Below are positions 1-64,000 of a DNA stretch of 64,000 bases, piece after piece (the first letter of the stretch is position 1; each line of letters starts with the position of its first letter). Location of the stretch: contig NW_026262745.1 of the NCBI RefSeq assembly GCF_021869535.1, forward strand, positions 72,726,001 through 72,790,000. The letters are read 5' to 3'. Under the pieces are notes generated by a model that ran no database searches, was not told the origin of the DNA, and saw only the letters and a list, made by a program, of their open reading frames with translations. The DNA is from Mytilus californianus. Its lineage: Eukaryota. The position numbers and the translations under genes were made by a program.

Positions 1-689
1 CTAATCTACATGATCTATAAAAGTTGAATAAAATTTTACAGATCTTCAGTTCTACTCTAACACTACATTTGTCAAATAAATCAATAAAACATATAATGAT
101 AAGGCAGCCTCTAGTTATTGTATAGTTCCAACAAGGACTTAAACCTAAATTACTACACATGTTTTACTCGCTTTTTTAGAACTTGAATAAAAAGAAATCC
201 ATCAAATTTGCTAAACTTATCTTCTTGGTCAAACGTTTATCAGTTTAAACATCAAAGGAAATATCAATTACCTATGTGCAAATATATCACTACTATAATT
301 CCAAAGGTAAACATTGTCTACTGTCGTCTGCAGGTAAAATTCCCACTGTGACCTGATAATGTATCGGTCACAAGACAGCAAGACAGGCCTATTGCTTTAT
401 CAGTGATTAATAGAGTCAAATGATTTGAATATATAGGTCGTTGTAAACTAAACTGTCAGACGATATCTAAGTGTGAAACGTTTGGGGATTCCGTTTTTAG
501 TTACGAAAAGTAAAACTAACTTGCATGGAATAAGTAGAGTCTTTACATTAATTGATTGATGATCTCTTATATGCCGTATCAGCTAAATAAGGTTATTGAT
601 ATAAAAAACAAGTTGTTGATATATTAAAAAAGGACTGATTGATATTTTAGTCTTAAATACATAATTTTCTTATTACTTGTTATTGCCTT

Positions 690-1195
690 ATAACTTGTTG
701 CCAGTAGCTGCGAATACTCTCAGATCTGTACTTCGTGTCTTTTTTTTGTTGTGGGGATGTATAAATACCCTGCCACGTCTGGTCTGTGTTTTTGTTACTT
801 GTTTTTCTTCTTTGTATAGATCTAATGAGTTAAGCACTTTTCAACTGATTTTAAGTTTGTTCATATGTTGTGCTATTACAACATTGTCCCAGATTAGGCC
901 ACAGACATGTTTAACCCCGCCATATTCTGTATGTACCTGACCGCAGCCAGGAACCTGTAATTCGTTGGTTGACATTTTTTCAGTTTCACATAAATTAGAC
1001 CATTGGTTTTCTCATTTTAGTTGTTTTATATTTGTCATTTCGGGACTATGCAGTATGGGTTTTGTTCATTGTTGATGGCCCTACGTTGACCTATAGTTGC
1101 TAACTTCTATCTATATTTGTTAACTTCTATGTCATTTGGTTTCTGGTGGTGTGTTGTCTCATTGGCAATTAAGCCACATCTTCCTATTTTTATAT
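690..1195 (+). repeat. Abundant dispersed repeat family (catgtttaaccccgcc / ttgtctcattggcaat), copy
   Basis: Homologous to more than 10 other copies in the window. Confidence 0.8.
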
Positions 1196-1289
1196 ATATG
1201 GCGGCAATAAAGTCCTTGAATGCCAGTGTTAAATAGTAACAAGAAGGCAAAACAAGGATGATATATAATGATTTTCATAACATGCTAAT

Positions 1290-1757
1290 TACAATTACCC
1301 GGCCACGTCCACTTGTATTTGTAGTATTTGTACTTTTATCCATCTGATGAGTTAAGCCTCTTTCAACTGATTTTTATAGTTCGTTCTTATGTTGTACTGT
1401 TACACCACTGTCCCAGGTTAGGGGGAGGGTTGGGATCCCGCTAACATGTTTAACCCCGCCACATTCTGTATGTATGTGCCTGTCCCAAGTGAGGAGCCTG
1501 TAATTCAGTGGTTGTCGTTTGTTTATGTGTTACATATTTGTTTTTTGTTCATTTTTTGTACATAAATTAGGCCGTTAGTTTTCTCGTTTGAATTGTTTTA
1601 CATTGTTATTTCGGGGCCTTTTATAGTTGACTGTGCGGTATGGACTTTGATCATTGTTGAAGGCCGTACGGTGACCTATAGTTGTTAATTTCTGTGTCAT
1701 TTGGTCTCTTGTGGAGAGTTGTCTCATTGGCAATCATACACATCTTCTTTTTTATAT
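1290..1757 (+). repeat. Same dispersed family, copy
   Basis: gggagggttgggatcccgctaacatgtttaaccccgcc...gagagttgtctcattggcaatc. Confidence 0.85.
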
Positions 1758-2929
1758 TAACATCTCTTCACAGCCGAAATGATTTAGTACTTACTTTCCA
1801 TTTATGGTATATTCCATTACGTTTTAAAACAATAACATGAATAAGGAAGGTTGTAACAATGATTTGTTTGTAAATCAATGTGTAAACAAAACGGACATAT
1901 TTTCATAAGTGCTCCATGTTGGTTTACACATGTCAATTGTATCCTCTATCGAATAAGAATATATATACTTATTAAACTTGACTTGGTTAGTAGAACCACT
2001 GTCTATTCAGGAGAAATAGGACTGTCTTACCCTTTCTGCGCACCTAATATAATTTCCTGTTTTGATGAGAAAAGGTGTTTTCATGTTGCACTGCCTATAA
2101 ATTTTGTCGCCAGGTTGCTGTCTCATTTACATATACTAACCATTTCTTTCTAATCATACTTCTGCACGTTTTTGTATGTTGTTTGACCCAATGTTATCCC
2201 TTACTATTTTTGACTCATCACTGCGTTTGACCACTGATAAAGCAGTATCGCAGTGTGGCATGGTACCTAGGATAAGTTTGTCCTGCCAGAGCACTTATTA
2301 TTATTTACTTTCGGTTTTAGACGAATTACCGTATTGTTGTATGCTTTACTTTTGTAATCGATGTTCGATTTTTTTGTTTGTTTGTTATATGCACATGTGT
2401 CATGACATTTGATATGTCTAGATTGCGTAGTATCTCCCGCGATTTCGATGATAGTCAAAAAATATCACAAGGACCTAAGAGCTTCGGTTCCGCAGCTACA
2501 AAAGATATAGAGTGATTTGTAGATGTTTTTATATGGCGTCCTTTTGTTTTTTATTTTTTTTTAAGTCTCTTCTAGCGATTGATTGATTGATTGTTGGTTG
2601 CTTAACGTCCAGTGGCAAATATTTCATGCATATTCAGGACGAGAACAAATTAACAATAAAAACAATAGGTAGGCTCTGTAATAGAGCGTCAAGGATTAGG
2701 TCGGGGAAATTTAGACTGCCACGGGAAATGAGGGTATATTTGATAGGGACAGAAATTTAGCCTTGCAACATGTCACCTACGGACCCCTCAAAGAGTTGTT
2801 GCAAAGGTCCGCCCGCCTTTTGTGGGAAAAATTTGGTTGATTTTATAGGGAATCACTGAAGCATGACTGGTCCCTTCTTAGGCAGTCAGTTATGAAAATT
2901 TCTGGATCCGCCACTTTCAATGAATGATC

Positions 2930-3185
2930 AGGACGAGAACATGTTAATGCAAAATGAATATGAACAATGCTTTGTACTTGACCGACACTCTGAGGCATAT
3001 TCCTACATGCTTGTTCTCAAGGTAAGTTAAACACATACCATACCCAGACATATGATACTAACTCCGAGCCGACCAATAGTTGTTCTTACTCCTTAATACC
3101 GCGTGTTTAGCAATGAAGCAGGCAGCACATACCAATTTTAAAGTCTTTGGTTTGACCCAGCTGAGGATTGAACGCGTTACTCCGA
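2930..3185 (-). mobile_element. tRNA-derived SINE fragment (V-domain-like core)
   Basis: B-box-like GTTCAATCC followed by GGGTCAAACCAAAGACTTTAAAATTGGTA...CTAAACACGCGGTATTAAGGAG. Confidence 0.55.
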
Positions 3186-3609
3186 TGACAAACTTTAGTC
3201 GGGAAGTTTTACACGAAGGGTGTCTCAAGTGTAGAAGGACCTGTATACGCCTGAAATCACTACCTGTTTAAGATGTTATACGTGTGGTTAATTCTCGGTG
3301 TAGCTAGTTCTTCTTTTTGAGAAATGCCACTTAAGATTTGATGGCATCATTTTTTTTATTCTTTATTGTTTAGACCATTTTTCTATATTCTCTATTCAAT
3401 TTGCCCATTATTCTCTATTCTTTATTTGTGTGCCTATTTTTCTCTATTCTTTATGTTTTGCCCATTATTTTGCACTTTTTGTCTATTATTCTCTATTCTG
3501 TAAACCCCATCCAGACCCTCTTTGGTTAATCTATTATAATGGACGTTCCAGTAAGTGACACTGATAGTGAATTAATCCCAGTACATTTATCTAAAATTGA
3601 GGTGATCTT

Positions 3610-3990
3610 AATTAAAGGTTTGTTCTTATCTTGTGTAATAACACCACTGTCTAAGGTTTGGGGAGGAGTAAGCGCTCACAAACATTTTTAACCCAACCAC
3701 TTTATGTATGTGCTTCTCATAAGTCAGGAGTCTGTGGTACATTGGTTTCGTTGGTTCATATCTGCCATATTTGTTTTTCGTAAATCATTCTGTTATTATA
3801 AATAAGGCCTTTAATTTTTGTTTGAATTGTTTCACATTTTTCATGTCGAACCTTTTATAGCCGACTATACGATATTGGTTTTGCTCATTGTTGAAGGCCA
3901 ACGGTTGCCTACAATTGCGTACTACAACTTCGTGTTAAATCTGTTTGATATATGTCTCGTGAGCAATCATACCACATCTCCTCATTTTTG
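3610..3990 (+). repeat. Same dispersed family, diverged copy
   Basis: Diverged match to the 1290-1757 copy. Confidence 0.65.
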
Positions 3991-4154
3991 TTTAAAACGT
4001 TTGACACCTGAGGCCTGTCCTCAGATTTTTTGTACTGCTTTCAGCTATCATTGTACTTTGGAACTTGATTCTCAAAGCCTACTAGTATAATGTTCTTGGT
4101 TTTGAAAATAGCACATTAAGGAAAACACTGATAATTTGATATTTATTATGTTTA

Positions 4155-15071
<10,917 letters not shown>

Positions 15072-15126
15072 GTCAAGAAATGTCCTAGAACGTGGCCACT
15101 CGATGGCAGACGAACGAAATGTGAAT

Positions 15127-15162
15127 GTAAATAAATGTACACGAGGAATAGATTTCTTATCT
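15127..15162 (-). promoter_or_regulatory. Putative amylase proximal promoter (AT-rich TATA-like stretch and GATA site)
   Basis: AGATAAG at 15162-15156 and ATTTATTTA about 60 bp upstream of the ATG. Motif match only. Confidence 0.3.
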
Positions 15163-15347
15163 GTCTGCAAGGTTCAATAACTGTACTTGATTACTTGATA
15201 TGATAGTCGTGTGTATGGTCTTAAATTGTGTAGTCTGATGATAAATTTACTGTGCAGTCACATGTTGTGCTTAAGATTATATTTGCTAGCACATACATGT
15301 ACAATGTATAAGAAAACAAAAACCGTGAGAGACTCAACTTTATTTGG

Positions 15348-17691
15348 TGATCAATCCCAATAAACCAACATCACCAACTATCATTGATCAATACCAATAA
15401 ACCAACACGACCAACTAGCATTGATCAATACCAAAAAACCAACACAACCAACTAGCTCAATGCCAATAAACCAACATAACCAACTAGCATTGATCAATTC
15501 CAATAAACCAACACCACCAACTAGCATTGATCAATACCAATAAACCAACACAACCAACTAGCATTGATCAATCCCAATAAACCAACATAACCAACTAGCA
15601 TTGATCAATTCCAATAAACCAACACCACCAACTAGCATTGATCAATTCCAATAAACCCACACAACCAACTAGCATTGATCAATACCAATAAACCAACACA
15701 ACCAACTAGCATTGATCAATCCCAATAAACCAACATAACCAACTAGCATTGATCAATTCCAATAAAATAACACAACCAACTAGGATTGATCAATGCCAAT
15801 AAACCAACATAACCAACTAGCATTGATCAATTCCAATAAACCAACACAACCAACTAGGATTGATCAATGCCAATAAACCAACACAACCAACTAGCATTGA
15901 TCAATACTAATAGACCAACACCACCAACTAGCATTGATCAATACTAATAGACCAACACAACCAACTAGCATTGATCAATACCAATAAACCAACACAACCA
16001 ACTAGCATTGATAAAAAACAATAAAGCAACACCACTAACAATCATTGATCAATGCCAATAAACCAACACCACCAACTAGCGCTGATCTATACCAATCAAC
16101 CAACACCACCAACTAGCATTGATCAATGCCAATAAACCAACACAACCAACTAGCATTGATCAATACCAATAAACCAACACAACCAACTAGCATTGATCAA
16201 TACCAATAAACCAACACCACCAACTAGCATTGATCAATACCAATAAACCAACACAATCAACTAGCATTGATCAATGATAATAAACCAACACCAGCAACTA
16301 GCATTGATCAACACCAATAAACCAACACAACCAACTTGCATTGATCAATTCCAATAAACCAACACCACCAACTTGCATTGATCCATGCCAATAAACCAAC
16401 ACAACCAACTAGCATTGATCAATACCAATAAACCCACACAACCAACTAGCATTGATCAATACCAATAAACCCACACAACCAACTAGGATTGATCAATACC
16501 AATAAACCCACACAACCAACTAGCATTGATCAATACCAATAAACCCACACAACCAACTAGCATTGATCAATACCAAAAAACCCACACAACCAACTAGCAT
16601 TGATCAATACCAATAAACCCACACAACCAACTAGGATTGATCAATACCAATAAACCCACACAACCAACTAGGATTGATCAATACCAATAAACCCACACAA
16701 CCAACTAGGATTGATCAATACCAATAAACCCACACAACCAACTAGCATTGATCAATACCAATAAACCCACACAACCACCTAGCATTGATCAATACCAATA
16801 AACCAACACCACCAAGTAGCATTGATCAATACCAATAAACCAACACAACCAACTAACATTGATCAATGATAATAAACCAACACCACCAACTAGCATTGAT
16901 CAACACCAATAAACCAACACAACCAACTTGCATTGATCAATTCCAATAAACCAACACCACCAACTTGCATTGATCCATGCCAATAAACCAACACAACCAA
17001 CTAGCATTGATCTATGCCAATAAACCAACACCACCAACTAGCATTGATCAATGCCAATAAACCAACACAACCAACTAGCATTGATCAATACCAATAAACC
17101 AACACAACCAACTAGCATTGATCAAAACCAATAAACCAACACCACCAACTAGCATTGATCAATACCAATAAACCAACACAACCAACTAACATTGATCAAT
17201 GATAATAAACCAACACCACCAACTAACATTGATCAACACCAATAAACCAACACAACCAACTAGCATTGATCAATACCAATAAACCAACACCACCAACTAG
17301 CATTGATCAATACCAATAAACCAACACAACCAACTAGCATTGATCAATGATAATAAACCAACACCACCAACTAGCATTGATCAACACCAATAAACCAACA
17401 CAACCAACTTGCATTGATCAATTCCAATAAACCAACACCACCAACTTGCATTGATCCATGCCAATAAACCAACACAACCAACTAGCATTGATCAATGATA
17501 ATAAACCAACACCACCAACTAGCATTGATCAACACCAATAAACCAACACAACCAACTTGCATTGATCAATTCCAATAAACCAACACCACCAACTTGCATT
17601 GATCCATGCCAATAAATCAACACAACCAACTAGCATTGATCCATGCCAATAAACCATTTATCAATATCAATAAACCAACACCACCAACTAG
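15348..17691. repeat. 37-bp minisatellite, about 63 units (TTGATCAATACCAATAAACCAACACAACCAACTAGCA)
   Basis: Directly visible head-to-tail array with strong C/A versus G/T strand skew. No unique spacers. Confidence 0.98.
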
Positions 17692-19811
17692 TTCCGTTAA
17701 GTTAAATTTAAATGTTATTCAATGCTGCATATATAGATGTTGGTGATAAATTTTTTAATGTCGGAATTTCTCTCCCTCCCTCCCACTCTCTCACATGTAT
17801 TTGTATTCATATATTTCTAATATTGTCCCACTCATACACCTTGCACAACAATTTTTTTCCATGGAGTATCGCCCTACACATTCACACGTGAATATGATTA
17901 AAAGCAATGTCATGGTAGGTGCTATTTCGGTCGGTTATGAAGTTTTCCTATTTATCATTATTGCATGCAACTTTATTCCACGCTATATGGACAATGCATT
18001 ATGAGGCCAATATTGTAGACCTTCAATTCGAAGGTATTAAATTTACAATGTGTGAAAATATACATTGCACACTTACTAAGCTGTCTAATATTTATTAAGT
18101 TAAGAACGTAAAAGTTTAAAAAACCAAGTAGATGTGGTATGATTGCCAATGAGACAACTCTCCACAAGAGACCAAATGACATAGAAGTTTAGTCTAGATC
18201 GTTACTTTATTTTAGCACAACTTCAAACAGACAAAATTACACAAAAAATAACATCCTATCCACGATATATATATTTATCATTTATTTAGTACTAAATACA
18301 GACATTTTGTATATTTAATAAAGGTTCTTTTCTCCAGTCTGTATCATCTATTCTGTATCGCATATCCCCATCTCATAGCTTAACCCGTATCGCATACCCC
18401 GTATCACACCCCTTTCGGAACATATTTAGACTGTTTTCAGAACTCCTCAGTTGTTATCCGCTTGAAATTTCAGAAGACGACAATGTCGGATACCACCAGA
18501 GGGACACATGTGCCCATATATTTAATTTATGCAGGCACTTTCATTACCACATCTCTTTCAAATAAAACACCGAAGAATGTAGAGTAAAATGTTTTTCTTC
18601 AATAGGTCTCCAATTTAATATCATCAGGGCGTGACGTCATATGTCGAATGCCGTCAAAATTGGATATATGACGTCCAGTTTCTGTATTTCCTGGCATGGA
18701 TATGAATGCAACCATATTTAATTAGCGACAACAAGAGGTTTAATCCGCAGTCTGCGATCAGTGGAAATGGGAGTAAAACAGAATTTTATTCAGCCATGTC
18801 TGAAATTTGTTCATATCGCACTTTATTTTTCTGAAATGTTTGTATAATTTAAAACGATTGATTGTGTTTGTATAATTTAAAACAAAGAACAAAGAACATA
18901 GACTGATGATCTCAGAGTGAGAAGAATGGGTGTTTTTCCCTCTCATTTCCTTAGTCCGCGGACTGCGGAATAACATGGACGAATTCTAGACACTTTGGCA
19001 CTGCGACAAAAACATTTCGGCACCCAAGAAAGACAGTTCAGTATCAAGACAAATCAGCACCTTGACAAATCGGAACCTCATCAAGCTACTTTTTTATATT
19101 CCACTGTACTCAAAAATATTGTTCTGTGGTAAAATATTATCATACACTGTGGTAAAATACACTATCATACACTATAGCTACAAAATCAGATTTCTGCATA
19201 CTAGCTATTACAGAAAGTTAAAGAAAAATATATTTATGTAGACACTATTATAAACCAAGTAAAGATAAGTATACTGAGAGTAATATATAGTTTAAACAAT
19301 ATTTTATTAAAATACATTGGATTTAAATCAGCAACAGGTTATGTTGATGGAAGCCCTCTCAACACAACACGGTACAATATATTATATTAAATTTGAATTA
19401 AGATAACACATACACGAATATAGTGACAACATACAATTATTCATTTCAAAACTACGTCATAGCAGACTGGAAGAATATTTAAAATAATTTACTTGAAATT
19501 ATGAATAATATACTAGGTAATAAATATCAATAAAAAAAGACAAATGTAGTTCATACGTGTAAATGTACATTAGATTCAATATCTGTACAATTGGATAAAT
19601 GCATCTGTGATACTTGAGTTCATAAATTCTTGTATACGATGCTCAGACTGCCAATCCGTTCATATCCTTTTACAGATGACCAAATGATAGTTGACAACAT
19701 CATACGTGTGTAGGTTTTATCTAACTTTTATGGTTTATGACTTTATAACGGAAAGATGATAAGTTCTTGGATGAGCTTTTTCCAGAGTTTCTTGCAATAT
19801 TTTGCCGTCTT

Positions 19812-19858
19812 TTATTCACCTCCCTTCGCAACCTCAGCTTTTCTCAATAATGCTGCAG
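19812..19858 (-). CDS. Paralog A last coding exon (AALLRKAEVAKGGE*)
   Basis: gttcttttgcag acceptor, in-frame TAA at 19814-19812. Confidence 0.65.
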
Positions 19859-22800
19859 CTGCAAAAGAACACAAGATGATTCAATATATGATACAGTGAC
19901 GGTAGAAAATGTTCATGTGTACGGAGAAACATTTTTAAAGTTAATTTTTGGGTAGAAAATTCTCTGTAAGCGAAAGAAACAAAAACAATGGTTCCATGTT
20001 TAAGTTAATTAAAGTATAAACAATCGGGTAAATTAAATTTAAAGACCTACATATGTGTGTATATACATTAAAATACCAAGGGGTTTATTATTAATTTTTC
20101 ATAAAAGGAGTTCTCTTGAAATGAAAATATAGACATTTTTATTTCTAGCTTGTCTTTTTTTATGATATATTTTAGCATTCTACTGTTTTTGGAAGAGGTG
20201 AAAATAAATGTATTTTTCATTGAGTTGCGGCGTTTTATTTTTGATGGAACAATTTATTTAGTGGTTAAATGATAAAAATTTACGACCAATTGTAAAACAC
20301 AGTACCGCAAGTCATACTTGCAACCCACTGCAAATGTGAAACCAAAAAGATAAGCACATTTGTATAGAAACGCGTCTAAAAATACCCTCATCATTCTCGT
20401 AATGAAATTGATGACTATAACCAGTATATTTATTGAATAAAGTCTGGGACCTGAAACTGTTGCTTTAAATACCTTTAATATAACTCTCCCCCTTCCCGAC
20501 ACCAACCTAATTCGAGAAAGTATACTTACGTAATGGTTGTGGTGTCAAAGCTGGAAAATTAATAATTATAGATTTAGTTTATTCATTTTTTCTCAATCAT
20601 TTAATATTTAATTTGTGAAATTAAGTTCTACTTATATATTAAAACGAAGAATTAAGTAGCCCTAGTCAACTTTCATACATTGGCAGGTTTAGCTACCTGT
20701 AAAACCATGTTCAACCCACCATTTTTTTCGGAATTATCTGTAACAAGTCAAGAATAAGATAGTTGTATTCCATGAGTTCCGCTGAATGATATAGACGAGC
20801 GTTGCAAAATGGTTTTGTTTTGTCAGTTTCCTCTTTTTATATTTACATTGCTGTTCGGTATTTGTATACATTTTTATATCTTAATGTGCATAACTAATAA
20901 ATATATGTGGGAACAATTGTATCGTTACAAAGAATGAAAACAACACGTTATAAATTTCATGCGTCCGAGGCACCTTTCTGGGTTTACCTCCATCAGGAAC
21001 GCCCAAATCCGAATATCTGAAAACCAAGGATGTATAAGAACCGAAACAGTTGAAGAGCTATATGACCAAAAAAATCCTAAAAAATTGCCAAATCCATCTA
21101 TTGTCAACTTTGTCTTCTTAAAATTTCAAAATTTATTAACAGACAATTTTAAAAATGTTTGTTATAAATCATGTCAGTACCGAAATACCGACTACTGAGC
21201 TGATCGATGACACCCTCGGGGACTGATGGTCTACCAACAGAGGTATCGACCCAGTGCTGTAAAAAATGAAAACAACACGTTACAAATTTCATGCGTCCAA
21301 AGCGCTTTTCTGGATTTACCTTTACAAGTATTATTTCATATTAATTTTCCCGGAAAGTTGAAATTCGTTTAAATACAGTTTGATATTGTTTGCATTTTTA
21401 AGTTCAGGTGTATACTACAGAACAGAGAAAAGTGTGTAAACTCATGCAGTTACAGTATGATATCATCAAAAGTTTTTTTCTACACGCTTAGTTAAAAAAA
21501 CATATTCAATTCGCATCCCCCCTTTTTAACCCGCATATTAAGAGCGAATTGAATATCAATTAATATTTGATCAAGATTAATCTGTGTCAAAATGATTTTT
21601 TTCTTCAGAAAAAATGTTCTTATCGATCGCTAAATCGCCGTAAATATTCATAATATTTGAAAGAGGTTACGGTTAAACATTCGCATTTACCTATTCTATA
21701 TATTAAGGAGACGTGGTATGATTGTCAGTGAGACAACTATCCAAAGAGTCCGAATGACATTGATTTAAGCAATTATAGGTCAATGTACGGCCTTCAACCA
21801 TGGGAAAATCCAACACCGTTTAACAAGGTATGAAAGGTCACATGACCAAATGTGAAACAACTAACGGCCGCATTTAAGACAACATAATAAACGAAAAACA
21901 ATAATTATATAAGACTACAACCATCAACAATCAATGAACAATGATGAATAACATGCTCCTGAATTGGGACAGACACATACAGAATGTGACGGGGATAAAG
22001 GTGTGTGTGCGCGCAATCGTTTTCTGCAAAAACAACACTTCATGTTTTACAAAAAAAAAGCTTAGCACATCTCCTCCTTTATAGTTTATACGTTTACAAT
22101 ACATGCACACACGCACATTTCGTGTACAATACATGCACACACGAACATTTCGTTACACTCTTGCAATGTTTCTATAAGAAGTGAAGAGCACTTTTAAAAA
22201 CAAACTCATCATTTGTTAAATATTCACATGTTTACACCTAAAACGAATTCTTTCAGAGGCTCGTTGCAGTTAAATATAAAAGCAAAACAGGTCAACTACA
22301 TAATAGCAGAATAGTCGTCTTATCTCTCACTTTAACGACTGTGTCCAATATCCGATTGTTACATTTTGACTGAGTGTGAATCGGCCATAAGGAGAGAAAG
22401 AGGAGTTGCACATATAACAGGAGGACACCCCCTTTACACTCCTTTTCCCCAAGTTTTTTTTTGTCACCTAGATTTGTCTTCCTAAGGATGTTCGCTACTC
22501 TTAATTTTGACATTATGTCAGATATTCGGAATCCTCTAGTTTTATCCATGTGGTGCCAATAAAAATTTTGCCCGCTAACCCCAAATTTTCTTTTCCTCAT
22601 TTTATTACATATAGTTTAAAAAGCCATTTTTGAAATCACAAAAAATCTTTGTAAATTTTTCATAGTTTTTGAAAGAAAAAAGATGCCAATGTTAAATGTA
22701 TGAAAAGTCTAGAGAGAATCATTTCCCGCCAAATTTTCAATTGCTTATATCTCAAAAACAAGAACACAAACCTTTCATTTTTTCTGCTTTCTAAGTTCCA

Positions 22801-25800
22801 TTATTTATATACTATCAATGTATAACAGTCTTTTAAAAAGCTTGTTAATTTCAAACAGTGGAGCGAACATCCTTAATCTATTTATGAGATTTAACCTTAG
22901 TAAACTACAGTTACTATAACTTTAATTCATAACAAGACTGGCAGAATTGGACAAATCAAAACTCATATTTATGACAAACGTGAGGATTTTAACTTTCCCA
23001 TTGTGAACTGTCCTCTGTTGATTAATAACGTGATGCTTGTCAAGCCTATGATATTGACTTATTCTGTTGATATAGAAAAATCGTCCTGATCATGAATGTA
23101 ATATTTGCCACTGAACGTCAAGTCGATGAGATAAATCGTCCTGATCATGCATGTAATATTTGCAACTGAACGTCAAGTCGATGAGATAAATTGTCCTGAT
23201 GATGCATGTAATATTTGCCACTGAACGTCAAGTCGACGAGATAAATCTTCCTGATCATGCATGTAATATTTGCAACTGAACGTCAAGTCCATGAGATAAA
23301 TTGTCTTGATCATGAATGCTATATTTGACACTGAACGTCAAGTCGATGAGATACATCGTCTCGGTCATGCATGTAATTTTAGCCACTGAACGTAAAGTCA
23401 ATGAGACAAATCTTCTTGATCATGCATGTAATATTTGCTCACTGAACGTCAAGTCGATGAGATAAATCGTCCTGATTATTCATGTAATATTGTCCACCTA
23501 CGTCAAGTCGATGAGATAAATCATCCTGATCATGCATGTAGTATTTATCACTGAACGTCATGTCGACGCGATAAATCGTTCTGATCATGCATGTTACTTT
23601 TGCCACTGAACGTCATCATGATGAGAAAATCGTCCTGACCATGCATGTACTATTTGCCGCTGAACGTCAAGTCGATTAGATAAATCGTCCTGAACATGCA
23701 TGTAATATTTTCCACCTACGTCAAGTCGATGAGATAAATCGTCCTGATCATGCATGTAATATTTGCCACTGAACGTCAAGTCGATGAGATAAATCGTCCT
23801 GATCATGCATGTAATGTTTGCCACTGAACGTAAAGCAGACAACAAACAAGCAGTCAATCAGAAGAAAATCCAAAGGCACAAAATTAATAAAAAGACAACT
23901 TTTCTATGAGGTAAACAAACGAGATTTAACAATTATAGACAGACGTCTATACAATACTGTAAGCTCTACATTGGCTACAGGTATGAGGGGAGGGTTGAGA
24001 TCTCACAAAACATGTTTAACCCTGCCGCATTCTTGCGCCTGTCCTACGTCAGGAGCCTCTGGCCTTTGTTATTGTATTTTTTTTTAAATTTTAGAGCTTT
24101 TATATGTTATTTGGGTGCGGGATTTTCTCGCTGTGTTGAAGACCCATTGGTGGCCTTGGGCTGTTTTCTGCTGTTTGGTCGGGTTGTTGTCTTTTTGACA
24201 CATTCCCCATTTCCATTCTCAATTTTATCTTAATCTTTCCCGAGTCTAGAAAAAGCCAGTTTAAAAAGGGAAACAGTCACAATGAAAGATCTGGCATTAA
24301 CATAATAATGCCGCAAAAGTTATACATGTTCATGTAAGTCATACCATTTACTACTCCAAAAATGTTAGCAACACAACTTCTGAATGAAAATAATTTAAAA
24401 GTAAAACAAAATATCGAGTTATCTTTCAAATTTGTGCTTTTTAAATCTTCAATCATTTGTGTATTCAAAAGTACTACAGTTATGTTGGTCAAATTCTGGA
24501 CATATTCCAGGGCTTGTATTTCCTATCATGATTTCCTTGATAGAGGGTTGCTGCTCACAAGGAAGCTATTAAACCAAGAGTTTCAAGTGGTGAAGCTGAA
24601 GTCATCCCTTCGTAAATTTTACTGACGCAATCACGAGTTGGTTGACCGTTATGGAGAACCTGAGATCACCACCAGTTTTTGGTGGGGTTCGTGTTGTTCA
24701 GTCTTTGGTTTTCTATGTGTTTTGTGTACTGTTGCTTGTCTGTTTGTCTTTTTTCTTTTTAAGCCATGGCGTTGTCATTTATTTTTGACTTATGAATTTG
24801 AAGGTCCCTTTGGTATGTTTGCCCCTCTTCTACACTGTTTGCAAACTTGAAGGAAGGGGGCAAAATTGAAAGTCACAATCTAACAATTTTTTGCACATAC
24901 ATGTAGTCTATTTAAAAAAATGCAAACAATGCAAACGATTGACGAGGTGCTGAAACTGATGGCATTATTGATTTCATATGAATAATTTACCTTACCAAAA
25001 CATAAAAAAGCAATTGGGAGGGACACATTATTTAACACCCCCCCTTATCTTTTGTAATACTTTTTTTATTGTATTCGGTAATCAATTCGTCATCTTTTAA
25101 AACAGAAATGCTGTTAATTTCAGATCAGTCTCAGCATTTCAACAAAGATATCAGACTTCAAAATTTGGTCCTCATTAACCGCAATGGAAGTGTTGCAAAA
25201 CCTTCTTTGAGTAGCATAATAATAACAGTTCACAAACAGGTACTGTAGTGAATGTATATACTTCAAAAGTACAGTGGTGATCACTTCTAACTTCTCATTA
25301 GAACTGTCAGAATAATCTGTCATAGAACTGTTCCAAACTGTCCTAGAACAGTTCTACCTAGAACAGTTCTACCCTAGAACTGTTCTAAGTAGAACTGTCA
25401 GAATCAGTTCTAGGTAGAACTGACCAAATCAGTTCTAGTCGAAGAACTGTCAGCAGAACTGACCAAATCAGTTCTAACCGTAGAACTGTCAGCAGAACTG
25501 ACTAAATCAGTTCTAACCGTAGAGTTGTCAACAGAACTGTCTAAAACTGTTCTAGCCGTAGAACTGACCGTACCTGTCAGGATTGTAGAACAATTCTAAA
25601 TGACGTCACTGCAATTTTTTAATATATATTATATTCTTTTGACTTATTTATATTTAAGACATAGAGTTCTTAAAACTGTTCTATGGATAGAACTGACTAA
25701 ATCAATTCTAGCCGTAGAACTGACCAAATCAGTTCTAATCGTAGAACTTTTCTAGTCGTAGAACTGTTCTATCCGTAGAACTGTTCTAGTCGTAGAACTG

Positions 25801-28554
25801 ACCAAAGATTTGGTCAGTTCTAGGTAGAACTGTCTAAAACTGCTCTAGGGTAGAACTGTCAGGATCTGTTCTAGGTAGAACTGTCTAAATCAGTTCAAGG
25901 TAGAACTGACCAAATCAGTTCTAGGTTAGAACTGTTCTAGCTAGAACTCGGGATGACAGTTCTACATACTGTCCTAGAACAGTTCTCCTGACAGATTCTG
26001 ACAGATTTAATGAGAGGGTTAGAAGTGATCTCCACTGTATATGGATCAGACATGGGGCGAATTACATTGCAATGTAATGCATTATATTACAATTACTTTG
26101 ACAAAACCATGCATTAAATTACAATTACAATTACATGCATTTATCAAAGTAATGCATTAAATTACAATTCATGACTTTTGCAAAGTAATGCATTGAATTA
26201 CACATTAAATTTGTAAATTTTATTATCAAGTGAAAAGAAAAATCAAACATTTTGAAAAGCAACATGAAGCCACAAAAGATTCTGCAGTAACTGTTCCATG
26301 TTTTGAATTTAAGTATACATTTAAAAGTCTATTCAATACGACTTTTACATTTTAACATCATAAGGGTTTCGAAGGTTTTATCCTTCATGCACATTCTATG
26401 TTTCAAGGTATATATACATCTCTGTGTTTTCTCTAAAAAGAAATTACAGAGATGAAGTTGAATACTTATTTTAACAAAATGTTAATGTTAACTTTACTTT
26501 TATATTTTTATAAATATGCATTTGTTTTTTTTTTAATTTCAATCAAAATATTTACTGAGAATTTCTTTCCTAATTATATAATAAACATAGAGCTTAATGC
26601 ATTAATGTATGAGTAAGTGTCAAAATGGTGAAAAAATTGATTGAAAAACAAACTAATTAGTGTTTTATGACAATGTTCAATTATCTTTTATTTAATAATG
26701 ACAAGGTATTCATTAATCTTTTGACAACAATGGGATACAGTAATATTTTTCAAATATCTTTTTATGCAGGAAACTGTATGAAATAAAATGAAATAAAATG
26801 AAATAAAAAAAAAAGAACTGAATCTGATATACAGTGTTGTGTTATTCATTTAGAATTGTAATTTGGTCATTCTAGTATTTAAACCAATTCTTTTCAAGTT
26901 CTACCTGGGGCAAGGCTTAATCTCCAAATTCCCTCTAGTGATTTATGTAAAGGATGAAAAATAAATAGAAATAGAAAATCAATATGAATATTCAAATGAT
27001 AAGTTCCTATTTAATAAAGAAATCTTAAATTCTGCTTTAGTTAATTCTGCAACAATCTGTTAAAGATATATAGTATGTGAAAAAAGTAATGCCATGTAAT
27101 GCAATGTAATTCATGAAATTACACAACTTTTTGCTAAAGTAATGCATTAAATTACAATTACATGTAATGCTTAAATTGCTGCATTACACATTACATGCAA
27201 TTACTTGGAAAAATGTAATGCATTGCATTACAATTACAAATTTGCATTACCCCATGCCTGATATGGATTGAATCAACAGTGTCTACCTGTCTCAACATAC
27301 TCTGGCATTGATTTAACATGTGTCAGATATTTGCCACTGTATATTTTTACTGTTTTTCATGTTCTGCACGCGCCACTTGCTCTTGTCTCAATTCAATTTT
27401 GGTTCGTGCAACCAGCTGTCTTTTCTCTCATATATGCTTGTTTATATTTGAACTTAATAGTTCCTTGAACTGACCGTGGTATTCAAATTTTATATTTTCA
27501 AAAAGGGGTCCTAATTTGTTTTTAATTGTTTATGGGTGCAGGTTTCATTGTCGAAATATCATGTGTATACAGTAAAATTAAATATGAAAAAGACTCAAAT
27601 TTTTTGGAGGAAACATGGAAAAAAAAACATATGACGGGTAATGCTACAAATATAATAAAACTTACGTTTGTCTCCCAATACCTTCGTTTGAACATCAACA
27701 TCTTCTTCTGTCAATATTGACATTCTATCACTATTCACTTTTACTACGGCTTTCTTTCTATTTTTCAAATTGATAATTACTGTACAGGTACTACTCTCCA
27801 TGTTGATTGTTCTTGTTTCATTAAGTGTATTTATTGTCTGTGCCTCCTGTTCCGCGTGAGATATCTTCATTCTGTCCTTCCTTGACTTCTTTTTTACATA
27901 CCCCATGCAAATTATACATAACACAACAATTAAGAAGATGAATGCTAGTCCACCAAAGATGGACCCCACAGCAATAGCACGCCTACAATGATAAAAAAAA
28001 CCATGTTAAAGGAATACAATTATCGAATTTAAGAGTAAACAGTTGAATTAGAATTGATCCAGACTCTAAGGGGGACTGTTCGCTAATCACATTTTCAAAT
28101 TTTCCATCACATTTAAATTTGTAACTTCTCGGAGTTGTTCCTTAGAAACGATTACAAATTTCCCAAATGGCACCTTTAATCAAAATGGTTTTTGAAAAAA
28201 GCTGGCTTCTCAAATACACTTCTATTAAATCAATTCAAAATTTATCATTTTTACTACATTTGTCCTACACTTTGTTTGTATAGAAGTTTACATTCTTTTC
28301 AGCCCAAACTATCGTAGATGTACGAAAAAAAAATCCAAAAATATTCATTTTTTAGTTAAAATTTTAGCTTTTCAATTTTTGATGCGGTTGGTCAGTCTCT
28401 ATTGTTCAATGAATCATTTTGCGGACTTGTTTAATTTGTCTGTTTGTCGTTTCTTCTTTTTTTTTTGTCATGTCGTTGTCATTTTTACTTCAACTTGTTA
28501 GTTTTGAATGTCCACTTGGTCTCTTCCAATTTTTCTCTAATTTTTAATGTTAAC

Positions 28555-28587
<33 letters not shown>

Positions 28588-31500
28588 TCGCACGGATCTG
28601 CATATCATATACATTATACACATCTACATATAATGTATGTGAAGTTAGAAGCCGGTTCGTTATTCGATATTCGATATTCAATATCCAACCGGCTGCTAAC
28701 AGTCGGTTCGGTATTCAAATTTAGTTGAAAATCATAAAAAAAAAAAAAAATACTTGATAACATTAATAGTATGATTTTCATAGTTAAGAGGACTAATAAA
28801 TTACGTAGGAAATCGTTTAGCGACTCCTTCAAGCTGTCGTAAATTCTCGAATAAACCCTTTTGTAAGTTGCATATTTGTCTTTATGTACAATAGATTTTT
28901 ATCAATAAAACGACTTCAAAGATGTAATTTTATATATGGTATTTCTAAAAACAAAATGAAAAACCGATAACTCTAGAAAAATTTAGAAATATAAATAGAA
29001 ATATTTATGGAAAGCCAAAAAAAGAAATACGGATATCTACAGAGGGCTTAGATTGTCACTTTTCAGCTAAAAATTGTTAAAATTTCAGGACAAAGGGCAC
29101 AGGGCAATAGTGAGAGCTCCCTGATCCCTCAATCTTTCTAATATTATGCAGACATTTAGTTAATAGGTTGATACAAACGTGACTAAAAGGAATTTGGGTA
29201 AACTCCCTGTCTTCCATATTTACGGAGGGCCCAAAGTGCCAGTTTGATATTCAAATTATATAGTGAAAACCTACCTGAGACCGATTAAATGAGGGTGAGA
29301 CCCCCCTGGTCTAAGACTTTCAATGTCCATAAAATTCAACTAAATCAAAGACTCTGTATATATATAAAGGTTTTATCAGAAGCATTTCCCAGAATGATGT
29401 CATCTTCGATATCTACGGAGGGCTTAGATTGTCACTTTTCAGATTGAGAGATCAGGGAGCTTTCACCATTGCCCTGTGCCCTTTGTCCTGAAATTTTGAC
29501 AATTTTTAGCTGAAAAGTGACAATCTAAGCCCTCCGTAGATATCGAGGACGACATTATTCTGGGAAATCCTTTTGATACAACCTTTATATATACAGAGTC
29601 TATGATTTCCTCGATTTATATGAACATTGAAAGACCAGGGGGTCTCATCGTCATTTCAGCGGTCTCCGGTAGGTTTTCGCTATATATTTTGAATATCAAA
29701 CTGGCACTTTGGGCCCTCCGTAAACATAGACGACAAGAAGTCTACCCACATTCATTTTAGTCACGTTTTTATCTACCTATTAAATAACTGTCTGCTTGAT
29801 ATTAGGCAGATTGAGAGATCAGGGAGCTCTCACCATTGCCCTGTGCCCTTTGTCCTGAAATTTTGACAATTTTTAGCTGAAAAGTGACAATCTAAGCCCT
29901 CCGTAGATATTGAGGATGATATTATTATGGGAAATCCTTTTGATACAATCTTTATATATACAGATTCTATGATTTCCTCGATTTATATGAACATTGAAAG
30001 ACCAGGGGAGGGGTCTCATCGTCATTTCAGCGGTCTCCGGTAGGTTTTCGCTATACATTTCTTTTTTTGGGGGGCTTTCCTTAAATATTTCTATTTATAT
30101 TTTTAAATGTTTCTAGAGTGATCGGTTTTTGTTTTTGTTTTTGTTTTATATATTTTATATAAAATTACATCTTTGATGTCGTTTTATTCATAGAAATCTA
30201 TATTACATAAAAAAATATGCAACTTACATAAGGGTACATATTCGAGGACAACAAGAATTTACGACAGCTTAAGGGGACATTAAACGATTTCCTACGTATC
30301 TCTTCACTCCTCTTAACTCTAAAAATCATGCTTTGAATGTTTTCAAATATTTGAATTTTCTATGATTTTCAACTTAATTTGAATATCGAACCGACTGCTA
30401 GCAGCCGGTTGGATGTTGAATATCGAATATCGAATAACGAACCGGCTGCTAACTTCACATACATATACATATATCTGTTTTCATAAAATTGATATATTAT
30501 AAATTCTACATTGAAAAGACTCCATTTAAAAAAAAACCTGTTGGTTTAGATCTCAGCAACAGCCATCATTAGATAAAAGTATATGGACTACATGTGTTTT
30601 CCTAAATTGACATACATTACCATGTAACAAAAAGAAGGATACACGGCATGAATTTGAAAAGAATTATTTGATTTGCATAACAAGCAATGCTGTGAAAATA
30701 TCTGAAGACCCGGATGTATAATACTGACACTCACTTTACATTCCTGATGTCAAATAATGGTATTTTATCCAATCGAAATACAATTTTCAAACAGATAAAC
30801 ATTACCACGTGTTTATTAAACACAGAAGAGTCAGAAAGTTGTAAAACATGGCTTCAAAGCGGAATCATATTAAATCCAACGTTCAAGTGTGCTCTGCCAG
30901 GAGGAAGGACACTTATAAAGCATCATAAAGAGAGTCTGGATGAGGTTTACAGGATAGAGAATGATGGGCCACAATAAAAATGGGGAGAATTGACATTGCT
31001 GTTGGTTGTTGGTTTATTTTGTATATTCGAGTTTTTAAGCTATATATTGCTTACTATGAACTTATGAACTCTTTTTCCCCGAATGTGACCTACCGATTTT
31101 TTCATCTGTTTTTTTGCCATGGTGTTTTCATTTTATATTCGACTGTTAAGATATTGCTATTATATGACATATGAAACTATCTATATACGTGTACATTTAC
31201 TTGTCTGGACAGCAACTGTTTCCACAACAGCCATATTCGCAAAACCGTGTGCAATATTCAGCAGTAGTCACTTCTGAAATGAAAACTATGATTGATTTAT
31301 TGACTATAGAACAGAGAATAGAAACGGGGAATGTGTCAAAGAGACAACAACCCGACCAAACAGCAGAACACAGACATCAATGGGTATGCAACACAGCGAG
31401 AGCCCATAAGGATCCTGTATTGTATTGTAAGTGCACCATTTGGCTAAATTAAGCGACATTCACCCTTTTTACTCTGGTGCAGAACTGTCCAAAAATGAAA

Positions 31501-34500
31501 TGGGCATTGAACGTTTCGAAGTAATCCTCCCCCCTTTTTATGTGTAAACACAGGCACCCGACGTCCGGACCCCTTCCCCCTTTTTATGTGTAAACACAGG
31601 CACCCTTGACACTCTTTTTTCAACACTTGCCCAATTGTACCGCGATTTCTCGGGCATCTTTTAGTACTAGTTAATCGAAATCTCAATCCTCCCTTATACC
31701 CCAAACTAACGTGTAATAAACATTAACACAGCAATACGCACAGTAAAGCCCAGTTTAAAAGAAGTCAGAGTTTGAAGTTAGAATAAGTAGCAGACGATCG
31801 CGACACTAAGTAAAACAACAATGATCATATAGACAACATAAATTAACAAAGACCTACTAGCAGTTTCTGTCTGACATGCCAGCTCAAGACCTCAAATAAA
31901 ATGATAATATTTGGATTTTTAACACCCAACCGTAAACATTTCTTGCACATTCAAAACAATATCATATTCATGGCAAATATTATATACTACTTTGCTCTAA
32001 CACATTGACGCCACGTGCTTGGGCGGGAACTAACAAAATTTTTGGTTTAAGCCCACATGTACAATGCATGAATGAGACTTATAGGCGCGGAGTCCGCAAA
32101 TTTGTCCCATTAAGGTGATAAATGTATGTATTGAAATGGTCTGAAGTTTTCTGAGCAAGCGTGGTGGTATGGGTAAAAGTAAAATCACAAAAATACTGAA
32201 CTCCGAGGAAAATTCAAAAAGGAAATTCCCTAATCAAATGGCAAAATCAAAAGCTGAAACACATCGAACGAATGGATAACAACTGTCATATTCCTGACTT
32301 GGTACAGGCATTTTCTTATGTAGAAATTGATGGATTGAATCTGGTTTTATAGCTAGCTAAACCTCTCACTTGTATGACAGTCGCATCAAATTGCATTATA
32401 TTGACAACGATGCGTGGACAAAACAAACAGACACAATAGCTAAAAATGTCAAAAATAGGGGTACAGCTATATAACCTCAGTTTGCAGGTGATCATCCTGA
32501 ATTGAATATCTATGTAATATTTGCCGCTGAATGATATGCATTATTCAGTTAATCAACATTTAATGCACAGACAAGGTAATCAAATAGATGAAATTAATAG
32601 AATTGAATGGTTTGTACATGGAAACAATGTCATGGATGAGGAGAAAATCCGGGAATGTAGGTACCGTGACTTCGTTAAAAGGTCTAGACTATATTTTCTA
32701 CAGGTTAACAATAAGGTAGGTGTAAGATTTATCCGAATGATTTGACCAGTTCATTCATTATTTCCTACCAAGTTTCTCTGACAGATATCTTGATTTGTCA
32801 TGTTATAGTCAAACTGTTGATATTGATTTCTTTTTCTTTTATATACATGTATATTATCATGATTATGTATACAGTTAGAACTCGCTAAGATATTTGTTTT
32901 TGTCCCGGCTGATAAGGCTGCCAATAATATCATTATTGTTTGACGTAAATTTTACATTGAGGTTCTGCAAAAGGAAATCACGAATTCACCAACATTCCAA
33001 CTGACTCCATTTTCGGAAAAAGACATCTGTTACAAACATAAACTTTTAACTACCTCTTTAAAAGCAGAACAAAATACAATGAATGTCCCAACTATGCACT
33101 GGCTTCCGAAGCTGCACAAAACACATTACAAGTATATAGATTTATTTCGTCTTCAGGCCATTGTTCCACTACTAAACTGTCTATTCTACTTACTAGTACA
33201 CTTGGTACAATCAAAAACCTGGTAATAAATTGTTCAAATAAGGCCTTTGAAAATAGTGGAATTGATTACTTTTGGAGTGTCAAAAATTCGTTGGAAGTAC
33301 TTGACAAATTGCATGTTTTATTAGTGATTTCGAATTTGTTCAAAGTTTTTATTTTTCTACCCTATATACCACTTTGCCTCATAATCTTATTAAGAAAAAA
33401 ATCACACATCTAATTAAATGGGCATTTCAAAAGTCAGAATGCGAATACATATGTTCAAACTCTTTTAGGTCATTTTTTAGTATAACAACAAACAAAAGAA
33501 CTATGTCAATTGGACCTGCTTTGATACGATAACTGCACTTGAATTTTTACTAGATAACATTTTTGTTCGCTATGGAGATTAAGTATATCGTCAACTTATC
33601 GGGATTCCAATGGGGACTAACTGTGCACTACTTTTGTTATGAGTTACAATTTATGACTAAAATCAGCAAAGACCCATCGAAACAACATCTGAAACAAAAA
33701 TTAAATAACACTTTTAGATATTTGGATGATATATTGGCTCTCAATAATGACGACGTCAGTATGTACACTAAAGAGATTTATCCTATAAAGCTAATACTAA
33801 TTAAGAACACTGCCCTTTCCTGGATCTTGATATCTATATCTTTAACGGGAACCTTTATACCAAAATTTACGATAAAAGAGATGATTTTTCATGTCCTATT
33901 GTTAATTTTTATTCATTTTAAGATGGTGACGTTCCCTTGACACCATCTTGTGGTGTTTATATATCTCAACTTGTTCGATTCGCTCATGTATGTAACAATG
34001 TATTTGATTTTATCGAAAGAAATCTCTGTATTACTGAAAAATTATTACACCAGGGTTTTCGATATCACAAACTAGTCAAAATATTTACTAAATTTTATCA
34101 TCGGTACAAGGACGTCATTCGTAAATATAAATCAACACGCAGACATCTTATACGTTCAGGTATCTCACTTCCAATCTTTAATGGTAATATTCTATACAAA
34201 GCACAAACATGTCGTCATTCACCTCAAAAGCTAACCAAACCTTTAAACAGACTTGTTCGGAAGGGATACAGTAACGATACTGTTGTCAGGTCATTGAAGA
34301 TGGCATATTTTGGAATTAATATTGATTCGCTCATAGTGTCTATGGGAGGAATTGTTCTTGATTTTCATATGATGAAGACATAATCTTTCAATCATTTTAA
34401 TTGAGGTCTGGAACTGGCATGTCAGTAACTGCTAGTAGTCCTTTGTTAATTTATGTATCATTGTCATTTTGCTTATTTTCTTCTGTTACCTATTCTGACA

Positions 34501-35577
34501 TCGGACTCGGACTTCTTTTTAACTGAAATTTACTGAGCGTATTACTGTGTGTTTGTTTATTCTACATTGGCTAGAGGTATAGGGGGAGGGTTGAGATCTC
34601 ACAAAACATGTTTAACCCCGCCGCATTTTTGTGCCTGTCCCATGCCAGGAGCCTCATGCCATTGTTAGTCGTGTATGTTTTTTTAGTTCATTCATATGTT
34701 TCGGATTTTAGTGCCACGTCCATTTTCACTGAACAAGTACACATTTTTGTTTAGGGGCCAGCTGAAACCCGCCTCTCGGTGCGGGATTTTATCGCTGTGT
34801 TGAAGACCCATTGGTAGCCTTGGGCTGTTTTATGCTCTTTGTTTGAGTTGTTGTCTCTTTGACGCATTCCGCATTTCCATTTTCAATTTTAATTAAAAAG
34901 ATAAAAAAAATGGTATGATTGCAAATAATACAGCGTTCAACCAAAGATCAAAGTACAAAGATGCAGCTACAAGTCATCGTATTGTCTTCAACAATGAGTA
35001 AAACTCATACCGTGTGGCAAGTTATTAAAGGCACATGGAATACAAAGTGCGAAACATGCTAGCAGCTTGATGTTTATTATAATTTGTCGTTATTACCCCG
35101 AATTATATACTATGTATGTTTTAAATGCTATCTGCCTCATTACAAAATTCATCTTAAGCAAGTGCTAGGAACTGTTTTGCATTTACAATGGTGTGCGACT
35201 ACTTGCCATAGTTTGAAAAGCCTCACTATGGACTTTGAGATGAAAAACAGCAATAAAAATATTGCTCTCTTGCTTCAATGTTCTATCGTAGTAATTCAGA
35301 TATTGATTCGTAAATTAGAACCATATTTCTTCTTTTCTGATAATTTATTATAAATCATTTTCCCGATTATGGCATGTCATTTCATGCACATGTAACTCCA
35401 CACAATAATACAATGACATAATATCTGTATAATGACTATAGTATGTGTTAATTATGAAATTATTTGACAAGGTTACTTAATTAAAAGATTATGTCAGACC
35501 ATAGGTGTATACTAACCTCTAGAAATTCCAAGAATTACGGCTAGTTTAAGATAATTTAGTCCATTACGTGTACTCAT
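19812..35577 (-). CDS. Shisa-like/STMC6 (CYYR1/VOPP1/WBP1-like) single-pass membrane protein, paralog A; 5 exons, 172 aa
   Basis: Exons 35577-35517, 31273-31201, 27982-27666, 20550-20530 and 19858-19812 with consistent phases. Signal-like N-terminus, YC..FCEYGCCGNSCC, TM AIAVGSIFGGLAFIFLIVVLCIICMGYV, then KKKSRK. Confidence 0.8.
20530..20550 (-). CDS. Paralog A 21-nt microexon (LTPQPL)
   Basis: ttttccag acceptor and C/gtaagt donor flanking 21 nt, phase 1-1. Confidence 0.7.
20961..21002 (-). ncRNA. Minimal type I hammerhead-like motif (A9 changed to G); second truncated copy at 21293-21322
   Basis: GCGUUC CUGAUGG A GG-UAAAC-CC A GAAA G-GUGC-C UC GGACGC. Confidence 0.55.
21710..22000 (-). repeat. 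Same dispersed family, diverged inverted copy
   Basis: gtggtatgattgtcagtgagacaact...gtacggccttcaac. Confidence 0.7.
22482..22876 (+). mobile_element. Kolobok-like MITE, copy 4
   Basis: ctaa-ggatgttcgct ... agcgaacatcc-ttaa. Confidence 0.85.
23081..23832. repeat. 55-bp tandem repeat, about 13-14 units
   Basis: Unit GCCACTGAACGTCAAGTCGATGAGATAAATCGTCCTGATCATGCATGTAATATTT repeated head-to-tail. Confidence 0.95.
23975..24230 (+). repeat. Related subfamily (gagggttgagatctcacaaaacatgtttaacc), partial
   Basis: Matches 34560-34890 and the inverted copy at 37195-37620. Confidence 0.75.
24500..24840 (+). mobile_element. Penelope-like element 3' fragment (RT C-terminus + tail)
   Basis: SRACISYHDFLDRGLLLTRKLLNQEFQVVKLKSSLRKFY*RNHELVDRYG, homologous to the C-terminal part of the 33-34 kb RT. 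Confidence 0.75.
25272..26037. mobile_element. Tc1/mariner-like non-autonomous element with internal AGAACTG/CAGTTCT minisatellite
   Basis: TA TSD at 25270-71 and 26038-39, about 30-bp TIR CAGTGG(T/A)GATCACTTCTAAC. Confidence 0.85.
26047..27260. mobile_element. hAT-like non-autonomous element
   Basis: Perfect 8-bp TSD ATATGGAT (26039-46, 27261-68), TIR CAGRCATGGGG, subterminal AATTACA/GTAATGCA repeats. Confidence 0.9.
27666..27982 (-). CDS. Paralog A exon 3 (TM helix + cytoplasmic tail)
   Basis: Within ORF 27595-27969. cattgtag acceptor, AAAC/gtaagt donor. Confidence 0.88.
28633..30464. mobile_element. Foldback/MULE-like element, nearly all inverted repeat (1832 bp)
   Basis: Termini atgtatgtgaagttag / ctaacttcacatacat, modular inverted arms, 9-bp TSD ctacatata/atacatata (1 mismatch). 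Confidence 0.8.
31201..31273 (-). CDS. Paralog A exon 2 (VTTAEYCTRFCEYGCCGNSCCPD)
   Basis: ttttcatttcag acceptor, AA/gtaaat donor, six-Cys pattern. Confidence 0.88.
32995..34330 (+). mobile_element. Penelope-like retroelement RT fragment, 5'-truncated and frameshifted
   Basis: Mixed-frame translation gives MHWLPKLHK, RFISSSGHCST, STLYTTLPHNLI, GIPMGTNC, FRYLDDILALN, FLDLDI, IYDKRDDF, GVYISQLVRFA. Confidence 0.88.
34390..34890 (+). repeat. Related subfamily copy directly downstream of the PLE RT fragment
   Basis: gaactggcatgtcagtaactgc...gagggttgagatctc...gttgtctctttgac. Confidence 0.8.
35517..35577 (-). CDS. Paralog A exon 1 (MSTRNGLNYLKLAVILGISR)
   Basis: ATG...AGA G/gttagt, phase 1 matching exon 2. 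Confidence 0.6.
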
Positions 35578-37194
35578 TTTTACAAATATCAATCTCGTCG
35601 TTTATGTACATTATTGCATTCAATGTTAAAGGTATCCATGTTTGTAAATAGCGATTGTTTATTAGTATGCATTTTAAACAAATTGTGTGTTGAATGATAA
35701 GATGATATCATTTAAATGCCTGCATAGTTACACAGATATTGTGTTGCATTTACATGTCACTTCGCATCTGGCCATAATCATGTGAAATATATTTTACAAT
35801 ACAAGAAGTATAAAAATGACACCGTAGACGTATTTAGCTACTCATTCCAATGATAAGAAGAGATGAACGTTAGAACATAAAGCTAAAAGACAAAATGCAG
35901 AAAAAATAACTCAGAAGGTAAAGAGTCATTTTATTGAATCCGTATACACATCTAATCAACTGACTATATGTGTTCCTCATTACAACTTTCCCCAGGGGAA
36001 CAGTTCAGTAAATAGTCACTTTTATCATATGTTTCCTAAAGAAAAATTTTACAAAATGGTAAAATAGTAATGTATCATAACGCATTCAAATGCTACTTGC
36101 CGGTTCTCAAGGAACAGTGACTTTCATTTACATTTCACAATCGCAATAGACGTTTCCGGGATATTTCATATGGATATTTTTACGACTATTGCATTTTAAT
36201 AAAGAAATGACAGGGCTGTTTTTGAAGAGTTGTCGACATCAATTGGGAGTTTGACGTCCAGCGTCACCACTTAAACGGCATATGCAATTACATCGCAGTA
36301 CTGTCTTTTATATTTTGCAAGGCTAAATTTCGGTCTCTACTTATTCAGTGGCATCCCAACCCAAACGACTGCTATTGCAAGACATATCTTTTTTTTTAGT
36401 AATTGCTAATTTGTTCTCGTCCTTGAAATTGCATGAAATATTTGACACTGGATTTACACACAAAAAAACTCAATATAACGTTGATGATATTTCCTGATTT
36501 TCTTTTTTCCTTCCATTAATCAATTGATAATTCACTTCATGAAAAATCAACTGACATCATTAATTTAAAATATTGTATATTTATAAAAATAGTTACTTTT
36601 TGTGCATCACTCAAAAATAAAAATACATGTACTTATGCCTTATATTCTTGGAAAACACAAAATTATTCGTGTACGCTACAAGCCTCGATTTTGGTAATTT
36701 TTCTAAATTTCAGACAAATAATTTTTGAACGCGGCAACGACAAGTCATCTTTTGGAGTGAGTTGGGTGGAAGGTTGTTGGGGTTGGCTTTATTTTTTTTT
36801 TTTGATACACAATTTTCGACCATCATAACAGAACAACATTTTCTTTCATTAAAATACAAGTTAGAACAAAACCTTTATTTTTTTTATATTTTTACACTGT
36901 AATTACAACTTTGACGACAACACTACAAGACTGTTTCTCGACAACTAATTGCAGATAATGCAGTTATGTACTTATTTAGAAAAAAATCACAGCTAATACA
37001 CGCATACAAGTCTAATTTCATCATAAGGATTAATTTGTGCTTTTAATCTTGTTTCGTCATGCGTATGCAAGAAATATTTGCCACTGGACGTGAAGAAAAA
37101 CAGCAATCAATTAATCTTATCTCGTTGCATACGTTAGATACAAATGATCTTGCAATCAATCGGCGTCATAACTAGAGTTGCAATCCATATTTTT

Positions 37195-37620
37195 TTGTAT
37201 AAGATTGAAAATGGAAATAGGGAATGTGTCAAAGAGACAACAACCGACCAAAGAGCAAAGGCCACCAATGGGTCTTCAACACAACGAGAAAATCTCGCAT
37301 TTGGAGACGGGCTTCAGCTGGCCCCTTAACAAAAATGTGTACTAGTTCAATGAAAATGGACGTCACACTAAACTCCAAAACATATAAATGAACTAAAATT
37401 AAAAAATACATACAACTAACAAAGGCCAGAGACTTGGGACAGGCGCAAAAATGCGGCGGGGTTTAACGTGTTTTGTGAGATCTCAACCCTCCCCAGTACC
37501 TCTAGCCAATGAGAATAAACAAACACACTCACAGTAAAACTCAGTTTTAAAGAAGTCCGAGTCCGATGTCAGAATAGGTAACAAAAAAAAAAACTAAGCA
37601 AAATGACAATGATGCATATC
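37195..37620 (-). repeat. Related subfamily, inverted copy in the inter-paralog promoter region
   Basis: Reverse complement of 34430-34890. Confidence 0.8.
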
Positions 37621-38129
37621 ATTGATGTTTTAAATAAACTTCAGCAACACCAATAAAATACTCCAATATTTTGCTTCCCCCTTTCATAAAAATTATAGAA
37701 AAAAATACATGTCATAAGCAAAATTAATGTTTCCAAAAAAAGTGTTTCCTTTTTTCTAACTTTTATGTACATGTACATGTAGTACTGATTAGTTTCATTA
37801 CATTTTATTATTTTTCTTTTTATTAAATATCGCCAACAATCTGAATAGAATTGAACCAAGAGTATTGTACATTTTTGCAATAAGCGTGCATGTGTAAATA
37901 TACTTTGTTCATTCTCACTATTAACTAGGTATTTAAACTTTAAGGATATTGAATGGTGTTTTTGTTCAATTATCGGAAAAATGTTATGCACTTTAAATAC
38001 ATTTTTGATTGTTAAAGTGTATACACACGGTCGATCTATATAATTGCATGTATTTTAAATGACAAACTTATTTTTGACATATTTTAGCCAAACAAATATG
38101 TAGAAAAATTTAACCTTGTTTACTCGAAG

Positions 38130-38202
38130 ATGGAACTTTATTCAAATTTATTGTCGAATATTTTTGGAATTGGACTTATATTCATAAATTCTTTTATTAC
38201 AG
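38130..38202 (+). CDS. Paralog B exon 1 (MELYSNLLSNIFGIGLIFINSFIT)
   Basis: ATG to ACAG/gtaagt, hydrophobic signal-like segment, phase 1. Confidence 0.8.
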
Positions 38203-41200
38203 GTAAGTAAAAACGAACCCGGAAGTCCGAAATACAATATGTTTACCTTAACAACATATTCAGAGAAAAAGGGGGAGGGCATCTTCAATCATCAACAAAC
38301 AATTATGTCCCTTTACAATTATCCTAATGATGCTTGTACCACACACGTATATATACTATACATTTAAATAAACCTTAGTACTCTTGTGTAGCATTGACAA
38401 ACATCCAAAATCAAGATATACGACTTAAAATGTGCATCACTTCCGAAAAAAAGCATGACATGTATATTGAATGCCATTGACCGCTGCCGTGAAGCTTTCG
38501 TTTGTTCATTCACGAAAACCCCCACCCCCTCCCCGTTTTCACCTTTTTCCAGATGCAGATCCCGGATTTTGAAAAAGTGGTTCCCCAAACTAATCCACGA
38601 TTGGAGTGGGACATCTGTCTTTGCATTAACCATATAATTATACAGCTCCATAAGGGGGTCCCGGGCCCATGGTCCCCACCTTTCCCCTTTCCCTTCTGCC
38701 CCCTTTTTGTAGATTGTTGATACATGTATATCATAGAATGTAGTTACTGGTCGTACTGAACAACTGATTAGTACGCGTCATGTACAATAAACAATATGAA
38801 TAAAAGGAGGTCAACATTAACAGTACATATATTTTAAACTGGTGTCTATAAACACTTAAAGATCGTGAACAGTTATTTAGTACACGTATGACATACATTT
38901 TTGTTAAGACAAACGCTGACGAAGTTCCTCACTTTGGACAGGCGGAGTTTACCCTCACCCTTTTTATATCCGTTAGTGGATTAACAAAAGATGCATAACA
39001 TAATTTACAATTAAACAAGGACATTAAGTCTTTAAGCTCTAACAACTTTTTAATTGTCTAATTTGAAATAATACACACTTTTCAACTGATTTTTACAGTT
39101 TGTTCTTATATTGTGCTGGTACACCACTGTCCCAGGTTAAGGAAGGATTGAGCGCTAACAAACATGTTTAACCGCGCGTCAGTCTGTAGGCGCCTGTCCC
39201 AAGTCAGGAGCCTGTAATTCAGTGGTTGCACGTCGTTTGAATTGTTTCACATTTTTTTTTTGTGCCGAGGCCTTTTATTGCATTTCTTATCAGAACAAGT
39301 ATAGTGTACATTGTCACACGAATGGTAATTTTGCTTTTGGTTATATTTTTTTATATATAGAGGCGTGCATGAACAGGAAGCGTGTGGTCAGTTGACCACT
39401 TTTCACCCGAAAATCAAAGAATGGGATGGGCATAGACCAGTGCATTCAATACGATCTCAGATGTTGTTATTTCACTTTCTTGCTACGACTCAGTGTACTA
39501 GAAAAAACGAAGAAGTAAAAAAATATAGCAAAATGTAATATCAATGAACAATACTACTTCCCCATAACTTAACAAAAAATAAAAACAAAACATATAAACA
39601 AAACATTGATTCGGGAAATTGATTGTATTGGGTTGTTTTGGGTTTGAAAGGGACTGGATGAGGGGCCTTATTTACTTTAGGGACCCTAACCATTTGGGAT
39701 TTTTACCCCTCCCCTAAAACTAACTTTACCCATAACTAACCCTAACACGAGTCCTAGTTTTAACACTTAAACAAAAATTTAAACAAACCCTTACCTAGCC
39801 CAAGCTTTAGCTAATGCATAACTCTAACATGAAACAACACTCCTAGTAAATAAAGGGCTGAGGGAGAAGCTACATTAAGGAATAGCGGGATCTATAAACG
39901 AAGAGGCACGATTGTTAAATTTCTTTATCAAATACTTTCAAATTTCTAGAAATACCAAATTCTTAAACAGACTCATAGGTCGCATGTCCCTACAAATATC
40001 GTTGAAGGGAAAGCAGATCCCCGTTTTGTTCTCTTCCGTTCATAGCGACCCGTTCCAGTGTATCTTAAGGAGAAAATGGTTCCCGCACAGCCCTTTTTTG
40101 ATGGGGTTCTTTTTTTATATCGCGTTTAAATGAAAATTCCATTACAGTTATATTATAGAAATACACATTCGTATGTCACTGGATGTTAAGCCATTTCATT
40201 TACTTTATGCAAAGTCTTTCCTCGTTTATTGAACATGCTTACAAAATGTATCATTGGAGGTTACGTAATTAACAAACAATTAATACGTCGATTTTCCCCC
40301 TGTTGTTGGGAAAATGTGAATACATATTTAAGGGGACCACGACTCGATTTTCTGGAGGGGGAAGAAGATTTTGAAAAAAAATGAATATAAACACACACGT
40401 CAAGCGACATGATAACATACCATAATTAAACCTTAGGAGTAAATAACTAAGGATCCTATGTTATACTTTATACAAAAAGTTGTCTTTCTTCCAACAGACA
40501 ACAAACAATAGGGAATTTCAGTCTTAAAGTACAAATTAAGTAAAGTATGAGGGTATGGTTGGGGAGGGGTCCTGAATTCTGTAATAATGTTAAAAGCAAT
40601 GTTTCAGAATTCTTTTTTATGACCCATCATTCTCTTTTCTTTATATTGTAGCACTCCAATATTTTCTATTTGCCCATTTGGGTTCAATATTTTTTCGGGT
40701 CCATTGTCCTCTATTCTGTCAGACCCACCAGACCCTCAAGTACATACTAACATTACGTAAGAGATATATCAACAATTCTCTATAAAGTAATTTAAACACG
40801 TCGATTGTTGAAAAGCATTAAATTAACTGATAGTCAGTGTATACGTCTTTAAATTTGATAGAATCTGGTTCATCAGTTCCGCGGCAGTGCTTATAGGTGT
40901 CAATCAAATTTTTATATCGTAGATATATTATAGGATTAAACGCCTTTTTAAAGGAATTTATTGGTGTATAAACTCGACCAATTCACTCACAAACAAATAA
41001 AAAAGTATGTTTGTGAGTGACTTGGTACAGTTTATACACCAAAAAATTCCTTTAAAAAGACGTTTAATCCTTATAATTCTTTAAAATTGGAGACAAGGAA
41101 TTTATTTTTCCACACTCATAACCTCTATCACACGTAAATTGTAAAGTTGTGTCATTGAATAGGCCTGGCGCATAAATATATTTGTTGGTTAACGCAAAAA

Positions 41201-44200
41201 TATGTACTCCATGAAATTTGCAATCTGATAAAAAATAAACTACAAAAACTCTTATTATCATTCAAACGAATGTTTTGTGTTTATTATTTTATTTAACTAT
41301 TTAGACCTATTTACGCGAATTGAAAATAAATTGTGTTAACGTCGATCCGGATTGTGTCATTATCGCCGCCATCTTGTTTACATTGGTTACGAAAAGAAGT
41401 TCGGTCAACGTCGTCTATCGAAAAATAAACAACGTCAAGAACAACTACCGGAAGTCCTCTCAACCAATCATATCAACGTGTTCTCTAATATGCAAATCAT
41501 ATAAGAATTATATATGTATATTTTAATTTGAACCAGATACATTGTATTATGTATATGGATTCATCTTATTTGATATATTTCTAGTTTTTGTATTATATAA
41601 ATCACAAAAGAGTTGAACCGATTCTGCTTCCATTTTGAATCAATTCTTACATTATAATATTTTTGTTATTCTAGGGGCTAATCTGTTATAATATATTTGT
41701 TATTCCAGGGGCTGATGCTGCATCCTACTGTCCCGTCGATGCTTACGCCCAGTCCTGTGAGCATGGCTGTTGTGGAAACGGATGCTGTGTTAACAAGTAC
41801 AAATTACAAGAGTCAATTCGGGGGTTTAAAATTAAATCGATCGAATATCTTAATGATGTACCAATATAAAAATAAGGAGATGTGGCATATTTGTCAATGA
41901 AAGAACTGACCACCAAAGTTCAATTGAAGTGGATGTGAGAAATTATAGGCAACCAACCGTACGGCCTTCAACAATTAGAAAAACCAATACCGTATGGTCG
42001 GCTATAAAAGGCACCGACATGAAAAATATGAAACATTTTAATTGAGAAAACGAACGGCCTATTAGATTAATAACAGAACAGTTTACGAAAAACAAATATG
42101 ACAAACATGAACCAACGACAACCACTAAGCTACAGGCTCCTGACTTGGGACACGCACATAAAGAATGTGGCGGGGTTAAACATGTTTGTGAGCGTCCAAC
42201 CTTCCCCCTAACCTGGGACAGTGGTGTTTGGTTTAATTATACTATATTAGTCTAGTATTTTGTTTATTTATGACAACAAGTATATTTCATCGACTTCATT
42301 TTCCAGATTTATTTGCTACATGGATGAAAAACAATGTGACACTTTAAGAAAGAAAATTGTTTTTTTTTAATGAACAATATAGTAAGATAATAATACTTGA
42401 AAAGTTAGCCTTGAAATTTATTGAATATTTTAAAAAATTGAAAATATTTATGAAGACGGGGATCATTTATCTCGTATCTTTATATCGAGGGTCAGAGGTT
42501 CTCTCCGTGATCCGACTTCCCGCGCCAACAAAAACTGACTGGCAAGATATTGTAAAGAGTGCTGAAAGTGGCGATAAACACCAGTAATAAATAAATCAGT
42601 CATTAAATTGATTTCCTGCAGTACAGCAAAATAGGTTTGATTGCTGTTTCACAGAAGGATCAATGGTTTGAGGAAAGAACGTGTCCATTATGGTAAAACA
42701 AATTTGGTTTTTACGAATTTATACCAAAAAGGATATTTTTCCGATAAAAAAGGGGGATGTACCCCTTGCAAGACTTCTTCATTCAAACACTTAATTCCTC
42801 TTTTTTTCAGGGTATCATTAGCATTAGGTTTAATATTTGGACTAATCGGTTTAATACTACTATGCAGTGGATTTGCAATATGCTTTGTACAATACTTGTA
42901 CAGAAGAAAGAAGAAAACAGCCACTAAGGAAAGCTATGCACAAACTGGAGGTTAAAATAGATCTTAACATTTTGATAACCTGTTTTTTAATTGTTTGCAA
43001 TTTTTGATTTCTTATACTGTTTGAATCGTAAAATGATGAAAAAGACACTATTCTCAGCAAATCAAGCATACAGTAAAGGAATATCACTGAATTCCCAAAT
43101 CCATAGTATATCTCCAATAGAAAAATTAAGAAATAATTCATGAAAGCCATAGATTTGTTGGAAATTTACACATGGCCTGAGGCCATGTGTAAATTTCCAA
43201 CAAATCTATGGCTTTCATGAATTATTTCGATTCTTATAGGACAAATACGGTCATTAAAAAACTGAAGCGAGGGTGGGTATGCCGTGTGTGTGGCTGTTCT
43301 ATTTTACTCCCTGTTAGATAAAGCTAAAACATTCTAATAAATCTGTAGCTTGCATGAAATATTTCGTAAACAACCGCTAGAAAAAATGTGCTTAATTTCT
43401 CTTAATTCTCAAACCCAACATTTGCCATTTTTAATTTACATGTTTTTCTCGTAAGCTACCGTCAAATCCAAAGTTGACATTTCGTAACTAAGGAGTCGCC
43501 ATGTTGACTTGCTGAAATCAGTAAATGTGCAAATAATGCAATAAAATAGAAAATAAAACAACACCTACCTCAAAAATCCATTTTAATGTAATATTATACG
43601 AATTTCGATGATTCACGGTAACGGAAAAACCTTTAGCTTTAGCATTTTCATTTGTATGACGTCATGTTTTGAAATGACTTAAATGCGCCAAAAGCATTAA
43701 TGGACTTTCGCGGAATTTTATTATATTTTGATTTTGTAGATTTCTCCGAGCTCTTGTGCATTAATTCTTTTTGTTATGCATCCGGATAAGAATAAAAGTT
43801 CTGTAGTCTTTTTTCAATAGCAATTTTTAAAATATTAAAATCTGCATAGCGTTTGCAAATAGGTTCCAATACATGTGGATTTACGAGGGAGGTATATTGT
43901 AACATCCATTATTATGTATATCTCTGAGTCTGCGCTAAGTATAGATATATCGAGAATTTTATCACGGTGTTGTTTACAAAGCCAAAGAAGCACGTCATAT
44001 TAGAATAGTTTATAATTTCTAAAAATAGTTCTTGTTGTACTGTAGTGTTTTATCTAAAATAAAGGGCGGGGGGGGGGGGGGGGGGGGGGGGGGGTCAATT
44101 ATTAAAGATGCGAGTTTATTCAAAGTTCAAGTGAACAAAGAGATTCGTTTCAAGTCAACAAATTTGATTTCTACATAAATTTCTATAACTTAGTCAAATA

Positions 44201-47200
44201 GTGATGATATTCCGCATTTTAAGTTAATATTCAAATTTCCAACATGTAGAAAAATTTAAGCTACATCATTATGATACTCATACGACGAGATATAGAACAT
44301 TTAAGAAACGCACATCGTGAACATTAAACACGTATCATAAATTTACACTATTCAGTGGCAACCATAATGACTTGTGAAGACCAACTTTCACTTTTGAGTT
44401 CTTGCAATTATTTTTTTGAGCTATTGTGTAGCCATTTTGGTATACTGCTTGCAATCAGAATTCTTTAAACACGATTTTTTTTCTCCGAAAATATGGAATT
44501 ATTTCTGAAGAGGAAACTACTGATCGTAATGTTTTTCATTGGAAATATATTTAATTGTTTTCAAGAAACCACAATAACCATGTTTTGCATAAACCATGAA
44601 CCATCTAAATGCATAGGCATGTGTGTTTCGTTTGTCGTTAGTCATTTTAGTATTACTAGTTCACCATGCAGAGATTATGAAAAATTAAAAAGACGGAATT
44701 TTAAGTTAAAAACAATGACCATTTACTTTGTAATAAGTTTACATTTTTATTTTCTTTTAAGTTCAGGCAGTAAATGTGTATATGTTATATTTTCAGATCC
44801 AACTAGTGGAACTGTAATGAAACCTACACCAATACCACCAATATGTTAGTACAACAAGTAGAAGCTTTTCATAAAAGTTTACATGCTCTCAGCTTTTCTT
44901 GATAAGATTTTGTAAAGCTTATTTAATAGAGCTAGTTCGGTAACACATTTATACAAAATATGGCAGCGGAGGGGGCACTCTTTTTTACCGTTGTCCGTCT
45001 GTACGTCTGTCCGTCCGTACGTCCTCAAATTAGTGTCCGTTCTTAACTTAAGTTTCCCTCAACCCAAGGTTATGAAACTTATACACATTGTATATTACCA
45101 CCAAACACAGATTGAATTTGAAGTTAGGTGGAGTCACTTTCACCGTTCTCGAGTTATGTCCTTTTATAAATGGAAAATTAGGCAAATTTGCCGTTTCCGC
45201 ATTTTAACTGCTGTTTTCCTCAACTAAATGTTATGAAACTTAAAACACAATGCATATCACCACCAAACACAGATCAAGTTTGAATGTGGGTGGCTTCACT
45301 TTCATCGTTCTTAGGTTATGTCCCTTTGTAAATTGAAAAATTGTTGAATTTTCCGTATATATACAAGCGGGGGCATCTGTGTCCCATGGACACATTCCTT
45401 ATTTATTTCTTCAATTTTTACTCTGGGTATAAACGACAAGTATACTTATGATATAGAACGTACACTACACATATTTAAAACATTATGTTAATTTTCGTGA
45501 CTAAAACAAATTGTGTTGAAATGTTTTCAAACATGACACATTTTGTCAAACATGTAAATATGAAGAATCTTCCCAAAATCGGCCATCATCGCTTTTTAAG
45601 ATATTAAAACAAACACAACTGCAAATATTGAGGTTCCTGACTTGGCATCGAACAGTACATGTAGTCATCCGAATACACTTTGATCTTTTTTTAAAACCAA
45701 TTGTCAGGGAGGAAGGAGGTTATTACTTAATGGTTGTTTAGAGGAAAAGGTTAAACCATTTTGTGAGATTAGAGCAGTACTTTTGTTAATTTTTTGTTTT
45801 ATAATATATAAAGGGTAAATGAAATAAGTCACATGAAATTGTATCGTTTTACATACAAATCGCCATTTAAAAGGTACCGTTAAAATCACACTTGATATCA
45901 AGTAGCAAAAGGGAATTTAAATGTTTAATTTTATCCTCCAATTGGGTGTCTTATTATACGTTTACAGTCCAACAGATATCACTAGGCTGTATCTGTATAC
46001 TATACAGATATCGCTTTAAAGCTCCACCCACTGCCGGACTACGTTTGTGTATTGCTGTTGACGAGTGTTGTATGAGCCTGCGTTACCTCAGAATGTGTAT
46101 TGCAGTCGCATTCCAAAGACGTATTGCTTGACCTTATGCGAACCATAGATTAATTTACGTTCTGTTTGTTTTCAAGCATTTCTTTAGAGCAATCTGAATT
46201 AAACCCATTTTCTGCTAACAGAAAAAACACGAACAGCAGGATTAACTCCATTTTCTACGGCGCCAATCATCAAGTTCAAAACTTGAATGTGTACATGTGT
46301 AATACACAAAATCAACCATGCAGCAATGTCAATTTCAGCATGTTCAGTGAATGTCAAGTTCTGTTCAAAATTCTGAAGCGTAGGACAAAGCATACACTTT
46401 TGTTTTAAATCGGACGTTTTGTAATTAATTTTGACTGTTGAAATTAGTTGTTATGTTATAATAAATAATTATTTACTTTGAGCGATGTGGTATTGTTGAC
46501 CATTCGAGATTCTTTTCTGCGAACCCGTCTTCAGCTAATTGTGTGATTTTAATATTACTGCGTGGACCTCAAAGGAGTTTAAATCGAAACTAAATGCAAT
46601 AAATGTGAGTTTTTCTTTCTTTCAAAGCAAAAATAATATACAATACTAACTGCAGGATAAAGACAATAACTGTTTAGTGTCTTTAAATATCAGCTGTATT
46701 TGTACTCGGCTCGAAACAGGAGTAATAGCTTGCTGAAGCTCGCATTACACCTGTTTCTCAACCTCGTACACATACAGCTGATATTTAAAGACACTAAACA
46801 GTTATAGTCTATGTACCATACTATAAAGAACAATATAAGGTTGACACACACACACATTTGTATGCATATAAATCAATTACTCTACTCAAGAATATTAAAA
46901 AATGTCTTAATTTGAAACCTATAAGAGTTAGAAATGTGCATTGTTCTGTTTCAGTAGAAACTTTAGTTTGATGCAGAACTGTCATGTTAATAAAGTTGCA
47001 GCAATTAAAGTATTTCTGATTGTTGATTTTTTAATCTTTTTTTTTTATTTTCAGTTTTAAGACACAAGAAAACAGGTGAGTTACCGTACAATTTGTATAT
47101 GACACCTATGACGGAAATTTATTTTATAAAAGTAAATAAAGGATTATTTTGGCCTAATGGGCCAAGTGAACTTTTCTCATCACTTGGCGTCCGTTGTTCG

Positions 47201-48852
47201 TCGTCTGTCGTCCGTCGTCGTCTGTTAACTTTTACAAAAATCTTCTCTGAAACTATTGGGCCAAATTTGACCAAACTTGGTAACAGTCATCATTGGGGTA
47301 TCTAGTTTAAAAACTGTGTCACGTGACCCTGCCTCCCAAAAAAGATGGCTAAAAATAGAACATCGGGTAAAATGTTTTGTCTATTATTTTGAGAACCATT
47401 ATGAATAGAGAAAATCTGACTAAAGCAAAATGTTCAAAATAATGAGCACTACCTATTGTCCTATACGTCAAAACTGTCAGACGACTTCTTATAGGAGTTA
47501 TTGCCCTTAAATGACAAATTTTACCGTTTCTTTTTTTATTTTTGCCTACTATCCTGAAAACTATAACAGATAAAGAGAAACTTTAAAATGCAAGAATGAT
47601 CAGCAAGTCAAGTTATACAAATAAATCAACATGGTCGAAATCATCAGTCGACTCCTTATTAGAGTTATTGCCCTTTGATGACGATTTTTACCATTTTTTT
47701 TGCGTTTTTGCTTTTATCTTCAAAATTTTAAAAGATAGATAGAAACTTAATTTTGCAAAAAATAATCAGCAAGACAAGATCTACAATGAAGACGGAATGA
47801 AGGAAATCGTCCGACAACTCCTTAATGGAGTTATTGCCCTTTAATGACGATTTTCTATTGTCTTTTAACTTTTACAAAAATCTTCTCCTCTGAAACTACT
47901 AGGCCAAATTTAACCAAACTTAGCCACAATCATCATAGGGGTATCTAGTTTATAAAAAAATTGTCCGGTGACCCTGTCCGCCAACCAAGATGGCCGCCAT
48001 GGCTAAAAATAGAACATAGGGTAAAATGCAAGTTTTGTCTATAATTTTGAAAACCGTTACATGTATGAATAGAAAAAATCTGACAGAAGCAAACATGTTC
48101 AGAATGTTGAGCTTTACCAATTGTCCTTATACGTCAAAACTGTCAGACAACTTCTTATAGGAGTTATTGCCCTCAAATGACAAATTGTACCATTTTTGAC
48201 ATTATTACCTATTATCCTGAAAACTATAATAGATAAAGAGAAACTTTAAATTGCAAGAGTGATCAGCAAGATAAAAAAATGAGGATTTTTTTACCCTGTT
48301 TTGTGTTTTGAGTAAAAAGTAAAGAAGATAGAGAAAAACTAAAGAGACTAAATGATCAGCAATACAAGATCAACAAAACAGATTATTGTCATAAATTCTA
48401 TTCTCGTCTACAATGTTGGAGAGTGTCCTTTGTTGAATATGCACATAGACCAAGATGAGCGACAGAGGCTCTTTAGAATCTCTAGTTTGGTTTTGAAAAA
48501 GCTCTAAATTTCATAAATAAGCTTTTGATTTTCAAATATTTTGCCTCGCTGAGCATCACTGACGAGACATGTATTGTCGAAATGCGCATCTGGTGCAGAA
48601 CAATTTGTACCGTTAATGATATTGACCAATACAGGTCTATTCAAAATGCAATATGATGTTAACAACTATTTAGAATTAATAGTTTTTCGTTCAGTAATTT
48701 TATCACAAAACACTTACTTCCGAAATATTTTTTTATCTTAGATACCTAACTTTTTTTCAGATGCAGAAAAAAAGAAAAAAGAAGAAGTGAAGATATCATT
48801 AGATAACGTGGACGAGAAAAAAGAAGACAAAGATACGAAAAAAGCTACATAA
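38130..48852 (+). CDS. Shisa-like/STMC6 single-pass membrane protein, paralog B; 6 exons, 153 aa
   Basis: Exons 38130-38202, 41709-41796, 42811-42950, 44797-44844, 47055-47075 and 48761-48852 with consistent phases. YC...SCEHGCCGNGCC, TM VSLALGLIFGLIGLILLCSGFAICFVQYLY, RRKKK. AATAAA at 48970-48975. Confidence 0.85.
40929..41075. repeat. Imperfect hairpin MITE-like palindrome
   Basis: tataggattaaacg...cactcacaaaca / tgtttgtgagtg...cgtttaatccttata. Confidence 0.8.
41709..41796 (+). CDS. Paralog B exon 2 (ADAASYCPVDAYAQSCEHGCCGNGCCVN)
   Basis: ttattccag acceptor, AA/gtacaa donor, six-Cys pattern. Confidence 0.88.
41870..42230 (-). repeat. Dispersed family, inverted copy
   Basis: gtacggccttcaac...ggctcctgacttgggac...ggcggggttaaacatg. 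Confidence 0.8.
42480..42600 (+). mobile_element. SINE 3' fragment
   Basis: ggttctctccg...aataaaactgac-like...tgaaagtggcgataaacacca followed by an (AATA/AATC)n tail. Confidence 0.45.
42811..42950 (+). CDS. Paralog B exon 3 (TM helix + basic stop-transfer)
   Basis: Within ORF 42641-42955. tttttttcag acceptor, GAG/gttaaa donor (weak). Confidence 0.85.
43130..43228. repeat. Perfect palindrome, 49-bp arms with 1-nt spacer
   Basis: 43130-43178 is the exact reverse complement of 43180-43228. Confidence 0.95.
44797..44844 (+). CDS. Paralog B exon 4 (PTSGTVMKPTPIPPI)
   Basis: ttttcag acceptor, AT/gttagt donor, phase 1-1. Confidence 0.75.
44960..45400 (+). mobile_element. Helentron/HINE (pearl-like) non-autonomous element
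   Basis: (GTCC)n microsatellite, two roughly 155-bp core repeats, 3' GTGTCC-CAT-GGACAC hairpin followed by a T-rich end. Confidence 0.65.
46661..46810. repeat. Imperfect hairpin MITE-like palindrome
   Basis: agacaataactgtttagtgtctttaaatatcagctgtat / atacagctgatatttaaagacactaaacagttatagtct. Confidence 0.85.
47055..47075 (+). CDS. Paralog B 21-nt microexon (F-LRHKKT)
   Basis: Long T-tract + cag acceptor, CAG/gtgagt donor, phase 1-1. Confidence 0.8.
47144..48487 (+). mobile_element. Helentron/HINE-like element with two roughly 640-bp internal repeats
   Basis: 5' (CGT)n/(GTC)n tract, duplicated ttaacttttacaaaaatcttctc units at about 47226 and 47866, short 3' hairpin. Confidence 0.65.
48553..48596 (+). 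ncRNA. Minimal type I hammerhead ribozyme, intact core
   Basis: Stem I GCAUCA/UGGUGC, CUGACGA, stem II GAC-AUGUAUU-GUC, GAAA, stem III U-GCGC-A, UC cleavage site after 48590. Confidence 0.8.
48761..48852 (+). CDS. Paralog B last coding exon (AEKKKKEEVKISLDNVDEKKEDKDTKKAT*)
   Basis: tttttttcag acceptor, in-frame TAA at 48850-48852. Confidence 0.8.
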
Positions 48853-49559
48853 TCATTCTAAACGAGTCGTTATAGCATACATTAATTTATCAGTTCCTTC
48901 TATTTTGATAAATTACAACGTATTCATTATCAAATACTATATTTCACATTTAACATTTATATTTGTATTAATAAATTTCAAAACTTCTACTGGTGATTGT
49001 ATTATTCTTCTCAATACAAAGATTGGTGATGGACGTCAAATCCGTTGCAAATCTTAAAGTATTTGTTATTGACCAATGAATATGATTTTGAATTGCATTA
49101 TCGAAATTTTAAGTTTTTAAGTGTTTTCGATTCACCAATATGTTATTCACGTGGTTGCTAGTACTCAGCAGCAAAATGTACGAGAAGAGATGTTGAATTT
49201 CTGAAAATGGTCATGTAATAATTGTTCAATTATGACCATGTTTTTTATTTTTAATTAAGAGGATTAATTAATAACTGGACAACATCTGTTTGAAAAAAGC
49301 ACCCACATTTCAAGTAGTAATACATCCTACTATATGTACCACCTTTGATAAGTACTTAGTATGACGATAAATTTTCACTTTTGTTCTCGTACTATGAACA
49401 ACAAATTTATTTATTTGGTAAAAAATATTTCAGTACTAACTACAAAATTATTATATTTAAATTACCTGTGTACGTTATTTTATTTAACGCCATTTGGTCC
49501 AAGGCTACAGTTGTCTTTTTGACATTGTTTTACATCTCCTCCCTTTTTTTTTATTTATA

Positions 49560-50040
49560 TTGTATTTATATTGTGTCATAGATTTTATTCGTTCAGTTTA
49601 TGTTTACTTGTTTTTGTTAATATGTCTTTTTGATTGAGTTAAGCCGTTTCAATTGATATCTTATAGTGTTACTTTCTATGTTGTAATGTTACACTACTGT
49701 TCCAGGTTAGGGTGAAGGCTGGCGCCTTTTAAAACGTTTAAACCCGCTGCATTTGTTTGCACCTGTCCTAAGTCAGGAACCTGTTGTTCAGTGGTTGTCG
49801 TTTGTTGATGTGGTTCATAAGTGTTTCTCGTTTCCCGTGTTTTATATAGATTAGACCGTTGGTTTTCCTGTTCGAATTGTTTTACATTAGTCATTTCGGG
49901 CCCTTTATAGCTTGTTGTTCGGTGTGAGCCAAGGCTCCGATGTGGAAGGCCGTACTTTGACCTATAATTGTTTACTTTTACACATTGTGACTCGGATGGA
50001 AAGTTGTCTCATTGGCACTCATACGACATCGTCTTATTTC
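49560..50040 (+). repeat. Dispersed family, copy
   Basis: gagttaagcc...caggaacctg...gttgtctcattggcactc. Confidence 0.8.
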
Positions 50041-50674
50041 TAGGTATGTTATATTTTAGGTTTTAGCGTTCATTTTAAAGGTAAAAGAAGGAAAAAAAAA
50101 AAGGAAAAAAAGCGTCTTAATCGGAACACATTTTTTAAAAGGATATTTCAATTTTTGTAGCACTGAGTCAATACTGCTGCAGGTGGACTGTTTAACCTTA
50201 TGCGACATTATCAGCTCATTATACAGTGCTTCGGTACTTGCATGCTTTACATTCCTCAACTCTCCGCTAAAAAAATTCAACATCATTAAGAAAGTAAGGT
50301 TTTAATAAATCACACAGAGCTGACCTCTTGTGGATTTGGCTAATGATTTAAGTTTTCATTTAGTTTTATAGATCTTCATGTTTTATTTTTTACACCCTTG
50401 GCTTTTAGATTTTTGGGTGCTACCTTCCCTGATGAAAGTTATTCCACAAACTTTGGACGCACTAAATTATAAAAAAAAGTATTTTATTGTTTAGCAATAT
50501 GTCGTTAATGGAGTCTCCGATGGTATTCTCATATCAGTACTCATTGAATTGGTATCTATAGGATTGATAGTATACTTTTCCTAAATTCTACGGAGATAAA
50601 TTTCAAAGATCATTAGGAAACATGGATTCCAATTCCATCAGAAGAGTTGAACTAAGATGGATTTGGCTCTTTAT

Positions 50675-53129
50675 TTACAGCTCTTTTCGTAATGCTAGCA
50701 AGTTTAAAGGTTTGGTTGACTTGCTTGCTTTGTTTGTATAAATGTTTGCTCAATCATTGTAATTAAGATTGACATCTGCAAACAATATAAGTAGGCGGAG
50801 TTAAACATGTGTAAGGTAAATTTGATTATTTGATAATGTCCAATCAAATTTAAATATAATGTATACAAGTTTAAATCCGCCTTTTTATATTGTTTTCAGA
50901 TGTCAATCTTAATTACAATGCTTGAGCAAACATTTATACAAACAAAGCAAGCAAGCCAAACAAACCTTTACACTACAAAAGTCAAAAAGTCTGAAAAGAC
51001 CAGTTTTTGTTTTACTCGATATTCTTAATTTGTCTGAATAATTTTTAAAAATTCTTGACATAGTATGAATTTGTCTAATTAGGTTCTTGATTTTTCTTGA
51101 CAAGTGTCTTGACAGTATGAACATTGTCTTAAAATTTCTCGACACTTCCTGTATCATCTGATAAGAGTCTGGATGCGTCTCGACCAATTCTTGACTGTCT
51201 TTAATGTGTCTCGATCTGTCTTGACATATTCTTGACATTCTTAATAATGTCTGAATATGTCTCGTCATGTTCTTGACATTCTAAATAATGTCTGAATATG
51301 ACTCGACACATTCTTGACAGTCTTAAATATGTCTTGACACTATCTTAACAGTATAAATTTCGCCTGAAATGTGAACAGACTTATTCTGCACTGTTTATGA
51401 TATTCTATTGCTGTTATATACTCCTTTTTATTATGGCTGAACTAAACTTTGAAGAATCAAGGATTAATTTGGTATAGTAAGATACCCTTTTGGTGCAACT
51501 AAGTTGGAATACCCTGAATTATCCCCCATGTAGTTTAATTTTGATTTATTTTTATTAAACATTTAAGTAATTGTTTTCACTTGGAATATAAGTCGAAGGT
51601 ATTGACAAACAGCATTTAGATTTTTGCCGTTCGCAAAACTGCCAGTCAAATTTGCTTTTCTAAAATAGGTGTCTTGTATCTCTTTTGGACCCCACAATTC
51701 ATCTTTTGGGTTTGTGTGGCTAAAAAAAGAGGGGGAGGGATTTCTTTTAGGTCAAAGAATTTGTTCCCATCTTGATTCAAAAACCTTATTCATTTTTTAG
51801 AACAACCCAAAAACATTTTTTATTCAAATTTGAGTGTTGAATTTTATAATTTTTTATCAAAAATAAATATTGGTGATAACTCCTTCCTGAAAAGAAAAAA
51901 ATGTTTAGATCTATATTATACATGTCTGTTTGAGAACCATTTCATAAGACCGATGATTTCTATAGAAATCATTGATGGGACCCATTATAAATACATTTTT
52001 TTTATTATTCCTGGAGTAGATAATAATTTTCTTTTAATCTTTGGGAATTATTCAATTTGTTTTTATGTTAAAATAATTAACTTCATAATTTTGATGAAGA
52101 AAATCCATTTCAATTCAATTTTTTTTCATCAAAATGATGATTTTCATTTTCATCTATCAACAAACTTTTTAAATTGTAGTGGCATGGTCGGTCAACTGAT
52201 AAGTTATATGGCTGATTACAGGTAAAGCAATAACTTCTATTTGACAGTTGCGTGTACTCTGTGGTGTGGAATACCTTAATTTTATGGGGAACATCCTGTC
52301 CATGTGTACATTGTAATACTAATATATTCCAACAGATGACATTACACAAATTTTTCGTCTGTTAAATGAATGATTTGTATATCATCATAGTTTGCTATTT
52401 ATATAAACCACATTTTGGTATAATAATTATTTACCATATCAACATTGAATATTATGAATGTAGAATGAAATATGTCTACAGTATGATTGGTTTGAATCAT
52501 TTAATTTATAAGATTTAGGAATCAAAATTTGTAATTATTTAAAAACCCACATTGAAATTGTTTTATATCAACACACCCACATTTGAATTATTTTATACTT
52601 TAGATTTCATAGCCATATTTGCATTTGTAAAAATATTTATATACCCAAATTTTCAATTATTTTACATGCCCAACTTTTATTTTTGTTGTAAAGAAGTGTA
52701 ACTTAAAACAACAGTATATCATATAAAGAGAAATAAAGATTAAAGTTAAATCATGAATATTGGACATGATTTGTAAAACTCAGAACTGTCAAGTAAATTT
52801 AAGACACGATTCAAAATGTTCAGAATATGTCAAGCCATACTGAGAAAAAATAAGAATGTCGAGAATATATCGAGAAATTTCAAGACAGTATTCAAATGTC
52901 AAGAATTTGTCAAGAAATTTTAAGACCATATTCAGAATGTCGAGAATATGTCGAGTAAATTTCATACAAATTTAATATAAATGAGAATTTGTCAAGAAAA
53001 ATCAAGACACAAGTCATACTTTTGGAGAATGTCGAGTAAAAGTTTATGCAAATGAAGACAAAAACTGGTCTTTTCAGACTTTTAGACTTCTGTAGTGTTA
53101 ACTTGCTAGCATTATGAAAAGAGCTGTAA
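50675..53129. mobile_element. About 325-bp hairpin MITE interrupted by the CACTA element
   Basis: Left arm 50675-50810 pairs with 50860-50970 and continues at 53101-53129 after the CACTA insertion. Confidence 0.8.
50971..53097. mobile_element. CACTA/CMC non-autonomous element (2127 bp)
   Basis: CACTAC...GTAGTG termini, about 35-bp TIR, 3-bp TSD TTA on both sides, many subterminal TCTTGACA/TGTCAAGA repeats, no transposase ORF. Confidence 0.9.
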
Positions 53130-56100
53130 GGTACACGTTTTCAAATATTTATACATCCTTTGTAATTTAATTTTTTTTGGGGTTAGAGAATTCCCGATGA
53201 AGACAAATACAGAAAAGCTCATCGGACGCATCATATTAAAAAACAAACATTTTTCTAAATTGTAAATCTTGATGTCCAACTTTTTTATTATTTGGTATTG
53301 GCTTTGAACCAGCTTTCAGTTACTGAAAGTCGCTGATTTGTCTTTGAACAAGTTTTAACAGTAACTGCGAATAATCTCATATCGGTACATGTAATTTAAG
53401 TCTTTTTGTTAGATGATTTTGTGTGCTTTGTGTCGATATGATGAGTTTAGCCCTTTCAAATTGATTTTTGTACTGTGTACTTATGTTATGCTGTTACACC
53501 ACTGTCTCGGGTAAGGGAAAGCTTTGCCTTCCGCAAATATATTTAACCCCATCACATTGTCAGAAATCAGGAGCCTGTAAATCAGTGATTGTCGTTTGTT
53601 GCTAAAATGCATATTTGTTTATATATAATTATCGTTTTCTCATTTGAATTGTTTTCCATTTATCATGTCAAGTTTTTAAAAAAAAATTAAAGTTGAACAG
53701 GAAAATTGAAATCGTCAACAAGACTTATTCTCAAATGAATTACTGTAACATTTAAATGTCTTAACAAACTGCAAGTTTGCCTTGTAATTAAGGTAAATAA
53801 TGACCTTGAATATGTCTTTATTTTATGCCTTAAAGTACATTTCATTGAAACATGAAATCGACCGGGGTTGTTTCGTCAAAAGAAAGACATATTGTTTTGA
53901 AAAGACAAATCTATATAGGTATATACACTTATAGAAAATATGTTAAATTTTGGGCTTTACAATCTCCAACCTATAACTTGATAGATATCAAACGTTCTGG
54001 TTGTCCTGCGAGAAAATGTTCTGTAATTTAGTAATTTGGACCTGATTGGTGCCAATGGGTAATGATTCAGTGCTGGTGTATTTTACATTGTATCAGAACG
54101 GCATAAAACAAAGTTTCCGTTCAGAAAATATTCACTTATACTTTATACTTACCTCTCGAGGTATTTTACATGCAAGTGTAAAGCAGATTAATAAGACAAA
54201 ATTGCCTTGTGCTGCTGATATATTTGGGTTCTGTGAACCTACGCCATTGTTCTGTGCTCTTTATTTGTAAGTAAAAAAGGCAAATATTTACGATCAATGA
54301 TGTTGAAAATGTGTGTTATAATAGAAAAGACACCTTCAGACTATATCATACATTTCGTGGATGAAATATTTCAGATGAGTGAAAAAATAACGGCCTGTTT
54401 TATGCACAGTATAACGAACACATATACAATATACAACCACAAACGACAATCACTGAATTACAGGCTAATGGCTTTGGACGGACACACACACAATGTAGAA
54501 AACATAAGAAAAACTGCAAACATCAGATGAAAAGGGCTTTGCCGTTTTATCATTAATAATGTAAAAACATACTAAATGATCTAAGCTTCAGATTATAAAA
54601 AAACAACTTTTGGTCTTTGGTGATACCACATCTTGTTCTTTTTGTCTAAAACTAAAATATCATATGACTCCAAAATTTAAAATGTAAACTGTTTTGTATT
54701 AAGAATGGCGGGTTTAAAAATCAGAGTAATGACTGTACAGGGAATCGTGAAGTTAAATTGGGAGGGAGTACAATACAAATTCCAAAAGTATAACCCTTAT
54801 TAGATAATACATTTTCAGGTACACATATTACAGGCAATGGTTTAATACAAAGTTTATGGTAATAATTTATGTGTATCTAGCATACTGGTTATTATTTTTC
54901 TGGCAATTTCAAGTGGTACTCTAGATATTTTTATATATTTAATGACACGAATTTCAATCCTGTTTCTGTACGTCAGAAACACGTGTCTGTGTCTTTGTTT
55001 TTCAATAATGTAGTTCAAAATAAATAGACGACAACAATTTTTATTGAGGGAGAAAAGGGGTGGGGGAGATGTTGCGGAGAAACTTGTTAAGCTTAGAAAA
55101 GTTCTAAATTTGATGATAGTAAATACGATGATTATGAACAATTTTGATTACGTCAGAAGATAGTTAAACCAAGAAAACGTTTTCCAAGAGGGTGGTCCCA
55201 GAAAGATTTAAATATCTTACGCTATGCAGATAAAAAAACTTTTCTGATAAACAAATTACAAGTAATTTTTTTTGGAAAACGGTTTTCTGGCAATCACACT
55301 TTGTATGTTAAGTAATCTAGATAGGCCTTTCACCTCTTCGTGGAAAGACCTTTTGATTTTGCTGTGATCATGTTTTTGTTAACATGTCAATAACAAATTT
55401 CTTAAATGATATTCTTTGCGTTATTTGTATATATAGTATAGCGGGAATATAATGACAAGTGTTATAAGAGATATGGATTATTGTTTGGTATAAAATATAA
55501 TAGAAAAACAGTGTCAATTTGTACATTTATTCCAGTCGAAAAAAAATGTAATATTCCATTGTTATAGCTAGCTATACATAGTGGAGTCAACACAAACATG
55601 ACATAATCTAACAAAGATATTTGCAAAATCTTTGACGGATTCAATAAATGTACATATATTATATATAACACGCTTTACATTATATATGACATTTAAATCA
55701 TGATACAACAAAATAACTGACACATATTATGACCATGGTAACAGTTCAAAAACTTGATAAGTGAATGTTAAAATATTACAAAGTAGTCTTTTTGCAATGT
55801 TTGCCCAATGCATACATGTTGTCAGCAGGGCAAATAATGCATCTTCTAACAACCAAAAGGAGCCTTAGAGTTTACAGTGAAACATAAAATAGTGAACAGC
55901 AGACGTGTTGTTTAATAATATATCAATTTCTGTATCAGCAAAAATTTAGATAAATTGTAGAAACAAATTTATCGGAGAATATTGAAGATCTGAAATCAAT
56001 GCCGGACTTTCTAACCGATGGAAAAATTCAATTGCAATACAATTTCATACAATCACAACGTATACTGAGCGTATTAACTTGAGAGCGGTGCAAGACAAAT

Positions 56101-56458
56101 GTTAACTTAGGTTTCTAGATTCCCACTAAAGATAACGGATCAATTTATTGAAATATTAATCTAGGTATGATTGAACTAAACTATGATTTGTTTTAAAGAT
56201 GTATTATACACACATACGCATTAATTTTCAAATGAATACGCTACAAAGCATATTTCAAAAGCGTAGTAGATGAAATAAATTTCAAATAAAGGCAGCACGC
56301 AATGTTATAATGTAAATATCTGTGTTTATCTTTATTTGTTAACGACCATCATATTACATATAATTACAAGTATACTTTTAGCTTAATACAGTACATTCAC
56401 ATATTCCATTTAGGCTATGAAAACGTTTTGCGAGTACTTTTCAACAGTACATTGATTG

Positions 56459-58858
56459 TTAACAATACTTTTTATTACAATTTAATTGCTTCAGTGCCAA
56501 CATTTTATGTTTGAGACGTTGCCTTTCAACATGTATCAATCCTATTTGCCGTACATACCATATAATGGTGGATGTTGAAAAACAAATACCGACGAAGTTA
56601 GAATAGGACGCGTACGATATAAAGGCTAAAAGCAGTGGCGATTCAGAGAGATTTGCAACATTTTTTAGACGTAAACATGCTATCGCATTCATAATTATTA
56701 TACACTGCATGAATATAATAAATATAGACAGAATCCAATGTTTTATACTAGATTTATGTCGATAGACTCTAGTTTCCACCCAGGCGCATACTTGCTTTCT
56801 GATGCAACTGTTTCTTGAGAATATTTCTACAGTATCTAAGAAATCATATTTTCTCTTTAATACTGTTGAAATATTACACTCATCCTTTTTGATAAGAAGT
56901 ATATTTTTGTTATCAATTTTGTCGTCTGCAGATTTTGACATAATAAAATCACCAAAAACTATATTATTCAAAATACAATCTTCCAAAAAGTCTTTAGAAC
57001 AAACTACTATTATAGTGTGACTGTTTTGGATAGCTTTTGAAAAAAGCTGAAACCTAGAAATACCAGCATTAAAATCACGTTCAGGAAAGCATACCGTGTA
57101 GCCCCTGTCTTCAAGACCGGTGATATTTAAATTTTCAGTGATAAACCTATTGTCGTTTTCGGTTGATAATATCAAAACATCATATTCATAATAAAAGACG
57201 TAAGCGTTTTCATTTGCAATATTGCCAAGACACGCATCGCTCGAACTTTCTGCTTCAAAGTCTGCTAGGAAAATAATATACTTACTAATTCTTAAAATCA
57301 CGTGCTTGTCAAATTGACAAATTACATATTTACAAATTCTTAAAAGGGTAAATGCAATCAAGACTAACAGTGTTATTTCTAACATTTGTCTAAATAACAA
57401 AATTTTAGCCTCATCTAGAATATCGGACTTTTTAACGTCTTCAAATTCGTTGTATTGTTCGTAGCTTTTATTATAAATATTATATGATTCATCTGGTAGG
57501 ACAGTGAAAGTGGGTCGTAATGGCGTTGTGAAATTTTGTTTCGTTTTCGTTGTTTCATTATAGAATTCCCTTGTAATATAAATTGAATGTTTGCCAAAAG
57601 ATAGTTCAGTAGTGCAAAGAACAGCACTGACGCTTATTACTTCATCTGACCTCTTTACTACAACAGGCTTGTTAATATCGTAATTTCGCTCTAAAAGTGA
57701 TATTGCTGTTTGTAAAAACAAGAAGGAAAATAGACTGCATCCACTAAACAATCTTTCAGAATTTTTATCCAATGAACCTATGAGTGTGCTATCGATTTTA
57801 TACTCCAAATCTAATACCTCGGTTTCAAAAAAACAATGTATATGGGTAAATAACAATAATCCATTTCCAACAGGAACGTTGATATATCTTGTATTATCGG
57901 TTATTTGGGACAAAAGCATTAATGCTACCATGTAATTGATTTTGTTGTATTCTCGTCCATTGTTGTCAGGGGGAATACCAGAGACCCAAAGCTTGTATTT
58001 TCCAAAATCGTCTTTGTCGATTAGAAAAATGCTTAGAGTTTCAATGATGTAAGTTTCGTGATTTGAAAATATTTTCCTTTTGTGTGAATTTGCCAATTCT
58101 TTGCCATTGTGTGTCCATTTTGTTTTATAATTTACAATTTTATCAAATACCTTAGGCAATTCGCATTCAATTTTCACATCTTCACCGATGTATCGTTTAA
58201 ATAAACGTTTACATATTGGTAATTTCTCGCTATTTTGAAATAAGCTTTGAATCCCATCAGTGTCATATCGAATATTAAACCTCTCATCATCACTCTTTGT
58301 TTGGTTAAAATCAACAACAAACTTTGGCCTTGGTATATTGGCATCATGTACATTAACATAATTAAAAAGTAAACTCCTGAAGGTTGAATGTTTAAGAGGA
58401 TTATAAACATCACGAATGCAATATCCTAACACAGAAAAAATAATAAGCCAAAGAAACGATTGAAGAAACATTTTGTATATTTTTATCCACTTTCGTCTAA
58501 GGTCAACGATAACATTTCTCAATGAGTTATCGAAACAATTCCAAAACTCAGTCCATAATACATAAACTACAATATTTGCAAATATATTAAGTAAACTTCT
58601 CTGATTATAGATACATGCTAACCATCTTAAGGCAAATATGTTAAATAATGCCATGATTATGTACGCAATAATTTGGTGTCCAAATATCGGATGTCTCTTG
58701 TGAAAATTTAGTACAGTAATCATACAGGAAGTCCATCCAAATAATTTGATCGAAGTTGATATGTTTAAGTGAACTCTGAAGACGAACAGTTCTTCAAATG
58801 AATATAATATAAAAGGTATACACACTTGGAATATAAAACGGCCTTTTACAGACATCAT
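56459..58858 (-). CDS. Multi-pass membrane protein with Ig-like domain(s) and TIR domain (IL-1R-like), uninterrupted ORF of about 799 aa from first ATG
   Basis: 2.4-kb stop-free ORF in AT-rich DNA. Ig I-set-like GEDVKIEC...WTHNG...TLSI...DDFGKY. TIR box 1/2 YEYDVLILST...D..FI...LEDRGYTVCFPERDFNAG. Several hydrophobic helices. The true start could lie on an upstream exon. Confidence 0.9.
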   Translation of the reverse strand: MMSVKGRFIFQVCIPFILYSFEELFVFRVHLNISTSIKLFGWTSCMITVLNFHKRHPIFGHQIIAYIIMALFNIFALRWLACIYNQRSLLNIFANIVVYVLWTEFWNCFDNSLRNVIVDLRRKWIKIYKMFLQSFLWLIIFSVLGYCIRDVYNPLKHSTFRSLLFNYVNVHDANIPRPKFVVDFNQTKSDDERFNIRYDTDGIQSLFQNSEKLPICKRLFKRYIGEDVKIECELPKVFDKIVNYKTKWTHNGKELANSHKRKIFSNHETYIIETLSIFLIDKDDFGKYKLWVSGIPPDNNGREYNKINYMVALMLLSQITDNTRYINVPVGNGLLLFTHIHCFFETEVLDLEYKIDSTLIGSLDKNSERLFSGCSLFSFLFLQTAISLLERNYDINKPVVVKRSDEVISVSAVLCTTELSFGKHSIYITREFYNETTKTKQNFTTPLRPTFTVLPDESYNIYNKSYEQYNEFEDVKKSDILDEAKILLFRQMLEITLLVLIAFTLLRICKYVICQFDKHVILRISKYIIFLADFEAESSSDACLGNIANENAYVFYYEYDVLILSTENDNRFITENLNITGLEDRGYTVCFPERDFNAGISRFQLFSKAIQNSHTIIVVCSKDFLEDCILNNIVFGDFIMSKSADDKIDNKNILLIKKDECNISTVLKRKYDFLDTVEIFSRNSCIRKQVCAWVETRVYRHKSSIKHWILSIFIIFMQCIIIMNAIACLRLKNVANLSESPLLLAFISYASYSNFVGICFSTSTIIWYVRQIGLIHVERQRLKHKMLALKQLNCNKKYC

Positions 58859-61800
58859 GAACAACGTGAATACATTATTTTCATAATTTTCATAATAGTC
58901 TTCTAAGTAAAGGAGTCCTGATATTACCAAACGAATGTACTTTATAGTGACATGATCAAGACGAATTTAAGTTTAACAGGTAAATATTTTCTGACGTCTA
59001 CAATGTACATGTATACAGATAAAACACATTGTAAGTTCTATGCGAAATTGGAATGCATTATTTTCTTTATCAAAATATATAAACATATAGACAGCTGATA
59101 TTACGTTCACCAGGTCAGTTATCTAAAAAATCTTTGGTTCACGTCATTAATCAATCCATATGTTTTAGTTCTTTATGTTTATCCTTTTATTGCTAGTATT
59201 TTTTTAATCCACAGTAAACGATGGCTAGATTTAAAAAAAAATACGAATGTCATAATGTTGATTTTATAATTCAGATGTAAAAGCTGTAATTTCTGTGATG
59301 ATACTTATATGAAGCCAATATCGTATAAAAATCATTTCAAAAGGAATTGAACATGTTTACGGATATCTTGTTTTACCTCGGACCGAAAATAAGATACGTT
59401 CCGGTTAGACTCATAGACATGAATTATAATTTTATAGGTATAAATAACGATTTGGGTATCAGTAAATTACAACTTATCTAAATATTATTGTTATAAACAT
59501 ATGCACATTCATTGATCTATGATTCGCTGATATCTAAATTTGGCATTGTTCAAGTTCATGTTTTTTTTGTCTGTTAATGACATCATTTCGCCAAATCCAT
59601 TGGATGTTGGATGTGTACTGATCGATATTTTGTAATATTAAAAAGAATATTAGCTGTTTTTTCTGTGATGATAATTAAATGAAACCAATACCAATTTAAA
59701 CTCAATTCAGAATTGCACATGTTTACGGATATGTTGTTACATCATTTTCGTTATAACACCTGCGACTGAATTAAAGTAACTATGCTTTATTCTCAGCCAG
59801 GATTTTTGATATTCGTATCGTCATTTGATAAAGTCATGCTGATCATATGGTAGGTATAAATTATATAAAGGTGCACAGTTTTCATAGCTTTTAAAAATAT
59901 TTCAGTTTGAATTCGTCCTGGTTTTCGTTCTACAACCGGAAACTACTTGTAGATATATGTATTGGTCAATGATTGAATATAATGTTTTAGTCTTTGTACA
60001 ATAACGAAGCTCAGGTGTGATTATGACCTGTGTATATAGCAAATCCCAAAATACACCGTTTTGTGGTGCACCTTACAGAGGCGCAACGCACAGATTAGGT
60101 TTTTTCGTGACAATAATCTTCAAGTTCCGACCGAGTTGATAAGAGCGCCAGTAATGTAGAGGACATTTTTCTTTATTGTATTCCAAATCATAACCATTGT
60201 ACCTTTAATGTGTTCTATTTATATATTGTTAATATCAAGTTTCTGGTTCTGACATTAGATTTTGCAAAATGTCGAAATAATTAGATAAAAAGTGAAAATG
60301 CAAATCATCTTTACCTGGTTGACCCAACAATACTGTCCACATTCTAGAAAATTTGAAGGTTTTTTTTTTTATGAATAACAGGAAACGAATACAAAAGGGG
60401 AACGGTCCTTTTATATAATGAATTTACAAGTAAACCTACCTACCGTGGTGATATAAACAGATATCCATGACTGTGCGTACGACTACAGCTGTACTGTTGA
60501 TTTTACCAATTTTGATGATAACGGTGGTTTTCTTGTCCTTCTTTGGCACTGCGACCCTTGTAGTACAATAGGTATAACATGTTAATCATGACATATCTGC
60601 CGCTCCTCAGTGCATGATACCGATACCTTCACATCTCAATATTAAAAGCATAAGATATTGAGTGACTGAAAACGGATCTCTATATGTAACTAACTAAAAA
60701 TGACCAAATAACTTGGATGAAGGCATTTATGATATTAAAAGGCAGCATACGATCTTTAACACTTTGTGTTGCATCCGTACCGGTTTTATGTATGTTGGCG
60801 TTTGTTTTTGTTGCAGTTTGGTGTTTTTGTTGATGTGTTTTCCTTGTTTTAGTTCGTTTCCTGAATTTGTTTCTCTTAATCGACTTATGACTTTTGAACA
60901 GCGATTCAATTTTAGTAGGGTTCGTGTTGCTCAGTCTTTGATTTTCTTTGTTGTGTCTTGAGTATCGTTGTTTGTCGTTTTTTGTTTGTTTTTTTTTTTT
61001 CCATAATATTGTCCGTTTATTTTCGACTTATGAGTTTGAATGTCCCTTTGGTATTCTTCGTCTCTATTTGAGATCAAGCTGTTTTATTTCGCTTGTTTTA
61101 GAAAAACTTTTATAACCAACTGTATTTGTTTTCTTTCTGGTTACATATCACGTGTCGAAGTTTAAACAGAAAACTAGATGTAAGTAAAATTTGTATACAT
61201 TAAATTAACCCCAAAAAACATTTTTTTATTTACATTTACTTCATTTGACATAATATCTTCTCCTTGCGTTTATTTTGTCTGACAGTAAATATAATGGAAA
61301 TTGTTCGAAAACATAAACCAAACAAGACATCAAATGGTGCCTGTGTTAATCTTAACAAAATTGAAGATTCAGAACGATAACCAGTGTATTTCAGAATTTG
61401 AAGTAATGTGACGACAAATGAGGAAATATGGACAGAAATGTGGAATTGTTGTTATTTTAGTTAGATATTTAGTAAGAATTAACCTCACAACATCACAAGA
61501 AATCTACATGGTACGTTTAAATGGAGTTAACTGCCAAACTCAGGCCTCCACCTGGTGATATTGTGCCACCGCCAGTCTCAGACATCTATTATTCTCATTT
61601 ATGCATTCTTTCGGTTAAGAAAAAGTTATTTGCATATAGGTATGCTATTATTTTTTCATTTGAGTCGATGAAATGTTGTAGTTGTGTCGCATTTTCTTTA
61701 CAAATCGTCAAATGAAGAAAAAGCTCACAAAGGGGGGGGGGGGGACACATTATTTGCAAGATGAGGAAATTATCCCCCTTCAATGGCTTCATGCAGAGAA

Positions 61801-62639
61801 AGTGATATATTCAAATCAGATTTGGTTCAGATATGCAAACCATCATGCTGCATGTGTGGCCAAGCCTATTCTGCCATTCATATTTATATTATGATCAAAG
61901 TTATGCAAAAGCACAAAGGCTTCTCACAAAATCAGATAACACACGCACCTGTACCAAAGGCGAATCCGGGTCTGGTCGCCCTGATTCCTGTTCGTCCAGG
62001 GTCCATTCGACTTGATCTCTATTTTTTTTTAGTGTTGTTTATTTGCATAATGTTTATTACTTGAACAGAGTATGTTAAAGTTTGTTGAAAAATCGCCGAA
62101 AATTTTTGTATTGCTGCAACCAAATAATAATTTTCCTTTCATTTGTATAGTAGAATGCCAGAATACAATGCATTTATCTTTATTGATATTTGTTAACAAC
62201 TTTTATAATTCTAGTCTCTTAATCATGTTAATTTATGCAGTCTCGTTAATCATAATAAGTAAATGAACTTATAAATACTTTTCATGTTTTACAATTGGTA
62301 CATTATTGTTTTTACTTATTAATTCCAAGCTGACTACTTTATCAAAATTGAATGTTGTTTTTATCATTAATCCATTAAAGACCATTATTACATGTACAAC
62401 AATCAGTGAGAATTGTTAATATGAATAATTAATGATATAAGAAAGTCATCAACGTTTTAATATTTCCATGTGTTTTCATGTATTTCGAGATTTTGTATCA
62501 AATAAATACCTGAATAAGTTTATAAAACTTTAATACCCTTGATATTAACATTTGTTGATAAAAGTAGTGAGAACAGACCTAAGCCCAAAGCGAACATGTA
62601 ATCATGGCGAACGGACCTGATACCTTCCTACGTAACTAC

Positions 62640-63250
62640 AGGCATAGTCCAAATATTAAAATCACAATATTTGAGGTACATGTATTTTTATCATGGCACT
62701 TTCCTACAACAAATTTGTAACACTCCATGATCAGTTTAGTTAACATGTTAAACCTGTACGTTGCCCTGAATATTAATGATCTATTTCAGATACATGTATT
62801 TTTAACTTTACTACTTTTCGTCAACAGATTTATAAACACTACGTGATCAGCTTAGTTATCACCCTATACCATAGTGACCAAGTAATAATAATATTTGAGA
62901 TACATGTATTTTTTACTTGGACGCTTTCCTTGATAGATTTGTAAACATGTTAAACCTGTACCGTAGCCTTGAATGATAATGATATTTGAGTTGCATGTAA
63001 TTTTTACTTGGACTTTTTACTACAACAGATTTGTAAACACTACATGGTCAGCTTAGTCAAAATGTTGCACCAGTGTACCGTAGTCCAAGTAATAAGAATA
63101 ATATTTGAGATACATGTCATTTTTCCTAAATGAAATTACACTTTCCTACAACAAATTTGTAAACACTGTAGTCCGCTTTGTCATGTTTGTTAAATATGTT
63201 ACACAGGCACCATAGTTCGAATAATAATATTGATATTTGAGATACATGCT
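62640..63250. repeat. Old diverged tandem repeat, 90-130-bp units, about 5-6 copies
   Basis: Recurring atatttgagatacatgt...gatttgtaaacac. Confidence 0.7.
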
Positions 63251-64000
63251 GATAGATTCCTGAACCCTCTAGATCTGTAGTCACCTTAAATAACATTTAT
63301 ACCCTATGGACATATTTGCTTTTCATACTTGTAACTATTTGAATTTGAATAATTCTTATATATATACTTTAACATTTCTGTCATCTAAGATAGATGGACA
63401 TATTTCTGATATCCATGTCATGGTGTCACTATTTGAATAAGAGCTCCAGTGCTTTAAGTATAACTGTTTACATTTTTACTACGTCCACTGACCAGAAGTT
63501 GCATACCAGAAAGGAAGGCACACGAGAAATATATATGTTAAAATTCATATGTAAGCTTAATTAACATAACTACGTGCATGATGTGGACACATCAGCTTTC
63601 AGTTTTATACATACATGTATATTATGGATTACAAATGTGTCGGTTATGTGATTGGATAACAACACAGAGATGTCAGTATATATTCAGGAAACTGCCGTGG
63701 TATATACATCTGTACGGCGTTTTTATCCCCAATTAGAACCTCAAAAAGTCACAATATCACTTGTTACTATGTGACGTAGTCAAAAGCTAAACAGAACACT
63801 AAAGAATGTTAGAGGCTCACAGAGGGAAAATAATGATGTGCATCCGTCAATTATACATTTTAATACAATACAAAATCACGTAATTTACACTTCAATTACT
63901 AAAATTTAATGTTTTAAAGTGGTATTATAAATAATTACATACATGTACACGATAAAATTATGTTAAGGTATAAAAGTAAATTATAAAATCCTTCACATAT

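Follow-up and report, generated by a model that had tools for sequence, protein, structure and literature searches.

A predicted multi-pass Ig–TIR receptor encoded by an intronless gene of the mussel Mytilus californianus

As far as is known, animal TIR receptors, that is, the TLRs and the IL-1 receptor family, are single-pass proteins that hold their TIR domain free in the cytoplasm. With the vertebrate IL-1 receptor family (IL-1R1, IL-1RAcP, IL-18R, IL1RAPL, and SIGIRR), the mussel protein analyzed here shares Ig domains, a membrane helix, and a TIR domain with its boxes. Outside the vertebrates, the Ig–TIR combination occurs in sponge, cnidarian, amphioxus, and Aplysia 'IG-TIR' proteins. 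PMC9334734 lists it as a category, and PMC10279657 mentions sponge proteins that carry Ig domains outside the cell and a TIR inside. For such invertebrate Ig–TIR or IL-1R-like proteins, the descriptions consulted mention no extra membrane helices, five-helix module, or post-TIR anchors.

The gene lies in a 64,000-nt stretch of M. californianus DNA (the window). We read its product, with a probability of roughly 0.7, as a receptor of a mollusc family in which an IL-1-receptor-like core follows five N-terminal helices; in the mussel clade, two further helices would tether the TIR domain at its far end as well. The features are collected in Table 1.

Table 1. Features of the gene and of its predicted product (residues in ATG numbering; Hessa-type sums are rough values).
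Feature	Residues	Position	Strand	Basis
Single-exon coding sequence		56459..58858	-	799 codons + TAA, counted from ATG
TATAAA element		58941..58946	-	88 nt upstream of the first ATG
N-terminal bundle, five predicted membrane helices		58394..58849	-	Hydropathy; AlphaFold helices at pLDDT 50–60
Ig-like domain 1, I-set type	213–300	57959..58222	-	Weak Pfam I-set/Ig_3; profile; structure match
Second Ig-like beta-sandwich	305–457	57488..57946	-	AlphaFold pLDDT 75–90; tandem-Ig matches; invariant columns
Predicted central membrane helix, between ectodomain and TIR	490–514	57317..57391	-	Hydropathy; AlphaFold
Complete TIR domain, putative scaffold type	556–699	56762..57193	-	Pfam; PDB; structure; column counts
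Post-TIR helix 1	705–730	56669..56746	-	KD 2.5–2.6; Hessa-type sum -0.85; AlphaFold helix 700–735
Post-TIR helix 2	741–766	56561..56638	-	KD 1.43–1.59; Hessa-type sum 2.6; AlphaFold helix 741–797
Basic C-terminal tail, predicted cytoplasmic	767–799	56462..56560	-	8 K+R over residues 766–799
AATAAA poly(A) signal candidate		56331..56336	-	123 nt past the stop codon

The gene, its family and its expression

The coding sequence had been described as intronless in a preliminary description of this DNA, and one uninterrupted open frame bears this out. It is by far the longest ORF in the AT-rich window (the runner-up has 401 codons). At a stop frequency of 0.073 per codon, 799 open codons would arise by chance with a probability of about 6e-27, and a chance origin is excluded. 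The mechanical ORF, which starts from an upstream TTG, measures 823 aa. The residue numbers of the preliminary description were based on this TTG and ran about 24 too high, but all features were in place after subtracting 24. Orthologous ORFs comprised 800 aa (Logan contig L009) and 792 aa (the genomic M. coruscus sequence). The second ATG (58855) is probably the conserved start, because the orthologs carry it alone and not the first one. The TATAA core of the upstream element was identical across the three aligned mussel sequences, and two orthologs had ATTAAA at the position of the AATAAA. Judged from the sequence, this is an intact single-exon gene with conserved start, stop, TATA-like, and poly(A) signals.

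A recent retroposition, which had been considered earlier, is unsupported, because the members in Mya arenaria (19% identity) and M. coruscus likewise have coding sequences without introns; these were the two other members checked. The M. coruscus ortholog was collinear with the window across both flanks, and this collinearity and the conserved TATA-like box and poly(A) signal also argue against such an event. No tandem copies were found within the window.

An exhaustive protein search with a profile of residues 1–520 returned 93 representative clusters, while a word-indexed search with the same profile gave Mytilus sequences only. Where a source is named, the members belong to mussels, clams, a scallop, or a gastropod; every database member found was labeled "uncharacterized" or "TIR domain-containing protein". 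The expectation of a lineage-restricted family agreed with these results, the members being seen among molluscs only in the searches made here. The complete layout was kept in Mytilus homologs at 44–81% identity, and the N-terminal helices and the ectodomain were kept down to 19% identity in the paralogs L003 and L004. The mussel protein shares with this family alignable N-terminal helices and an alignable ectodomain, with C232, W248, C374, C415, G422, and H424 conserved. In the literature covered by our searches on Ig–TIR or IL-1R-like proteins and on multi-pass TIR proteins, which did not include the survey of Gerdol et al. (2017), this layout was undescribed. On sequence grounds, we regard the protein as a polytopic form of Ig–TIR receptor, belonging to a mollusc family without a name.

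The whole-gene dN/dS values were 0.49–0.59, and their confidence intervals excluded 1 in all three pairs. The intervals of both Ig-like domains also lay below 1, and the linker was at about 1. These values indicate purifying selection on the gene as a whole. Transcription was sampled in about 6% of one same-species RNA-seq run, where neither reads on the ORF nor joints were detected. Two short contigs of run X1, which may be an RNA run, matched positions 57631–57856 and 58004–58183 with 100% identity. Logan contigs L009 and L019 do not qualify as transcripts: a poly(A) tail is missing from both, and L009 stays collinear with the genome on either side of the ORF. The sole pile-up of reads, at 59593–59631, was outside the gene and came from a 35-nt fragment whose source is abundant elsewhere.

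The absence of reads in the sampled run would suit a gene that is silent or decaying here, i.e., a copy of a variable immune gene of the presence–absence type that was inactivated recently, with a frame still free of damage. The fairly high dN/dS (0.5–0.6 overall, with values of about 1 for the linker and for the C-terminal helices) points the same way, as does this assembly, where a truncated copy (L002) is present but the paralogs seen elsewhere in Mytilus are missing. We consider this reading improbable, since the 799-codon frame is intact, the dN/dS intervals for the whole gene, Ig1, and Ig2 stay below 1, and the start, stop, TATA, and poly(A) signals are shared with the orthologs. The two exact contigs of run X1, which lie inside the ORF only, hint at low expression.

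Ectodomain and TIR domain

AlphaFold reached a pLDDT of only 36 with a 9-sequence alignment; therefore, an alignment of 44 relatives was used. The resulting model had an overall pLDDT of 70, with 75–93 in the Ig and TIR parts and 50–75 in the helical parts.

The first Ig-like domain had been reported to lack its second Cys, and the alignment agrees: the segment DDFGKYKL (283–290) places L290 where most relatives have Cys, i.e., at the last position of the D-x-G-x-Y-x-C motif. C232 and W248 are retained. C216 and C290 almost never occur together. The family profile matched titin Ig in the PDB with an E value of 3e-22, and the Ig1 model could be superimposed on titin M1/M4 (VIA Z 10.9, rmsd 1.9–2.0). 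A second, diverged Ig-like segment had also been proposed; the beta domain found there contains both of its hallmarks, VPVGNGLLL and SFGKHSI, and carries an inserted helix at 363–389. C374 and C415 were invariant in 44 of the 44 relatives. Pfam Ig_3 was detected in 18 of these 44. Structure searches yielded tandem-Ig matches spanning residues 213–457, together with matches to the ectodomains of IL-18R alpha and IL1RAPL1. These results support two Ig-like domains, which are predicted to be extracellular. The sequons NQT185, NET434, NFT442, and NKS463 were present as had been noted.

Pfam, PDB profile, and AlphaFold structure searches all recovered the TIR domain that had been claimed. The Pfam TIR score was 23.5 bits (cut-off 21.3), and the domain was recognized in 35 of the 44 family members. 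The match to TLR15/TLR2 in the PDB improved from an E value of 8e-5 with the single protein to 2e-18 with the family profile. The best family-profile matches were TLR15/2, TLR6, and TLR1, which equaled or surpassed IL-1RAcP. In the structural comparison, VIA Z values were 17.2 for Hydra TRR-2, 16.4 for MyD88, and 15–16 for IL-1RAcP and IL-18R beta. The TIR motifs comprise YD in box 1, PERDFNAG in the BB loop, and a Trp in box 3; within them, Y559/D560, R594/D595, and W693 are conserved across the family.

The fold also matched SARM1, plant, and bacterial TIRs with Z values of 11–14. This similarity would fit an NAD-cleaving TIR effector, in which the eight helices serve as a pore or a membrane-damaging module, like bacterial TIR-plus-transmembrane defence proteins. 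To our knowledge, multi-helix membrane modules beside a TIR occur otherwise mainly in prokaryotic defence systems, which also counts for this reading. However, alignment to the TLR 'WCxYEL' motif placed N632 in the column that we take to be the catalytic Glu position of NADase TIRs. This column is unconserved in the family (N in 7, E in 6, and D in 5 of the 44 members). The best sequence and structure matches, moreover, were receptor and adaptor TIRs (TLR1/2/6/15, IL-1RAcP, MyD88, and Hydra TRR-2). An NAD-cleaving effector is therefore highly improbable, and the column counts point to a TIR of the scaffold type, without a conserved catalytic Glu.

Additional helices and predicted membrane topology

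Topology was predicted from hydropathy, the positive-inside rule, and the AlphaFold helices. A Hessa-type scale was applied without position dependence, and its values are rough.

Hydrophobic helices at the N-terminus had been noticed before, and their presence held; their number did not, as five were found instead of three or four, two of them strongly hydrophobic and three marginal. They were predicted at residues 4–26, 33–55, 62–84, 90–112, and 118–155. No signal peptide was detected in the N-terminal region, no Pfam family matched the module in any of the 44 members, and an ESM Atlas query with the N-terminal 175 residues gave no usable match. The bundle could nevertheless be aligned in paralogs at 19–20% identity, with P15, F16, and K123 invariant, and comparable hydrophobic segments were found in distant paralogs and in RefSeq proteins of Mya and Mercenaria. 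Its dN/dS was 0.42–0.62. Helix 5 follows a loop with five K/R residues, in line with the positive-inside rule, and resembles a signal anchor on the rough Hessa-type scale.

This resemblance raises the alternative that translation starts at M130, before helix 5, which would turn helix 5 into a cleaved signal peptide, the protein into an ordinary type I Ig–TIR receptor, and the 129 upstream codons into a leader. Several database models of M. coruscus and M. galloprovincialis do begin downstream, P0002 at about residue 75 and P0007 and P0008 near helix 5. Yet no stop interrupts the frame upstream of helix 5 in any of the three mussel orthologs (129 codons would stay open by chance with a probability of about 6e-5), and the N-terminal dN/dS, the invariant P15, F16, and K123, and the hydrophobic segments of the distant paralogs, Mya, and Mercenaria all speak for a translated module. 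M130 is absent from P0006, L003, and L004, and the aligned homologs and paralogs contain no conserved internal Met able to make helix 5 a signal peptide. We thus find a start at M130 improbable and retain the five-helix module.

The transmembrane segment expected between the ectodomain and the TIR was located as a hydrophobic helix with a KD of 2.18 (19-residue window) and a rough Hessa-type sum of 0.9; it lies within the AlphaFold helix 477–531. The two helices announced past the TIR, with the NLS736 sequon between them, were also recovered. No other segment of the protein is as hydrophobic as post-TIR helix 1, which begins about eight residues past the final TIR helix. It was found in all listed full-length close homologs (P0001–P0009, KD 2.36–2.83). 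Post-TIR helix 2 is moderately hydrophobic. The loop between the two contains a conserved L-S-E motif with an invariant S738. The dN/dS of the C-terminal helices was 0.9–1.2, with intervals including 1. These helices thus appear near-neutral in sequence, and any constraint would therefore act on composition and frame.

Together, these segments make up a self-consistent predicted topology of eight helices (five N-terminal, one central, and two post-TIR) with both ends in the cytoplasm. The basic tail (8 K/R) and the loop before helix 5 (5 K/R) obey the positive-inside rule, and the four sequons and the Cys pattern with C374/C415 fall in the predicted outside part. Against this prediction, the Ig2 segment 371–389 is as hydrophobic as the last C-terminal helix, and that helix, like three of the N-terminal ones, is no more than marginally hydrophobic. 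Of the proposed tethering of the TIR at both ends, the extra hydrophobic helices flanking the core stand and are conserved in relatives; that they span the membrane is a prediction.

If the core is read as above but there is no hairpin, only residues 705–730 would span the membrane, or both helices would lie on or beside it, with helix 2 and the tail forming a cytosolic amphipathic or oligomerizing element. The modest hydrophobicity of helix 2 (KD 1.4–1.6, rough Hessa-type sum 2.6) favors this arrangement, and so do the dN/dS near 1 in this region and the AlphaFold model, where residues 741–797 form a single 57-residue helix extending into the basic tail. The Pomacea-containing clade, furthermore, works with one terminal helix. 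A single span, however, would place the basic tail (8 K+R in 34 residues) outside, violating the positive-inside rule. In addition, five of the nine close homologs listed (P0001–P0009) have a second hydrophobic segment, with a KD of at least 1.6, behind the first, and the short inter-helix loop with S738 is conserved. On balance, we regard an untethered TIR as unlikely and prefer the hairpin.

As to how the doubly tethered receptor lies in the membrane, how it signals, and what its extra helices do, we infer the following. Helix 5, preceded by its K/R-rich cytoplasmic loop, would export the ectodomain, which may bind a ligand or a partner. Binding could cluster or re-orient the receptor within the membrane plane. 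With the hairpin and the basic tail behind it, the TIR would be fastened at either end to the cytoplasmic side of the membrane, and the membrane-apposed TIR domains might then assemble and recruit MyD88-type TIR adaptors, with no NAD cleavage. A bolder version, to which we give little credence, treats the Ig ectodomain, the eight-helix bundle, and the doubly tethered TIR as one machine, where rearrangement of the helices controls TIR assembly or the TIR gates a conductance, and where C-terminal anchoring of the TIR arose twice independently. If true, such a helix-controlled TIR machine would be a signalling mode without a counterpart among the known animal TIR receptors.

Comparison with known receptors

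In the ESM Atlas, clusters of the IL-1R family were nearest both by language-model features and by shape. The mussel protein has two Ig domains, whereas members of the IL-1 receptor family have three (SIGIRR has one). Unlike this family, it has no signal peptide, and it has five helices before the ectodomain and two past the TIR; its Ig1 lacks the second Cys, and its coding sequence is intronless. The prediction therefore departs from the type I pattern, where a signal peptide is cleaved off, the chain crosses the membrane once, and the TIR lies free at the C-terminus. Similarity to the vertebrate IL-1R genes was found at the domain level, and the TIR sequence is at least as close to TLR1/2/6/15. 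In structure, the TIR came closest to that of Hydra TRR-2 (24% identity, with an rmsd of 2.2 over 127 residues). Both TRR-2 and the TLRs cross the membrane once, and the mussel protein differs from them by having no leucine-rich-repeat ectodomain: no LRR family of Pfam matched it or any of the 44 relatives.

Pomacea canaliculata XP_025107061 shares the N-terminal helices, the Ig domains, the membrane helix, the TIR, and a post-TIR hydrophobic segment. In contrast to the mussel protein, Pomacea-type relatives have one terminal helix 22–42 residues past the TIR and no hairpin with a basic tail. They form a separate clade in which the Cys pair of Ig1 is retained. Post-TIR anchors thus occur in two separate, well-supported clades of the tree, as a two-helix hairpin in the mussel clade and as a single tail anchor in the Pomacea-containing one.

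With its predicted topology, the mollusc family departs from the single-pass pattern of the known receptors by setting an Ig–TM–TIR core behind a five-helix module and, in two clades, by anchoring the far end of the TIR. The innate-immune repertoire of bivalves, already very large, thereby gains a receptor class that lacks annotation. If the predicted double anchoring is true, it would limit the orientation and oligomerization of the TIR at the membrane, and the family would serve as a natural experiment on how geometry shapes TIR signalling.

Open frame and gene structure

The open reading frame, the domains and the helices that the preliminary description had reported for an intronless Ig-TIR receptor gene were all found, while its interpretation was borne out only in part. 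Residue numbering throughout starts at the first ATG; the earlier residue numbers were about 24 too high, because they were counted from an upstream TTG, from which the mechanical ORF has 823 aa. The window sequence is without any N, its G+C content is 28–37%, and the expected stop codon rate is 0.073 per codon. The chance probability of a 799-codon open frame was ~6e-27, and the runner-up in all six frames of the window had 401 codons.

Location of the gene, its relatives and other features
Feature	Sequence	Coordinates	Strand	Content
Gene under study	window	56459-58858	minus	799 open codons, then TAA
Upstream ATGs	window	58859-58900	minus	three, out of frame, between TATA-like box and start codon
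Short-contig pile-up	window	59593-59631		~35 nt at depth 130-370 from very short contigs, two runs
Amylase ORF	window	7780-8946	minus	388 aa; Pfam alpha-amylase catalytic and C-terminal domains
Minisatellite	window	15348-17656		37-bp units, 62.5 copies, 91% match
M. coruscus gene	L011 (CACVKT020004015.1)	7785-10163		genomic ORF, 792 aa
TIR-like fragments	L011	2093-2642; 15248-16046		flank the M. coruscus gene
Mya arenaria gene	L010 (CP111022.1)	6001-8244		exactly 747 codons, single exon
Truncated paralog	L002 (G000:C99:55940714-55944664)	ORF 1441-2382	minus	313-aa frame
LRR-TM-TIR frames	L006, L007 (G000:C99)	53.14-53.19 Mb		single exon, 778 and 782 aa

The coding sequence was unbroken in the window gene and in the M. 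coruscus and Mya arenaria genes. The M. coruscus locus could be aligned collinearly with the window over 59276–54806 (81% identity), and the collinearity went on beyond that stretch, so the two genes are positional orthologs. The deposited M. coruscus model (720 aa) starts 72 codons past the first ATG of the genomic frame; because that frame is the longer one, the database model is N-terminally truncated and has lost the first N-terminal helices. The Mya arenaria gene is nested, lying antisense inside the span of a gene for a 1099-aa multicopper oxidase. Intronlessness is therefore old in the family, an unnamed mollusc group of Ig-TIR receptors with N-terminal helices, and the recent retroposition that had been suggested for the window gene is unsupported.

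The window gene has a TATAAA 88 nt before its ATG, with the same TATAA core in three mussel sequences, and AATAAA/ATTAAA follows ~120 nt past the stop codon in the mussel sequences compared. Of the two ATGs in the window's ATGATG, the second alone is common to all three. The upstream ATGs make a short upstream ORF in the window; its TGA overlaps the ATGATG and is absent from L009, an ortholog-like mussel contig.

Reads sampled from a raw RNA-seq run of the same species (~6% of the run) included none on the ORF. Two exact contigs, both within the ORF, came from one small run of uncertain type, and Logan contigs of homologs were indistinguishable from genomic DNA. In the raw RNA run, the site of the short-contig pile-up was covered by reads with flanks that mismatch the window, and C>T at 59623 was present in every one of them. 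The pile-up does not belong to the TIR gene but is a piece of some repeat or transcript that is abundant and derives from another part of the genome. As to the rest of the window, the amylase ORF probably represents one large exon of a gene for alpha-amylase, and the minisatellite accounts for the GC skew of -0.59 and AT skew of +0.35 in the 16–18 kb bin.

Ig and TIR domains

The Ig domain, the second Ig-like segment and the TIR domain of the preliminary description all proved real by Pfam, a PDB profile, the AlphaFold model and structure searches. Pfam gave the TIR domain of the window protein 23.5 bits (cut-off 21.3), with weak Ig matches, and a PDB search with this sequence alone found the TLR15/TLR2 TIR (E 8e-5). 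A profile of 44 aligned relatives reached the TIRs of TLR15/2, TLR6, IL-1RAcP, TLR1, TLR3 and MyD88 (2e-18 to 5e-12), as well as titin Ig domains (3e-22). The AlphaFold model built on this alignment had a mean pLDDT of 70, with 75–93 in the Ig and TIR parts; a 9-sequence alignment yielded 36. In exhaustive structure alignments, TIR 556–696 matched Hydra TRR-2 (Z 17.2, rmsd 2.2, 127 residues), MyD88 (Z 16.4) and the IL-18R beta and IL-1RAcP TIRs (Z 15–16). Ig1 (213–321) matched titin I-set domains (Z ~10.9, rmsd 1.9–2.0), and two-domain alignments covered 213–457. Foldseek returned tandem-Ig structures, the IL-18R alpha and IL1RAPL1 ectodomains among them; the nearest ESM Atlas clusters, by features and by shape, were of the IL-1R family and serve as leads only. 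The TIR domain is complete, extending beyond the N-terminal half seen by Pfam.

Across the 44 family members, C232 was present in 42 and W248 in 43, and D284-x-G-x-Y288 was kept. The Ig domain had been described as lacking its second Cys. This is correct and a clade trait: position 290 is Leu in the mussel clade and Cys in 26/44 members. C216 alone occurred in 17 sequences, C290 alone in 24, both in 2 and neither in 1. A disulfide seems to have been swapped here, in what was probably one evolutionary event; the pattern is hence an observation rather than a statistical test.

The TIR domain keeps box 1 (Y559 33/44, D560 41/44), the BB loop (R594 35/44, D595 36/44, G599 28/44) and box 3 (W693 30/44). 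In the TLR motif "WCxYEL", the Glu stands at the position that is catalytic in NAD-cleaving TIRs; the column matching it is N632 in the window protein. Because this column is unconserved across the family, the domain may be read as a scaffold TIR, acting by TIR–TIR assembly.

Predicted topology, family and post-TIR anchors

AlphaFold placed helices at 4–26, 33–55, 62–84, 90–112, 118–155, 477–531, 700–735 and 741–797. By hydropathy and a free-energy scale whose values are rough, hydrophobicity was strong for 63–81, 130–148, 495–513 and 709–727, middling for 742–760 and marginal for 8–26, 33–51 and 88–106; marginal helices are common in multi-pass proteins. There are 5 K/R residues in the loop before helix 5 and 8 in the 34-residue C-terminal tail. 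With the positive-inside rule applied, a single self-consistent topology was predicted. The N-terminus would lie inside, followed by five helices, and the ectodomain (150–489), which carries four sequons as well as C374 and C415, both invariant, would lie outside. Helix 6 would then lead to the TIR domain inside, a two-helix hairpin and a tail inside. The NLS736 sequon in the 11-residue loop is unlikely to matter, because its Asn is unconserved in the homolog alignment. In the AlphaFold model, the final helix of the TIR domain stops at residue 697, ~8 residues from the next hydrophobic helix, compared with ~43 residues from helix 6 to the first TIR strand; from this spacing, the C-terminal tether would be the tighter of the two.

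Close homologs, including those of Mytilus coruscus and M. galloprovincialis, were 44–81% identical, the closest proteins being from Mytilus. Full-length ones keep the entire layout and all have the post-TIR hydrophobic tail; several records are without the N-terminal part. A wider search with a profile of aa 1–520, TIR left out, against 1.8 billion representatives gave 93 proteins, 28 below 1e-30; a handful were ordinary multi-Ig proteins matching the Ig1 segment only. Named members came from Mya arenaria, Mercenaria mercenaria, Mactra antiquata, the scallop Ylistrum balloti and the gastropod Pomacea canaliculata, all labelled "uncharacterized" or "hypothetical". Over the 44 aligned members, Pfam assigned TIR to 35, Ig_3 to 18 and no family to the N-terminal helices, which in the window protein matched nothing in the ESM Atlas.

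Two intronless paralogs in the same genome, L003 (782 aa) and L004 (733 aa), are 19–20% identical across the N-terminal helices and ectodomain, share the plan up to the TIR and terminate directly after it. The truncated paralog L002, reduced to the ectodomain end, membrane helix, TIR and hydrophobic tail, is likely a gene remnant, and this genome holds one full hairpin-type gene besides it. M. coruscus has at least two hairpin-type genes on one contig, and the local cluster that its ortholog forms with the flanking TIR-like fragments is absent from the window. Such copy differences would be in keeping with the turnover that is usual in gene families of this sort. The loci L006 and L007 are ordinary intronless Toll-like receptors, several of which lie within ~50 kb on contig C99; the ATG-started ORF of L006 has 641 aa.

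A 79–113-residue hydrophobic tail of the hairpin type was present in 12 mussel-clade rows of the 44, and a 22–42-residue tail with a single, very hydrophobic helix at its end in five, Pomacea included; the remaining rows, truncated records apart, end within 18 residues of the TIR. A quick maximum-likelihood search of 32 near-full-length members placed the hairpin (support 100) and tail-anchor (support 99) groups in separate clades, with anchorless lineages between. Two independent gains of a post-TIR anchor would be the simplest reading, and only that, because the tree is quick, midpoint-rooted and has several long branches; the alternative is one gain followed by losses. The earlier claim of a TIR domain tethered at both ends stands as a prediction, the post-TIR anchor recurring within the family in both clades.

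Nei–Gojobori dN/dS with bootstrap intervals was calculated for three pairs among the window gene, L009 and the M. coruscus gene. Intervals were below 1 for the whole gene (0.49–0.59), Ig1 (0.20–0.34) and Ig2 (~0.4), and included 1 in one pair for the TIR (0.35–0.76) and in two pairs for the N-terminal helices (0.42–0.62). For the two C-terminal helices (0.88–1.18) the interval included 1. The chance of 100 codons staying open is ~5e-4 per lineage, and the first post-TIR helix has a KD value of 2.36–2.83 in all listed full-length close homologs. The C-terminal helices thus keep frame and hydrophobicity while their residues change freely. The near-1 dN/dS tempers the claim of a specific hairpin function, yet does not remove it.

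Comparison with known receptors

TLRs have an LRR ectodomain; the window protein is without LRR, and a TLR identity was therefore rejected. An enzymatic TIR was likewise rejected, because the conserved Glu is missing. No description of a multi-pass Ig-TIR layout was found in the literature searched, the main bivalve TIR survey lying outside that search. In its mode of working, the window protein would most resemble IL-1R-type or invertebrate Ig-TIR receptors. Its similarity to vertebrate IL-1Rs was seen at the level of domains. IL-1R family members are single-pass, with a signal peptide and a free TIR, whereas the window protein is predicted to depart in each respect. Confirmed as an observation, with its topology predicted, it would represent a new polytopic variant among Ig-TIR receptors, from an unnamed mollusc family.
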